This document shows positions 1-32,985 of a DNA stretch of 32,985 nt, piece by piece. Every line of letters starts with the position of its first letter. The stretch's first letter is position 1. Source of the stretch: Promethearchaeota archaeon (GTDB lineage: Archaea; Asgardarchaeota; Hermodarchaeia; Hermodarchaeales; Hermodarchaeaceae); the NCBI GenBank assembly GCA_048939625.1, contig JBHLPH010000012.1, positions 1-32,985 on the forward strand, in the 5' to 3' direction. The notes under the pieces were generated by a model. It ran no database searches, was not told the DNA's origin, and saw only the letters and a list, made by a program, of their open reading frames with translations. The position numbers were made by a program, and so were the translations under genes.

Positions 1-1
1 G

Positions 2-1060
2 AAAATCTGTGAGGACACAAAAATAGACTTCAAACAATTCGCTGATGCGCTTCTCAATGAACCGGAAACCATCTCTACCAAAAAGAATGACCCCTATAAG
101 GTATTTACCCCCTTTTTCCGAAATGCCGTGGGCATTCCTATCAGTACACCCAAAAAGAATTCTTACACGAATTATACAGCACTCCCTCGAAAACACCAAA
201 AGAAACTGACCCAAATACTCACACAGAAAAAAACCGATTATAACGACAGCCTTCTCATTCCTGGAACTCGAGATGCCGGGCTAAACATTCTCGATAATCT
301 TCAGGCTTTCAAAGAATATGAGATAACAAGAGATATTCCGAGTCAACACGGAACAACGCAATTATCAGCTTATATCAAATTTGGACTTTGTTCGATACGT
401 GAAGTTTATTCGGCAATAGTAGACCAACTCGGACCCAGCCATCCCTTGCTCCGACAGTTATACTGGCGAGATTTCTATACTCACATTGCCTATCATTACC
501 CGCACGTCTTCACCGGGGCCTTTAAACGACGATATGATGGCATTCAATGGAACAGGGATAAGATTCTCTTTGAAAGCTGGTGTCAAGGAAAAACCGGATT
601 TCCAATCGTCGATGCAGGAATGCGGGAGCTGAATAGCACCGGATGGATGCACAATCGAGTCCGCATGATTGTAGCATCATTTCTTACCAAAGATCTACAT
701 ATCAGCTGGCAATGGGGCGAGCGATACTTCGCTGAAAAACTCATCGATTATGATCCCGCAGTAAACAATGGAAACTGGCAATGGTCAGCTTCAACCGGGG
801 TTGATGCTCAACCATACTTTCGAATCTTCAATCCATGGCGTCAACAAGAAAAGTATGACCCCGATTGCAAATACATCAAACAATGGATACCTGCCTTTGC
901 TAAAGTGGAACCGACGACTATTCACAGTTGGAATAAATCAACTGAAAACGATTCACACATTAACTATCCCAAACCTATTGTTGACCACAAACAAGAAAGT
1001 CAGTATTCAAAGGAACTGTATAAATCAACATTCTTATCAAACACGAATGAATGGGATTAG
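2..1060 (+). CDS. phr: Deoxyribodipyrimidine (CPD) photolyase, class I-like; 5'-truncated by the window edge
   Basis: Frame is open from position 2 (KICEDTKIDF...PYKVFTPFFRNAV), so the GTG at 128 is internal. FAD-domain motifs: LSAYIKFGLCSIR, QLYWRDFY, GKTGFPIVDAGMREL, GWMHNRVRMIVASFLTK, DYDPAVNNGNWQW, RIFNP. Confidence 0.95.
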   Translation, partial: KICEDTKIDFKQFADALLNEPETISTKKNDPYKVFTPFFRNAVGIPISTPKKNSYTNYTALPRKHQKKLTQILTQKKTDYNDSLLIPGTRDAGLNILDNLQAFKEYEITRDIPSQHGTTQLSAYIKFGLCSIREVYSAIVDQLGPSHPLLRQLYWRDFYTHIAYHYPHVFTGAFKRRYDGIQWNRDKILFESWCQGKTGFPIVDAGMRELNSTGWMHNRVRMIVASFLTKDLHISWQWGERYFAEKLIDYDPAVNNGNWQWSASTGVDAQPYFRIFNPWRQQEKYDPDCKYIKQWIPAFAKVEPTTIHSWNKSTENDSHINYPKPIVDHKQESQYSKELYKSTFLSNTNEWD

Positions 1061-1225
1061 GTGAAGAAGGCACTCTGAACCCTTCCCTACGTTAAAAAAA
1101 TATCTAAATAAATCGCTGGAGTAACTGATAACAAAGTAGTGATTATCTGAAGAAGTTGAATTCAATACAACCTTGACGAATGAACGAATTCGGGAACAAC
1201 CTATGAGTTGAGAATTCCTATCGGA

Positions 1226-1864
1226 TTATTCCTGTTTTACACGGAAGAAGATGATAAGTCCATAGAGGATTTTTGTAATTACATCTAGTGCCGCATAGAG
1301 GATGACTGAGATCAAAGTGGTTAATAACCCAAAGCCTGTTGGAGCAAGGATGAACACTAGTGGAAAGAGTGACCAGGAAATGATGATAAACCACATTAGC
1401 TGGGAATTGATTCCCTCTCTTAACATCCCTCTGAATAAGGTGATGAGAAGGGCAACATAAGCTATCGAACTGAAGGCAAAAAACCACCAACGTTCAATAC
1501 CCGTGATGAATGCAGCGAGAAAACCACAGAACATGACAAGCATCGTCAAAATTGGAATTTTCACAAGTGTCACTGACCGAGTTTGTTTGAGGATCACGGT
1601 GACGGATACAGTAAGTAGGCTACAACTTGCCATATAAAAGAGCCATCGACTCCAATAAATGGGTTCACCAAAACTTGAGGTGACCATAGCAAAGCCAAGT
1701 GCCATTACGACATAGGAGATTGTCGTGACAAAGGCTACCAGTATATCCACAAATGAAAGGAATTCATGGGCTCCTGACCGCAATGAAAGAATTGTAAACA
1801 TAACCGTTGCTAATCCAAAGATTGCAGCCATAACCCAGAAGACAATTAATTCTTCACCAGCCAA
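1226..1864 (-). CDS. Microbial rhodopsin, schizorhodopsin-like, with an F-S-S helix C motif
   Basis: 212 aa with seven hydrophobic segments. Helix C YWSRWLFYMASCSLL has Phe at the BR D85 position, as in schizorhodopsins. Helix F WSLFPLVF; helix G LDVITK198 carries the retinal Lys. TTG start preceded by SD-like GGAGATGTGA. Confidence 0.9.
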   Translation of the reverse strand: MAGEELIVFWVMAAIFGLATVMFTILSLRSGAHEFLSFVDILVAFVTTISYVVMALGFAMVTSSFGEPIYWSRWLFYMASCSLLTVSVTVILKQTRSVTLVKIPILTMLVMFCGFLAAFITGIERWWFFAFSSIAYVALLITLFRGMLREGINSQLMWFIIISWSLFPLVFILAPTGFGLLTTLISVILYAALDVITKILYGLIIFFRVKQE

Positions 1865-1968
1865 ATTTCACATCTCCAGATAGTGAGTTGTGAATAGGTT
1901 AGAGTAGGAACTTCCACTAAAATCTTACAATAACCTTCTAGAGTATACGAAAGGACGCAGGTGATTGT

Positions 1969-2427
1969 TCATTTTAAGTAGTCATTGATGGCATTCAAAA
2001 TTGCAGTCTCTTTTTCTTGAGAAAAGGTTCCAGTGTCACGCCAGAGGATATTTCCATCACAATCTACTAAAAATAGATAGATCGTATTTTCGGTGGGAAT
2101 ACCAAGAGCTTTATCAAATTCAGCTTTATCGATGTATAGCGTGATCGTTCGGGCACGCATTTCTCTATCCCGAATCCCTCCACGCATGCCACTATCGATC
2201 ATCCACTGAGAAATGAAATTATATTGCTTGAGCGTTGGAAGCTCATAAAATTGGACTTGGGGTTGGCTAGAAACCAATTGTTGTAAAAATGGAATCCAAG
2301 TTTCAATTGGCCGAACCTGCCACCGTTGATAAGCCACGATCAGAAAGTTCAATTTACCGGATAAGGTGTCAGGTATTGTGTGAGAATCTCCGTTGAGATC
2401 TTTTCCAGATACTTGTGGAAATTTCAT
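1969..2427 (-). CDS. Thioredoxin/redoxin-fold protein without CxxC, ATP10-like family
   Basis: Redoxin-type start FPQVSGKDLNG, IDSGMRGGI motif and YLFLVDCDGNILWR C-terminal strands. Confidence 0.65.
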   Translation of the reverse strand: MKFPQVSGKDLNGDSHTIPDTLSGKLNFLIVAYQRWQVRPIETWIPFLQQLVSSQPQVQFYELPTLKQYNFISQWMIDSGMRGGIRDREMRARTITLYIDKAEFDKALGIPTENTIYLFLVDCDGNILWRDTGTFSQEKETAILNAINDYLK

Positions 2428-2690
2428 TGAATTTGACCCGCCTTTCGTGATTCAGCATTTATACTCACAATTTAATAGATTCCGCTTTTATGAACACAGC
2501 GGGTTACCATTCTAAAAATCACAGCGCTTCCAGACCAGGTCAAATAGCTGTTAATGGAAATTCAAGCAGAGTAGTTTTCCTTCAATCAAATTAGATCAGA
2601 ACACAGTAGTATATTGTACCGAACCCAATATTTACCTCTACTTGCATAACCATATACTAGGTGCTTCAGTAAGGTTGTGTTAGAATCACT

Positions 2691-4418
2691 ATGGAGAACA
2701 AAGACATCGTCAAAGTCCTCAATGAAATCTCCGCCTTATTAGAGTTGAAAGATGAAACATTTCGGTCGCGTGCCTATCGTCGAGCAGCCCGATCAATCGA
2801 GGACCTCCAAGAAAGTCTCCAAGAGGTTGCTGCCCGGAACGAGCTTGAAGAAATTCCTGGTGTCGGTAAAGCCATTGCAAAGAAAATAGAAGAATTGTTA
2901 GAAACCGGACATTTACAGTATCTAATGAAATTACGGAATGAGCTCTCTCCGGAACTCGTCGAATTACTTGAGATTCCGGGAATAGGGCCAAAGACTGTCA
3001 AAGTTCTTCGTGACGAGCTCGGAGTCCAAAATGTTGACCAGCTCCGTTTGGCCCTAGAATCCCATGAAATCCGTGACCTTCCTGGCTTTGGACCCAAATC
3101 CGAAGAGAACATTCAGCGAAGTTTGGAGATGTACCTTGAACACAGCTTTCAGCATAAAGGTCGCACCTTCATTGGAATAGCATATCCCATCGCCCAACAT
3201 CTGATAGAAGAGCTGAAGCAGCTTGATGCGGTCGAAGAAATCGAGGTTGCAGGGAGCCTTCGTCGTTGGAAGGAAACTGTAGGAGACATCGATATCCTTG
3301 TCACGTCCACTGATCCGGTACCTATCATGAAGCATTTTGTTAACCTTCCTTCTGTTGTCCAAGTTCTTGCCCATGGACCGACCAAGTCAAGTATTATCTT
3401 AGAAGAAGGCATTCAAGTGGATATCCGGGTAATAGAGCCCGAATCCTTTGGGGCAGCCCTCCAATATTTCACGGGTTCGAAAGCCCACAATATTAGTCTC
3501 AGGAGACTGGCCCGCCAGAAAGGGTTGAAGCTGAGTGAGTACGGGCTTTTTGACGTGAAAACTGACAAGCGAATTGCTGGGTCCACCGAGGAAGGCATTT
3601 ATCAGAAACTTGGGATGCCATGGATTCCTCCAGAACTTCGTGAAGAAACGGGTGAAATTCGGGCAGCCCTGGAAAATCGTCTTCCAGCACTCATTCGACA
3701 AAAGGATATCCGGGGCGACCTTCACGTCCACACAAATTGGAGTGACGGAAAAGTGCCAATCGATAAAATGGCGAAAGCCGCGCAACACCGCGGATATGAA
3801 TACGTAGGGATTTGTGATCATTCAAAACGAGTTCAGAGGGCTAATGGATTAGACGAGAACCGTCTCCGCGAGCAAATTGAAACTATTCATCGTCTTGACA
3901 AGCAAATGAAGGACATCCGCATTCTTGCAGGCATTGAAGTTGATATTCACTCCGATGGAAGTCTCGATATCTCTGATGATGTGCTTGCAGAAACTGACTT
4001 GGTAGTGGTAGCTATCCATTTTGGAAGAATAGCCCCTGAGCAAGAAATGACTGAGCGTATTACTAAGGCTTTGAAAAATCCCTATGTAGATATTTTGGCT
4101 CACCCAACAGGTCGGATTGTGGGACAACGGTCACCATATGAGGTGAATCTTGAAGAACTTATTCGTGAAGCAAAGAAGCGGAAGGTCGTTCTTGAGATTA
4201 ACTCGCTTTTTCGCCTCGATTTACCAGATACTGCTGCCCGACTTGCTAACGAAAAGGGTGTGAAACTAGCTATTAACACCGATGCCCACGAGATCACGCA
4301 ATTTGATGCAATCGTTTATGGAGTTGCAATGGCACGACGAGGTTGGGTAGAAGCAACCGATGTAATTAATACACTTCCTTTCGCCCAACTCAAAAGAACG
4401 CTTAAGCATGTGCATTGA
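2691..4418 (+). CDS. polX: DNA polymerase X family with C-terminal PHP domain
   Basis: HhH motifs (IPGVGKAIA, IPGIGPKT), nucleotidyltransferase motif GSLRRWKETVGDIDILV, LQYFTGSKAHN, and PHP motifs DLHVHTNWSDG, DHS, AHPTGR, NTDAH. Confidence 0.96.
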   Translation: MENKDIVKVLNEISALLELKDETFRSRAYRRAARSIEDLQESLQEVAARNELEEIPGVGKAIAKKIEELLETGHLQYLMKLRNELSPELVELLEIPGIGPKTVKVLRDELGVQNVDQLRLALESHEIRDLPGFGPKSEENIQRSLEMYLEHSFQHKGRTFIGIAYPIAQHLIEELKQLDAVEEIEVAGSLRRWKETVGDIDILVTSTDPVPIMKHFVNLPSVVQVLAHGPTKSSIILEEGIQVDIRVIEPESFGAALQYFTGSKAHNISLRRLARQKGLKLSEYGLFDVKTDKRIAGSTEEGIYQKLGMPWIPPELREETGEIRAALENRLPALIRQKDIRGDLHVHTNWSDGKVPIDKMAKAAQHRGYEYVGICDHSKRVQRANGLDENRLREQIETIHRLDKQMKDIRILAGIEVDIHSDGSLDISDDVLAETDLVVVAIHFGRIAPEQEMTERITKALKNPYVDILAHPTGRIVGQRSPYEVNLEELIREAKKRKVVLEINSLFRLDLPDTAARLANEKGVKLAINTDAHEITQFDAIVYGVAMARRGWVEATDVINTLPFAQLKRTLKHVH

Positions 4419-4492
4419 TTACTCGATGAAGCATCTAACAAAAAGCTTTGGTGGCGTAATGCTTATAGCCTCACCCTTTTTTTCTTAGCCTC

Positions 4493-4915
4493 ATGAAAGC
4501 CGTTGTAGTATACGATACCAAATTCGGCAACACCGAACAAGTCGCCAAAGGCATTGCCAAGATCCTCAATGCTGACACCATCAAGGTCTCGAACATTGAA
4601 CCCTCGAGCCTCAAGGTATATGATCTCTTTGCATTTGGATGCCCCGTCCATGCCTGGAATATGTCAGCGGGTATGAGAACAGCATTGCAGAAACTCGAAG
4701 GCGAATCCTTCGAAGAGAAAAAAGCGGCAACTTTTGATACGAGGATTGCATCGAGATTTGCCGGTAATGCAGCAGCGAAGATTCAGAAGAAGTTGAAGAA
4801 GCTTGGTTTTGAAATTGTTATGAAACCAGTTCACTTCATTGTGGCAGGACGAGAAGGTCCTCTTGCCGAGGGTGAGATAGAGAAAGTAGAAGCATTCGTC
4901 GCTTTGAAGCAGTGA
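4493..4915 (+). CDS. Flavodoxin-like protein
   Basis: FMN-binding loop VVYDTKFGNTEQVA, GCPVHAW and AATFDTR. Confidence 0.9.
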   Translation: MKAVVVYDTKFGNTEQVAKGIAKILNADTIKVSNIEPSSLKVYDLFAFGCPVHAWNMSAGMRTALQKLEGESFEEKKAATFDTRIASRFAGNAAAKIQKKLKKLGFEIVMKPVHFIVAGREGPLAEGEIEKVEAFVALKQ

Positions 4916-4978
4916 TAACGCCATCAAACAAATATCTCATTTATTTCGCTAGCGATGAGAGTATTCAATTTATTAGCG

Positions 4979-5020
4979 TTTTAATTAGGACACTAAGAAC
5001 AGCATAAGTCCTAAATTAAA
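4979..5020. repeat. Imperfect inverted repeat (hairpin) near the left edge of the accessory island
   Basis: tttaattaggac-N16-gtcctaaattaaa; arms complementary except for one bulged base. Confidence 0.5.
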
Positions 5021-5125
5021 TTCTTTTGAACCTCGTTCTATTACTCTGGAAGGAAGCATTATTCTTTCTATCCACCTTCTAGTAGCAACGGCGGAAGGAT
5101 CATTTCGTCGTGAATCGAGATTTCA

Positions 5126-5202
5126 TTAGGTTTAGCAAAAAATATTTCTTTAGTTTTAACAAAATTTAGGTTTGACAAAAAAATAATTTAGGTCTAACAA
5201 AT
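5126..5202 (+). promoter_or_regulatory. Array of four 15-bp direct repeats (TTAGKTYTRRCAAAW) just upstream of a TATA-like box
   Basis: ttaggtttagcaaaa 5126-5140, ttagttttaacaaaa 5150-5164, ttaggtttgacaaaa 5166-5180, ttaggtctaacaaat 5188-5202, followed by ttttaaaa at 5205-5212. Confidence 0.7.
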
Positions 5203-5285
5203 GATTTTAAAAGTACCAAGCAGATACATGAACATGCAATTGGATGGAGCATGTATGATTAACTGAGAGGAGGTGATAAAAGAAG

Positions 5286-5780
5286 ATGAAAAATAAACTT
5301 ACAACTGCGATTTTGATTTCTGTTCTTTTATGTATTCTGTTGACTCCTATTACGATAGTGTCTGCAACAAAACCCATCGAAATGACAGTCACAGTTACAC
5401 CGGGACCAGCCAACGTGGAAGAAGAGCCGCTACCCAGCGGACTTGTAAAGGTTACCTTCTCTACAACACAAGAGTGGACGGGAGATTGGGTAGGAACTGT
5501 CTGGCAAAGTGGAACAGGCATAGTTAGACTTCCTTCTCTACTTGCGGGTCATGGAAAACCCTTTATGATCATTGATTGCTTTGGGGAGTTCACTGGCACT
5601 ATCAAGGGCAAGACGGGCACGGTAATCTATTACGCACGAAACATTCTAACTCCAGAGGGTGACTATTTTAGTGCAATAATTACAATCCTTGGAGGGACAG
5701 ATGAACTAGGGAATATACATGGGCATGGAACTGTAGGAGAGGGGATAATGCATATCTGGGTTCATTTCGACCCGAGTTAG
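5286..5780 (+). CDS. Secreted beta-rich protein, DUF3224/AOC-barrel-like
   Basis: Signal peptide MKNKLTTAILISVLLCILLTPITIVSA; FTGTIKGKTGT and ILGGTDELGNIHGHG patterns; strong SD GGAGGTGA upstream; T-tract after the stop. Confidence 0.75.
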   Translation: MKNKLTTAILISVLLCILLTPITIVSATKPIEMTVTVTPGPANVEEEPLPSGLVKVTFSTTQEWTGDWVGTVWQSGTGIVRLPSLLAGHGKPFMIIDCFGEFTGTIKGKTGTVIYYARNILTPEGDYFSAIITILGGTDELGNIHGHGTVGEGIMHIWVHFDPS

Positions 5781-5788
5781 TATCATAC

Positions 5789-5807
5789 TTTCCCTCTTTT
5801 TTTATTT
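5789..5807 (+). terminator. Archaeal T-rich terminator
   Basis: tttccctctttttttattt immediately after the stop codon at 5780. Confidence 0.5.
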
Positions 5808-6208
5808 CAATAATCTAGCTGGCTAGCTCTTTCTGAGTTTCAACACAAATACTCAAGTGAACCAAATAGCAATTCGACTTCTATATGTAAACCAACATGA
5901 AGTTTCGTAGAGCCCTTAGCTATGTTACTTAGGACCTAGAGAAATCTACGAGAGAATCTGCGCGTAGGTAATAATCATGCAGACAAGAACCAATTTGATA
6001 TTTGCATGTAACTTTTAATCCAAAGATAAAGAATTGGATGAACCAGAAATAATCGATAATTAACGAATCCTAACTAGCACTTTCTGATTTTTCATTGGAT
6101 TAACGAGTATTTCATTCACGCAAATTTCATTTATCGCTTTTAATTCTACCAGTTACTTTGTTCATGTAAACTCGGGTTGTCACTTATGTCCAGTAAAATA
6201 TGTAAAAT

Positions 6209-6250
6209 AAACACTTTACTGTGAATTTCCGTGGATAAGTGCTAAAACAT
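6209..6250 (+). repeat. Conserved ~42-bp site, copy 1 (putative recombination site or element end)
   Basis: aaacactttactgtgaatttccgtggataagtgctaaaacat matches 9214-9255 at 34/42 positions, including an identical 15-mer tttccgtggataagt. Confidence 0.75.
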
Positions 6251-6272
6251 AGTTAGACGACCAAGTCTCATC

Positions 6273-6300
6273 ACGTGTTAGTTACTACAACATAACACGT
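6273..6300. repeat. 28-bp imperfect palindrome (11-6-11)
   Basis: acgtgttagtt-actaca-acataacacgt; arms complementary at 9/11 positions. Confidence 0.5.
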
Positions 6301-6826
6301 ATTAGTTCTGGGATAAACACCCGCATTCTAAAAATTGTTTTTTCAGAATCTCATATCCTTTCAAACTTACGCTTAATTTAACAGTGTAACCATGTGCTAT
6401 CTCGATAATAATGGCAAGCTACAGGATTCAACGCATACCTTGCTTTCTGAATTACGCTATAAGCAAGAAGCATAATAGTTTTGATGCGGAAAATGTTTGA
6501 GATTAGTTATTTTAGTGCGAATTTACAAACTGCTTCTTGACCGAAGTATCTCCCTTGTTCCCAAGTTCTTCCCAAACATGATATTTTTCTAATCCTAGCT
6601 TGGTTCAAGTGTTAGGTATTGCATCCCTGAAAAGCGTGGTATCGCATTGGATCTGTTTATTTATAATGAAGGTGCCCTTGTTGATACCAAAGTGAATGGA
6701 GAATCATAATTCCTAACACGCTGGTTCGGATTTAATCACAATTTGGCTATTCAGATGCTCTTTTCCTAGCCTGTAAATTATGCTAACTATTTATTTGTAA
6801 ATTTTTTTTCCAAAAGTGGAACATAC

Positions 6827-9070
6827 TTGAGCAATGTGATAAGTATGATTTTACCTGTGAGTCAAAGACAAGTTCTAGCTATAGTATTACTGCTTCTTTT
6901 CCTATTCCCAGTATCGACTTATGCAAGACAGCAATGGTCATTGAATTCTTCTTCTGGTTTAAGTAATGACCTCACAGTACCAATAATACCTGATTTCGTT
7001 ACCTATGAGATCAACATCGTCTTTCTAGGCATCAATGATTCAAGAGTAGATCAAGAGTCGTTATTGGGTCGGTTGCCCAAATGGTATGCCCCCGTCGATG
7101 GCATGTATTGGAGCATAGAGTGTGACATGAACTTCACCCTAGTATACAATCTTGTCTTTGCTGAGCAAGTTCAAATAGATGCTTATCGAACATTTTTACA
7201 CCAGAACTCTGTAGATGATAGGTCTCCGTTCTTCATCCAACCTGAATATCCAATGGCTAAATACATTCACTCGGGGATGGTTGAGTCATATTTAACTGAT
7301 AACGTGAGCAACAAATCATCAGCAACCCTTGTAATCATTGATGCCTACTCATTTGATCCCGCTGGATATGTTCCCTATTATTACAATGCGACCTATAATG
7401 AATTGGATGCAGAACTTGAGGGATGGGTCACCAACCCGATTCCTTGGGCTTCAACCTACCAGATAGCTGGCGGGGGTGAGAAATCAAGACTACTCTGGCT
7501 TGACCTTTCAGCAGGTCCGACTGTCTATTATTGGTCGACTATTGATTCAAGCACCGGAGCTGTAGAAGAGATCTTACCTATCTGGACATATGAAGAACTA
7601 GCAAATCCCGTTGAACAATTAACAGAAGATCTAGTAAAATACATTACTCAAGCAATTGAATGCCGTTTCTTACCATCAACTGACTTTCGAGCCACTATTG
7701 GGATGCCTTTAATCCATTCACCCACCACTGAGATTTTAATGGAAGTTCTTCTAGTAGATTTAGCCAATACCAATTTCAGAATTGAGGAAAGACTCAAGCT
7801 CGACTATATCGCTTCCGAATACGAAAGAGTGAATCCTTACGTGAAATGGACATACACTATATTGGATTGGGACTGGGAATCGGACCCTGATTTTGTATCA
7901 GCCCTTGAAGATTCCAAAGATGATCAAGCTAAGACCTATGACCCGAGGATTCTGATGGAATTTTTTGACCAAGAATACATCAGGCTCTCCCATCCGAGCT
8001 CGCAAACTAGATTAGTACTACCAATCTTCTTGTTATCAATTCCTTTAGGTTGGAATTTCAATCCTGATTGGGGAGGATTTGCTAAAGGCGTCGAAGGCGA
8101 GTTTGCCTACATTTATGGAAAACAAAGTCTGGGTGAACTTGATCCAAGTTATATCAATCAGGAGATCATACCACTTGATGGTCTTCAAATTGAGAGTGGA
8201 GACTTCTTCAATGTTTCAGGATATTTAGGGAGAAGCATTAATTCTGTTGATTTTTCGATGGATGTTCTAAGCAGCACGGTTAGTGTCTATTTTCTAGATG
8301 AATATGGTTACAATCAATATGAGCAGGCTTTACCATTCGTGGATCTTTTGAATGGATCATTTGAGAATGTCTCAGTTGGGTCAGGTAGGGTGGTATCAAA
8401 CTTCGAATGTGCGATTTATGGAAGATATCATCTGGTCATTGAAAATAATGAAAATGAGGTAGCAACTGTTAATATTACATTGAATATAGAGACGGACCAA
8501 TGCTTTGGGTATACTTGGAAAATCATGCATGAGATTGGACATGCTTTGGGGTTAAATCATCCCCATGATGCATACTCTTGGGGCAACTATAACCACCCAA
8601 ATGCTAGCCCAGGGATCTACCTCAATTGGCTTTGGGATATGTCGTATTCTCAGATGAATTACGCGAATCAAGCTCCAACGATTTCTTTAATGGATATTGA
8701 CACGCTTCAAAGAGAGTCCATTACAGGATATTGGGAAGATGCTGTGGGCACATGGAATAATACTGTTGGAATCTCTACAATAAAATACGGTGGAGTTCCA
8801 TCCATCATAAAAGCACATTTATTGAACGCTTCCAAATGTTTAGATCAGAGTGTGGACTATTACTCTAATACTAGCAGGCTAGATAACTACTACAATTCAC
8901 TTCAAAAGGTATTTGACGTGTGGAAGGAGCTTAGATTGGCTTTAGCCGAACTTGCATTTTATTCCCAATTAGAGATTCAAAACACTCTGTTCATTGCTTT
9001 TGTGATAACCGTCATCATCCTAGTACCTTTAATCTATGTAATAATGCGAAGAAGGAGAAAGAGAGAGTAG
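6827..9070 (+). CDS. Membrane-anchored extracellular zinc metalloprotease (metzincin)
   Basis: N-terminal signal/TM segment, HEIGHALGLNHPHD (HExxHxxGxxH), probable Met-turn SQMNY, and a C-terminal TM helix followed by RRRRKRE. The start could be the ATG at 6844. Confidence 0.85.
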   Translation: MSNVISMILPVSQRQVLAIVLLLLFLFPVSTYARQQWSLNSSSGLSNDLTVPIIPDFVTYEINIVFLGINDSRVDQESLLGRLPKWYAPVDGMYWSIECDMNFTLVYNLVFAEQVQIDAYRTFLHQNSVDDRSPFFIQPEYPMAKYIHSGMVESYLTDNVSNKSSATLVIIDAYSFDPAGYVPYYYNATYNELDAELEGWVTNPIPWASTYQIAGGGEKSRLLWLDLSAGPTVYYWSTIDSSTGAVEEILPIWTYEELANPVEQLTEDLVKYITQAIECRFLPSTDFRATIGMPLIHSPTTEILMEVLLVDLANTNFRIEERLKLDYIASEYERVNPYVKWTYTILDWDWESDPDFVSALEDSKDDQAKTYDPRILMEFFDQEYIRLSHPSSQTRLVLPIFLLSIPLGWNFNPDWGGFAKGVEGEFAYIYGKQSLGELDPSYINQEIIPLDGLQIESGDFFNVSGYLGRSINSVDFSMDVLSSTVSVYFLDEYGYNQYEQALPFVDLLNGSFENVSVGSGRVVSNFECAIYGRYHLVIENNENEVATVNITLNIETDQCFGYTWKIMHEIGHALGLNHPHDAYSWGNYNHPNASPGIYLNWLWDMSYSQMNYANQAPTISLMDIDTLQRESITGYWEDAVGTWNNTVGISTIKYGGVPSIIKAHLLNASKCLDQSVDYYSNTSRLDNYYNSLQKVFDVWKELRLALAELAFYSQLEIQNTLFIAFVITVIILVPLIYVIMRRRRKRE

Positions 9071-9138
9071 CTTTTACATGTTGAAGCTGCAAATTTAGGG
9101 TCGAGGAGGAAGTCTTCGAGGAGGTGTGCGTCGTTCAT
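9067..9138 (-). pseudogene. Tyrosine recombinase/integrase N-terminal stub, copy A
   Basis: MNDAHLLEDFLLDPKFAASTCKSY aligns with stub B (MTSTQLREEFLLNTNLTENTRKRY). DNA 9103-9177 aligns without gaps to 10126-10200. Homology ends at the protease stop codon. Confidence 0.65.
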
Positions 9139-9213
9139 CGCACATTGAAACATACTCGCCAAACGTTTAACGTTTATTTGTGACTTACTTTTACTGAATT
9201 TGGGAGGGTTAAG

Positions 9214-9255
9214 AAACACTTTCCTACGACTTTCCGTGGATAAGTATTAACACGT
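9214..9255 (+). repeat. Conserved ~42-bp site, copy 2
   Basis: aaacactttcctacgactttccgtggataagtattaacacgt, 34/42 identical to 6209-6250. The taagaaacactt at 9210 recurs at 10243. Confidence 0.75.
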
Positions 9256-9324
9256 TGTGTTGTGTGATCAGTTTTGGGTAGATTGCGGGCGAAGAGTAAC
9301 AGGTGGAGTCTTGACGCGCTTGCT

Positions 9325-9789
9325 TCAATATTTTCCTTTAATTACAAAAAACGAACCCCGAATTGTTCCAGCTAGTTTAGATTTCTGCCTAGCAAACTTA
9401 AACTTCCCCTCTAACTCTTTGGGTACCTCCATTCCCTCAGAAAGCTTAAAACCAACGGCCCGTTTCTTAGGGTCATCAATCGTATACATGACGTTGACTA
9501 CAAGACCATCCTCATAAAAGACGTAGGCAAATTTGATATTTTCCACTTGAAAACGAGACGTTTCTAAAGGTTTGGCCGCAAACTCAATATCACGTTCTTC
9601 TTTCAAAATTCGGTTCACATAATCAAGGGTCTCCCGGCTTTCGCTAGCTGGTACAACCGTAAATTCATGCTTGTATTTGTTCATAAAGTAACGGGCTTCA
9701 TTAGCACGTAAACCAGCAAGCGCTTCTGCTACAGGTGAAGATTCTAAACCAGCCGTAGACACATTTTTAAAATCAACAATATAGGACAT
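9325..9789 (-). CDS. Conserved hypothetical protein of a Bacillota-type family (often auto-annotated as phage tail protein)
   Basis: Intact 154-aa ORF. Motifs LAGLRANEARYF, KRAVGFKLSEG and KFARQKSKLAGTIRGSFFVIKG are recalled from Bacillus/Listeria-type proteins (recall only, not searched). Confidence 0.7.
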   Translation of the reverse strand: MSYIVDFKNVSTAGLESSPVAEALAGLRANEARYFMNKYKHEFTVVPASESRETLDYVNRILKEERDIEFAAKPLETSRFQVENIKFAYVFYEDGLVVNVMYTIDDPKKRAVGFKLSEGMEVPKELEGKFKFARQKSKLAGTIRGSFFVIKGKY

Positions 9790-9810
9790 TGATATAAATT
9801 CGTGAGCGTA

Positions 9811-9819
9811 TATATTAAA
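9811..9819 (-). promoter_or_regulatory. Archaeal TATA box for leaderless transcription of 9325..9789
   Basis: TTTAATATA lies 22-30 nt upstream of the ATG; no SD sequence is present. Confidence 0.55.
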
Positions 9820-9940
9820 TAGAATCTTTAATTATGCTTTCAACAAATAAAAAAGCAGTATTACAGATATAGCTGACACTATTGTAAGGCTTTTTTACAC
9901 ATTTCGATTTTAAATGCCAGTTATATGGTATTACTGTTAT

Positions 9941-10161
9941 GATGAATCTGAGGAATGATTTGATAATCCATTGGTAGGTTGCAAGACTGGCTTCAGCCTT
10001 GGTGTAAAGGTATTCGAGAACGTCTTATCTCGTGATTTCCTTCACTAGCTTAGAAGCCAAAAAAAGGTTAACGCGCTGAGGAGCCGTTTATAACGTTTCC
10101 TCGTGTTCTCAGTAAGGTTCGTGTTGAGAAGGAATTCTTCGCGAAGCTGTGTGCTGGTCAT
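9941..10161 (-). pseudogene. Tyrosine recombinase/integrase N-terminal (core-binding, SAM-like) domain pseudogene, copy B
   Basis: Reconstructed MTSTQLREEFLLNTNLTENTRKRYKRLLSALTFF/ASKLVKEITR*DVLEYLYTKAEASLATYQWIIKSFLRFI. Frameshift in the A7 run at 10059-10065, in-frame TAA at 10025-10027, no catalytic domain. Confidence 0.8.
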
Positions 10162-10314
10162 GGCACAGTGAAACATACTCGCAGAACGTCTAAAGTTTAT
10201 ACATCTAGCGTTCAAATTGCCTTTTACATGGTTTTCCATTGATAAGAAACACTTATGCCCTGTTTTATACCGTATATATCTGGGTAGGGCACGGCAACGA
10301 CCGTCAGCCCAGCT

Positions 10315-10668
10315 GTGGAGAGCTTGAGCACCGAAGAATATGCTGCGAAAATTCGTGGCTATGTCCGCGAAGCGCGAAAAAAGAAAACCCATCAAGATTA
10401 TTACACAGCGGGTATGCTTTATCAGCGTGCAGCCAAGCTGGCCCACAAGGCGAACCGATCGCCCATGAAATATGAGTCACAGGCTCTAGCATGTTTTGAG
10501 ATGCAGCTTCAGAGTAGTCTAGGGGATGAAGATTTCTCAAAGGCAGCCGATACTTTGGAGAAAATCGCGAAGATGTATGAACAAAGTGGAGATACTCAAC
10601 TGGCCACAGAGCTTCGTTTGCAGGCTAGTTATCTTCGCTTGCGTGGTATTGAGACTCTGGTTTCTTAG
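10315..10668 (+). CDS. Small all-alpha TPR/SNAP-like protein
   Basis: Helical repeats AGMLYQRAAKLA and DFSKAADTLEKIAKMYE; GTG start with an AT-rich box at ~10263-10279. Confidence 0.6.
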   Translation: MESLSTEEYAAKIRGYVREARKKKTHQDYYTAGMLYQRAAKLAHKANRSPMKYESQALACFEMQLQSSLGDEDFSKAADTLEKIAKMYEQSGDTQLATELRLQASYLRLRGIETLVS

Positions 10669-10688
10669 CTTTGAGGTGAAACCGAAGG

Positions 10689-11309
10689 CTAATCTGCACT
10701 CCGTTCCCGTATGACTACAATGAAGATAAGGACTAGTCCAATGGCAACTAGGACATCACCGATTTGGTGCAAAAACAGGGATTCAATGGTAATCAATCCG
10801 AAGAGACTGGTAAAACAAGGGATCCCTGAGCTTATACTTGAGCATTGAAGTTGCGATGAAAATGCAATATTCATGAAGATTACGGCCACTCCCAAGGAAA
10901 AGAGGCCAATTAGCCCAAGGATGGCAAGGACGGGCGTTTTGCTTAACCATTCTCGCAGATGGGACACCACTTGGAACCATTTGAGAGGTTGGGTGTTTTC
11001 ATCTGGCTCAGGTTGGGGGCTCCGATGCAAGAGAAGTGTTAATCCCATAAGTATCATGCTGGTGACGAAGAAGAATATTCCCAAGTAATGCCAGAAGTCT
11101 GGGAACACTCGGAAATAAGGGAACAGGGACCACTGGATAATAATCCGGTAGCGTAGGGCAAAGATGGCCTCATCGAGACAAATCCAGACTGCGAAACTAA
11201 TGATGAAAAAGGGAATGAAGGCAAGGGAGTAGAAAACCCAATCAAGTTTAATGGTCCGAAGTCGTTGGAGTCTTTCACGCCATGAGGGTGTTACTTGATT
11301 CCCCATCAT
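10689..11309 (-). CDS. Four-TM membrane protein with two His-containing hairpin repeats
   Basis: Four hydrophobic helices; WHYLG and LHQIG at equivalent positions; ATGA overlap with the upstream paralogue. Confidence 0.75.
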   Translation of the reverse strand: MMGNQVTPSWRERLQRLRTIKLDWVFYSLAFIPFFIISFAVWICLDEAIFALRYRIIIQWSLFPYFRVFPDFWHYLGIFFFVTSMILMGLTLLLHRSPQPEPDENTQPLKWFQVVSHLREWLSKTPVLAILGLIGLFSLGVAVIFMNIAFSSQLQCSSISSGIPCFTSLFGLITIESLFLHQIGDVLVAIGLVLIFIVVIRERSAD

Positions 11310-11917
11310 ATCAACCTCCCTTGTTGGGATAAGAATCCCAGGACTACCTTAAAGGCGTTAATCGACGCAATGATGAGCAAGCCATAAATTACAAAGAAGT
11401 TACCTAGCATATGAAGGGATAGAGGTTGAATTTCGAAGGTCAAGAATACGTAGATATTAGAAGGTAAGGTTCCCTTCAAGAATTCGCCTTGATAAAGGAA
11501 GGCTTGGTGCATACAAAACCAGACACCCATACTAGCGAGGAAAAGTGCCAAGAAACCAATGATTTTGAACAGATCCGAGTGGCATAAGAAATGGATCAGA
11601 CGACTGTGAAACCGAGGGGAAGGAACATCAGATTTCTCGGTTATAACCAAGGTAAGGGAGATAGGCAGAAAGAGGAGCACTAGCCCAATTGAGGCTAACA
11701 GAATCCCTATATCATGTAATTGCGTTAATGTGAAAGCTGGAAGGAGGACAATGAGTTCGGGGGGTAAATACTGACCGAAATATAGCTCCAGGAAGGCTCT
11801 ATTTAGAAAAGCTTCAACCCCAATGAAGACGAAAATAAGAGCTATAATACTTAAGCCAATAAATCCTGCCAGTTCTCTCCGTTTTGCATGAAGTAGGTCT
11901 GGAGATGTAGTTGGCAG
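11306..11917 (-). CDS. Four-TM membrane protein, paralogue of 10689..11309; probable CTG start
   Basis: The frame stays open well upstream of the listed GTG at 11680 and encodes further TM helices, with no ATG/GTG/TTG. CTG at 11917-11915 has GGAGG 10 nt upstream and gives 203 aa, versus 206 aa for the paralogue. Motifs LHDIG and LHMLG. Confidence 0.7.
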   Translation of the reverse strand: MPTTSPDLLHAKRRELAGFIGLSIIALIFVFIGVEAFLNRAFLELYFGQYLPPELIVLLPAFTLTQLHDIGILLASIGLVLLFLPISLTLVITEKSDVPSPRFHSRLIHFLCHSDLFKIIGFLALFLASMGVWFCMHQAFLYQGEFLKGTLPSNIYVFLTFEIQPLSLHMLGNFFVIYGLLIIASINAFKVVLGFLSQQGRLI

Positions 11918-11934
11918 CGGTTCCGTCCCTCCGA

Positions 11935-12384
11935 TTAAACTAGCCCTTTAATGGATTCATTCACTATTTGATTGATAATTTTTCGTGTGATCCATCCTGA
12001 ACTAATGGATTGTGCGAAATCTAACCGATCAAAGTATAAGCGAAGAGTCTTGACCAAGTGATTTTCATAGATGAGAACTTCAGCTTGTTTTGATTGAACT
12101 TCTTTGCCATCAGGAAGCGTGCAATTGACGATAAACTCCTCAAAGAAAACGTCATCGTCAACCATGATAACAAGGGGGTCAATGGAAATGGTGTTCACAT
12201 GTTGAAATATCCATTCCAGCCATTTACGTGCTCCGCTATGACCATGAAGGGTCAACCCAAGGAGTTTGATTGTGCAGTCTTCATGAAAATAGGTTAGAAT
12301 TTGATCGATTTCACGGGTTTCAATTGCATTGTCAAAGTCTTTTGCCATTCTGAGGAGGGAGTCCTTTGTTTGCACAATAACCAC
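11935..12384 (-). CDS. NTF2/SnoaL-like protein
   Basis: FDNAIETREIDQILTYFHEDC, LHGHSGARKWL and LRLYFDRL pattern. Confidence 0.8.
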   Translation of the reverse strand: MVIVQTKDSLLRMAKDFDNAIETREIDQILTYFHEDCTIKLLGLTLHGHSGARKWLEWIFQHVNTISIDPLVIMVDDDVFFEEFIVNCTLPDGKEVQSKQAEVLIYENHLVKTLRLYFDRLDFAQSISSGWITRKIINQIVNESIKGLV

Positions 12385-12464
12385 ATCAGTGTCTTGTGTA
12401 TGTCCATGAATAAATAGAAGGGGATAACTTTTTGGTTAATTGCTCGGAGCAATTACGATTCTTT

Positions 12465-13139
12465 TCAAGGATTATATGCGAGATTAATAGCCACTTTTAG
12501 ACCAAACAGTGGTTGTTTCCAAGCTTCATGCATAAGTAAGCCAGCTTGCTTTAGAGCCTTTGTGGCATTTATTGGGCGGCAGTCCACCCATCGGGGAAAC
12601 AATCTATGAATCCATTCGTACATTTGTTCAATGGCAGGTTCATGCCTTTGTTTTAGTAAAGATACGTTCACGAAACGTCCTTGCGATTTGAGCACTCGTT
12701 TGCATTCCATGAGAATCCGTGGAATTTCAGGAGTATCAAATAATTCGAGGGTAAAACTCATGAAAAGTGCATTAAATTGATTATCTGAAAAAGGCATTTT
12801 CATGGCATCCCCACAATGAATATTTACACGGTGGGATAATTGTGCTCTTGCTAGTCTTCGTTGCGTTATTGCGCACATTCTTTCTGAGATATCAATCCCA
12901 GAGACTTTTCCATTGTTTCCAACAAGTTTAGCCATGGCTAGCATTACATGACCAGTGCCAAATCCAACTTCTAGCACGTGTTCATTTGGTTGCACGTTTA
13001 GAAGGTCGAGACCTGTCATTGCATACTGTCTTTCAAATTGCCCACCTATTAAATCGTACAAGAAGCTATACCGATTATAGGTAATTTTTGCGTCGATCCG
13101 TGGACGGAGTACACGAGTGATCGAAATGGTACCTGACAT
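12465..13139 (-). CDS. Class I SAM-dependent methyltransferase (UbiE/MenG-like)
   Basis: Motif I VLEVGFGTG, GIDISERM, GDAMKMPFSDNQF and RVLKSQGRF. Confidence 0.9.
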   Translation of the reverse strand: MSGTISITRVLRPRIDAKITYNRYSFLYDLIGGQFERQYAMTGLDLLNVQPNEHVLEVGFGTGHVMLAMAKLVGNNGKVSGIDISERMCAITQRRLARAQLSHRVNIHCGDAMKMPFSDNQFNALFMSFTLELFDTPEIPRILMECKRVLKSQGRFVNVSLLKQRHEPAIEQMYEWIHRLFPRWVDCRPINATKALKQAGLLMHEAWKQPLFGLKVAINLAYNP

Positions 13140-13163
13140 GCTCTAACCCAAATGATTTTTCTG

Positions 13164-14489
13164 TTACATTTCAAATCCTGTTTTTCCAGCACCCCATTTA
13201 TCTAGGGCAACTTTCAATTCCGCATGATCTTCAGCATAGTCTTTCAGGGATATCCCTTGGACGGTAGCGTCGATGGCTTGGCGAAAAGCAAGAGCGCCTG
13301 CAGAAGGTCCACCATGTTCCTTGGGGAAGGCATGAATTCCTCCACCAGTGCCTATCATGATATCAAGACCCAGATCTTCAACGACCATGGGGACATGCCC
13401 TGGAGTAATCCCTCCACTGGGCATCGGCATTGTTGGTTTAATGTGGTGTAGAGGATAATTCATGGCTCGAGCCATTTCGATATAGCGTTGCTTCAGGAGT
13501 GGAGCTTTGCCGTATGGGGCAGGAAAGACTTCGATGTCAATCCCAGCTAGTCGTGGAAACTTTCCGATAACTAGTTGAGTTGAAAGCCCACTGATTGGAG
13601 AGTAGCTCATCGCCCCTGCGATGTCCATATGACCGAGGACAGGTACATTGATGCTGGGATCATCGGTGACTTGCCGAACTGCGCTATAGCCCACGGCTAA
13701 GAAATTAATCATTAAGGCATTGGCTCCATGCTCAAGAGCAGCTTCAGCGTTCTCCATGAGTTTCGGAATGCGGTCTGTGATATTAATTGTGTAGAGGGTT
13801 TTTTCACCCTTCTCCGAATTGGCTTTATCAATAGCATCCATGTAGAGGGGCAGCCGTTCAGTAATACGGTTGAACACAGGATCAGCGATGAGCTCATCAT
13901 CCTTAATGATGTCAGCCCCACCCCGCGCAGCTTCATAAAGCAGTTTTGCTCCCACCTTTGGTGGATAGCCTGTGCATGGTTTAATCATGTTATTGAGAAG
14001 GGGACGCCCGTTCACTCCAAGGACCTTGAAGACGCCCTTGGTGCCAAATTTGGGACCTTGAAACCCTTTTAACCAGCTTTTTGGGAATCGCAGATCAAGT
14101 ACTTTAACACGGCCACCCATGCTAATGTTGCCAACTACTGTTGATAGGAGCATGGGAATCTGTTGGCCGAAGTTAATCCATGGAAATGCAACCTGCACAA
14201 TGTAGTGTCGGTGTGTAACATCTTTGGGTTGACTATATTCCGGATAAGGACCTTCATAGATTCCAATAACTTTTGCCACATGTTTTTTTCGCATTTGAGC
14301 TGTTTCACCGGGGACGAGTACCCAAGTCCCCGTACTCTGTTCAACAGCTGCCATTTCACAAATATCCTTAATTGGCAGTCCGATTGGGGCTCCAAAATAG
14401 TAGGTTGCAATCACATATTTTTCGGGATCGATTTCATCTGGTAACGCATTTGGCTGGCTTTCAATTGGAAGTTTATCTTCGGGTGCCAT
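13164..14489 (-). CDS. RuBisCO-like protein (form IV, RLP)
   Basis: EQSTGTW, GPKFG, IKPCTG (K177 equivalent is Cys), DIIKDDE, GHMD (R295 equivalent lost), PYGK, SGG, GGGIH. Start placed at ATG 14489, which has a GGTGG SD. Confidence 0.9.
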   Translation of the reverse strand: MAPEDKLPIESQPNALPDEIDPEKYVIATYYFGAPIGLPIKDICEMAAVEQSTGTWVLVPGETAQMRKKHVAKVIGIYEGPYPEYSQPKDVTHRHYIVQVAFPWINFGQQIPMLLSTVVGNISMGGRVKVLDLRFPKSWLKGFQGPKFGTKGVFKVLGVNGRPLLNNMIKPCTGYPPKVGAKLLYEAARGGADIIKDDELIADPVFNRITERLPLYMDAIDKANSEKGEKTLYTINITDRIPKLMENAEAALEHGANALMINFLAVGYSAVRQVTDDPSINVPVLGHMDIAGAMSYSPISGLSTQLVIGKFPRLAGIDIEVFPAPYGKAPLLKQRYIEMARAMNYPLHHIKPTMPMPSGGITPGHVPMVVEDLGLDIMIGTGGGIHAFPKEHGGPSAGALAFRQAIDATVQGISLKDYAEDHAELKVALDKWGAGKTGFEM

Positions 14490-14597
14490 TGAATATTCCA
14501 CCTTTGAGCATGGTTCACTACAAAAAGGCATTAAGGCTCTATTTTAGCGTTATTAAAGTTGAAATTGAATCAACTTCCACTCAAGTAAAGAACCTTT

Positions 14598-14665
14598 TAA
14601 TAGTTCAATTAGCCTTAATTGCCTCGGTTTGATTTGCAGCGGCACAATTAGCTTTTGAACTATTA
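14598..14665. repeat. Long imperfect inverted repeat between divergent genes
   Basis: taatagttcaa (14598-14608) and ttgaactatta (14655-14665) are perfect 11-bp arms, with further inner pairing (agc/gct, taatt/aatta, gcc/ggc). Confidence 0.6.
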
Positions 14666-14716
14666 GTTTCAGCAATTGTTGATGTGCTTTATGTAAATCA
14701 AGGGAATGTGAAATAA

Positions 14717-17470
14717 ATGAAAAATACACAAATACATGCAATCCTTCTTGTTACTAGTTTCCTTTTTTCAACACTCGTCATCTTCAACGGATTTCATTCA
14801 AACCCAATCCGATTAGGAGCACCTAGAATGCACTCAGCGCCTGTTCAAGGTGGAACAGTGTTATTTGATGAGTCTCACAGTCCTATGTATGGTGATACCC
14901 TCGACCTGAATCTCCTGAATTTTTCTTTGGATTTACAGTCGCAAGGTTACTCAGTTCAGAATATGAGTGTTTGGAGTTGGAGCCTACTCATGGCTGCGGA
15001 TGTTTTGGTCGTTGGACCTCACAGTACCTCATTCTCTGCGACTGAATATCAGCATCTTCATGAATTTGTCGCGAATGGTGGAGGTCTGCTCATCATTGGC
15101 AACGGTGGAACAACGGGTGACTGGGATGAGCTCGCTAGTTTCTTCGATGTCACTTGGTCAGGCTATCCTCTATCCGATTTAGATGACTATCAAACCAACA
15201 CCTATTGGATTAACTGGACGGATATGTCAAACTTTGGGGCTCACCCAATAACTACAGGCGTATCAAGCGCTGAAACCTACTATGGCGGAGGATTTAATCT
15301 ATTTCCACCAGACGCAACACCTATCCTAATTTCTGATGCTGATGATAACAGCGAATGGTATTCTGGTATGGGTGTGGCAAGCGGAATCCCCGCAATTGTA
15401 GCTTTTGAGTACCTCTATGGCCTGGGTCGGGTCGTGGTTCATGGTGATGTTAGCTCCTTTGAGAGTAACGACTATGATACTGATGGTACTATCTGTTATT
15501 TTGATGAAGACAATGAGATATTAGCAAGAAATATCATTGACTGGTTAGCCCATCCGGATATTCCTGAGAAAATCATCGTCTTTGATGAAAGTCATGGTAC
15601 ATTGGACGCGGTTACGTTTCCGGTATCACCTGTTGATGTCTTATTCGATGAATCCCATTCACCTTTCAATACTATCGATGATAATGATAATGGAATCTAT
15701 GGTTACGAAGAAGATGGTTCACCTTATGGTGATTTTGCACAAATTATTGAAGGTGCTGGTTTTACCGTCAGCAAGATGAATACTTGGAGCGATCCAACAG
15801 TCGCCGCCAACGATGTAATAGTACTAGTGAATCCTGCTACACTCTATAGCACAAATGAACTGAATACAATTCGAGATCACGTTCGGTATGGTGGAAGTCT
15901 CCTTCTTATCGGTGATGGCAATGCAGTGTATGGTCAGCCGTTCCCGCAAATTGCCCGCTTGTTTGGAGCCGATATCTATGATGGCGCTCTAAATGATACC
16001 GACGATTATTACACAACAGAAACTTGGATTCGCTTTACTAATGAAAACCTGGCTAATCATCCTGTGCTTAACGGCGTCAATGAAGTTATTCTCTTATGGT
16101 CAACCGGTTTCAACCAAACACCTACAGACTCCTTTAGCTTCATCAACACCGATAATGATGCAACATCAAATTGGGTTCCATCCTATATTCCACCCGGTGA
16201 AACAAATCCAGCCCTCAACATCCCTACAGCAATTGGCTTTCCCTATGGCATGGGTCGAGTAGCCATGATTGGCGACCTTTCGCAATGGCATAACAGCACG
16301 GGAAACAACTTTCTCCCCCTAGTCAATAACGCATTATTCGGTATCAATCTAATGCGTTGGTTGGGAGAAGGAACCTACAATTATGGCGATTACTATACAG
16401 CAGTCAAGAGGTTACAAGAAGCTGGGTATGGAATAAAAGTGATGTTCAACTTTAATGCGAGTTTTCTTATAGGAACTGATGCCCTTATTCTCCCGACACC
16501 TCAAAGCAGTTACAGCGTTGCAGAACGCAATATCATCAAAGATTACGTAGAAACTCAAGGACATGGTCTCCTAGTCACTGGTGAATTTCCTCCTTTACTG
16601 GGTTCAGCGCAAGAAATTGCCATGGAATTCGGACTGAAATACGAAGATAATGCCCCAGCGGTCCTCGAAGACACTGATGAAAATAGTGGGAATTACTTGA
16701 CGCAGATCCTGTTTAGTCCGAACAATATTGGCACACATCCAATTCTCACCGGAATCACAGATTGTATCTATCTAGCTGGGACGGGTTTTAGCGTCCTTCC
16801 TGGAGGAACAGACATACTCATCAGGATGGATAACGATGCAACCGCTCAATGGAGTAATGGATCTGCAGCCCAACTAATTCCAACTATGGTTGCGCTTGAA
16901 CCGAATCGAGGACGAATGGTAGCAATAGGCGATGGTGACCTTTGGAGTAACTACCTAATGGACGCACCCAACGTTGGCGACAATAAAACCATCTATTTAG
17001 ATCTCTTGGACAATTATCCTCTCTGGATGAACACAATTGATTGGCTTACGGCAAACCGTCCACCAGTTATTCATGTTGATGCACCAAATGGTGGCGAAAT
17101 CCTAAACGGGACCATAATCATTAGTTGGACTTCAGATGACTTCGACGATGACATGCTTACCTTCGATGTGCTTATCACCTTCGATAATGGGAGCAGCTGG
17201 ACCACACTAGTCGATGACTTAACCAATACGAGTATTCAGTGGAACTCTTACTTAGGACCCAATAGTGAATTATGTCGCATTCGCATCATTGCTGATGATG
17301 GTATAGCAACCAGTGAGGATGTCTCCGATGATGTCTTTGCCATATCAAATCCAATAATCACCCCACCTCTGCCTTGGTGGTGGTGGATTGTTGTACTGAT
17401 TCTAGTCATCATCGTAATAGTGATTCTCATCTATCTATTCCTCAGACGTCGTGGTGCCAAAGTAGATTAA
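14717..17470 (+). CDS. Large cell-surface protein with three GIFT/DUF4350 (GATase-like) domains, an Ig-like domain and a C-terminal TM anchor
   Basis: Signal peptide; three copies each of [VI]xFDESH, HP[IV]x2G[VI], GR[VM]x3GD and xxWL; NRPP...PNGGE Ig-like domain; PWWWW-TM-RRRG anchor. Confidence 0.8.
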   Translation: MKNTQIHAILLVTSFLFSTLVIFNGFHSNPIRLGAPRMHSAPVQGGTVLFDESHSPMYGDTLDLNLLNFSLDLQSQGYSVQNMSVWSWSLLMAADVLVVGPHSTSFSATEYQHLHEFVANGGGLLIIGNGGTTGDWDELASFFDVTWSGYPLSDLDDYQTNTYWINWTDMSNFGAHPITTGVSSAETYYGGGFNLFPPDATPILISDADDNSEWYSGMGVASGIPAIVAFEYLYGLGRVVVHGDVSSFESNDYDTDGTICYFDEDNEILARNIIDWLAHPDIPEKIIVFDESHGTLDAVTFPVSPVDVLFDESHSPFNTIDDNDNGIYGYEEDGSPYGDFAQIIEGAGFTVSKMNTWSDPTVAANDVIVLVNPATLYSTNELNTIRDHVRYGGSLLLIGDGNAVYGQPFPQIARLFGADIYDGALNDTDDYYTTETWIRFTNENLANHPVLNGVNEVILLWSTGFNQTPTDSFSFINTDNDATSNWVPSYIPPGETNPALNIPTAIGFPYGMGRVAMIGDLSQWHNSTGNNFLPLVNNALFGINLMRWLGEGTYNYGDYYTAVKRLQEAGYGIKVMFNFNASFLIGTDALILPTPQSSYSVAERNIIKDYVETQGHGLLVTGEFPPLLGSAQEIAMEFGLKYEDNAPAVLEDTDENSGNYLTQILFSPNNIGTHPILTGITDCIYLAGTGFSVLPGGTDILIRMDNDATAQWSNGSAAQLIPTMVALEPNRGRMVAIGDGDLWSNYLMDAPNVGDNKTIYLDLLDNYPLWMNTIDWLTANRPPVIHVDAPNGGEILNGTIIISWTSDDFDDDMLTFDVLITFDNGSSWTTLVDDLTNTSIQWNSYLGPNSELCRIRIIADDGIATSEDVSDDVFAISNPIITPPLPWWWWIVVLILVIIVIVILIYLFLRRRGAKVD

Positions 17471-17475
17471 CCAGT

Positions 17476-17511
17476 GTGGAGGTGTTGCCTCCACCCCTCT
17501 CTTTTATTTTT
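17476..17511 (+). terminator. Hairpin plus T-tract between convergent genes
   Basis: gtggagg-tgttg-cctccac followed by ctcttttattttt. Confidence 0.6.
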
Positions 17512-18355
17512 ATAAGATTCTTTGCATCCGGAAAAGTTTATGGTGAAGCCTGTAACCCCGGGTTTCACAGAGATATGCAAGTTCTTCATTCTCATGAAAT
17601 GTTATTCGGAGAAATTCTGAGGCTGGATCACAAAGTGGTTGAAACCCGAACACAAAGTCATCAAATCCTGAAATCACAGTTAATTCAAAAGGAAAACAGC
17701 CGGGAAAGCTGGGTGTAAACCGAGTGGCACCAACGATAGTGTCTGATGTATCTTTGAGCGTATAGATGGGGTGTTCTCTTTGATGATATCGACGAATCGC
17801 CCCAATAGGAAGCGCAGTGGGGAAGAGGTCAGCAATTAGTTGAAATTCTTTGGGTTGAGCTAATTGAAGCGAAAAGGAGCCTTTAGCATTAAGAGAATTA
17901 AAAGGTACAAAATAATGCCATGTTTGACCGATTATTTGGAACCCGAATTTTTTGTAGAGTCCTTGGGCATGGAGGTTATCAACTTGGGTATAGAGCTGAA
18001 CCTCATGGACTGCTTCCTGTTGTTGAAACCAGTTGAGGGCATATTCCATGAGATAGGAGCCTAACCCGTGACTCTGCATGGATTTCTTTACTCCGATTCT
18101 ACCAAGATGACCAATCTCATCGGAAAATTTGCCCAATAGTAGATACCCAATTTGGTCATCCTTTTTTGTCTCTAACGCGAAGAAGCCGGGCATCTGGACT
18201 CGTTGTTGGAAAACCCTCTCACCAAGTTGGTCATCGACCTCGAAGATTTCAGCATCGAGTTGTTGAAAGGTGACCCAGTCGTCACTTTGCATCGGTCGAA
18301 TTGTTAGTTCTGGTGACAATATAAGCCCACAGATGTGTATGTTATTTTCTGCCAT
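17510..18355 (-). CDS. GNAT family N-acetyltransferase with a degenerate second domain
   Basis: Acetyl-CoA motif IGVKKSMQSHGLGSYLM and NLHAQGLYKKFGF; overlaps the end of ppdK. Confidence 0.88.
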   Translation of the reverse strand: MAENNIHICGLILSPELTIRPMQSDDWVTFQQLDAEIFEVDDQLGERVFQQRVQMPGFFALETKKDDQIGYLLLGKFSDEIGHLGRIGVKKSMQSHGLGSYLMEYALNWFQQQEAVHEVQLYTQVDNLHAQGLYKKFGFQIIGQTWHYFVPFNSLNAKGSFSLQLAQPKEFQLIADLFPTALPIGAIRRYHQREHPIYTLKDTSDTIVGATRFTPSFPGCFPFELTVISGFDDFVFGFQPLCDPASEFLRITFHENEELAYLCETRGYRLHHKLFRMQRIL

Positions 18356-21050
18356 ATTTGTGCTGGATGGCTGCCTGGGCAGCCGCTAACCGGGCAATTG
18401 GGACTCGGAAGGGTGATGCACTCACATAGTTGAGGCCGATAATATGAGAGAATTCAATCGATTTTGGTTCTCCAAAGTGCTCACCGCATCCACCGATTTC
18501 AAGATCTGGATTAGCAGCTCGTCCCTTTTGGATAGCCATTTTCATGAGGGCACCGACTCCTTCCTGGTCGAGGACTTCAAAGGGATTGTTGGGTAGGATT
18601 CCCAATGTTACATATTGTCGAAGGAATTTGCCTTCTGCATCATCCCGTGAAACACCGTAGGTCATTTGGGTTAAGTCGTTGGTCCCAAATGAGAAGAAAT
18701 CAGCATACTGGGCAACAACATCAGCGGTTAAGGCCGCCCGTGGAGTTTCAATCATAAGTCCGAATTTATATTCGAGCGGACAGTTCTTTTCTTTCATGAC
18801 AGCTTTGGCGACTTTCTCTAGTTTTTCGCGTTCAAGCATAAGCTCGTTAACATGACTAACGAGTGGAATCATCACTTCAGGATATACTTTGACGCCTTCT
18901 TTGCTAACGTTGCAGGCTGCTTCGAAGATAGCTCGAACCTGCATTTCAGTGAGTCCAGGGTAGGAAATACCCGCGCGACAGCCACGCAGACCCATCATGG
19001 GATTGACTTCCCACATGCTTTCGACGATATCTCTCAGCTTTTCGGTTTCTTTGAGCTTCTTCTTTAGGCGTTTCTTTTTTGCTTCAGAAGGGTTGCTATT
19101 TAGTTCAAGTTTAAGTTGGCAAATTTCTTCACCGAGTTCATCCTTGGTTGGAAGAAATTCGTGCATTGGTGGATCGATTAGTCGAACAATGACCTGGGCG
19201 CCATCCATTGCATGAAAAATCCCTTCGAAATCTTCACGTTGGAAAGGGAGAAGTTTATCTAGAAGCTTCTGTCGTTCTAATTTGTCCTCAGACATAATCA
19301 TCTTAACAACAATGGGGCGTCTTTCTTCTTCGAAGAACATATGTTCGGTGCGACAGAGTCCTATACCTTCTGCGCCAAATCCACGAGCACGAGCGGCATC
19401 CTTGGGATTATCCGCATTGGTCCAAACACCTAATTTTCGTATCTCATCAGCCCAAGATAATAGGGTAACGAGTTCGCTTTCTTCATCGAAGCTTGCTTCG
19501 ATGGTGGGGATTTCACCCTTGAACACTGCACCCGTAGTCCCATCAATAGAAATGCTATCGCCTTCACGGACGACTTTATCACCAACACGGAAAGTTCGGG
19601 CATCCATGTCGATGATGATGGTTTCACATCCTGCAACACAAGCTTTACCCCAGCCACGTGCAACGACAGCGGCATGAGAAGTCATTCCGCCACGTTGGGT
19701 GAGAATTCCTTGGGCTTCAATCATGCCATGCACGTCATCGGGATTGGTTTCAGGGCGGACAAGAATGACCTTTTCGCCTGCATGTCCCCTTTCAGCGGCA
19801 GTATCGGCATCGAAAATTGCTGAACCAGAAGCGGCACCGGGAGAGGCGTTCAATCCCCATGCGAGAAGATTACCTTTATTCTTCGCTTTTTCAACAGCCT
19901 CAGGATCGAACCGAGGATGAAGAAATTGGTCTATCTGAGCAGGATTGACGCGGAGAATAGCATCCTTTTTCTTGATTAGCCCTTCATTGACCATATCGAC
20001 TGCGATTTTTACAGCAGCAACAGCGGTTCGTTTGCCAGTACGTGTTTGAAGCATCCAAAGCTTTTCTCGTTCAATGGTAAACTCCATGTCCTGCATGTCG
20101 TGATAATGCCGTTCCAGCCGATCTGAGATTTTAAGAAATTCTTTCCAGATTTTTGGCATTTCCTGTTCGAGTTCAGCGATGGGGTGTGGAGTCCGGATTC
20201 CTGCGACGACATCCTCACCTTGAGCGTTTAGTAAGTATTCACCCCAGACAATCTTTTCACCTGTTGCGGGATTTCGGGTAAAAGCAACGCCTGTTCCACT
20301 GCGTTCACCCATATTGCCAAAGACCATGGTCTGAACATTCACAGCTGTGCCCCAATCGTGAGGAATACCTTCAGCATTACGGTAGGAAGTTGCGGGGGCA
20401 CCAAACCACGAATTGAACACGGCGCCAATTGCTTCACGTATTTGTTCCAAAGGTTCGTCAGGGAATTTTTTGCCTAACTCAGAATGGTATAGGGCTTTGA
20501 AATCTCGAACCACCTCTTTGAGCATTGATACGGTTAGATCAGTATCTCGCCCCCCGGTGGTTTTCGCCTTATATTCATTGAGAATAGCTTCGAATTTATG
20601 TCGGTCTATTTCCTTGACGATGTTGCCAAACATCTGAATCAGTCGGCGGTAGGCATCCCAAGCAACACGTTCGTTTCCAGTAAGTGCAGCAAACCCTTTC
20701 AAAACTCTTAGATTCAGCCCGATGTTGAGGACGGTGTCCATCATCCCTGGCATCGAAACGCGTGCTCCAGATCGAGCCGAGACGAGTAATGGATTTGAGG
20801 GATCTCCGAGACGTTTGCCAGTGCTAACTTCTAAGGCTTTGATCGCATCAAGTACTTGGTCCCACATGCCTTCAGGGAATTCCTTCTCATTAGCAAAGTA
20901 AGCGTTACAAGCTTCGGTAGTAATAGTAAACCCAGGCGGGACCGGGAGTTTTGCATTAGTCATTTCTGCAAGGTTTGCTCCTTTACCGCCGAGGAGGTCT
21001 CGCATATCTTTGTTTCCTTCGCTGAACAGATACACCCATTTCTTTGTCAT
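18342..21050 (-). CDS. ppdK: Pyruvate, phosphate dikinase
   Basis: LLGGKGANLAEM, SMPGMMDTVLN, AQGEDVVAGIRTP, phospho-His motif GGMTSHAAVV, GIGLCRTEHMF, FSFGTNDLTQ, CGEH. Start placed at ATG 21050 (MTKKWVY). Confidence 0.97.
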   Translation of the reverse strand: MTKKWVYLFSEGNKDMRDLLGGKGANLAEMTNAKLPVPPGFTITTEACNAYFANEKEFPEGMWDQVLDAIKALEVSTGKRLGDPSNPLLVSARSGARVSMPGMMDTVLNIGLNLRVLKGFAALTGNERVAWDAYRRLIQMFGNIVKEIDRHKFEAILNEYKAKTTGGRDTDLTVSMLKEVVRDFKALYHSELGKKFPDEPLEQIREAIGAVFNSWFGAPATSYRNAEGIPHDWGTAVNVQTMVFGNMGERSGTGVAFTRNPATGEKIVWGEYLLNAQGEDVVAGIRTPHPIAELEQEMPKIWKEFLKISDRLERHYHDMQDMEFTIEREKLWMLQTRTGKRTAVAAVKIAVDMVNEGLIKKKDAILRVNPAQIDQFLHPRFDPEAVEKAKNKGNLLAWGLNASPGAASGSAIFDADTAAERGHAGEKVILVRPETNPDDVHGMIEAQGILTQRGGMTSHAAVVARGWGKACVAGCETIIIDMDARTFRVGDKVVREGDSISIDGTTGAVFKGEIPTIEASFDEESELVTLLSWADEIRKLGVWTNADNPKDAARARGFGAEGIGLCRTEHMFFEEERRPIVVKMIMSEDKLERQKLLDKLLPFQREDFEGIFHAMDGAQVIVRLIDPPMHEFLPTKDELGEEICQLKLELNSNPSEAKKKRLKKKLKETEKLRDIVESMWEVNPMMGLRGCRAGISYPGLTEMQVRAIFEAACNVSKEGVKVYPEVMIPLVSHVNELMLEREKLEKVAKAVMKEKNCPLEYKFGLMIETPRAALTADVVAQYADFFSFGTNDLTQMTYGVSRDDAEGKFLRQYVTLGILPNNPFEVLDQEGVGALMKMAIQKGRAANPDLEIGGCGEHFGEPKSIEFSHIIGLNYVSASPFRVPIARLAAAQAAIQHKYGRK

Positions 21051-21249
21051 TTTCTGAGTCCTCACGCGCAGTTATGTTTCAGGTAAATTGTAGCATTAGC
21101 TCATTTGTATGAACAGCCACCACGACTTTGCAGGCAACTAATAAACGTATTGATTTTTCTGGTGACTAAACAAGGGAGAGTATATTAGCTTAAAGGGAAG
21201 CTAGAGGCTAAAATGAGGTACAATGCATCTCCGAAGGATGTATTAAAAG

Positions 21250-22602
21250 ATGCTTTCCTATCCACGCCGTATCTCGTATGGAATCGGACGCACAGGTTCA
21301 TCATTACTATTGACCTTCGTTGATTTCGCGGGTTTGAATATCTATTACTCATTCTTTCTGTTAAATCCGTTATATGCTGGGATTGCAAGTGCCTTTGGAT
21401 TTATTGTCATAGGACTTTCCCACTGGTACCTTGGATTTCGAAGTGATAAGACTGAAAGCCGATTTGGACGCCGACGCCCGTATATAATGATCGGAGCTCC
21501 CGCACTAGCGATAACAGGATTTCTGATATTTTTCCCACAGTGGATTATCCCACCGTCCCCCGATCCAGTCAATGATCCAACTTGGCAGTTGATGACATTC
21601 GGATATTATCTTCTGACTCTCGCCCTCTTCAAATTCTTTTATGCTTTCCTTATCACCGCATATCAAGCATGGTTGCCAGAGATTGCTGGCCCTGAAGAAC
21701 GCCCGAATGTTGGTGCGATTCAGAATACTGCAAACTGGGCTGGCACAGGCATCGGGATTGTTATTGGATTTATTTCAGGAATACTCTTCGTTCCTATTAC
21801 GGGTATCCCAACCGAAATTGGGTTTATTGTGCTTATCATGATTTCTTTGCTCTGTTTTCTGTTGTTTCTCCCTGCAATCTTTTTTGTCCGTACTCGGCCC
21901 GGAATTCAACCCATTGAACGATCAATGGTTGATGAGACCAAAACAGCCTTGAAAAACCCCAACTACGTGAAATGGATTTTTGTGGTTGGCTTCTGGTCCT
22001 TAACCCTTTCCACAATCACCTCAATCATTGTTCCGATGCTACAAAATGGTTTGTTACTGGATTTCACACAACTTATCATCGCTGCAGGTGTGTTTCTAAT
22101 CGCACTACTTATCGTTCCCTTTTTCTTGGCCATACTGGTCAAGCGGTATGGCAAGAAACGTATTCTCATGATTGCACTCCTTCTCTTAGCGATAATCCTT
22201 CCTTTCACAACGATTCTAGGTCTTCCTATATTTGGACCTGTTATAATCCAACTGATCGCTTGGGGTATTCCGTTAGGTAGTTGTGTGGCTGCCCTGTATC
22301 TCATGCGCTATGTAGTCATTGCCGATATAGCTCACAAGGATGAGCTTGAGAGTGGGCAGGCTAGGGCCGGAATGTATGAGGGATTTCAGGGGGTTCCACT
22401 GAATGTCTTTCAAGCAATTGGGTCCACCTTTCTGGGATGGTTCCTCCTAGTACTACAGGTCAGTCCTGGACCGCCTCCGGTGAACTTTGGGTTCTTCTGG
22501 TGGGGACCCGTGTTTGCTATCTTCTTAGTGATTGCTGCAATTATCCTCTACTACACAAATATTGACCCTGATTTCTCAGAACTTGAACCTGTGCCTAAAT
22601 AG
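21250..22602 (+). CDS. MFS transporter, GPH/MelB-like
   Basis: About 12 TM helices; GFRSDKTESRFGRRRPY, VKRYGKKR and ARAGMYEG. Confidence 0.9.
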   Translation: MLSYPRRISYGIGRTGSSLLLTFVDFAGLNIYYSFFLLNPLYAGIASAFGFIVIGLSHWYLGFRSDKTESRFGRRRPYIMIGAPALAITGFLIFFPQWIIPPSPDPVNDPTWQLMTFGYYLLTLALFKFFYAFLITAYQAWLPEIAGPEERPNVGAIQNTANWAGTGIGIVIGFISGILFVPITGIPTEIGFIVLIMISLLCFLLFLPAIFFVRTRPGIQPIERSMVDETKTALKNPNYVKWIFVVGFWSLTLSTITSIIVPMLQNGLLLDFTQLIIAAGVFLIALLIVPFFLAILVKRYGKKRILMIALLLLAIILPFTTILGLPIFGPVIIQLIAWGIPLGSCVAALYLMRYVVIADIAHKDELESGQARAGMYEGFQGVPLNVFQAIGSTFLGWFLLVLQVSPGPPPVNFGFFWWGPVFAIFLVIAAIILYYTNIDPDFSELEPVPK

Positions 22603-22613
22603 TGACGAAGATA

Positions 22614-22640
22614 AAGGTGGTATGGATTCTATACCACCTT
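22614..22640. terminator. Hairpin between the convergent MFS and cofC genes
   Basis: aaggtggtat-N7-ataccacctt, a perfect 10-bp stem overlapping the cofC stop. Confidence 0.55.
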
Positions 22641-23309
22641 GCCACCTCTTTTTTCGTCAACAAACAGCACCTGGAAGGTCTGTGCTTCCTGGATGACTTC
22701 ATCTTCTTGAGCTAAGATTCGCAATTGGCGTATGGCAGCACCATCGTCGATGTCTAATGCGGTGGCCATGGAATGATACACGATGGGATTGAGCTCATTC
22801 TTCTGAAGTTCTTTCATGTGTTTCTGAAAGCTTTTTTCTCCAAACTGGAGTTTAAAACCGAGTGGGTATGCGAAGAATAGGACATTTGTTCCCGAGCCTT
22901 TCCAATCCTTTGCAATGACAGGACGTTTTGATTGAAGCCCAGACCAAATTAGTTCGTCGAGTGTGGCCCCAGTGAGCAAGGGTAGATCGCCTAAGATAAT
23001 AAGGGCATAACCTCGTTGTGATTGACCGAGTTGTGTAACATATTCTGTTAATTCTTCGTTCAGCCCTTGAGAGACACTTCGATGAATTTCAAAGAGTGGG
23101 TCCGAAAAAGAAGCTAAGAAATCTTTGTCCTGGGTGACAATGACAAACCGTGAGATCAACTTTGATTGCTCTACGGCTTTGATGACATCTGTTAGCATGG
23201 CTTGCACAAGTCTTTGCCGTTGTGAAGTGTCCAGGCTTCGTTCAAGTCGGTTTTTGGTTGAAGGAAGGAATCGGATGGGAATGATTGCAATGATCTCTGT
23301 CTCAGTCAA
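22629..23309 (-). CDS. cofC: 2-phospho-L-lactate/PEP guanylyltransferase (F420 biosynthesis)
   Basis: IIPIRFLPSTKNRL, AMLTDVI, GLNEEL, GDLPLL, GSGTN, FGEKSFQKH and LDID. Confidence 0.88.
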   Translation of the reverse strand: MTETEIIAIIPIRFLPSTKNRLERSLDTSQRQRLVQAMLTDVIKAVEQSKLISRFVIVTQDKDFLASFSDPLFEIHRSVSQGLNEELTEYVTQLGQSQRGYALIILGDLPLLTGATLDELIWSGLQSKRPVIAKDWKGSGTNVLFFAYPLGFKLQFGEKSFQKHMKELQKNELNPIVYHSMATALDIDDGAAIRQLRILAQEDEVIQEAQTFQVLFVDEKRGGKVV

Positions 23310-23333
23310 GCTTTCAGCCTCTCAAGTCTCAAT

Positions 23334-24056
23334 TCATACGTAGTATTCATAGGGGTCATATTCCGATCCGGGTTTCGCCCGGTTGTGTCTAATTCGGATT
23401 GTGCGATATAGAAAGGCAAAGAGGAACCCACCGAGAAATCCGAAGACATGTGCACCGTGGGCGATACCGGTGCCAAAAGCTAAGAACATCTGGAATAGTT
23501 CCAAGAAGAAGTAGATAACAATGATATTCCAAGCAGCTGTTGTCCGCCCTGAATAGCCATAAATCCCCACGGGACGTCGGGGAAGCAGATATGCGTAAGC
23601 CGCCATAATGCCGAAGATTGCTCCTGAAGCCCCGATAGTGGGAATAGATGGTCCGACTGGATCTACTGCTATTCCAATGGTGAAGACGATTAGCACATGT
23701 CCTAGACCACCAATAATGCCAGCAAAAATGTAGAGGGCAATGTAGGTAAACGGGTGCATTTCTCGTTCAACTACACTTCCAAAAATGTAGAGGAAATACA
23801 TGTTAATTAATAAGTGAAAGAAATCAGCATGGAGAAACTGACTCGTCACTAGGGTCAGGAGCGCTTGCCCGGATACAATTTTAACAGGAATGAGAGCGAA
23901 GGTATACGTGATAACTGGAAACCCGATTTGAACTTCAATAATAAAAACGAGAATAAAAATAACTGTGTTCAGAAGGATCAGGGTGTAGGTCATATAGGAG
24001 CTGATTGGACGGATGTATTCTGAATAAGTCACAACAAGGCACTTCCTAATGACCAA
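23334..24056 (-). CDS. Rhomboid intramembrane serine protease
   Basis: TSQFLHADFFHLLINM, catalytic GASG and AHGAHVFG. Start uncertain (TTG 24056 or GTG 24032). Confidence 0.93.
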   Translation of the reverse strand: MVIRKCLVVTYSEYIRPISSYMTYTLILLNTVIFILVFIIEVQIGFPVITYTFALIPVKIVSGQALLTLVTSQFLHADFFHLLINMYFLYIFGSVVEREMHPFTYIALYIFAGIIGGLGHVLIVFTIGIAVDPVGPSIPTIGASGAIFGIMAAYAYLLPRRPVGIYGYSGRTTAAWNIIVIYFFLELFQMFLAFGTGIAHGAHVFGFLGGFLFAFLYRTIRIRHNRAKPGSEYDPYEYYV

Positions 24057-24165
24057 AGGGAAAGAATACTAGTATGTTCGCTGACGAGGAAAAGCCTATT
24101 ATGCTTTATGTTTGGATTAAAGACCAATAGAAAGGCAAGCAATTCTCTGCATGAGATAAATGTGA

Positions 24166-24549
24166 ATGAGTATGGCGCTTCGGGATTTTTTGTACCCTCA
24201 ATTGGAAGTTCAGCTAATCCTGGCTAGAAGATTGGATGTCGATGAAGTACAAGCAGGCCAAGGAAGTTTATCTAAAAACTATCTAGCCGTCGCTGCTAAA
24301 ATTTCGTTAGCTACTCGAGATGCGCAGCGATTAGGATTAAAGGAAGCCAGTCACGTTGAAGTTAAATCGAAAATCGGTCGGGTGATTGTTGAGGCTAGAA
24401 TAGTTGAAAATCAACCAGAGGGTTTAGTGGTCATGCAGCCCAGTCCCTGGGCTTTTGCAGTCATTAATGACATGATTCACAGCCAAGGAACAAAAGTTAC
24501 AATCAAGGCTAGCGATGAGTCTGTAACTACTATTGAATCACTTCCCTAA
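24166..24549 (+). CDS. FwdD/FmdD-like molybdopterin-dinucleotide-binding domain protein, divergent
   Basis: DAQRLGLKEASHVEVKSKIGRVIV...PEGLVVMQPSPWA matches the FwdD fold, but the TGR and PWAN motifs are altered. Confidence 0.75.
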   Translation: MSMALRDFLYPQLEVQLILARRLDVDEVQAGQGSLSKNYLAVAAKISLATRDAQRLGLKEASHVEVKSKIGRVIVEARIVENQPEGLVVMQPSPWAFAVINDMIHSQGTKVTIKASDESVTTIESLP

Positions 24550-24577
24550 ATTCTGTCTGCTGCGTCATAACCAGAAT

Positions 24578-26065
24578 CTAGGATTTCTTCTTAGGCTTTT
24601 GTTTCGTTGTAGATGGTCGATTTGTCCCAGAAATTGGTTTCTTGGTTTTTGAAGCGGTATTTTTTACTTCTGTACATAAAGGGTCGATTCGGCCACGTTC
24701 AAAGAGTAACCGGAGTCGCCAATTCTCTCGAATCACATCTTGGAGTTTCTGTATTCGTTCTTGGGCTTTCTGTCGACTGACCTTATCCTCAGACCATTGC
24801 TCTGATTTCGTTTGAATAGTCGATCTTTGTTCAGTGGGAGGTACCTTGATGACTCGCTCGTAGATTTCTTTCAGAGGAGCTTGTCGTCCGATCAGATGAT
24901 CATAAAATACTCGCGCCCTAGCTCGTTCCCAATCCCGGGCCTTTTCAATTTGAGATAGATGATAACTCTCCCTGGATACCTTCAAGACCGATTCAGGGCA
25001 GGCATTTTCACAGGCGCCACAGAAGACGCAGATATCCTTGTTGATAGCGATCTTGTCTTTATCACCAGTCGGGTAAATTGCCTTGGTGGGACAAATATTG
25101 AAGCAGTTTACACACCCAGTGGGATCGCATTTTTCGAGATTTTCGATTTCAATTTCACCTGTGAGTGGTAGAGAAACGTCAAGGGCTTCATAAGGGCACT
25201 TCTCAGCGCAGAGTGTGCAATCAACACACAATCCATCATCAATGGTCATTGAGCCTTCAACGATTGGGTCTTTGATAGTTCGCTTGGGGGCAGAGTCACA
25301 TGTGACTTTCACTGCATCAGAGGGACAGATTTTCTCACAGAGTCCACAATAATCACATTGCTTTGTATCGACCCTAATACCCACAGCTGGCAGAAAATCT
25401 GGAGGCTTTGGTTTTTCCTCTGACCAATAAATCGTGATGCATTCAGGGCAGAGTAATTCACAAAGTCCACACCAAGTACATTTGTCTTCATCAATTGCAA
25501 TGGTTCCTTTTGCGTCTGGCTTTCCCCCATCGACGCGCTGAGCCGCTTTAGGGTCTTTATAAGTTACAAGTTCGAGTTTTGACGTAACCTTGAGGTCTAC
25601 AGTTATTGCATCGCGAGGACAGATTTTTGCACATAGTAGACAAGGTGCACATTTTTCGTCATCGAGTTCATGCTTTCCTTTTAATCGAGAGTATTGTTTG
25701 TCTGCCGGAATATCATCAAACCGAGCTTCTATCGCATTGAAGAGACAAGCTGAGTCACAGAGCCCACAAAATGTACATTTATCTTCATCAATAAGAATTA
25801 GCGGTGCACCTTCTAGACGTCCTGCTGCGATTTCTTGAACTGGTCCTAACGTGATGGCATCCCAAGGACAGGGGAGACAAAGACTGCATCCCACGCAGCG
25901 AGAAAGATCATATTTGAGATTCTTGTTGAGTAAGGAAGTCTTCCAGTTGTACTGAATATTAGTGTCATCCAGTACTTCACTGGTGACTTTAGGGCGCTCA
26001 CCAACAGTGATACGGTCACGTTGAGCTTTAGTCATATCGTAGTCCCTTGGAAATAATTCTGCCAA
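24578..26065 (-). CDS. fwdF: Polyferredoxin, FwdF/FmdF-like (eight 4Fe-4S motifs)
   Basis: Eight CxxCxxCxxxC-type motifs; AITLGPVQEIAAGRLEGAPLILIDEDKCTFCGLC is FwdF-typical. Confidence 0.85.
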   Translation of the reverse strand: MAELFPRDYDMTKAQRDRITVGERPKVTSEVLDDTNIQYNWKTSLLNKNLKYDLSRCVGCSLCLPCPWDAITLGPVQEIAAGRLEGAPLILIDEDKCTFCGLCDSACLFNAIEARFDDIPADKQYSRLKGKHELDDEKCAPCLLCAKICPRDAITVDLKVTSKLELVTYKDPKAAQRVDGGKPDAKGTIAIDEDKCTWCGLCELLCPECITIYWSEEKPKPPDFLPAVGIRVDTKQCDYCGLCEKICPSDAVKVTCDSAPKRTIKDPIVEGSMTIDDGLCVDCTLCAEKCPYEALDVSLPLTGEIEIENLEKCDPTGCVNCFNICPTKAIYPTGDKDKIAINKDICVFCGACENACPESVLKVSRESYHLSQIEKARDWERARARVFYDHLIGRQAPLKEIYERVIKVPPTEQRSTIQTKSEQWSEDKVSRQKAQERIQKLQDVIRENWRLRLLFERGRIDPLCTEVKNTASKTKKPISGTNRPSTTKQKPKKKS

Positions 26066-26300
26066 GCTAGCTTTCCGAATCTTCGCCTATAACGCTTGTT
26101 GCCGTCCTAGTTACAGGCTTTAATTCGCTTTCGATATTCTCTGCGACTCAGAAAATAAGCACGTGTTACTACAAAACTGATAAAACTATATTCGGAACTA
26201 ATTCCTTTATGCGGGGGAACTGACACGATCCTCTAAGAGTATTCTGGCTAGTAATCGTGTCGCGATCGATAAAAATCGTTAGCGTTCTAGAATTTTATGC

Positions 26301-28004
26301 TTAAGGCTTCGATGACCGTGCGTTTGAGTAATCAGGAAAATGCAGCCCACACCGTGGGCAGAATTGGCGCTTTGCGAGCCAGTCAGTCATATGCTTATAA
26401 TGCGCTAACGCACCACAACCGGGGCAGAAGGCGATTGGAGTATCTGGAGAAAGCACCTCATCACAGAAAATACAGCGATGAAGAAGGGTAGAGCACAGTG
26501 AACATTGGCTGTCTGATTTCAAACATGTTGCACTACATTTCGGACATTGTGTTAATCCAGTAAGTACTGAGGTTAAATCCTCAATCATTCGAGGAGAGAG
26601 ATAAGTCTTCAGCACAGCCTGCTTTGTAGGCTGTGCCCAAGGATCTGAGATTTCTTTTCGACTTTGTCGGAGTAGCAAATAAGAACCTAACACCATAATG
26701 ATTGATAATCCTGTCCCCAAGAAGATTAGGAACATGTTGGGTGGGCCATATGTTCGCGTATCTTCTGGTAGAATTAGTTCTGGATTATCAGGAATACGAA
26801 GTGCCCAGGCTACCGAATGGTATTCTGCAAGGCTTTCACTTCGACCAGCGATTATAAAGTCCCCTTGAGAGGTCTGCAGTATCGAATATCCTTGATCGTC
26901 TTCTGTACCTCCATAGTTTTTGCTTCTGAGAAATTCACCTTCTCGTGTTAAGCGGACTAACCAAAGGTTGTCGAAGTGGTCGTTTCCTTCCCATTCGACC
27001 GTTCTTCCAGCGATGCCCAGACTGCCATCAGCAAGTTCAGTAATCGCATAAGCTGCATCAGAAGATTGCTCACCAAATAGCGTAGTCCATTGAAGGGTCC
27101 CGTTACTATGATATGAGATAGCAAATCCATCTGATACTAGATTTGAAGTCTTTTCAGTCTCGCCAACAGTAACTAAATTTCCGCTTCTGGTTTCAATAAC
27201 ATCTGAGCAGACATCTGACCATAGACTACCAAATGTCTTATTCCATAGTGCACCCCCCGTGGGTGAAGTGACAAGTAACCATGCATCCTCGTTGCCATGT
27301 CCGTAGCTCTCTGTTGAGCCCCCTAATACGAAATTACCCGACCTTGATTCTACTAATGAAGTACAAACTTCATCATCCATTCCCCCATACTCCTGACTCC
27401 AGAGCATATTTCCACTCTCGTCTGTTCGAACTAGCCATGATTGGGAGTTGGTATGATTTTCATTCATCACAGAACCTGCAAAAGCAAATCCTCCCGATTG
27501 ACATTCAACCAAGGATAGCCCCTGATCGAAATTCTGAGACCCACCAAATGTTTGATGCCAAGAAATAGTTCCGGATTCGTCTAAACGGATAAGAAGAGCG
27601 TCCCGATGATTGTCTGGGATATACCCAATTACTGCAAACCCCCCAGCTTCGCATTCGATGATTTCCCGTCCTACTTGAGCTGAAAAAGCTTCAAAGGCTT
27701 GGTGCCAAAGAAGGCGTCCATTTTCTGCAATTCTAACAATTGCTAGGGCTTGTTTCTCTCGATAGTGGATAAACCCTGTGGCAACATATCCTCCCGCCTT
27801 GCAAGAGATAATCGAGTAAAAGGCGTTATAACCAGCCCAAGAACCATGTGTCAGACTCCAAAGTTGATCTGTATTTACACGAGCATAATTTGGAGCTGTA
27901 TAATTTGCAGTATCAAGAGTTAATCCAAAGCCAATCCCTGTAATTATACTTGAAATTAGAATGCAAATGCAAAATAGTCTGCATTTCCTCAGCAAGCAGT
28001 CCAA
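26301..28004 (-). CDS. Single-pass membrane protein: signal peptide, beta-propeller ectodomain, TM helix, cytoplasmic Zn finger plus RING-like domain
   Basis: About 7 repeats of type WLVRTDESGNMLWSQEYGG; TM MFLIFLGTGLSIIMVLGSYLLL followed by RQSRK; CPKC-x10-CSLC-x6-CIFC-x12-CPGC-x4-H-x2-H-x3-W-x6-CPRC. Confidence 0.85.
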   Translation of the reverse strand: MDCLLRKCRLFCICILISSIITGIGFGLTLDTANYTAPNYARVNTDQLWSLTHGSWAGYNAFYSIISCKAGGYVATGFIHYREKQALAIVRIAENGRLLWHQAFEAFSAQVGREIIECEAGGFAVIGYIPDNHRDALLIRLDESGTISWHQTFGGSQNFDQGLSLVECQSGGFAFAGSVMNENHTNSQSWLVRTDESGNMLWSQEYGGMDDEVCTSLVESRSGNFVLGGSTESYGHGNEDAWLLVTSPTGGALWNKTFGSLWSDVCSDVIETRSGNLVTVGETEKTSNLVSDGFAISYHSNGTLQWTTLFGEQSSDAAYAITELADGSLGIAGRTVEWEGNDHFDNLWLVRLTREGEFLRSKNYGGTEDDQGYSILQTSQGDFIIAGRSESLAEYHSVAWALRIPDNPELILPEDTRTYGPPNMFLIFLGTGLSIIMVLGSYLLLRQSRKEISDPWAQPTKQAVLKTYLSPRMIEDLTSVLTGLTQCPKCSATCLKSDSQCSLCSTLLHRCIFCDEVLSPDTPIAFCPGCGALAHYKHMTDWLAKRQFCPRCGLHFPDYSNARSSKP

Positions 28005-28072
28005 CCTTCTTGGTCCTCTGGACTTATCAAACAGGAACCTGGCTTAAAACTCTGATGAAAGCAACAAATGAG

Positions 28073-30523
28073 TTAGCGACGTTTTGTCGTAACAGTCAGT
28101 TCAGAACCAAGGGGACCCATATCAATGACATTTTCAACAAAGTCTCGTACTATCTCAGCAAGTCGAGCTCCCTCTGAGGCAGAGATACTTTCGAAAATGA
28201 TGCGATCTGGATTTAGACCCATCTCTTCTAATAACGGTAGCATCTTTTCCACACGTTCTTTTGCCTTGCCCATTCCAGTCCGATAATGGCAATCAGTTTC
28301 ATGACATCCAATAATCGCAACACCATCAGCACCCTGGCTAAAGGCTTCAAGGATGAGTAAGGGATCCAGTCGACTCGTACAAGGAACTCGAATTGGAATC
28401 ATCTGTGGAGGATACCGTAATCGATTCACTCCTGCATAATCTGCCGCTGCATAAGCACACCAATTACAAAGAAACCCAATTATGACAGGGGAAAGTGGAT
28501 TCTCTTGGCAAGCGGTATCAACAGCTGAAAGGAGTTGTTGCCGAGTGAATCCAGGTAAATCAAGTGCTGCTGTTGGACAGGATGCCACACAGGCACCACA
28601 ACCCGTGCAGGCAAGTTCATCGATTTGGGGGTACTTTGACCCTTCAAACGAGATTGCGTTAGCATCACAGGTTTTTTCACATAATCGACAACTCTCACAC
28701 AATGCTTCATTTACAACAGGAGCATAGACCTCTAAATCGATTTTACGTCGATGTAACAGAGAAGATACTTGAGCTGCTGCTAAACCTGCATGAGCAACTG
28801 TGTCTGCGATATCCTTGGGACCTTGAGAAGTACCAGCAAGAAAAATACCAGCCGAGTAGGTTCCTGTTGGATCCAGTTTTGGATGTTTCTCCAAGAAGAA
28901 GTTATTCTCATCTAAGGGAATATTGAGTTTCAATGCAAGCTCGAGATTCGATGGAGCAGGATCTACGCCAACACTCAACACTACAAGATCTGCTGGAAAC
29001 TCAATGGGTTCACAAAGTTCAGTATCTTCTGCGCGGATAAGCAGTTTCTTTGTCTTAGGATCTTCTTCGATTTCAGCAACGCGACCTCGGATAAACGTGA
29101 TACCATGCTCTCTGCTAGCCCGTTCGTATAATTCTTCGAAACCTTTACCGAAGGTTCGCATGTCTGTATAGAAGATGTATACATCAGTTTCCGGTTGGGC
29201 TATACGTAGTTGAACGGCTTCCTTGATAGCGTATGTACAACAGATGCGACTACAATAGGGTCGATTTATCCTAATATCGCGGCTGCCTACACATTGGACA
29301 AACGCAACCCGTTTCGGAGCGTCTCCTGATGAGGGCTGTATAACCAAACCATGCGATGGACCCGAAGGATCCAGTAGCCGTTCCAGCTCTGGCGCAGTAA
29401 TAACATCAGTATATCGTTCGTACCCGTATTCTGTAAGATTTTGTGGATTAAAAGGTACAAAGCCGGTGGCAACCACTATCGCTCCAACTTTGAAGGTATG
29501 GTCTTGTTCGGTTTCTTCAAAGCGGATTGATTCTTTCTCACATACACCAACACAGGATTGGCAACCAATACAAGCATCCATATCAATGTATGGAGCAAGG
29601 GGCACTGAGCTCGGATAAGGGCGAATAATTGCGTGCTGAGATCCCAGCCCATAATTATATTCGTTGGGTTCTTCTATAGGACAAATCTCAAGGCATTTGT
29701 TACATCCGTTACAAGTCTCAAGGTCGACGTAGCGGGGTTCCTGATGAATCTTCACCTGATAGGCACCGGGTGTTCCCTGGACCTCGGTGACCTCACTTAG
29801 GGTTAGAATCTTGATTTTTGGATGAGTGTTTACCTGTGTCATCAACGGACCTAGGATACATAAACTACAATCGAGACTCGGGAAGAGTTTATCCCATTTT
29901 GCCATATGACCCCCAAGAAATCCACTTCTTTCTACAAGAATGACTTCGTATCCAGAATTCGCAAGTTGTAGTGAAGCTGTGATCCCAGCAGGTCCTCCGC
30001 CAATAACAAGAACTCGTCTTGTTATCGGTACACTTATTGAATTAATGCTGAGTCCAGCTTGTGCCATTTTTAAGGCTGCATCAATCATGAGTCGAGCTTT
30101 TGCGGTTGCTGCTTCGGGGTTATCCCAATGGACCCAACTGCATTGTTCACGTATATTCGCAATGGCGAGATGCCCTCGATTCAGTCCTGCTTCTTCAACA
30201 GTTTGACTCATTAATTCTCCGTGTAGTCGTGGTGAACAGGCAGCAACCACAACATTGGCAACCTTTTCCTTTCGGATGGTTTCCCGAATCAGATTTAGCC
30301 CTTGTTCAACACAAAAATGTGCATCATCAACTACGATAAGGTGTGATTGTTTCTTATAATGCTGAACGAGGTCTTCAACATTCACTATACTGGCAATATT
30401 TGACCCACACTGACAAAGAAATAATGCTGTTTTTGGTAACGCTTTTGATTTGGTTTTGCGGCGAGTGGACTTAGACTGTGGTGTCTTGAGCTTGGTTTTT
30501 TTAGATTTAGCCACAATCGTCAC
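28073..30523 (-). CDS. hdrA: Heterodisulfide reductase subunit A fused to an MvhD (hydrogenase delta, 2Fe-2S) domain
   Basis: CQCGSNIA, ACSPRLH, NIREQCSWVH, GGGPAG, FPSLDCSLCIL, QCVGSRD, YCSRICC, GPKDIADT and ferredoxin motifs; MvhD motifs FLCNWCAY, VPCTSR and GCHETDCHY. Confidence 0.95.
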   Translation of the reverse strand: MTIVAKSKKTKLKTPQSKSTRRKTKSKALPKTALFLCQCGSNIASIVNVEDLVQHYKKQSHLIVVDDAHFCVEQGLNLIRETIRKEKVANVVVAACSPRLHGELMSQTVEEAGLNRGHLAIANIREQCSWVHWDNPEAATAKARLMIDAALKMAQAGLSINSISVPITRRVLVIGGGPAGITASLQLANSGYEVILVERSGFLGGHMAKWDKLFPSLDCSLCILGPLMTQVNTHPKIKILTLSEVTEVQGTPGAYQVKIHQEPRYVDLETCNGCNKCLEICPIEEPNEYNYGLGSQHAIIRPYPSSVPLAPYIDMDACIGCQSCVGVCEKESIRFEETEQDHTFKVGAIVVATGFVPFNPQNLTEYGYERYTDVITAPELERLLDPSGPSHGLVIQPSSGDAPKRVAFVQCVGSRDIRINRPYCSRICCTYAIKEAVQLRIAQPETDVYIFYTDMRTFGKGFEELYERASREHGITFIRGRVAEIEEDPKTKKLLIRAEDTELCEPIEFPADLVVLSVGVDPAPSNLELALKLNIPLDENNFFLEKHPKLDPTGTYSAGIFLAGTSQGPKDIADTVAHAGLAAAQVSSLLHRRKIDLEVYAPVVNEALCESCRLCEKTCDANAISFEGSKYPQIDELACTGCGACVASCPTAALDLPGFTRQQLLSAVDTACQENPLSPVIIGFLCNWCAYAAADYAGVNRLRYPPQMIPIRVPCTSRLDPLLILEAFSQGADGVAIIGCHETDCHYRTGMGKAKERVEKMLPLLEEMGLNPDRIIFESISASEGARLAEIVRDFVENVIDMGPLGSELTVTTKRR

Positions 30524-30692
30524 CGAGTCTCTTTGACATGAGTTCAGGTACCAATATGAGTTTTAACACTTGTTACGTTACTATCTGATGATTTAATTGT
30601 TAAGGCGAATGGCAAATTAGACCTCCTGGTTGTTACCCAAGAGATAAAGGGAGAAATTAGACCAGAATACTGGTAGGCTGTGTCGTGAACTC

Positions 30693-31160
30693 ATGGTAGA
30701 TAAAAAAGTCAATCCCATGCAATTGTATAAACTCCTGCCCCAAACCAATTGCAAGAAGTGTGGTATGACCTGCATGGCTTTTGCAACGAAGCTAGCCCTC
30801 CGCGAAGTTGAACTGAAAGAATGCACACCGCTCTTTGAAGAAGAGCAGTATAAAGAGAAACTTGCCACACTCTCTGATCTCATTAGCCCTCTCTTAGAAA
30901 CTGAAGAAACAGGTTTGAAACTAGATGAGACCATATGTACAGGATGTGGCAATTGCGTTGTTGTCTGTCCAGTCGATGCATCCACAGAACCGGATACAGC
31001 TTCCGGGAAAGCTGCACGTTCAACTGACACAGTCTTCAGAGTTGAAGATGGCATCGCTAAGATTATCAACCTTGAGAAATGTCGTCGATTTCCACCCGAA
31101 CGCATGAATTGTCGTGTCTGTGAACAAGGTTGTTATGTGAAGGCTATCGAAATCTGGTAA
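30693..31160 (+). CDS. FwdG-like ferredoxin with an N-terminal Fe-S domain of the CdhE/RnfB type
   Basis: LPQTNCKKCGMTCMAFA...ECTPL; CTGCGNCVVVCPV; CRVCEQGCYVKAI; directly upstream of the fwdB-like gene. Confidence 0.8.
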   Translation: MVDKKVNPMQLYKLLPQTNCKKCGMTCMAFATKLALREVELKECTPLFEEEQYKEKLATLSDLISPLLETEETGLKLDETICTGCGNCVVVCPVDASTEPDTASGKAARSTDTVFRVEDGIAKIINLEKCRRFPPERMNCRVCEQGCYVKAIEIW

Positions 31161-31196
31161 CTATATACGTATATCAGCAGCTGAAGGGAACGAAAC

Positions 31197-32480
31197 GTGC
31201 AAGATACTGTATGTTGTGGCTGTTCAGTCGTCTGTGATGACGTGGCAGTATCAGTTAAAAAAGCCAGCTTGCAATCCTTAGGCCTCTGCAGACTCGGTCA
31301 TGAGTATTGTAGCTCGATATTCAGTAAAGCACGACTTACATATCCTTTGATGAAAACGGGTGATGGAAAACCGAAATCAACAACCATGAAGAAAGCCTTG
31401 GAGAAAGCTACAGAGCTCCTTCATGAAAGCAAAAGACCATTGTTAATCGGGTGGTCAAATAGTACAACCGAAGCGATCACCTGTGGATTGGACATCGCTC
31501 AACATAAGAGAGGAGTATTCGATAGCACCGCGAGCTTCGAATACGGGGCCCTTCTAGAATTTGGCTTGCATGGGGGTGAATCAGAAAAAACCTCATTGGA
31601 TACTGTACGGGATTTTGCCGACCACATAGTCTATTGGGGAGTCAACCCAGCAGAAAGCCACCATCGTCATGCCAGTCGATACACAGTGTTTCCCAAAGGC
31701 AAGAATATCCCAGAAGGTCGTGAAAGTCGTGTGGTATCAGTGATTGATATTCGAGATACAGAATCCATGCGATTAGCAAACCATCAACTGATTCTTTCCC
31801 CTTCCACGGGCGACGAGGAATTTCTGAATTTACTTATCGCTGAACTCGATGGAACTCGCGAACACCTACCTGATAAAATTGGAGGAGTGCCTGCTATTGA
31901 GTTTCTCAGTTTTAGTAAACAACTTCGAGAAGCAAGTGATGTAGCCTTATTTTATGGCAATGGTTTACTGCATTCACCGAACACTCGACGCATTCTACCG
32001 CTACTTGCCAAGGTGAATGGCCTTCTCAATCGAAACCAGCACCGATGCTGGACATTACCGATGATAGCATACTGCAATACGATTGGAGCGGTGAAAGCTA
32101 GTCTAAAAGTGGCGAAGATACCATTTGCCATTGATTTTCACTCAAAATCAGGAAAATCACTGCCATCGATTTTCTCTGAAATCCGGGACACTAAATTTGA
32201 TTGTGTGGTAATTGTGGGTTGGGATGCATTGAGCCTTTTACCAGGACCTATTTCCAAAGCCCTCACGAATCTTCCTATAATAGCTTTGTCGACTCATCCG
32301 ACTTTAACAACACAAAAAGCAAGCGTTGTTTTTCCAACAGCCCTAACAGGTGCAGAAGCAGCAGGCACTGTTCATCGCATGGACGGAACAACAATATCTC
32401 TTCAACCTTTCAAGGTACCACCTAAAGGTGTTCTCACAGAAGAAGCACTTTTAACGCAACTTCTTGAAAACCTCACCTAG
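31197..32480 (+). CDS. FwdB/FmdB-like subunit lacking W/Mo catalytic residues (FhcB-like)
   Basis: N-terminal CCGCSVVCDD...CRLG, GWSNSTTEA, YWGVNPAESHHRHASRY and GTVHRMDG identify the family. DSTASFEYG replaces DNTASVCHG, and PMIAYCN replaces PMRGHYN. Confidence 0.85.
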   Translation: MQDTVCCGCSVVCDDVAVSVKKASLQSLGLCRLGHEYCSSIFSKARLTYPLMKTGDGKPKSTTMKKALEKATELLHESKRPLLIGWSNSTTEAITCGLDIAQHKRGVFDSTASFEYGALLEFGLHGGESEKTSLDTVRDFADHIVYWGVNPAESHHRHASRYTVFPKGKNIPEGRESRVVSVIDIRDTESMRLANHQLILSPSTGDEEFLNLLIAELDGTREHLPDKIGGVPAIEFLSFSKQLREASDVALFYGNGLLHSPNTRRILPLLAKVNGLLNRNQHRCWTLPMIAYCNTIGAVKASLKVAKIPFAIDFHSKSGKSLPSIFSEIRDTKFDCVVIVGWDALSLLPGPISKALTNLPIIALSTHPTLTTQKASVVFPTALTGAEAAGTVHRMDGTTISLQPFKVPPKGVLTEEALLTQLLENLT

Positions 32481-32548
32481 CCGGATTTTCGATAATTGGT
32501 AAGCCTTTAAGCACCCATAAACAAGTACACGAGTAAGGGTGCGCAAAA

Positions 32549-32985
32549 ATGAAAATTGCAGTTGCTGGGAAAGGCGGAGTAGGCAAAACCCTCATCGCTG
32601 GAACTCTGGCTCGATTCCTTGGAAGAGAAAATATCAAAGTATTAGCTGTTGATGCAGATCCCACACCAACTTTAGCAACGACCCTAGGCATCCCTCAGGA
32701 GATTGCTTCAAAGATTGTACCTTTGACTGAAAACGACGAACTCGTTGAGGAACGCACGGGCATGGACAAAAAGACTTACGGTGGAATGTTTAAACTCAAT
32801 CCGCATGTCTCTGACTTGGCTGAAAAATATGGTATTGCAGGTCCTGATAACACAACCCTTCTTGTCGCAGGAACAGTTACGATAGGTGGATCAGGTTGCA
32901 TGTGCCCTGCAGGAGCTATGCTTAAGGCACTCATCCGATACCTCATTGTGGGCACTGATGAAGCCTTTGTAATGGACCTCGAAGC
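32549..32985 (+). CDS. cooC: CooC/AcsF-type nickel-insertion ATPase; 3'-truncated by the window edge
   Basis: Not in the supplied ORF list. Translates as MKIAVAGKGGVGKT (deviant Walker A), VDADP, FKLNPHVSD, GSGCMCP (Ni-binding CxC) and MDLEA. Confidence 0.9.
   Translation, partial: MKIAVAGKGGVGKTLIAGTLARFLGRENIKVLAVDADPTPTLATTLGIPQEIASKIVPLTENDELVEERTGMDKKTYGGMFKLNPHVSDLAEKYGIAGPDNTTLLVAGTVTIGGSGCMCPAGAMLKALIRYLIVGTDEAFVMDLE

Follow-up and report, generated by a model that had tools for sequence, protein, structure and literature searches.

[quoted passage not shown] The carboxylate that closes this motif on helix C is carried by 58 of 63 SzRs and is missing from the other five (Inoue et al., PMC7148096). 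In SzR4, residues S74, C75, L78 and D184 proved essential by mutagenesis (PMC8040798), while the exchange E81Q abolishes all transport in SzR1 as well as SzR4 (PMC8040798, PMC7148096). The E81D forms of both proteins are functional, no FTIR signal of a protonated carboxyl is seen, and it is the charge of E81, not its protonation, that counts (PMC8040798, PMC7148096), which makes a shift of this charge to an adjacent helix plausible. In the "untrapped inward release" model, the carboxylate of helix C never becomes protonated and acts by its charge once the Leu gate has opened and a water chain has formed (PMC8040798, PMC7148096, 10.1101/2025.10.20.683367). The cytoplasmic helix ends of SzRs are short (PMC8040798), which places the site near solvent.

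Two further proteins bear on the role of this carboxylate. AntR (9OR2/9ORK/9OT0), an SzR-family inward pump of the bacterial-type clade, retains the Glu but can dispense with it, as its E81Q form pumps approximately like the wild type and D30 of helix B has been proposed to act instead (PMC8040798). Thus, the helix-C Glu is not universal in the SzR family, although the archaeal proteins examined to date (SzR1 and SzR4) do require it; the characterised "GSS_AntR" may already represent a Glu-less pump of the bacterial clade. In the crystal structure of SzR4, the side chain of N34 hydrogen-bonds E81 (PMC8040798). The corresponding residue in the cryo-EM structure of MtSzR (from Methanoculleus taiwanensis) is D40, which is bridged to D87 by two waters and is described as displaced from it (10.1101/2025.10.20.683367).

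The rhodopsin gene analysed here lies in a window of 32,985 nucleotides (the whole stretch of DNA that was studied), and its product carries Ser at the helix-C carboxylate position (F-S-S). MtSzR, at 54% identity and in the same archaeal SzR clade (99/98), shares with it the MAGEE N-terminus, R73, S80, C81, L84, D40, D194, K198 and an Ile at the SzR4 T195 position; it differs in Y76 and the acceptor D87 (F76 and S87 here), in E102 and F201 (K102 and Y201 here) and in its gene neighbourhood. The Asgard proteins SzR4 and SzR1 (F-S-E) give the best solved match, with a Phe at the position of bacteriorhodopsin (BR) D85, the Ser-Cys pair, the Leu gate, a single Asp counterion and short cytoplasmic helix ends in common, but are only about 33-40% identical to the F-S-S rhodopsin; the SzR4 triad E81-N34-T195 is replaced by S87-D40-I205, and SzR E95 by K102. 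AntR is about 33% identical, and its D30 would sit one turn nearer the cytoplasm (SzR4 L30, L36 here), with Ala at the D40 position. An equivalence of AntR D30 to E34, as offered by a gapped HMMER alignment, was rejected, the helix register putting D30 on L36. The F-S-N and F-S-V lineages (among them P0086, P0067, P0069 and P0089) belong to the same archaeal-type clade and, at 45-50% identity, likewise lack a carboxylate at 87 and have Asp or Glu at 40; they carry Asn or Val at 87, however, and have kept E102 (mostly) and F201.

The gene and its family membership

The coordinates of the rhodopsin gene, its key codons and its neighbours are given in Table 1. The TTG start is sound because the N-termini of the orthologues and of the characterised MtSzR (M/L-AGEEL) coincide with it; several orthologues also begin with TTG, and the only ATG upstream is directly followed by TGA. 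The GGAG site preceding the start is the putative ribosome-binding site of the gene. A start at M12 was ruled out by the conserved MAGEEL N-terminus.

Table 1. Positions in the window of the rhodopsin gene, its functional codons and the adjacent genes
Feature	Position	Strand	Remarks
Schizorhodopsin gene, F-S-S variant	1226..1864	(-)	212 aa + stop codon 1226-1228
TTG start codon of the rhodopsin gene	1862..1864	(-)	orthologues begin at the same place
GGAG, Shine-Dalgarno-like site	1874..1877	(-)	9 nt before TTG; read from the sequence
D40 codon GAT	1745..1747	(-)	helix B; candidate sole cytoplasmic carboxylate; direct reading
R73-W74-L75-F76 codons	1637..1648	(-)	R73 = BR R82; F76 = BR D85 position; invariant in the clade
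S80-C81 codons	1622..1627	(-)	BR T89/T90 positions; SzR4 S74/C75
S87 codon TCC	1604..1606	(-)	position of SzR4 E81 / MtSzR D87 / BR D96
K102 codon	1559..1561	(-)	position of the conserved SzR Glu95
D194-V-I-T-K198 codons	1271..1285	(-)	helix-G counterion Asp and retinal-binding Lys; invariant
D194 codon GAT; K198 codon AAA	1285-1283; 1273-1271	(-)	direct reading
Y201 codon	1262..1264	(-)	clade-specific hydroxyl; Schiff-base Lys + 3; BR F219 position
ATP10-like gene, 152-aa soluble protein	1969..2427	(-)	PF05176 1.4e-06; directly upstream of the rhodopsin gene, same strand
DNA photolyase gene, 3' part	2..1060	(+)	PF03441 1.3e-82; convergent with the rhodopsin gene

The protein matches the Pfam family Bac_rhodopsin (PF01036) over residues 7-207 (1.4e-22), and its best solved relatives by HMMER are SzR4 (7E4G, 1e-29) and AntR (9OR2, 2e-27), with sensory rhodopsin II and BR far behind (~1e-13 to 1e-9). 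Helix C aligns to both SzR4 and AntR without a gap (HMMER; YWSRWLFYMASCSLLTVSV over SzR4 YWTRWAFYAVSCSFLMVEI), and the residue equivalences to SzR4 are R73=R67, F76=F70, S80=S74, C81=C75, L84=L78, S87=E81, D194=D184 and K198=K188. In BR numbering, R73/F76/S80/C81/S87 stand at R82/D85/T89/T90/D96 and D194/K198 at D212/K216. An AlphaFold2 model (from 84 family sequences; mean pLDDT 94.8) has seven helices, helix B comprising residues 34-56, and Foldseek ranks the three 7e4g chains first to third for it (TM 0.88/0.96, rmsd 1.2-1.6 Å).

The protein is therefore a schizorhodopsin by fold, motif residues and phylogeny. It has the fold of a microbial rhodopsin, with seven helices and the Schiff-base Lys (K198) in helix G, Phe at the BR D85 position with a helix-G Asp as the sole counterion (F76, D194), the Ser-Cys pair with the Leu gate (S80, C81 and L84, all invariant), an SzR with short cytoplasmic helix ends as its closest solved structure (7e4g) and a place inside the SzR radiation (SzR clade 100), nested in the archaeal MtSzR-type clade. 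As read from the alignment, it differs from the canonical F-S-E/F-S-D type in one feature, the helix-C carboxylate, the Glu or Asp at the BR D96 position being replaced by S87. The original prediction, made from the sequence alone, had named a schizorhodopsin without the helix-C Glu, with D194 and K198 intact and an Asp inside helix B, and each of these points was borne out: SzR4 is the best match in both sequence and fold and the trees agree, no acidic residue is present where the ungapped alignment puts S87 on SzR4 E81, D194 and K198 align to SzR4 D184 and K188 with their codons read directly, and D40 falls within helix B of the model.

Distribution, selection and the residues at positions 40 and 87

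A word-indexed search recovered 37 further clusters at 71-100% identity, the next ones down standing at 56%. R73, F76, S80, C81, S87, D194 and K198 are present in all 37, and position 40 is Asp in 36 and Glu in one; as F-S-S and D40 are fixed across these 37/37 clusters, the combination is neither a sequencing error nor a chance feature. Among 400 genomes of the phylum, orthologues of at least 78% identity occur in 11 of the 15 species genomes of the window's genus and in none of the four of its sister genus, while other Asgard genomes hold distant SzRs only (31-51%). NCBI labels on members of the genus vary (Hermodarchaeia, Hodarchaeota, Thorarchaeota, Promethearchaeota). The F-S-S rhodopsin is under strong purifying selection, the pairwise dN/dS of 55 pairs among 11 species genomes having a median of 0.06 and reaching at most 0.19, with dS near or past saturation. 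Neither a second rhodopsin nor a heliorhodopsin was found in the window's genome.

Phylogeny was inferred from two outgroup-rooted maximum-likelihood trees (a quick one of 89 rows and one of 54 rows with bootstraps). The F-S-S clade is monophyletic (support 100/99) and nested in a mostly F-S-D archaeal clade (99/98), of which MtSzR (P0043, Y-S-D) is a member. Nearest to it are P0040 (F-S-D, D40), P0041/42 (F-S-D, H40) and an F-S-N lineage (D/E40), with joins of 87-91 that are unstarred. Since the F-S-E and F-A-D clades are basal, the ancestor almost certainly had a carboxylate at position 87. The F-S-N lineage with Asn87 and D/E40 (P0086, P0067, P0069, P0076, P0078, P0081, P0085, P0087) is the closest of the larger groups to the F-S-S clade. 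The NCBI label [Eubacterium] cellulosolvens on one F-S-N member suggests either a transfer to bacteria or a binning error.

Comparison of the 37 clade clusters with 51 sister clusters showed R73, W74, F76, Y77, S80, C81, L84, W164, P168, Y190, D194 and K198 to be invariant throughout, and the hydrophobic cap and gate residues SzR4 L30/L85/L78 are kept as L36, I/V91 and L84. The SzR4 T195 position is Ile, as in MtSzR. By contrast, the clade has a fixed residue, rare elsewhere, at 21 positions, 13 of them in the cytoplasmic third of the helices. Position 87 is Ser in 37/37 clade clusters (replacing the D/E/N of the sisters, where 42/51 have Asp or Glu), position 102 is Lys in 37/37 as against Glu in 47/51 sister clusters, Tyr201 occurs in 36/37 as against Phe in 51/51, and Ser27 replaces the E/N/D of the sisters. 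The residue exchanged at 102, SzR Glu95, has been named as conserved (PMC7148096).

One residue is particular to the protein of the window: S163 (codon 1374-1376 on the (-) strand) is Ser only here and in the 99%-identical P0003, while 35/37 clade members have Phe. Residue 163 occupies the SzR4 F153 position, beside W164 (BR W182), and in bacterial SzRs this position influences both colour and activity. S163 may thus shift the spectrum slightly.

D40 aligns without gaps to SzR4 N34 and MtSzR D40, the numbering of the rhodopsin and of MtSzR being identical through helix C; in P0043, I35, F36, D40, D87 and L91 were checked and match the names in the MtSzR preprint. By the helix-B register (Y51 on BR Y57), we take D40 to occupy the position of BR T46, the classical hydrogen-bond partner of D96. 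In the AlphaFold2 model, D40 and S87 are six and four residues away from the cytoplasmic ends of helix B (its start) and helix C, respectively, which puts the two at the same predicted depth; D40 is the direct neighbour of the lost helix-C carboxylate. Its F-S-D relatives (MtSzR and P0040) carry D40 together with D87, so one of two adjacent carboxylates was lost and D40 was retained. Hence, of the earlier proposal that D40 is a relocated proton acceptor, the part that makes it the acting cytoplasmic carboxylate is the best-supported reading, whereas "relocated" does not hold, as those relatives already had it. A salt bridge between D40 and K102 was also considered and appears unlikely, because helices B and D of BR flank helix C on opposite sides.

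A matching pattern extends over the wider archaeal clade. Not one of 88 clusters of the MtSzR-type clade lacks a carboxylate at both 40 and 87, and all nine sister clusters without one at 87 (F-S-N, F-S-V) have Asp or Glu at 40; this is a consistent pattern and not statistical proof, as the clusters are related to one another and amount to only two or three independent losses. Among the distant, probably bacterial-type SzRs, on the other hand, 16 of 29 representatives have no carboxylate at either position (T, S, V or H at 87; Ala or Pro at 40). The motifs among those 16 (P0116-P0154 set) are FST, FSS, GST, GSS, GSV and FSH. Many of the distant representatives (P0116-P0154) carry a "FYLE/FYLD" segment in helix G, a sequence feature suggestive of a third place where the cytoplasmic charge could sit.

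The reading that we favour, at about an even chance, is that the F-S-S rhodopsin is still a light-driven inward proton pump in which D40 would be the one cytoplasmic negative charge. We infer retinal binding, the direction of pumping and the roles of D40, S87 and Y201. Light would isomerise the retinal bound to K198, and the Schiff-base proton would exit toward the cytoplasm via a transient water chain past the L84 gate, drawn out by a single buried negative charge near the cytoplasmic surface; the Schiff base would then be reprotonated from outside, with D194 as its counterion. In the studied archaeal relatives this charge is the helix-C Glu or Asp (SzR4 E81, MtSzR D87), and here it would be D40, facing position 87 and kept in its deprotonated state by hydrogen bonding to S87 and, perhaps, to the clade-specific Y201; the hydroxyls of both residues are plausible donors. 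[quoted passage not shown] This layout favours the D40 pump, as do the retention of all other residues essential in SzR4, the SzR4-like fold of the model, the strong purifying selection, the near-invariant D40 opposite position 87, the pattern at 40 and 87 in the archaeal clade, the AntR precedent and the kept hydrophobic caps. Counting against it are the replacement of two further acidic positions on the cytoplasmic side (Glu at 102 by Lys, and E/N/D at 27 by Ser), the inactivity of the E81Q forms of SzR1 and SzR4, the displacement of D40 from D87 in MtSzR, the 16/29 distant SzRs without either carboxylate and the failure to find retinal-forming enzymes in the 87.6%-complete genome. Moreover, the 13/21 substitutions in the cytoplasmic third could equally fit a changed function or a new partner surface.

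The strongest competitor keeps inward pumping and, after the example of AntR, has it depend neither on D40 nor on any one cytoplasmic carboxylate: the proton would leave by water after the L84 gate opens, and D40 would be structural. The near wild-type transport of AntR E81Q (PMC8040798) and the short cytoplasmic helix ends, with the site near solvent, speak for it, and the 16/29 distant representatives imply that the carboxylate at 40 or 87 may be dispensable altogether. It is nevertheless rather unlikely, given that position 40 is acidic throughout the F-S-S clade (36 D, 1 E), that position 40 or 87 is always acidic in the archaeal clade and that E81Q inactivates the archaeal SzR1 and SzR4. 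Inward pumping as such, by D40 or independently of a carboxylate, is covered by the two readings together and is considered probable.

Gene neighbourhood and the non-pumping alternatives

At window:2-4915, the genes for photolyase, rhodopsin, the ATP10-like protein, PolX (PHP domain) and flavodoxin are contiguous; elsewhere, the window holds genes of anaerobic-type metabolism. In 9 of the 11 genus genomes, and in the loci L004-L006 (L004:5436-5894 and L006:5444-5902), the gene next upstream of the F-S-S gene is the ATP10-like one. Photolyase is adjacent or nearby in most loci of the genus, with the same arrangement in L004-L007, L019 and L020, and related loci add peroxiredoxin, fasciclin, Staygreen, crtI and crtB. 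In several members, Staygreen (PF12638, Mg-dechelatase-like), fasciclin and peroxiredoxin stand between rhodopsin and photolyase (L003:7841-8299; L004:7877-8344; L005:5660-6127), Staygreen being odd in an archaeon without chlorophyll; the related locus L003 also has UDG and Fpg glycosylase genes. MtSzR and P0055 have unrelated gene neighbours. Judged by its gene content, the rhodopsin locus looks like a light/UV-stress neighbourhood; the synteny extends over one genus, and a functional link between the genes would be putative.

With respect to the source of retinal, a contig of the same genome (C57; L042, G000:C57:1-12489) encodes two UbiA prenyltransferases, two CrtI-like desaturases, CrtB and an ETF-QO-like protein (especially at 4874-12262). 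Its end has crtB, crtI and the ETF-QO-like gene in the order found beside photolyase in L006, and C57 probably adjoins the start of the window. By its annotated genes, this set is closer to a pathway of the bacterioruberin type than to one leading to beta-carotene and retinal. Searches of the genome, which is 87.6% complete, recovered no lycopene cyclase, Blh/BCD or RPE65-type oxygenase; the BCD search also matched no control genome and says little.

This neighbourhood is the setting of the second competitor, which takes up the sensory option of the original prediction. The rhodopsin would be a non-pumping photosensor in which the loss of the helix-C carboxylate stalls proton release and the remodelled cytoplasmic face (S27, K102, G151, N153, Y201) passes the signal on to a soluble protein such as the ATP10-like one, in a light/UV-stress gene island. 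The 13/21 clade-specific substitutions in the cytoplasmic third and the three acidic positions that were lost are compatible with a new interface, and the carboxylate at BR D96 is also missing from classical sensory rhodopsins. The position of the ATP10-like gene, directly upstream in 9/11 genus genomes and not beside MtSzR or P0055, and the presence of photolyase, PolX, peroxiredoxin and carotenoid genes as neighbours point the same way. However, the 87.6%-complete genome gave no match to an MCP signalling domain (PF00015) or an ASRT homologue (PF07100), and in place of the cognate MCP-domain Htr or ASRT beside the opsin of sensory rhodopsins, the neighbours are the ATP10-like and photolyase genes. 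The ATP10-like protein has no known signalling role; its mean column identity is 85%, it has no CxxC motif, and a complex prediction with the rhodopsin scored 0.13 against a mark of 0.32, a value that speaks neither for nor against an interaction. As the synteny is confined to one genus and every SzR transport residue other than that at position 87 is kept, a photosensor is clearly unlikely. The fuller version, by which the clade stopped pumping and became a new Asgard photosensor derived from an inward pump, its less acidic face (S27, S87, K102, Y201) signalling within a light/UV-stress regulon of photolyase, PolX, peroxiredoxin and carotenoid genes with the ATP10-like protein as the first candidate partner, is quite improbable.

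In the third competitor, the rhodopsin would be a leak or a pump that is weak or crippled, its photocycle slow or abortive and its pigment retained for purposes like photoprotection or retinal/carotenoid binding. This would agree with the inactivity of SzR1/4 E81Q, with the finding of no retinal pathway in the genome and with a gene beside carotenoid genes; it is highly improbable, since a dN/dS of ~0.06 and a Schiff-base region and gate that are invariant across species with saturated dS argue for a precise, retained photochemical function. Nothing supports an altered-ion variant, the remaining option of the original prediction. Characterised pumps among Glu-less relatives, which would weigh against that prediction, may well exist, with many distant bacterial-type SzRs lacking the carboxylate, AntR E81Q still pumping and GSS_AntR as a candidate.

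Significance for the model of inward proton release

The F-S-S form is a Glu-less variant of a known SzR family and not a new kind of system. No description of F-S-S schizorhodopsins was found in the literature searched, and the "Evolutionary Kaleidoscope" and ancestral-SzR papers make no mention of F-S-S, F-S-D or F-S-N. The current model of archaeal SzRs holds a negative charge on helix C (E81/D87) to be essential for pulling the Schiff-base proton inward, yet an Asgard genus has removed this carboxylate under strong purifying selection and kept only its neighbour on helix B. The clade thereby constitutes a natural, ready-made mutational test of the proton-release model, which bears on whether the position of the cytoplasmic charge is interchangeable and whether "one outside, one inside negative charge" is a real rule of inward pumps. 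Apart from this, the F-S-S rhodopsin adds a compact protein for optogenetic acidification tools. Furthermore, it links an Asgard rhodopsin with a conserved neighbourhood of light-stress genes and is thereby relevant to the physiological role that inward proton pumps play.

Follow-up and report, generated by a model that had tools for sequence, protein, structure and literature searches.

A conserved Fwd-Hdr gene module with a catalytically disabled FwdB paralog adjoins CODH/ACS genes in Hermodarchaeota-type Asgard archaea

Background

Hdr-Fmd/Fwd supercomplexes are known from methanogens: Fdh-Hdr-Fmd of M. hungatei (7BKB) and Mvh/Elp-Hdr-Fmd of M. marburgensis (9SW6/8RVU) (PMC13580544, PMC12350162). 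Their common logic is that bifurcated electrons are hard-wired to a low-potential CO2-reducing site. There, an FdhA homolog without pterin, ElpA, has a structural role in an Hdr complex and rides on HdrA (PMC12350162). Class II methanogens have an FmdF that links HdrA to FmdBD, and its reported origin is the FmdF of Asgard/Bathyarchaeia (PMC13580544).

Methanonezhaarchaeum strain YNP3N has a Fwd-Hdr cluster of FwdBD, FwdF and FwdG with HdrABC, for which formate oxidation is proposed (Kohtz et al., Sci Adv 2025, PMC12700198). Methanosarcina has a fwdG2B2D2 cluster and an hdrA-polyferredoxin operon (Rohlin & Gunsalus 2010, PMC2838876). Its HdrA-MvhD and polyferredoxin are acetate-induced and work with ferredoxin derived from CODH/ACS (PMC2838876, PMC5296606); HdrA2 of M. 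acetivorans, which has a polyferredoxin in its operon, uses F420H2 and ferredoxin (Yan et al. 2017, PMC5296606).

The window analysed here, a 32,985-nucleotide stretch from a Promethearchaeota archaeon, holds a related module, whose Fwd paralogs are denoted FwdB', FwdD' and FwdG'. In the reading tentatively preferred here, for which the odds fall a little short of even, the module encodes one soluble electron-transfer complex serving CODH/ACS.

Gene content of the locus

The gene calls of the original prediction were all recovered at their predicted positions (Table 1). Also borne out were an Asgard host, the divergence of hdrA-mvhD (minus strand) from fwdG'-fwdB'-cooC (plus strand), a polyferredoxin with eight clusters (eight Cys motifs counted) and a CdhE-like Fe-S domain on FwdG'. 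The predicted 'fwdBD' exists as two parts but is not a fusion; the FwdB-like and FwdD-like proteins are encoded by separate genes with 6.6 kb between them.

Table 1. Features of the module in the window
Feature	Position	Strand	Details
FwdD' (FwdD-like)	24166..24549	+	127 aa, 0 Cys; PF01568 1.8e-10; convergent with fwdF
FwdF-like polyferredoxin	24578..26065	-	495 aa; eight [4Fe-4S] Cys motifs; NF042909 222.7 bits
Beta-propeller / zinc-ribbon protein	26301..28004	-	567 aa; weak Pfam DZR and SBBP-repeat matches; between hdrA and fwdF
HdrA-MvhD fusion	28073..30523	-	816 aa; NF040770 916.8 bits
hdrA / fwdG' intergenic region	30524..30692		169 bp; conserved blocks 30562-30585, 30592-30606, 30629-30650
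FwdG'	30693..31160	+	155 aa, 12 Cys, about three [4Fe-4S] clusters; PF04060 4.2e-11; NF003195 positions 1-65
FwdB'	31197..32480	+	427 aa; TIGR03129 285 bits, under the 327.8 cut-off
CooC, 5' part	32549..32985	+	145 codons; P-loop GKGGVGKT and GCMC motif; CODH Ni-insertion ATPase

HdrA-MvhD matches HdrA of 8RVU along its full length (E 4.9e-182), and its MvhD domain (residues 678-805) matches 5ODC_D (E 2.4e-37). It comprises an FAD domain, an N-terminal Cys cluster, inserted and C-terminal ferredoxin domains and the fused [2Fe-2S] MvhD; the motifs CxCG, CSPRLH and DCSLC and four CxxCxxCxxxC motifs are retained. The genome encodes five HdrA paralogs including this fusion, whose top score is to the HdrA2 model. 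The intergenic region between hdrA and fwdG' has a mean column identity of 74% across 12 family loci, and its two long blocks occur nowhere else in the genome, allowing up to two mismatches. It is probably a shared promoter or regulator region; its conservation implies that the two divergent operons are co-regulated.

The FwdF-like protein matches 5T5I_F (E 6.6e-46) and 7BKB_K (E 1.4e-43) and ends in a charged tail of about 110 aa; its gene is the only one of its kind in the genome. FwdD' is a divergent paralog of the canonical FwdD encoded on another contig (C15), scoring 41.5 bits against NF042908 where the canonical protein scores 107.7 bits; it matches 8RJA_D (E 1.8e-10) and 5T5I_D (E 3.5e-6). 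It has a like position in 10 family loci and occurs in other Asgard and Thermoproteota loci. At 850 bp upstream of fwdD' is cofC, an F420 biosynthesis gene whose position is conserved within the family.

The C-terminal part of FwdG' (residues 74-131) is a FwdG-type 2x[4Fe-4S] ferredoxin (E 1.6e-11 to 5T5I_G). Residues 8-60 match the [4Fe-4S] domain at the N-terminus of CFeSP large subunits (E 3e-7), with all four Cys aligned. Matches of the first 73 aa are limited to CFeSP large subunits; none was found to M. hungatei FmdG. Among solved structures, the sole other place in which this CFeSP/CdhE/RnfB-type domain is seen is the N-terminal end of the corrinoid protein of CODH/ACS.

The 567-aa beta-propeller protein is not part of the module core, since relatives carry zero, one or two copies with merely 27-49% identity. 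It is missing at loci L031, L032 and L034 and at all non-family loci, and present twice at L022-L024 and L028.

No hdrB, hdrC, fwdA, fwdC or NiFe hydrogenase genes were found on the contig, in keeping with the predicted lack of hdrBC, fwdA, fwdC and mvhAG. For hdrBC, however, this is true of the window only, as the genome has two hdrABC sets at other sites. Canonical fwdA, fwdB, fwdC and fwdD are also found elsewhere, scattered and without Fe-S partners of their own.

The window ends at 32985 because a 100-N scaffold gap (32986-33085) interrupts cooC. Public contigs extend the cooC frame (AGIENLGRGT), and full-length CooC orthologs of 263-269 aa match CooC1 3KJE (E 1.4e-39). Inspection of the genes past cooC, as the original prediction advised, places cdhA-B-C-D on this scaffold, starting about 2.3 kb after the cooC frame ends; cdhA (1129.7 bits) is accompanied by cdhB, cdhC and cdhD.

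FwdB' has lost its catalytic residues but not its fold

FwdB' was predicted to be inactive, and alignment to 5T5I_B agrees: C118-H119 is replaced by E115-Y116 and R288 by I290, and all four [4Fe-4S] Cys are retained. FwdB' is unable to reduce CO2 because the metal-ligand Cys, the neighbouring His and the catalytic Arg are lost; judging from these residues, FwdB'/FwdD' probably also lacks the pterin cofactor. The AF2 model has a pLDDT of 84 and a TM score of 0.87-0.92 to FwdB/FmdB; its fold matches include ElpA (8RVU_D), FhcB (6S6Y_F) and NuoG/Nqo3. A 98/98 branch splits FwdB' from canonical FwdB, and the module FwdBs of Thermoproteota share its clade.

The catalytic losses, and a rate of change in FwdB' (dN/dS ~0.13) and FwdD' (~0.12) about twice that of the other module parts (0.05-0.07), would fit a decaying remnant without function, heading for loss. 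This is poorly supported and very improbable. The reading frames are full length and intact at every locus, the FwdB' gene is present in 18 of the 18 family genomes, 81 alignment columns are invariant, the model folds confidently and dN/dS values of this order indicate purifying selection; the genes are also retained in the sister clade.

Could FwdB'/FwdD' still be an enzyme? It might be a donor feeding HdrA via MvhD by formate oxidation, as proposed for the homologous Methanonezhaarchaeum cluster (PMC12700198), or have a new site at Glu115-Tyr116, with Glu possibly a pterin-metal ligand. The motifs ASxEYG and PMxxYCN are constant in about 58 protein clusters of the FwdB' clade, within which Glu-Tyr does not vary. 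Several MGD-family motifs at the dinucleotide-binding folds persist (GxNP; VIDIR in place of VVDPR), and between phyla residues 146-186 show an identity of 59-73%, compared with 34-39% over the whole protein. Thermoproteota and some Asgard module copies even retain Cys-His or Cys-Gln. However, the Arg required by formate dehydrogenases and FwdB is absent from every module FwdB examined. The sister clade, in a like gene context, has Gly-Leu or Gly-Ala at the Glu-Tyr site, which indicates that no specific residue is needed there. With the faster evolution of FwdB'/FwdD' and a FwdD' score far under that of canonical FwdD, continued catalysis is quite improbable; to our knowledge, the FwdB/formate dehydrogenase family has no Glu-ligated enzyme.

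FwdB' with FwdD' is most likely a non-catalytic scaffold or adaptor bearing a [4Fe-4S] cluster; precedents for such a role are ElpA of the Hdr complex, FhcB of Fhc and NuoG of complex I.

Conservation and linkage to cdh genes

The module is present in all 18 genomes of the family, and 16 family contigs share one order: FwdD' (>), FwdF (<), HdrA-MvhD (<), FwdG' (>), FwdB' (>), CooC (>) and, further on, cdhABCD. The original prediction would have been countered by canonical fwdBD genes elsewhere that partner this FwdF/G, together with an unconserved cluster; canonical fwdB and fwdD do occur elsewhere, but conservation among related Asgard genomes is strong.

Among Asgard archaea, at least three families have the module next to cooC-cdh, and so do Korarchaeia-type Thermoproteota. 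In family f31, cooC-cdhABCDE immediately follows FwdB'; in f5, gene order is shuffled and cdh adjacency retained; in the Korarchaeia-type Thermoproteota, cdhABCD is on the opposite flank. As arrangements differ with cdh still adjacent, the linkage has outlasted several rearrangements. No cdh gene was found within reach of the module at L051 (9.7 kb, one flank), L036 or L055-L057.

The cdh position might nevertheless be inherited order, with HdrA acting as a stand-alone ferredoxin-linked oxidoreductase or bifurcase that, like Methanosarcina HdrA2B2C2, works in trans with a donor such as F420H2 and an acceptor such as HdrBC. The best score to the HdrA2 model, the substrates and polyferredoxin operon of M. 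acetivorans HdrA2 (PMC5296606), the two hdrBC sets in the genome, hdrC-hdrB inside the module at Asgard loci L050, L054 and L057 and the nearby cofC are in line with this. It is improbable, since cooC-cdh linkage in at least three arrangements and two phyla exceeds what frozen order would give, and FwdG'-FwdB' is co-oriented with cooC-cdh and upstream of it, with short gaps.

Canonical FwdB is present in every reasonably complete genome bearing the module, and the module's FwdF is the only one in this genome; on present data this makes service to canonical Fwd equally possible. In a fuller version, HdrA-MvhD and FwdF (with FwdG') would feed canonical FwdABCD in trans, as FmdF does in Fdh-Hdr-Fmd; FwdB'/FwdD' would be accessory (a plug, assembly factor or regulatory subunit), and cdh adjacency would be co-regulation. 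The lack of Fe-S partners among the scattered canonical genes and the reported Asgard/Bathyarchaeia ancestry of class II methanogen FmdF (PMC13580544) suit this, as do L055-L057, where a FwdA-like gene neighbours the module and FwdB is nearer to canonical. Such an arrangement is unlikely, if worth serious consideration: it leaves unexplained why full-length FwdB'/FwdD' is under purifying selection throughout the family and why FwdG'-FwdB' immediately precedes cooC-cdh in like orientation in several lineages, and the module was not found beside canonical fwd genes at any locus examined.

Proposed function

In the preferred reading, HdrA-MvhD, the eight-cluster FwdF, FwdG' with its three clusters and the FwdB'/FwdD' pair would assemble into one soluble complex serving CODH/ACS. 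Low-potential electrons would bifurcate or be merged at the HdrA flavin and pass between it and CODH/ACS, in one direction or the other, by way of the Fe-S chain; the donor and HdrBC, as high-potential partner, would come in trans. In favour of this reading are the intact HdrA, the retained [4Fe-4S] Cys and fold of the disabled FwdB', the conservation of the module and of its synteny with cdh, the control region between the two operons, the CFeSP-type domain of FwdG' and the precedents of ElpA and of Methanosarcina HdrA-MvhD with polyferredoxin. Assembly as one complex, the direction of flow and any contact with CODH/ACS are presumptive.

Of the predicted wire to CODH/ACS, the conserved cdhABCD neighbours stand, but passage of electrons does not follow, the link being one of synteny; electron exchange is presumed on that basis. 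The linkage could mirror common regulation of Wood-Ljungdahl genes rather than contact. Several observations count against the preferred reading: some module loci have no cdh gene within reach, ICMT-like and amidohydrolase genes (two and one on this scaffold) lie between cooC and cdhA in the family, cdhE is on a separate contig, and the link from module to cdh spans an unbridged scaffold gap here. No RNA run was found to contain the locus. The cluster suggests that electrons of very low potential may pass directly to or from acetyl-CoA synthase.

Comparison with known systems

The original prediction called the circuit undescribed. This applies to the disabled, CODH-linked variant only; the Fwd-Hdr cluster was named in 2025 (PMC12700198), and fwdG2B2D2 and hdrA-polyferredoxin were reported in Methanosarcina (PMC2838876).

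As in YNP3N, a second FwdB/FwdD set, apart from catalytic FwdABCD, lies beside FwdF, FwdG and HdrA. Related Asgard modules contain hdrC-hdrB (L050, L054, L057) together with a FwdB that retains Cys, and Thermoproteota module FwdBs group with FwdB'. Unlike YNP3N, by its description, the window cluster lacks hdrBC, is tied to cooC-cdh and belongs to a non-methanogen; with both Cys-His and Arg gone from FwdB', formate oxidation, the role proposed for YNP3N, is inapplicable here.

Methanogen supercomplexes share the part types HdrA, MvhD, FmdF/FwdF, FwdG, FwdB and FwdD, with strong sequence and fold matches. The window cluster differs in having no FwdA/C, no HdrBC and no donor of its own (Mvh, Fdh or Elp). 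In addition, the site of its terminal FwdB is disabled, its HdrA and MvhD form a single fusion protein, FwdG' carries an additional CFeSP-type domain and the neighbours are CODH/ACS genes.

Methanosarcina likewise has an HdrA-MvhD fusion beside a polyferredoxin and a FwdG-B-D set without FwdA/C, and a Methanosarcinaceae FwdB cluster (P0105) also lacks Arg. In contrast to the window, the Methanosarcina gene sets are unlinked, and the relevant passages of PMC2838876 and PMC5296606 describe no cdh link; Methanosarcinaceae-type FwdB has Cys (Cys-Gln) and belongs to another clade, which the 98/98 branch places with canonical FwdB.

ElpA in Elp-Hdr, FhcB in Fhc and NuoG/Nqo3 in complex I resemble FwdB' in having a formate-dehydrogenase-family fold without an active site in a redox or C1 complex. 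At about 340-355 aa, ElpA and FhcB are truncated forms; FwdB' has its full length and many family motifs, and its cofactor loss is a likelihood read from its residues. We read the window cluster as a lineage-specific variant of Fwd-Hdr that has lost the catalytic site and is linked to CODH/ACS.

Gene content and scaffold context

The window covers positions 1-32,985 of scaffold C29 (62,356 bases), from a metagenome-assembled genome of 2.3 Mb (completeness 88%, contamination 6%). All genes named in the original prediction are confirmed by ORF listing and Pfam/NCBIfam scans. Primes denote paralogs distinct from the canonical Fwd subunits.

Genes of the Hdr-Fwd' module in the window
Gene	Position	Strand	Basis
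FwdD-like (FwdD')	24166-24549	+	ORF, Pfam/NCBIfam
FwdF-like polyferredoxin (FwdF')	24578-26065	-	ORF, Pfam/NCBIfam
567-aa beta-propeller/zinc-ribbon gene, unrelated to the module	26301-28004	-	
HdrA-MvhD fusion	28073-30523	-	ORF, Pfam/NCBIfam
155-aa Fe-S protein (FwdG')	30693-31160	+	ORF, Pfam/NCBIfam
FwdB-like (FwdB')	31197-32480	+	ORF, Pfam/NCBIfam
cooC, first 145 codons	32549-32985	+	ORF, Pfam/NCBIfam

The window ends at 32,985 because cooC is cut there by a 100-N scaffold gap (C29:32986-33085); a frameshift was considered and rejected, as the break is the gap itself. In public contigs, the left edge of the gap extends cooC in frame (AGIENLGRGT) and the right edge runs into an ICMT-like gene; none of the public DNA contigs searched spans the gap. 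In reality the gap must span several hundred bases and hold the rest of cooC and the 5' half of the ICMT-like gene. The part of CooC inside the window carries both the P-loop GKGGVGKT and the GCMC metal motif. Intact CooC proteins in related genomes have 263-269 residues; the full-length ortholog at the related locus L020 matches CooC1 of Carboxydothermus (3KJE) with an E-value of 1.4e-39.

The original prediction named CODH/ACS as a possible electron acceptor and pointed to the genes downstream of cooC. Past the gap lie two ICMT-like methyltransferase genes, an amidohydrolase gene and then cdhA (1129.7 bits), cdhB, cdhC and cdhD. Since the gap is unbridged, the cooC-cdh link in this genome rests on scaffolding and on synteny in relatives. 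The two membrane methyltransferase genes and the amidohydrolase gene (C29:33096-35372) are found between cooC and cdhA in this family only. The amidohydrolase was considered as a FwdA paralog and rejected; it has only generic amidohydrolase matches.

Genes for an MFS transporter, CofC (the guanylyltransferase of F420 biosynthesis) and a rhomboid protease lie directly upstream of fwdD' (21250-24056) and are syntenic throughout the family; cofC as a neighbour hints faintly at some link between F420 and the module. The beta-propeller/zinc-ribbon gene is present in zero to two copies among family loci (27-49% identical) and is missing from loci of other families; it seems to have been inserted into the hdrA-fwdF operon.

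The divergent region between hdrA and fwdG' (30524-30692; 169 bp) is 74% conserved over 12 family loci. It contains three conserved blocks, TTTAACACTTGTTACGTTACTATC, TTTAATTGTTAAGGC and GTTGTTACCCAAGAGATAAAGG, the first of which holds an AACA-N2-TGTT palindrome. A genome-wide search for second copies found the two long blocks to be unique at up to two mismatches, the short AT-rich block being the exception; a copy of the third block with three mismatches is located upstream of hdrA on contig C42 (46030-46051). The conservation of this region and the uniqueness of its long blocks point to common control of the two divergent operons.

FwdB' and FwdD'

FwdB' scores 285.4 bits against the FwdB/FmdB model TIGR03129, under the curated cut-off of 327.8; the canonical copy on contig C15 scores 517.6. 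It aligns end to end with M. wolfeii FwdB (5T5I_B; E-value 2.8e-53). Its AF2 model (pLDDT 84.4, pTM 0.85) has the FwdB fold, with TM-scores of 0.87 to 5T5I_B and 0.92 to 7BKB_H; ElpA, FhcB and NuoG are among the fold matches. FwdB' residues C6, C9, C13 and C31 match the [4Fe-4S] cysteines of 5T5I_B and are invariant across the FwdB' clade. At the active site, C118-H119 of 5T5I_B (the W/Mo ligand Cys and its neighbouring His) is replaced by E115-Y116, changing SVCHG to SFEYG; Glu-Tyr is present at this site in all clade members. The catalytic Arg (R288 in 5T5I_B) is also missing, with PMIAYCN in place of PMRGHYN; no module-associated FwdB examined has this residue. FwdD' is a divergent but recognisable FwdD, scoring 41.5 bits versus 107.7 for the canonical FwdD of the same genome.

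The FwdBD pair had been described as inactive. The catalytic residues of FwdB' bear this out, as the ligand Cys, the His and the Arg are all gone; the [4Fe-4S] cysteines and the fold of FwdB' are kept. The residue loss argues against catalysis, and judging from these residues FwdB'D' may lack a tungsto- or molybdopterin cofactor. Continued catalysis by FwdB'D' is quite improbable.

The two proteins are under purifying selection, roughly twice as relaxed as that on HdrA, FwdF', FwdG' and CooC: dN/dS is about 0.12-0.13 for FwdB' and FwdD' versus 0.05-0.07 for the others, values that are rough since dS is mostly saturated. The higher ratios might be read as those of a decaying remnant; with selection still acting on both genes, this is the least probable explanation and hardly a credible one.

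One segment of FwdB' (residues 146-186; window 31632-31754) has the pattern WGxNPAESHHRHASR...PEGxESRxxxxxDxR, the canonical counterpart being NPxxAHPRHxxR. When cdh-linked module copies from Asgard archaea are compared with those from Thermoproteota, its identity is 59-73%, against 34-39% over the whole protein. Model confidence is lowest here (pLDDT 49-65). The segment may be a partner interface or depend on a cofactor.

HdrA-MvhD, FwdF' and FwdG'

The HdrA part of the fusion has the full-length architecture: an N-terminal Cys cluster, an FAD domain, inserted and C-terminal 2x[4Fe-4S] ferredoxin domains and the DCSxC cysteines. Residues 23-674 align end to end with methanogen HdrA (8RVU; E-value 4.9e-182) with conserved Cys motifs kept; the fusion protein has four CxxCxxCxxxC motifs. 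The fused MvhD [2Fe-2S] domain matches PF02662 at residues 681-803 (5.9e-47) and 5ODC_D over residues 678-805 (E-value 2.4e-37).

FwdF' has eight [4Fe-4S] Cys motifs, as in FwdF, and its residues 28-382 align with 5T5I_F 3-343 (E-value 6.6e-46); it scores 222.7 bits against NF042909, below the cut-off of 375. A C-terminal tail of about 110 residues rich in Lys, Arg and Glu (residues ~383-495; window 24578-24940) is absent from solved FwdF/FmdF chains (349-388 aa) and is conserved to about residue 476 in other Asgard families.

FwdG' contains a FwdG-like 2x[4Fe-4S] ferredoxin (residues 74-131 versus 5T5I_G; E-value 1.6e-11) and, compared with the classical 82-aa FwdG, an extra N-terminal four-Cys domain (PF04060). 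The only match of this domain in solved structures is to the N-terminal [4Fe-4S] domain of CFeSP, the corrinoid protein of CODH/ACS (E-value 3e-7); no match was found to the long FmdG of M. hungatei.

Related genes elsewhere in the genome

The genome also encodes a canonical Fwd. Contig C15 carries fwdD and a fwdB that retains Cys-His and Arg, with a pyrophosphatase gene between the two, and C8 carries fwdA and ftr-fwdC-mch. The only FwdF-like gene in the genome is the one in the window. This favours the main rival explanation, that HdrA-FwdF' serves canonical FwdABCD in trans; set against the persistent linkage of the module to CODH/ACS genes described below, we regard it as rather unlikely.

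There are five HdrA paralogs in the genome. Neither HdrB nor HdrC was found on contig C29, so the window HdrA has no HdrBC partner there; hdrCB adjoin two other paralogs, in hdrA-hdrC-hdrB type clusters on C72 and C42. That the module is a stand-alone HdrA2-like unit using HdrBC in trans is an alternative that appears improbable. The window HdrA scores 916.8 bits against the HdrA2 equivalog NF040770, under the cut-off of 1100 (the C72 paralog scores 1082.9). Two further HdrA paralogs lie in tandem at a contig end (C4:3-4224), one of them fused to MvhD. NiFe hydrogenase large subunits are encoded on C58, C34 and C7; cdhE is also on C58 (28981-30360), away from cdhABCD.

Conservation and phylogeny

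FwdB' has about 58 close protein clusters; those named by source are all Asgard (Hermod-, Thor-, Hod- and Promethearchaeota), and all of them, named or not, contain ASxEYG and PMxxYCN. The Glu-Tyr type occurs only in the family to which the window belongs, in 18/18 of its genomes. A common order is found on 16 family contigs: genes for MFS, CofC, rhomboid protease and FwdD'; convergent with FwdD', HdrA-MvhD, the propeller gene (0-2 copies) and FwdF'; and, divergent from HdrA-MvhD, FwdG', FwdB', CooC, ICMT, amidohydrolase and cdhABCD. The gene cluster is thus conserved in related Asgard genomes, a point on which the original prediction depended, and variants extend to other Asgard families and to Thermoproteota. 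In one Asgard family (f31), FwdG'-FwdB'-CooC-CdhABCDE forms a single co-oriented block; in another (f5), the order is rearranged with cooC and cdhAB still adjacent; other Asgard families have cooC directly next to cdhA. The module also occurs in three Thermoproteota genomes, among them one labelled Kor3; two of the three have cdhABCD on the opposite flank. Across two phyla, the linkage to CODH/ACS has survived at least three gene arrangements, and it is chiefly on this persistence that the case for a functional tie rests.

In a maximum-likelihood tree, a branch supported at 98/98 separates context-verified module copies of FwdB from canonical copies. The sister group of the Glu-Tyr clade (100/99) is a Thorarchaeota-type clade with Gly-Leu or Gly-Ala at the same site (100/100), and the Thermoproteota Cys-His copies branch outside both. 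Every genome tested (the window's, two further Asgard, three Thermoproteota and three more reasonably complete f31 genomes) has a canonical FwdB as well as the module copy; the only genomes found with the module and no canonical FwdB are incomplete (74-75%).

The Cys is kept in FwdB of modules that still have hdrC-hdrB (loci L050, L054 and L057) and of Thermoproteota; it is lost in the two sister clades that have no hdrCB in the cluster. As the joint loss of hdrCB and Cys was probably a single evolutionary event, the correlation is given as a pattern and carries no statistic.

Three loci in other Asgard families (L055, L056 and L057; f13, f28 and f4) have a gene for a FwdA-like amidohydrolase beside FwdD, 26-37% identical to the genome's FwdA. 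Their FwdB is nearer to canonical, with Cys kept (Cys-His or Cys-Gln) and Arg missing; L055 has no HdrA. The variant could be a step between a true Fwd-Hdr enzyme and the module in its disabled form.

Proposed role and significance

HdrA-MvhD, FwdF' and FwdG' would form an electron-transfer complex, in which FwdB'D' would be a non-catalytic, Fe-S-bearing adaptor. The adaptor role is suggested because the subunit has been retained although its terminal site is disabled, and because there is a precedent in ElpA, a pterin-free FdhA homolog with an established structural role in an Hdr complex (PMC12350162). CODH/ACS would be the most likely partner, given the CFeSP-type domain of FwdG' and the conserved linkage; contact of the complex with CODH/ACS, or transfer of electrons between them, is what we infer from conserved gene linkage. 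The electrons might be delivered to CO2 reduction or drawn from CO/acetyl-CoA oxidation. Taken as a whole, this proposal is tentative, with a probability a little short of even. It is doubtful, and less probable than the proposal itself, that non-methanogenic Asgard and TACK archaea have a second kind of 'CO2-fixing supercomplex', in which FwdF', a CFeSP-like FwdG' and an adaptor FwdB'D' without cofactor would wire HdrA flavin bifurcation directly to CODH/ACS.

Two steps of the Wood-Ljungdahl pathway depend on electrons at around -500 mV. In the step from CO2 to formyl-methanofuran, Hdr-Fmd supercomplexes supply them in methanogens; for CO2 to CO at CODH/ACS, we know of no dedicated electron-delivery machine. 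The module is conserved, under selection and linked to cdh, and is found in Thermoproteota as well as in Asgard archaea, the prokaryotes most closely related to eukaryotes; it is a candidate for such a machine. It bears on ferredoxin balance in these uncultured organisms during acetogenesis or acetyl-CoA oxidation, and the proposed role would add one more example of an enzyme subunit reused as a scaffold for electron transfer. If the cdh link reflects co-regulation only, FwdB' still represents a well-delimited paralog family, which current annotation mislabels as formylmethanofuran dehydrogenase subunit B.

Comparison with known systems

The original prediction held that the module is an undescribed variant. 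This is true of the disabled, CODH/ACS-linked form, no description of which was found in the open-access literature for Asgard, Korarchaeia or Hermodarchaeota; it is not true of the cluster type, as a 'Fwd-Hdr' cluster was named in 2025 in a cultured Thermoproteota methanogen, with a second FwdBD set, FwdF, FwdG and HdrABC and a proposed function in formate oxidation (PMC12700198). Of the gene types in that cluster, the module described here contains FwdB'/D'/F/G' and HdrA; HdrBC is absent from it and present in related Asgard modules. In published work on the metabolism of Hermodarchaeota, electron flow from CO/acetyl-CoA oxidation has been proposed (PMC8163825).

In Methanosarcina, acetate induces an operon of hdrA and a polyferredoxin gene, to which the fwdG2B2D2 cluster is unlinked (PMC2838876, PMC5296606). 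A Methanosarcinaceae FwdB protein cluster and FwdB' both lack the Arg; unlike FwdB', the former keeps Cys-Gln, and it belongs to a different clade. In the Hdr-Fmd supercomplexes of methanogens, an electron pair is split at HdrA, and its low-potential electron travels through FmdF to the active site of FwdB/D (PDB 7BKB, 9SW6; PMC13580544). The module consists of the same parts; in contrast to the supercomplexes, its terminal FwdB/D site is disabled while the subunit is kept.

Follow-up and report, generated by a model that had tools for sequence, protein, structure and literature searches.

A candidate receptor-like membrane RING ubiquitin ligase of a Hermod-type Asgard archaeon, with a zinc ribbon-RING tail resembling those of GATOR2 and IFT-A

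Introduction

Archaeal ubiquitin systems have so far been known mainly from a single small RING protein encoded in the ubiquitin operon. Such operon RINGs act as E3 ligases in vitro, both in Caldiarchaeum subterraneum, where the protein is called srfp (PMC5654768), and in Helarchaeia (bioRxiv 10.1101/2023.07.25.550441). The srfp proteins are soluble, about 80 aa in length, and have the RING pattern CxxC-x12-CxxC-x4-H-x2-H-x3-W-x6-CPxC.

In eukaryotes, two further kinds of proteins are relevant here: (i) those in which a zinc ribbon leads directly into a RING; and (ii) membrane-bound RING ligases. To the first kind belong the GATOR2/SEACAT subunits WDR59, WDR24 and MIOS/Sea4 (PDB 7UHY, 9LVJ, 8ADL), whose tails lie behind a cytosolic WD40 propeller and an alpha-solenoid (protocoatomer) and build cages. 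The GATOR2 C-terminal domains serve mainly as structural CTD-CTD junctions, and the ZnF of WDR59 is structural (PMC12507694). The tandem is also represented among the IFT-A subunits, in IFT144/WDR19 and IFT122 (PDB 8FGW, 8BBF, 8F5O). The second kind is exemplified by the PA-TM-RING proteins RNF13 and RNF128 and by RNF43/ZNRF3, in which a luminal or extracellular binding ectodomain is followed by one transmembrane helix and a cytosolic RING-H2-type finger. Among prokaryotic families, Prok-RING_1 (PF14446) has been described with membrane-linked versions and with ubiquitin-system neighbours.

Here we analyse P0001, a gene in a 32,985-nucleotide stretch of Asgard archaeal DNA (the window) that a preliminary description had presented as a possible receptor-like membrane E3. 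Like the genomes that encode srfp, its genome has E1, E2 and ubiquitin, and its RING follows the srfp pattern; however, P0001 has 567 aa, adds a zinc ribbon, a transmembrane helix and an extracellular propeller to the RING, and lies on a different contig from the ubiquitin genes. A literature search with incomplete journal coverage returned no paper describing an Asgard surface propeller with a RING tail, nothing on receptor-like Asgard RING proteins, and none that connects Asgard RINGs with GATOR2.

Results

The gene, its parts and its neighbours are located in Table 1. The proposed layout of signal peptide, propeller repeats, one transmembrane helix, zinc finger and RING is seen both in the sequence and in an AlphaFold2 model of the full-length protein (mean pLDDT 80.8), where the zinc module occupies residues 484-555. 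Orthologues were found at 28-99% identity, and their hydrophobic N-termini align with one another.

Table 1. Positions of P0001, its parts and the flanking genes in the window
Feature	Coordinates	Strand	Details
Whole gene P0001	26301..28004	-	567-aa ORF, TTG start; propeller-TM-ZnF-RING protein
Signal peptide or signal anchor	27924..28004	-	residues 1-27; basic n-region, then hydrophobic helix; model helix 2-27
Seven-bladed beta-propeller ectodomain (SBBP / CylK-propeller type)	26793..27860	-	residues 49-404
Single transmembrane helix, then RQSRK	26652..26735	-	residues 424-451; model helix and conserved hydrophobic block
Cytoplasmic juxtamembrane linker (predicted)	26556..26651	-	residues 452-483; conserved, SRKEI..PW..PSKR.I.KSYLSPR
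C4 zinc ribbon (predicted)	26475..26555	-	residues 484-510; C487, C490, C501, C504, invariant Cys
RING finger (predicted)	26337..26474	-	residues 511-556; ligand order C4-H2-C2: C511, C514, C527, C530, H535, H538, C549, C552
HdrA-FlpD fusion	28073-30523	-	gap of 68 bp to P0001
Polyferredoxin	24578-26065	-	495 aa; gap of 235 bp to P0001

The 28 strands of the modelled ectodomain form seven four-stranded blades, with pLDDT mostly above 85. Its best Foldseek match is CylK (7roo; E 1.2e-21, rmsd 3.0 A over 389 columns); the seven-bladed lectins PHL/PLL come next, and phmmer also aligns it with CylK (1.2e-11). In scans with Pfam and NCBIfam, no family matched the ectodomain above threshold, the NCBIfam SBBP lipoprotein match (5e-5) being under its cut-off, and Pfam found no protease-associated (PA) domain in P0001. 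Fold and repeat motif thus match those of CylK (PDB 7ROO/7RON) and of SBBP-repeat surface propellers. CylK, however, a soluble alkylating enzyme from cyanobacteria, has an additional N-terminal domain and shares 19% identity with the P0001 propeller, and to infer a catalytic role for the propeller from this likeness is not justified.

The basic stretch RQSRK lies directly behind the transmembrane helix and, by the positive-inside rule, places the tail in the cytoplasm. The linker beyond it, modelled at low to medium pLDDT, contains a short helix (462-468) and a proline, P471, that is invariant among orthologues. On the basis of hydrophobicity, the positive-inside rule and the structure model, P0001 is most likely a type-I, receptor-like single-pass surface protein of a Hermod-type Asgard archaeon, with the propeller outside and the tail inside.

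The tail carries the motif C487-x2-C490-x10-C501-x2-C504-x6-C511-x2-C514-x12-C527-x2-C530-x4-H535-x2-H538-x3-W542-x6-C549-P550-x-C552, which runs from nt 26546 (C487) to nt 26349 (end of C552); the ligand spacing given in the preliminary description agrees with the ORF translation in 16 of 16 elements. None of the motif cysteines, nor H535, W542 or P550, varies among 14 full-length orthologues (28-76% identity) or among 92 family members, and because the ligands are so conserved, the pattern is not a product of chance. The H538 column is somewhat more variable, with His in 82 of the 92 family members and Glu in 10. Positions that contact E2 are kept as well: residue 513 is always V, I, F, L or M across the 92 sequences (F513 in P0001), and both W542 and P550 are present in 92/92. 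Active RINGs commonly have an Arg or Lys linchpin after the last Cys. This position is Gly in P0001 and most of its orthologues, and K or R in half of the family (46/92).

The P0001 RING, C-x2-C-x12-C-x2-C-x4-H-x2-H-x10-C-x2-C, fails the canonical pattern C-x2-C-x9-39-C-x1-3-H-x2-3-H-x2-C-x4-48-C-x2-C. It departs from canonical RING-H2 fingers in its C4H2C2 order and in having four residues between ligands 4 and 5, a variant that is common to WDR59 and the ubiquitin-operon RING. Pfam zf-RING_2 (PF13639) scores the P0001 tail at 19.4 bits, under its 27.3 cut-off, and matches 88 of the 92 family members at E <= 0.01. Prok-RING_1 matches 81 of them at the same level (best 5.9e-9), whereas P0001 itself reaches 16.9 bits (cut-off 29.1) in a match limited to the first half of the RING.

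In the model (pLDDT 78 for the tail; a predicted, not a solved, structure), the tail appears as a zinc ribbon followed by an interleaved, cross-brace RING with eight RING ligands. It superposes on RNF165 with an rmsd of 1.1-1.6 A over 47-50 columns (Foldseek) or 1.8 A over 50 residues (VIA), and all top VIA matches are RING or U-box domains, which upholds the proposed RING against a PHD finger or plain ribbons. The tail model also fits RINGs that were solved in E2 complexes, namely RNF38-UbcH5B, RNF12-Ube2e2, RNF13-E2~Ub and ZNRF1-Ubc13 (Z 5.1-5.5 by VIA). Matches to the family profile include RNF24 (1.8e-8), EL5 (9e-8), Arkadia (2e-7) and RNF126 (2.3e-7), and in the HMM alignment to RNF24, H535/H538 take the places of canonical ligands 5/6, and C549/C552 those of ligands 7/8. 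PHD chains gave weak matches (E 0.3; PHF7 Z 4.7 by VIA), and RING domains dominate. A plain double zinc ribbon was rejected too: the isolated tail exceeds the cut-off of Pfam DZR (29.6 versus 27.3 bits), but the match consists of the ribbon and the first RING knuckles, and fold searches favour a RING.

It might nevertheless be supposed that P0001 is a membrane-tethered regulator that has nothing to do with ubiquitin, and that its tail is a generic zinc-finger domain for signalling or nucleic-acid binding. Such a domain would account for the DZR score on the first two knuckle pairs and for the resemblance of the isolated ribbon to ribosomal and RNA-polymerase ribbons. We consider this very improbable, since DZR covers only the ribbon and the first RING half while the domain as a whole has the fold of a RING, since a plain ribbon leaves the invariant W and CP.C unexplained, and since the distribution of the cassette, described below, tracks that of E2.

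A complete ubiquitin system, on which a ligase reading depends, is present in the genome. A cluster on contig C45 contains Vps28, UEV-Vps23, a small RING (P0122), ubiquitin, E2 and E1, so that ubiquitin, E1, E2 and the small RING stand beside ESCRT-I genes. The E1 gene occupies C45:4558-5601, the ubiquitin ends in GG, P0122 scores 30.2 bits with zf-RING_2 (over the cut-off), and the E2 scores 118 bits and has HPN, the catalytic Cys and, in its loop, the PY and PS residues described as RING contacts (PMC5654768). P0001 is located on contig C29 and adjoins no ubiquitin gene. Its tail is related to P0122 by BLASTP (4e-10; 33% identity over 42 residues), the ligand spacing being the same in both, and the family HMM (alignment A2) matches P0122 at 1.9e-13; judged by sequence, the ubiquitin-operon RING is a paralogue of the P0001 RING. 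Complex predictions for the genome's E2 and the P0001 tail scored 0.00 in both runs and, as they were made without controls, are evidence neither way.

P0001 does not stand alone: it belongs to a large Asgard family built on the ZnF-RING cassette, and its genome carries four ZnF-RING paralogues of it. The cassette profile was detected in 143 of 201 sampled Asgard genomes, at 1-26 copies per genome, and E2 in 142 of the 201. Presence and absence of the two are identical across 27/27 families, although the profile also detects the operon RING, which partly drives this match, and related genomes are not independent observations. Both are absent from all sampled genomes of six families (0/43 genomes in one of these), and in a seventh both occur in the same single genome. 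The sole discordant genome is 77% complete, and the cassette was found in 0 of 58 sampled Asgard genomes that have no E2. Its fusion partners comprise HEAT, LRR, winged-helix/PCI arrays, PLD, and other extracellular propellers with a transmembrane helix; many family members have two or more cassettes in one chain. The joining of one cassette to many candidate target-binding domains follows the modular logic of E3 ligases. Most Asgard lineages with an E2 also possess the cassette, which already occurs there joined to propellers, to HEAT solenoids and to membrane anchors.

The tail profile matches the GATOR2 subunits MIOS (2e-6), WDR59 (1.8e-5) and WDR24 (1.5e-4). In the HMM alignment with WDR59 901-967, every one of the four Cys pairs is included, as is the HxxH...W...CP motif, and WDR24 and MIOS align over profile positions 4-76. 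With Foldseek, the GATOR2 C-terminal domains are the top matches (TMq 0.57, rmsd 3.0-3.5 A over 70-74 columns), and WDR59 stands at rank 1-3. Of all whole-tail matches, the best is the C-terminal domain of human WDR59, both by Foldseek (E 9e-5) and by VIA (Z 7.4, below 8; rmsd 4.7 A over 77 residues, with a pLDDT-78 model as query). As in P0001, the ribbon of these proteins passes directly into the RING with near-identical spacing (x6 between the modules; C-x2-C-x4-H-x2-H-x3-W). The preliminary description had likened the spacing to that of WDR24. The likeness to GATOR2 stands for the tandem and for the RING ligand pattern, with WDR59 rather than WDR24 as the best match; the ribbon alone gives no specific GATOR2 signal, and a ZnF-only profile places generic ribbons first, MIOS at E 0.0044, and WDR59 and WDR24 outside the top 60. 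Because the ribbon alone is generic, common descent with the GATOR2 tails is unproven. The protein contexts also differ, in that the CylK/SBBP-type propeller of P0001 is predicted to be extracellular, the membrane would separate it from the tail, and there is no solenoid.

The tail also resembles those of IFT-A subunits. The profile matches WDR19 (3e-7), a Leishmania IFT-A subunit (5.5e-7) and IFT122 (8e-6), with the whole tandem aligned (profile positions 4-85), and Foldseek finds IFT-A as well. In the alignment, however, the RING half of WDR19 is without ligand 2 and both His and looks degenerate, and its protein context is cytosolic and coat-like.

These structural neighbours raise the possibility that the tail is a non-catalytic assembly module, pairing with another ZnF-RING (its own or that of one of the four paralogues) so as to dimerise or cluster the receptor, with signalling or scaffolding but without ubiquitin transfer. 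The best whole-tail structures, those of WDR59, WDR24 and MIOS, do form CTD-CTD junctions (PMC12507694), and multiple cassettes per chain and the Gly at the linchpin position of the P0001 orthologue group would be consistent with such a role. On balance we think this unlikely. The E2-contact residues are invariant throughout the family, and an E2-independent module does not predict the lack of cassettes in the sampled E2-less genomes; moreover, RING dimerisation and E3 activity often coexist, so that assembly is compatible with a ligase.

Among membrane ligases, the P0001 tail compares with the RING of RNF13 (Z 5.2 by VIA) and that of ZNRF3 (E 1e-4 by profile), and the overall layout is alike, given the presumed topology. 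The differences are the seven-bladed propeller in place of a PA domain, the added zinc ribbon and the C4H2C2 order. Nothing shows that the full ectodomain-TM-RING architecture is of common descent with these eukaryotic ligases.

Discussion

We propose that P0001 is a candidate receptor-like membrane RING E3 that would dock a ubiquitin-loaded E2, and we put the probability of this reading, which draws on sequence comparison and modelling, at about 0.6. In the proposed mechanism, the propeller faces outward and probably binds a ligand or glycan. The cytoplasmic tail is predicted to bind three zinc ions, one in the C4 ribbon and two in the cross-brace RING. Three conserved positions of the RING would dock the genome's ubiquitin-loaded E2: the hydrophobic residue that precedes the second Cys, the Trp on the RING helix and the Pro in CPxC, of which the last two are invariant. 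Ubiquitin would then be handed on to lysines in P0001 or in membrane proteins nearby. Given that ESCRT-I genes adjoin those for ubiquitin, the modification may lead into ESCRT-dependent sorting or turnover. Control of the putative ligase by its ectodomain is something that we only infer.

There are several features that we count against the E3 reading: the Gly at the linchpin position, the zf-RING_2 score under cut-off, the C4H2C2 order and the separation from ubiquitin genes. To these is added the nature of the closest whole-tail structures, which as GATOR2 C-terminal domains are mainly structural junctions.

P0001 and its family suggest that Asgard archaea had already diversified their RING ligases, with one cassette attached to many recognition domains, including those of receptor-like surface proteins. 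Such a combination is the design principle of the eukaryotic E3 repertoire. An implication of a membrane E3, if P0001 is one, together with ubiquitin genes beside ESCRT-I, is that ubiquitin-dependent sorting of membrane proteins becomes testable in a prokaryote.

The likeness of the tandem to the tails of GATOR2 and IFT-A also makes the Asgard cassette a concrete candidate for where these eukaryotic zinc domains came from. We suggest, only tentatively, that the ZnF-RING tails in the protocoatomer-derived GATOR2/SEACAT and IFT-A might go back to this cassette as their prokaryotic source, and that these tails might have begun as working ubiquitin-ligase modules on membrane-associated proteins.

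Finally, we note the genomic position of P0001, on the same strand as the HdrA-FlpD fusion and the polyferredoxin and between them, an order that is kept at the loci of orthologues with 46%, 39% and 35% identity. This arrangement could be taken to mean that P0001 works with the flanking redox genes, its tail tethering or regulating an HdrA-MvhD/polyferredoxin complex at the membrane and its zinc module serving for docking. We give this scenario hardly any weight. The full-length orthologues that were found all belong to a single GTDB genus of the order, so the gene order may simply be inherited, and the cassette family overall is without association to redox genes. Furthermore, the most distant orthologue (28% identity) sits elsewhere, and in several sister genomes propeller paralogues intervene between the gene and the ferredoxin.

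Architecture of the protein and its gene

We consider it probable (roughly 0.6) that the 567-aa protein is a receptor-like, membrane-anchored RING E3 that partners the ubiquitin and E2 of its own genome. Its minus-strand ORF (26301..28004, TTG start) is the sole long frame of the region. Base composition is even throughout the window (GC 0.43-0.46 around the gene), and the ORF therefore carries no mark of foreign origin. Nucleotides 26349-26546 encode the tail motif C487-x2-C490-x10-C501-x2-C504-x6-C511-x2-C514-x12-C527-x2-C530-x4-H535-x2-H538-x3-W542-x6-C549-P-x-C552, residue for residue the Cys/His/Trp spacing of the preliminary description; translation, orthologue alignment and a full-length AlphaFold2 model (mean pLDDT 80.8; Table) bear out the ORF and architecture proposed there. 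A 64-aa ORF antisense to the RING-coding part (26297-26491, plus strand) is most probably a shadow frame rather than a gene.

Foldseek matched the ectodomain best to the propeller of CylK, with rmsd 3.0 Å over 389 columns and E 1.2e-21 (phmmer 1.2e-11), and next to the seven-bladed lectins PHL and PLL; identity to CylK is only 19%, so nothing is concluded about catalysis. Because RQSRK stands immediately C-terminal to the hydrophobic helix, the positive-inside rule would place the tail in the cytoplasm.

Database searches recovered full-length orthologues of 28-99% identity, named as Promethearchaeota or Hermodarchaeia, both Asgard archaea. One GTDB genus has them in 12-13 of its 14 other genomes; a search of the sister genus found none. 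Throughout a 14-sequence alignment all motif cysteines, H535, W542 and P550 are invariant, and the two most divergent sequences carry Glu in place of H538. The gene lies between those for an HdrA-MvhD fusion and a polyferredoxin, on the same strand, an order kept at the loci of the 46, 39 and 35% identity orthologues (L009, L010 and L012) and absent at that of the 28% orthologue. Since full-length orthologues, and with them this gene order, were found within one GTDB genus only, the synteny can be inherited, and we give a functional tie to these neighbours low weight. Immediately after the orthologue, several sister genomes carry one or two ~460-aa paralogues of the propeller, which align with residues ~44-453 and have no ZnF-RING tail; this suggests either a set of paired receptors or a tandem duplication followed by loss.

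Table. Features of the protein, its neighbourhood and related loci (C, contig; G, sister genome; L, locus)
Feature	Location	Strand	Remarks
N-terminal helix	residues 2-27		AlphaFold2 model
Seven four-stranded blades	between residues 49 and 404		AlphaFold2 model; 28 beta-strands
Disordered stalk	between propeller and helix 424-451		AlphaFold2 model
Hydrophobic helix	residues 424-451		AlphaFold2 model
Short helix	residues 462-468		AlphaFold2 model
Zinc module	residues 484-555		AlphaFold2 model
HdrA-MvhD (FlpD) fusion	28073-30523	-	
Polyferredoxin	24578-26065	-	495 aa
Molydop_binding protein	within window neighbourhood 24166-32480		127 aa
Rhomboid	23334-24056		
CofC	neighbourhood of the gene		
Propeller paralogues	G005:C102:1939-3369		
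Propeller paralogues	G013:C6:15612-16817		
Propeller paralogues	G008:C25:18681-19841		
Propeller paralogues	G002:C63:13127-14284		
Propeller paralogues	G010:C89:10331-11383		
Propeller paralogues	L009 7625-10500		
Vps28	C45 cluster, gene 1		
UEV-Vps23 protein	C45 cluster, gene 2		
Uncharacterised gene	C45 cluster, gene 3		180 aa
P0122, RING	C45 cluster, gene 4		83 aa; zf-RING_2 30.2 bits, over cut-off
Ubiquitin	C45 cluster, gene 5		ends Gly-Gly
E2	C45 cluster, gene 6		UQ_con 118 bits; HPN, catalytic Cys, loop PY and PS residues
E1	C45 cluster, gene 7		C-terminal ubiquitin-like stretch
Yip1 protein	C45 cluster, gene 8		zinc-ribbon
Cassette ORF	C58:77048-77773		two copies; tail HMM
Cassette ORF	C57:799-1317		tail HMM
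Cassette ORF	C81:19963-20583		tail HMM

Identity of the tail

The tail was modelled with AlphaFold2 from a family profile of 92 members (A3; pLDDT 78), and the model was used as query for two independent fold searches. In Foldseek the GATOR2 chains WDR59, WDR24 and MIOS came out on top (TMq 0.57, E 9e-5 to 4.5e-4; rmsd to WDR59 3.0-3.5 Å over 70-74 columns), then IFT-A and Sea4, then isolated RINGs; rmsd to RNF165 is 1.1-1.6 Å over 47-50 columns. WDR59 also led the VIA-align ranking of 48,161 representative chains (77 residues at Z 7.4, model 3-84), and all other ranks to 50 are RING or U-box (Z 4-6.5), several solved with their E2. These matches identify a RING rather than a PHD or plain ribbons, the alternative raised in the preliminary description. 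The AlphaFold2 weights are older than the 2022 GATOR2 structures, and the likeness is therefore not mere recall of training data.

Searched as a single sequence, the tail gave marginal matches (RNF24 8e-4, WDR59 0.016). With a profile of 14 orthologous tails (A2), WDR59 (1.8e-5), WDR24 (1.5e-4) and MIOS (2.7e-4) align over ribbon and RING, and the ordinary RING-H2 proteins RNF24, Arkadia and EL5 over the RING half only. Profile A3 likewise matched RNF24 (1.8e-8), EL5 (9e-8) and Arkadia (2e-7) over the RING half, and over the whole tandem WDR19/IFT144 (3e-7), a Leishmania IFT-A subunit (5.5e-7), MIOS (2e-6), IFT122 (8e-6), WDR59 (1.2e-5) and WDR24 (1.4e-5). HMM alignment to RNF24 makes H535/H538 canonical ligands 5/6 and C549/C552 ligands 7/8, with C527/C530 filling the second site where a canonical RING has C-x-H; the ligand order is thus C4H2C2, a variant common to the tail, WDR59 and the operon RING.

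As a control, the ribbon was searched alone (profile A5). Generic ribbons came first (Rpo12, eL40, eS27, bL32), MIOS appeared at E 0.0044, and WDR59 and WDR24 were absent from the top 60 matches. To judge from this control, the GATOR2 likeness noted earlier would reside in the RING variant and the tandem arrangement rather than in the ribbon as such. Sequence profiles score RINGs and tandem tails about equally, but WDR59 comes first in both fold searches. The main rival reading is that the tail has a GATOR2-style assembly role, which is compatible with ligase activity. The protein itself falls outside the protocoatomer family, because its propeller is of another type and extracellular and no solenoid follows it. 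The candidate ligase is instead a paralogue of archaeal operon RINGs, likened in its predicted way of working to eukaryotic ectodomain-TM-RING ligases. That eukaryotic ZnF-RING tails descend from the Asgard cassette (C4 ribbon plus C4H2C2 RING) we regard as possible, though less likely than not. Our literature search found no publication on a receptor-like Asgard propeller-TM-ZnF-RING protein.

Ubiquitin system and distribution

The source genome (83 contigs, 88% complete) has the ubiquitin system on which the proposed function depends: a compact row of genes at C45:1144-6352 (L002, L003, L006), outside the window, carries ubiquitin, E2, E1 and RING, and physically links them to ESCRT-I. Its ubiquitin ends in GG, so processing is not needed. 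The cluster matches the Hermod-type cluster described previously (bioRxiv 10.1101/2023.07.25.550441), and RING contacts named in earlier work (PMC5654768) include the PY and PS residues present in the loop of this E2. E1-E2-RING cascades are active in vitro for a Helarchaeial system (bioRxiv 10.1101/2023.07.25.550441) and likewise for Caldiarchaeum (PMC5654768). The cluster's small RING, P0122, has RING spacing identical to that of the 567-aa protein (BLASTP against the tail 4e-10); both are among five cassette-type genes that the tail HMM finds in this genome.

Among 201 genomes sampled throughout the Asgard phylum (cassette profile E <= 1e-8; E2, PF00179), the cassette is present in 143, with 1-26 copies each, and E2 in 142. 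The cassette count includes hits to the operon RING, which the profile picks up as well, and genomes that are related cannot be treated as independent observations. The two presence/absence patterns are identical across all 27 families, and the sole discordant genome is 77% complete. Neither occurs in any sampled genome of six families (f5, f6, f11, f16, f22, f26), one of them with 0/43 genomes (mostly >90% complete among those listed); in a seventh, both occur in one and the same genome. This suggests that the six families lost, or never had, the whole ubiquitin/RING system. What the distribution establishes is a dependence of this RING type, taken as a whole, on the ubiquitin system; it does not establish such a dependence for the 567-aa protein.

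The cassette family

In an exhaustive profile search over 1.84 billion representatives, 1931 proteins passed E <= 1e-3, of which 238 also passed E <= 1e-10. Cassette-bearing proteins are 74 to 1321 aa long; the cassette is mostly C-terminal and frequently downstream of at least one hydrophobic helix. Across 92 aligned cassettes neither the Trp nor the Pro of CPxC varies, and the second RING Cys is always preceded by V/I/F/L/M (92/92); the last Cys is followed by K/R in 46 members and by G in 21, the 567-aa protein among the latter. The cassette is fused to HEAT repeats, to LRRs, to winged-helix/PCI arrays, to PLD and to other extracellular propellers, these accompanied by TSP3 repeats and a TM helix; such modularity is what one would expect if the proteins were substrate-specific ligases.

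Protein P0215 (547 aa) joins a HEAT-repeat alpha-solenoid (HEAT_2, 149 bits) to the cassette without a TM helix; this combination resembles the tail end of a protocoatomer protein more than the 567-aa protein does. P0159, P0184, P0198, P0203 and P0270 form a conserved soluble family of ~690 aa ending in the cassette, the N-terminal part of which matches winged-helix/PCI/TrmB only weakly; genomes of one Asgard family (f4) carry it widely, with many open frames of 689-699 aa. Finally, P0207 (1321 aa), from another Asgard lineage, is a second receptor-like design: its outer part combines PQQ/FG-GAP propellers with TSP3 repeats, its TM helix lies around residue 997, and its tail is the same ZnF-RING.

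What the first reader, a model, noticed from the sequence alone, without database searches (positions are those of the whole stretch)
31197..32480. FwdB homologue that has lost all tungsten/molybdenum active-site residues
Seen: E115-Y116 (GAA TAC, 31539-31544) replace the metal-ligating Cys/Sec and the adjacent His of the SVCHG motif. M289-I-A-Y-C-N replaces M-R-G-H-Y-N, removing the substrate-binding Arg and His. The four N-terminal 4Fe-4S cysteines remain. Known: bacterial FhcB is a cofactor-less FwdB, and the Fhc complex releases formate instead of CO2. Inference: an archaeal pseudo-enzyme, either an Fhc-like formate-releasing or formate-accepting module or a redox scaffold that keeps its Fe-S cluster.
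Basis: partly seen in the sequence, partly recalled or inferred. Interest (0 to 1): 0.8.

Follow-up and report, generated by a model that had tools for sequence, protein, structure and literature searches.

The report
Dead FwdB paralog beside CODH/ACS
Besides a normal CO2-reducing FwdB, this Asgard (Hermodarchaeota-type) archaeon keeps a second, conserved copy that has lost its tungsten/molybdenum ligand and catalytic residues but kept its iron-sulfur motif; it lies in an HdrA/polyferredoxin gene set joined to the acetyl-CoA synthase genes, so it is probably an electron relay or docking subunit, a lineage variant of a known kind of pseudo-enzyme.

Summary
ORF 31197-32480 is a full-length FwdB homologue. 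Cys118/His119 of M. wolfeii FwdB are replaced by Glu115/Tyr116, and Arg288/His290 by Ile290/Tyr292. The four [4Fe-4S] cysteines remain. The genome also has canonical FwdB, FwdD, FwdA, FwdC and Ftr on other contigs.

The gene belongs to an ancient FwdB paralogue clade. None of the 41 members sampled has Arg288. Cys was lost at least three times. The Glu-Tyr state is invariant in 23 Hermod-type sequences and was seen in no other lineage sampled.

The context is conserved: FwdD-like, FwdF-like polyferredoxin and HdrA-MvhD face FwdG-like, FwdB-like, CooC and CdhABCD. No fwdA, fwdC or ftr lies nearby, and the protein keeps the Fe-S domain and the D partner that FhcB lacks. The Fhc-like reading is therefore not supported. 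The redox-scaffold reading is.

Whether the pterin is still bound is open: there is no loop remodelling, but the partner FwdD-like has lost two residues kept in all Cys-bearing lineages.

This scan has found the same module several times in other Asgard genomes. A dead molybdoprotein in Hdr gene clusters is published (PMC12054007). This is a new variant of a known kind.

The parts
31197..32480 (+). FwdB-like protein (427 aa, GTG start), the subject of the finding
   Evidence: TIGR03129 scores 285.4 bits, below the 327.8 cut-off. Best PDB match is 5T5I_B, E 1.9e-53. AF2 model pLDDT 95.9, TM 0.90-0.93 to FwdB/FmdB.
31212..31289 (+). N-terminal [4Fe-4S] cysteine motif (C6, C9, C13, C31)
   Evidence: Aligned with the canonical CxxCxxxC...C motif. 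Kept in 96-100% of all groups.
31539..31544 (+). Glu115-Tyr116 in place of the Cys/Sec metal ligand and the adjacent His
   Evidence: Invariant in 23 Hermod-type sequences. Seen in no other lineage sampled.
32061..32078 (+). M289-I-A-Y-C-N in place of M-R-G-H-Y-N (Arg288 and His290 lost)
   Evidence: This site varies within the lineage: I/V, A/T/W, Y/H/L, C/S.
30693..31160 (+). FwdG-like 2x[4Fe-4S] protein with an extra N-terminal Fe-S domain of the CFeSP/RnfB type; 36 bases upstream of the FwdB-like gene
   Evidence: PF04060 plus Fer4. Residues 74-131 match FwdG 5T5I_G (E 1.6e-11); residues 9-70 match the N-terminus of the CFeSP large subunit. Adjacent to the FwdB-like gene in nearly all loci.
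24166..24549 (+). FwdD-like protein (127 aa), putative partner of the FwdB-like protein
   Evidence: NF042908 scores 41.5 bits. Conserved position in the cluster. Predicted interface with the FwdB-like protein: ipSAE 0.93, best control 0.00. It lacks the Asn and Gln kept in the FwdD of every Cys-bearing lineage.
24578..26065 (-). FwdF-like polyferredoxin (495 aa)
   Evidence: NF042909 scores 222.7 bits; multiple Fer4 domains. Conserved next to HdrA.
28073..30523 (-). HdrA2-type flavoprotein fused to MvhD (816 aa), divergent from the FwdG-like/FwdB-like genes
   Evidence: NF040770 scores 916.8 bits; PF02662 at residues 681-803. Present in 13 of 14 Hermod-type and 32 of 33 Thor-type loci.
32549..32985 (+). 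CooC-like P-loop ATPase. It runs off the window and is followed on the contig by cdhA, cdhB, cdhC and cdhD.
   Evidence: CbiA/ParA/ArsA families. 88% identical to the orthologue in L074. CdhA scores 1129.7 bits, CdhB 119.6, CdhC 700, CdhD 542 downstream.

Best explanation
The protein is the B' subunit of an FwdG'-FwdB'-FwdD' set. The set descends from an old paralogue of FwdB in which none of the 41 members sampled has the substrate-binding Arg. The common ancestor of the Hermod- and Thor-type lineages then also lost the Cys metal ligand, and the Hermod lineage fixed Glu-Tyr at that site.

The protein cannot reduce CO2 or oxidise formate. It keeps its N-terminal [4Fe-4S] cluster and its pairing with an FwdD-like cap. 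I propose it is the end piece, or docking piece, of an iron-sulfur chain: HdrA-MvhD flavoprotein, then FwdF-like polyferredoxin, then FwdG', then FwdB'. This chain would exchange very low-potential electrons with the CODH/ACS encoded directly downstream.

Shown here: the residue replacements, their conservation, the fold, the phylogeny and the gene linkage. Inferred: the electron-relay role, the CODH/ACS partner, and probable loss of the metal (about 90%) and of the pterin (about 65%).
For: - Residues: replacements confirmed; Fe-S cysteines kept.
- Fold: full FwdB fold, pLDDT 95.9, TM 0.90-0.93.
- Other copies: canonical FwdB, FwdD, FwdA, FwdC and Ftr lie elsewhere in the genome, so this copy is additional.
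- Phylogeny: the careful tree separates canonical FwdB from the paralogue clade (100/99) and makes Hermod and Thor sisters (100/99). None of the 41 clade members has Arg288.
- Synteny: FwdD', polyferredoxin and HdrA-MvhD facing FwdG' and FwdB' recur in Hermod, Thor, Baldr, Hod, Bathyarchaeia and Thermoproteota. CooC and CdhA follow in 10 of 14 Hermod-type and 26 of 33 Thor-type loci, mostly limited by contig ends, but in only 4 of 13 Cys-bearing Asgard/TACK loci.
- Partner: FwdD' lost the Asn of P-W-A-N and the Gln after the conserved Arg only in Cys-less lineages.
- Pocket: D365, conserved in Cys-bearing proteins, is Ser here and Gly in Thor.
- Rate: dN is 4-6 times that of canonical FwdB in the same genome pairs, yet omega is about 0.12, so the gene is constrained but less so than the enzyme.
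- B'/D' pairing: ipSAE 0.93 with best control 0.00. That mark was reached by 58 of 80 solved complexes and 2 of 110 mismatched pairs. The runs share at least 92% of contacts and partner pLDDT is at least 87. This is a textbook pair, so the pass may reflect likeness to 5T5I.
- Precedent: a Cys-less molybdoprotein was proposed as a structural subunit of type II HdrA complexes (PMC12054007).
Against: - No contact between this module and CODH/ACS was tested.
- No HdrBC, hydrogenase or FdhB is encoded in the cluster, so the donor and the high-potential acceptor of any bifurcation are unknown. CCG-domain proteins and [NiFe] hydrogenases exist elsewhere.
- Loss of the pterin is not shown. The alignment to 5T5I_B has only 1-3-residue gaps and no remodelled loops. 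The D-type cap is kept. 70% of canonical-invariant columns are kept, the same as in Cys-bearing paralogues at 72%.
- The strict invariance of Glu115-Tyr116-Gly117 suggests the old active site still does something.
Confidence: 0.6

Rival explanations
1. The protein still binds bis-PGD, with or without W/Mo, and the invariant Glu115 (with Tyr116) forms a changed active site. It would be an oxidoreductase for a substrate other than CO2/formate, fed by the HdrA chain.
For: Glu-Tyr-Gly is invariant although only 26% of columns are. There are no loop insertions relative to 5T5I_B. The FwdD-like cap is kept, with a confident canonical-type interface. 70% of canonical-invariant columns are retained, including W147-G-x-N-P, D184, R394 and D396. 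Asp and Ser ligands exist in the DMSO reductase family (table in PMC10100899).
Against: No Glu ligand is listed for this superfamily in the table of PMC10100899. Arg288, His119 and His290 are all gone. FwdD' lost two residues that are invariant in every Cys-bearing lineage. D365 is lost. The sister Thor lineage has a variable Gly-x at the same site, so the common ancestor was probably already inactive. dN is 4-6 times that of the canonical enzyme. MoaC was found in only 2 of 19 genomes of the family.
Confidence: 0.15
2. Fhc-like scaffold: the protein replaces canonical FwdB in a complex with FwdA, FwdC and Ftr, so that formate is released or taken up instead of CO2.
For: Like FhcB, it lacks Cys118, His119 and Arg288. 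The genome has single fwdA, fwdC and ftr genes that could in principle be shared.
Against: It keeps the Fe-S domain and a D-type partner, both of which FhcB lacks. It is never next to fwdA, fwdC or ftr in the roughly 80 named loci. 6S6Y_B was not a sequence hit at E <= 1e-3 and has TM of only 0.65. The neighbouring amidohydrolase of the Hermod lineage resembles 3OOQ, not FwdA.
Confidence: 0.05
3. Decaying relic: a duplicated fwdB on its way to loss, with no function of its own.
For: It evolves 4-6 times faster than canonical FwdB and scores below the curated family cut-off.
Against: The frame is intact in all 18 other genomes of the family that were searched. Omega is about 0.12. The model is confident, pLDDT 95.9. 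Long invariant blocks and conserved synteny extend across phyla.
Confidence: 0.03

Closest known systems
FwdB/FmdB, catalytic subunit of formylmethanofuran dehydrogenase (PDB 5T5I_B, 8RJA_B, 7BKB_H)
   Same: Same length and fold (TM 0.90-0.93). Same N-terminal [4Fe-4S] cysteine motif. Accompanied by G-, D- and F-type partner genes.
   Different: Cys118, His119, Arg288 and His290 are replaced. It scores below the TIGR03129 cut-off. It is not encoded with fwdA or fwdC. It evolves 4-6 times faster than the genome's own canonical FwdB.
FhcB of the bacterial formyltransferase/hydrolase complex (PDB 6S6Y_B; PMC6926001)
   Same: A FwdB-derived pseudo-enzyme without the Cys, His and Arg, acting as a scaffold.
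   Different: FhcB has no Fe-S domain and no D subunit, has loops that clash with the pterin, and lies in an fhcBADC operon. Here the Fe-S domain and a D-type partner are kept, no loop remodelling is visible, and the neighbours are HdrA and CODH/ACS.
FwdG-FwdB-FwdD gene trios without fwdA/fwdC: Methanotrichaceae loci L130-L153; the set named fwdG2B2D2 in Methanosarcina (PMC2838876); the Fwd-Hdr cluster of Ca. Methanonezhaarchaeum (PMC12700198)
   Same: The Methanotrichaceae proteins fall in the same paralogue clade as the window's protein, lack Arg288, and have the G-B-D gene set. Methanonezhaarchaeum also links a second FwdBD, with FwdF and FwdG, to Hdr.
   Different: The Methanotrichaceae proteins keep the Cys (Cys-Gln or Cys-Glu) and are not beside hdrA or cdh in the loci I fetched. 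The Methanonezhaarchaeum cluster was proposed to oxidise formate. I could not fetch M. acetivorans FwdB2 or the Methanonezhaarchaeum protein, so their place in the clade is untested (one search returned only Methanotrichaceae).
Non-catalytic 'Molybdop' protein of type II HdrA gene clusters in ANME-2/3 and Methanosarcinaceae (PMC12054007)
   Same: A Cys-less molybdopterin-family protein encoded with HdrA and MvhD, proposed to be a structural, non-catalytic subunit of a bifurcating complex.
   Different: That clade is related to FdhA/FdhG, is paired with FdhB and HdrBC, and occurs in methane-metabolising Euryarchaeota. This protein is FwdB-derived, paired with FwdD', FwdG' and FwdF', lies in Asgard archaea and is joined to cdh.
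Molybdopterin-fold domain of NuoG/Nqo3 in respiratory complex I
   Same: The fold is retained: Foldseek hits 7Z7R_G, 4HEA_3 and others at E about 1e-17 to 1e-19. From my own knowledge, it is a cofactor-free descendant of a formate-dehydrogenase-like enzyme that keeps Fe-S clusters.
   Different: It is a distant relative (TM 0.65-0.74), fused into a much larger subunit, and has no D-type cap as a separate protein.

Membership tests
FwdB/FmdB (NCBIfam TIGR03129, catalytic subunit) | Score above the curated family cut-off | tested here: not met
   285.4 bits against a cut-off of 327.8. The genome's canonical copy scores 517.6.
FwdB/FmdB (NCBIfam TIGR03129, catalytic subunit) | FwdB fold with an N-terminal [4Fe-4S] cysteine motif | tested here: met
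   TM 0.90-0.93 to 8RJA_B, 5T5I_B and 7BKB_H. C6, C9, C13 and C31 are conserved.
FwdB/FmdB (NCBIfam TIGR03129, catalytic subunit) | Cys or Sec ligand of W/Mo (Cys118) with His119, Arg288 and His290 | tested here: not met
   Glu115, Tyr116, Ile290 and Tyr292. The Glu codon is GAA, not TGA.
FwdB/FmdB (NCBIfam TIGR03129, catalytic subunit) | Encoded and assembled with FwdA and FwdC | tested here: not met
   fwdA and fwdC lie on contig C8. Neither is present in any of the related loci. Assembly itself is not testable here.
FwdB/FmdB (NCBIfam TIGR03129, catalytic subunit) | Bound W/Mo-bis-PGD cofactor | not testable with these tools
   Indirect signs conflict: no indels and the D cap is kept, against loss of the FwdD' Asn/Gln and of D365.
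FhcB (formyltransferase/hydrolase complex) | Loss of Cys118, His119 and Arg288 | tested here: met
   compared with PMC6926001.
FhcB (formyltransferase/hydrolase complex) | N-terminal Fe-S domain missing and no D subunit | tested here: not met
   The Fe-S motif is present. An FwdD-like gene lies in the cluster and is predicted to bind.
FhcB (formyltransferase/hydrolase complex) | Operon with fhcA, fhcD (ftr-type) and fhcC | tested here: not met
   The neighbours are HdrA, polyferredoxin, CooC and Cdh.
Arg-less FwdB paralogue clade with FwdG and FwdD partners | Monophyly apart from canonical FwdB | tested here: met
   Split supported at 100/99 in the careful tree of 53 rows. The same split appears in the 93-row quick tree.
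Arg-less FwdB paralogue clade with FwdG and FwdD partners | No Arg at position 288, and an adjacent FwdG-like gene | tested here: met
Arg-less FwdB paralogue clade with FwdG and FwdD partners | Cys ligand retained (the state of most lineages in the clade) | tested here: not met
   Glu in Hermod; Gly/Ala in Thor; Tyr or Gly in some Bathyarchaeia; Tyr in Hel.
Non-catalytic Molybdop of type II HdrA clusters (PMC12054007) | Cys-less MopB protein encoded with HdrA and MvhD | tested here: met
Non-catalytic Molybdop of type II HdrA clusters (PMC12054007) | FdhA/FdhG-related clade, paired with FdhB and HdrBC | tested here: not met
   The protein is FwdB-derived. No fdhB or hdrBC lies in the cluster. 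No sequence of that published clade was included in my trees.

The most novel reading that the evidence does not exclude
The invariant Glu115-Tyr116 is a working site rather than a scar. The B'/D' pair would still hold a bis-PGD cofactor with a carboxylate (Glu) ligand to W/Mo, a ligand not listed for this enzyme superfamily in the table I read (PMC10100899). Alternatively the site could hold another metal. The pair would catalyse a non-formate redox step inside an HdrA-driven supercomplex that feeds bifurcated low-potential electrons directly into CODH/ACS, or into reductive activation of its corrinoid protein. The CFeSP-type Fe-S domain on FwdG' hints at this last option.
Probability: 0.1. 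Interest if true: 0.85.

Novelty: new variant of a known kind. Interest (0 to 1): 0.5.

Why it matters
CO2 reduction to CO at CODH needs electrons about as low in potential as CO2 reduction at Fwd. Methanogens meet the Fwd demand by wiring HdrA bifurcation directly into Fwd through polyferredoxins. In Hermod- and Thor-type Asgard archaea the same wiring kit has lost its CO2-reducing metal site and is encoded in line with CODH/ACS. If it docks there, it would be a second kind of bifurcation-driven carbon-fixing supercomplex, in the lineage closest to eukaryotes, and it would change energy budgets drawn for Asgard acetogenesis. For annotation, genes called 'formylmethanofuran dehydrogenase subunit B' in Asgard, Bathyarchaeia and Thermoproteota genomes are often this paralogue and should not be counted as evidence for a working Fwd.

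Tried and rejected
I obtained synteny from the genome search, the fetch from genomes and the search for related loci instead.
- I could not obtain an FhcB sequence by reference, so FhcB is missing from the trees. The comparison with it rests on PDB sequence and fold searches and on PMC6926001.
- P0187-type Cys-less bacterial relatives turned out nearer to FwdB than to FhcB and were not followed.
- A search seeded with a Methanosarcinales MAG protein, meant to reach M. acetivorans FwdB2, returned only Methanotrichaceae-type proteins. The link to the published name fwdG2B2D2 therefore rests on gene order alone.
- dS was saturated for all but the closest genome pair, so only one omega estimate is usable.
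The pterin pocket could not be inspected, and I used conservation of canonical-invariant columns instead.
- My simple gene caller first picked the antisense ORF 30617-31105. It has no family match, whereas the sense ORF 30693-31160 matches Fe-S families.
- The short CooC ORF (224 aa) seen beyond the window is caused by a run of N in the held contig, not by a truncation.
- C293 as a substitute ligand is rejected: it is Ser in the sister genus.
- The amidohydrolase downstream as an FwdA/FhcA stand-in is rejected: its best match is 3OOQ_A, E 2e-96.
Full report
**Observation.** ORF 31197-32480 (+) encodes a 427-residue protein. Bases 31539-31544 read GAA TAC, within T-A-S-F-E-Y-G-A. Bases 32061-32078 encode M-I-A-Y-C-N. 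In the phmmer alignment to M. wolfeii FwdB (5T5I_B, E 1.9e-53, residues 1-425 on 4-424), Cys118-His119 lie over Glu115-Tyr116, and Arg288-Gly-His290 lie over Ile290-Ala-Tyr292. The four N-terminal cysteines (C6, C9, C13, C31) align with the canonical Fe-S motif.

**What the protein is.** It scores 285.4 bits on the FwdB model TIGR03129, below the curated cut-off of 327.8. An AlphaFold2 model built on a 100-row alignment has mean pLDDT 95.9. That model superposes on FwdB/FmdB chains 8RJA_B, 5T5I_B and 7BKB_H with TM 0.90-0.93. FhcB (6S6Y_B) is only rank 28, with TM 0.65 on the query, and was not a sequence hit at E <= 1e-3.

**The rest of the genome.** The assembly is 87.6% complete. It also has a canonical FwdB on contig C15 (517.6 bits, with S-V-C-H-G and P-L-R-G-H-F-N) and a canonical FwdD 3.4 kb upstream of it. 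FwdA, Ftr and FwdC lie on contig C8, one copy each. The window copy is therefore an extra paralogue, not the cell's only FwdB.

**Distribution and history.**
- Close orthologues (56-79% identity) occur in all 18 other genomes of the same GTDB family among 201 Asgard genomes searched. Records name them Hermodarchaeota or Promethearchaeota.
- In a scan of 1.84 billion cluster representatives, 820 proteins matched. Of the 134 long ones examined, only about 30 have Cys-His and about 27 have Arg, while nearly all keep the four Fe-S cysteines. Cys-less FwdB relatives are therefore common.
- A careful ML tree of 53 rows separates canonical FwdB from a paralogue clade with support 100/99.
- None of the 41 sampled members of that clade has Arg288.
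- Methanotrichaceae keep Cys-Gln or Cys-Glu.
- Jord-, Frey-, Hod- and Baldr-archaeal, Bathyarchaeia and Thermoproteota members mostly keep Cys-His.
- Cys was lost at least three times: in the Hermod+Thor ancestor (sisters at 100/99), in some Bathyarchaeia/Hecatellales (Tyr-Tyr, Gly-Tyr), and in a Helarchaeote (Tyr-Lys).
- Thor-type proteins have a variable Gly-x at the site. Hermod-type proteins have Glu-Tyr-Gly in all 23 distinct sequences, although only 26% of their columns are invariant.
- The Arg/His site is variable within the Hermod lineage. C293 is Ser in the sister genus.

**Gene context.**
- One arrangement recurs across the loci fetched: an FwdD-like gene, then on the opposite strand an FwdF-like polyferredoxin and an HdrA-MvhD fusion, then divergently an FwdG-like Fe-S protein followed by the FwdB-like gene.
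- It occurs in Hermod, Thor, Baldr, Hod, Bathyarchaeia, Thermoproteota and Hecatellales.
- In Hermod- and Thor-type loci, a CooC-like ATPase and cdhA-cdhB-cdhC-cdhD follow on the same strand. Thor loci also carry cdhE and a second cooC.
- CdhA is present in 10 of 14 Hermod-type and 26 of 33 Thor-type loci, the rest mostly being cut by contig ends. It is present in only 4 of 13 Cys-bearing Asgard/TACK loci and in none of the 18 Methanotrichaceae loci, which carry only FwdG-FwdB-FwdD.
- The FwdG-like protein is a chimera. Its C-terminal half matches FwdG (5T5I_G, E 1.6e-11). Its N-terminal 60 residues match the Fe-S domain at the start of the corrinoid iron-sulfur protein large subunit.
- No fwdA, fwdC, ftr, hdrB/C, hydrogenase or fdhB gene lies in the cluster. 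CCG-domain proteins and [NiFe] hydrogenases exist elsewhere in the genome.

**Is the cofactor gone?**
- *For loss:* there is no Cys or Sec ligand, and no His119, Arg288 or His290. In the partner FwdD-like protein, the Asn of P-W-A-N and the Gln that follows the conserved Arg are kept in the canonical FwdD and in every Cys-bearing lineage. They are replaced in Hermod (Phe/Tyr; Asp), Thor (Leu; Asp) and Hel. D365, conserved in 88% of canonical and 79% of Cys-bearing paralogues, is Ser here and Gly in Thor. MoaC and MoeA gave no match and MoaA none above its family cut-off in this genome. MoaC was found in only 2 of 19 genomes of the family, which are 72-91% complete.
- *Against loss:* the alignment to 5T5I_B has only gaps of 1-3 residues. 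FhcB, in contrast, lost the pterin through clashing loops and absence of the D subunit (PMC6926001; PMC11656701). The FwdD-like gene is kept. ESMFold2 places FwdD' on the FwdB-like protein with ipSAE 0.93 and a best control of 0.00. That mark was reached by 58 of 80 solved complexes and 2 of 110 mismatched pairs. The runs share at least 92% of contacts and partner pLDDT is at least 87. Because FwdBD structures are solved, this pass may reflect likeness only. Of 60 columns at least 85% conserved in canonical FwdB, the Hermod clade keeps 70%, the Cys-bearing paralogues 72% and Thor 56%.
- *My reading:* the metal is very probably absent. The pterin is probably absent, but this is open.

**Selection.** Against the same partner genomes, the paralogue is 56-79% identical where canonical FwdB is 75-94% identical. 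Its dN is 4-6 times higher. For the closest pair, omega is about 0.12 against 0.045, with dS near saturation. The gene is under purifying selection, but weaker than on the enzyme. This fits a structural or electron-transfer role.

**Mechanism proposed.** In the solved Hdr-Fwd/Fmd supercomplexes, low-potential electrons leave the bifurcating flavin of HdrA, pass through polyferredoxins (FwdF/FmdF, VhuB/MvhB) and end at the tungstopterin of FwdB (PMC13518236; PMC13580544). Here the same parts are present, but the terminal metal site is gone and the genes run into the CODH/ACS operon. I therefore propose that FwdG'B'D' is the last, docking part of an Fe-S wire between HdrA-MvhD/polyferredoxin and CODH/ACS. 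The [4Fe-4S] cluster of B' would be the final relay. The direction of flow, the donor and the high-potential acceptor are unknown. No contact with CODH/ACS was tested.

**Comparison with known systems.**
- The protein works most like other cofactor-poor descendants of molybdoenzymes. It is not FhcB, because it fails three of FhcB's defining features.
- The nearest published concept is the Cys-less Molybdop protein in type II HdrA clusters, proposed as a structural subunit (PMC12054007). That protein is FdhA-related and paired with FdhB and HdrBC.
- The nearest gene sets are the G-B-D trios without A/C: those named fwdG2B2D2 in Methanosarcina (PMC2838876) and the Fwd-Hdr cluster of Methanonezhaarchaeum, proposed to oxidise formate (PMC12700198). 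I could confirm clade membership only for the Methanotrichaceae loci.
- In the papers I could search I found no description of the Asgard Cys-less forms or of the Glu-Tyr state.

**Earlier notes of this scan.** The same module (HdrA-MvhD, polyferredoxin, FwdG', inactive FwdB'/D' beside CODH/ACS) was reported several times on other Asgard genomes and on this window. New here:
- the placement of the Hermod Glu-Tyr state as a fixed derivative of a Cys-less ancestor;
- the absence of Arg across the whole paralogue clade;
- the count of independent Cys losses;
- the correlated changes in FwdD';
- the rate comparison with the canonical copy.

**Limits.** Model coordinates and a pterin ligand were not available. 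Part of the contig just beyond the window reads N.

Noticed in passing
window 30693-31160 (+): The FwdG-like protein carries an extra N-terminal Fe-S domain (PF04060). This domain otherwise begins the corrinoid iron-sulfur protein large subunit (CdhE/AcsC) and RnfB. Such a fusion next to cdh genes could point to electron delivery to the corrinoid protein.
   Followed up: partly
whole genome G000 and its GTDB family (19 genomes): MoaC and MoeA gave no match and MoaA none above its family cut-off in G000. MoaC was found in only 2 of 19 family genomes. Yet canonical FwdB keeps its Cys and is under strong constraint (omega about 0.045). The source of the pterin cofactor is unexplained.
   Followed up: partly
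window 26301-28004 (-): A beta-propeller membrane protein gene lies between the polyferredoxin and HdrA genes in Hermod-type loci only (one or two copies). It is absent from the same position in Thor, Bathyarchaeia and Thermoproteota loci. It is an insertion into the module and is covered by another finding of this scan.
   Followed up: no
contig C29 beyond the window (L067 11501-13373): Only Hermod-type loci carry one to three ICMT-like membrane methyltransferase genes and a 3OOQ-like amidohydrolase between cooC and cdhA. Their function and their relation to the module are unknown.
   Followed up: partly
window 30617-31105 (-): A 162-aa antisense ORF overlaps the FwdG-like gene. It has no family match and is probably spurious.
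   Followed up: partly
L100, L106, L123, L131 (Bathyarchaeia/Hecatellales) and L133 (Helarchaeota): These are further independent Cys-less variants of the same paralogue: Tyr-Tyr, Gly-Tyr and Tyr-Lys at the ligand site. Some lie next to cdhA.
   Followed up: partly
L067 about 11000-11200 (contig C29 just after the window end): The held contig has a run of N inside the 3' half of the CooC-like gene, which produces an apparently short ORF.
   Followed up: yes
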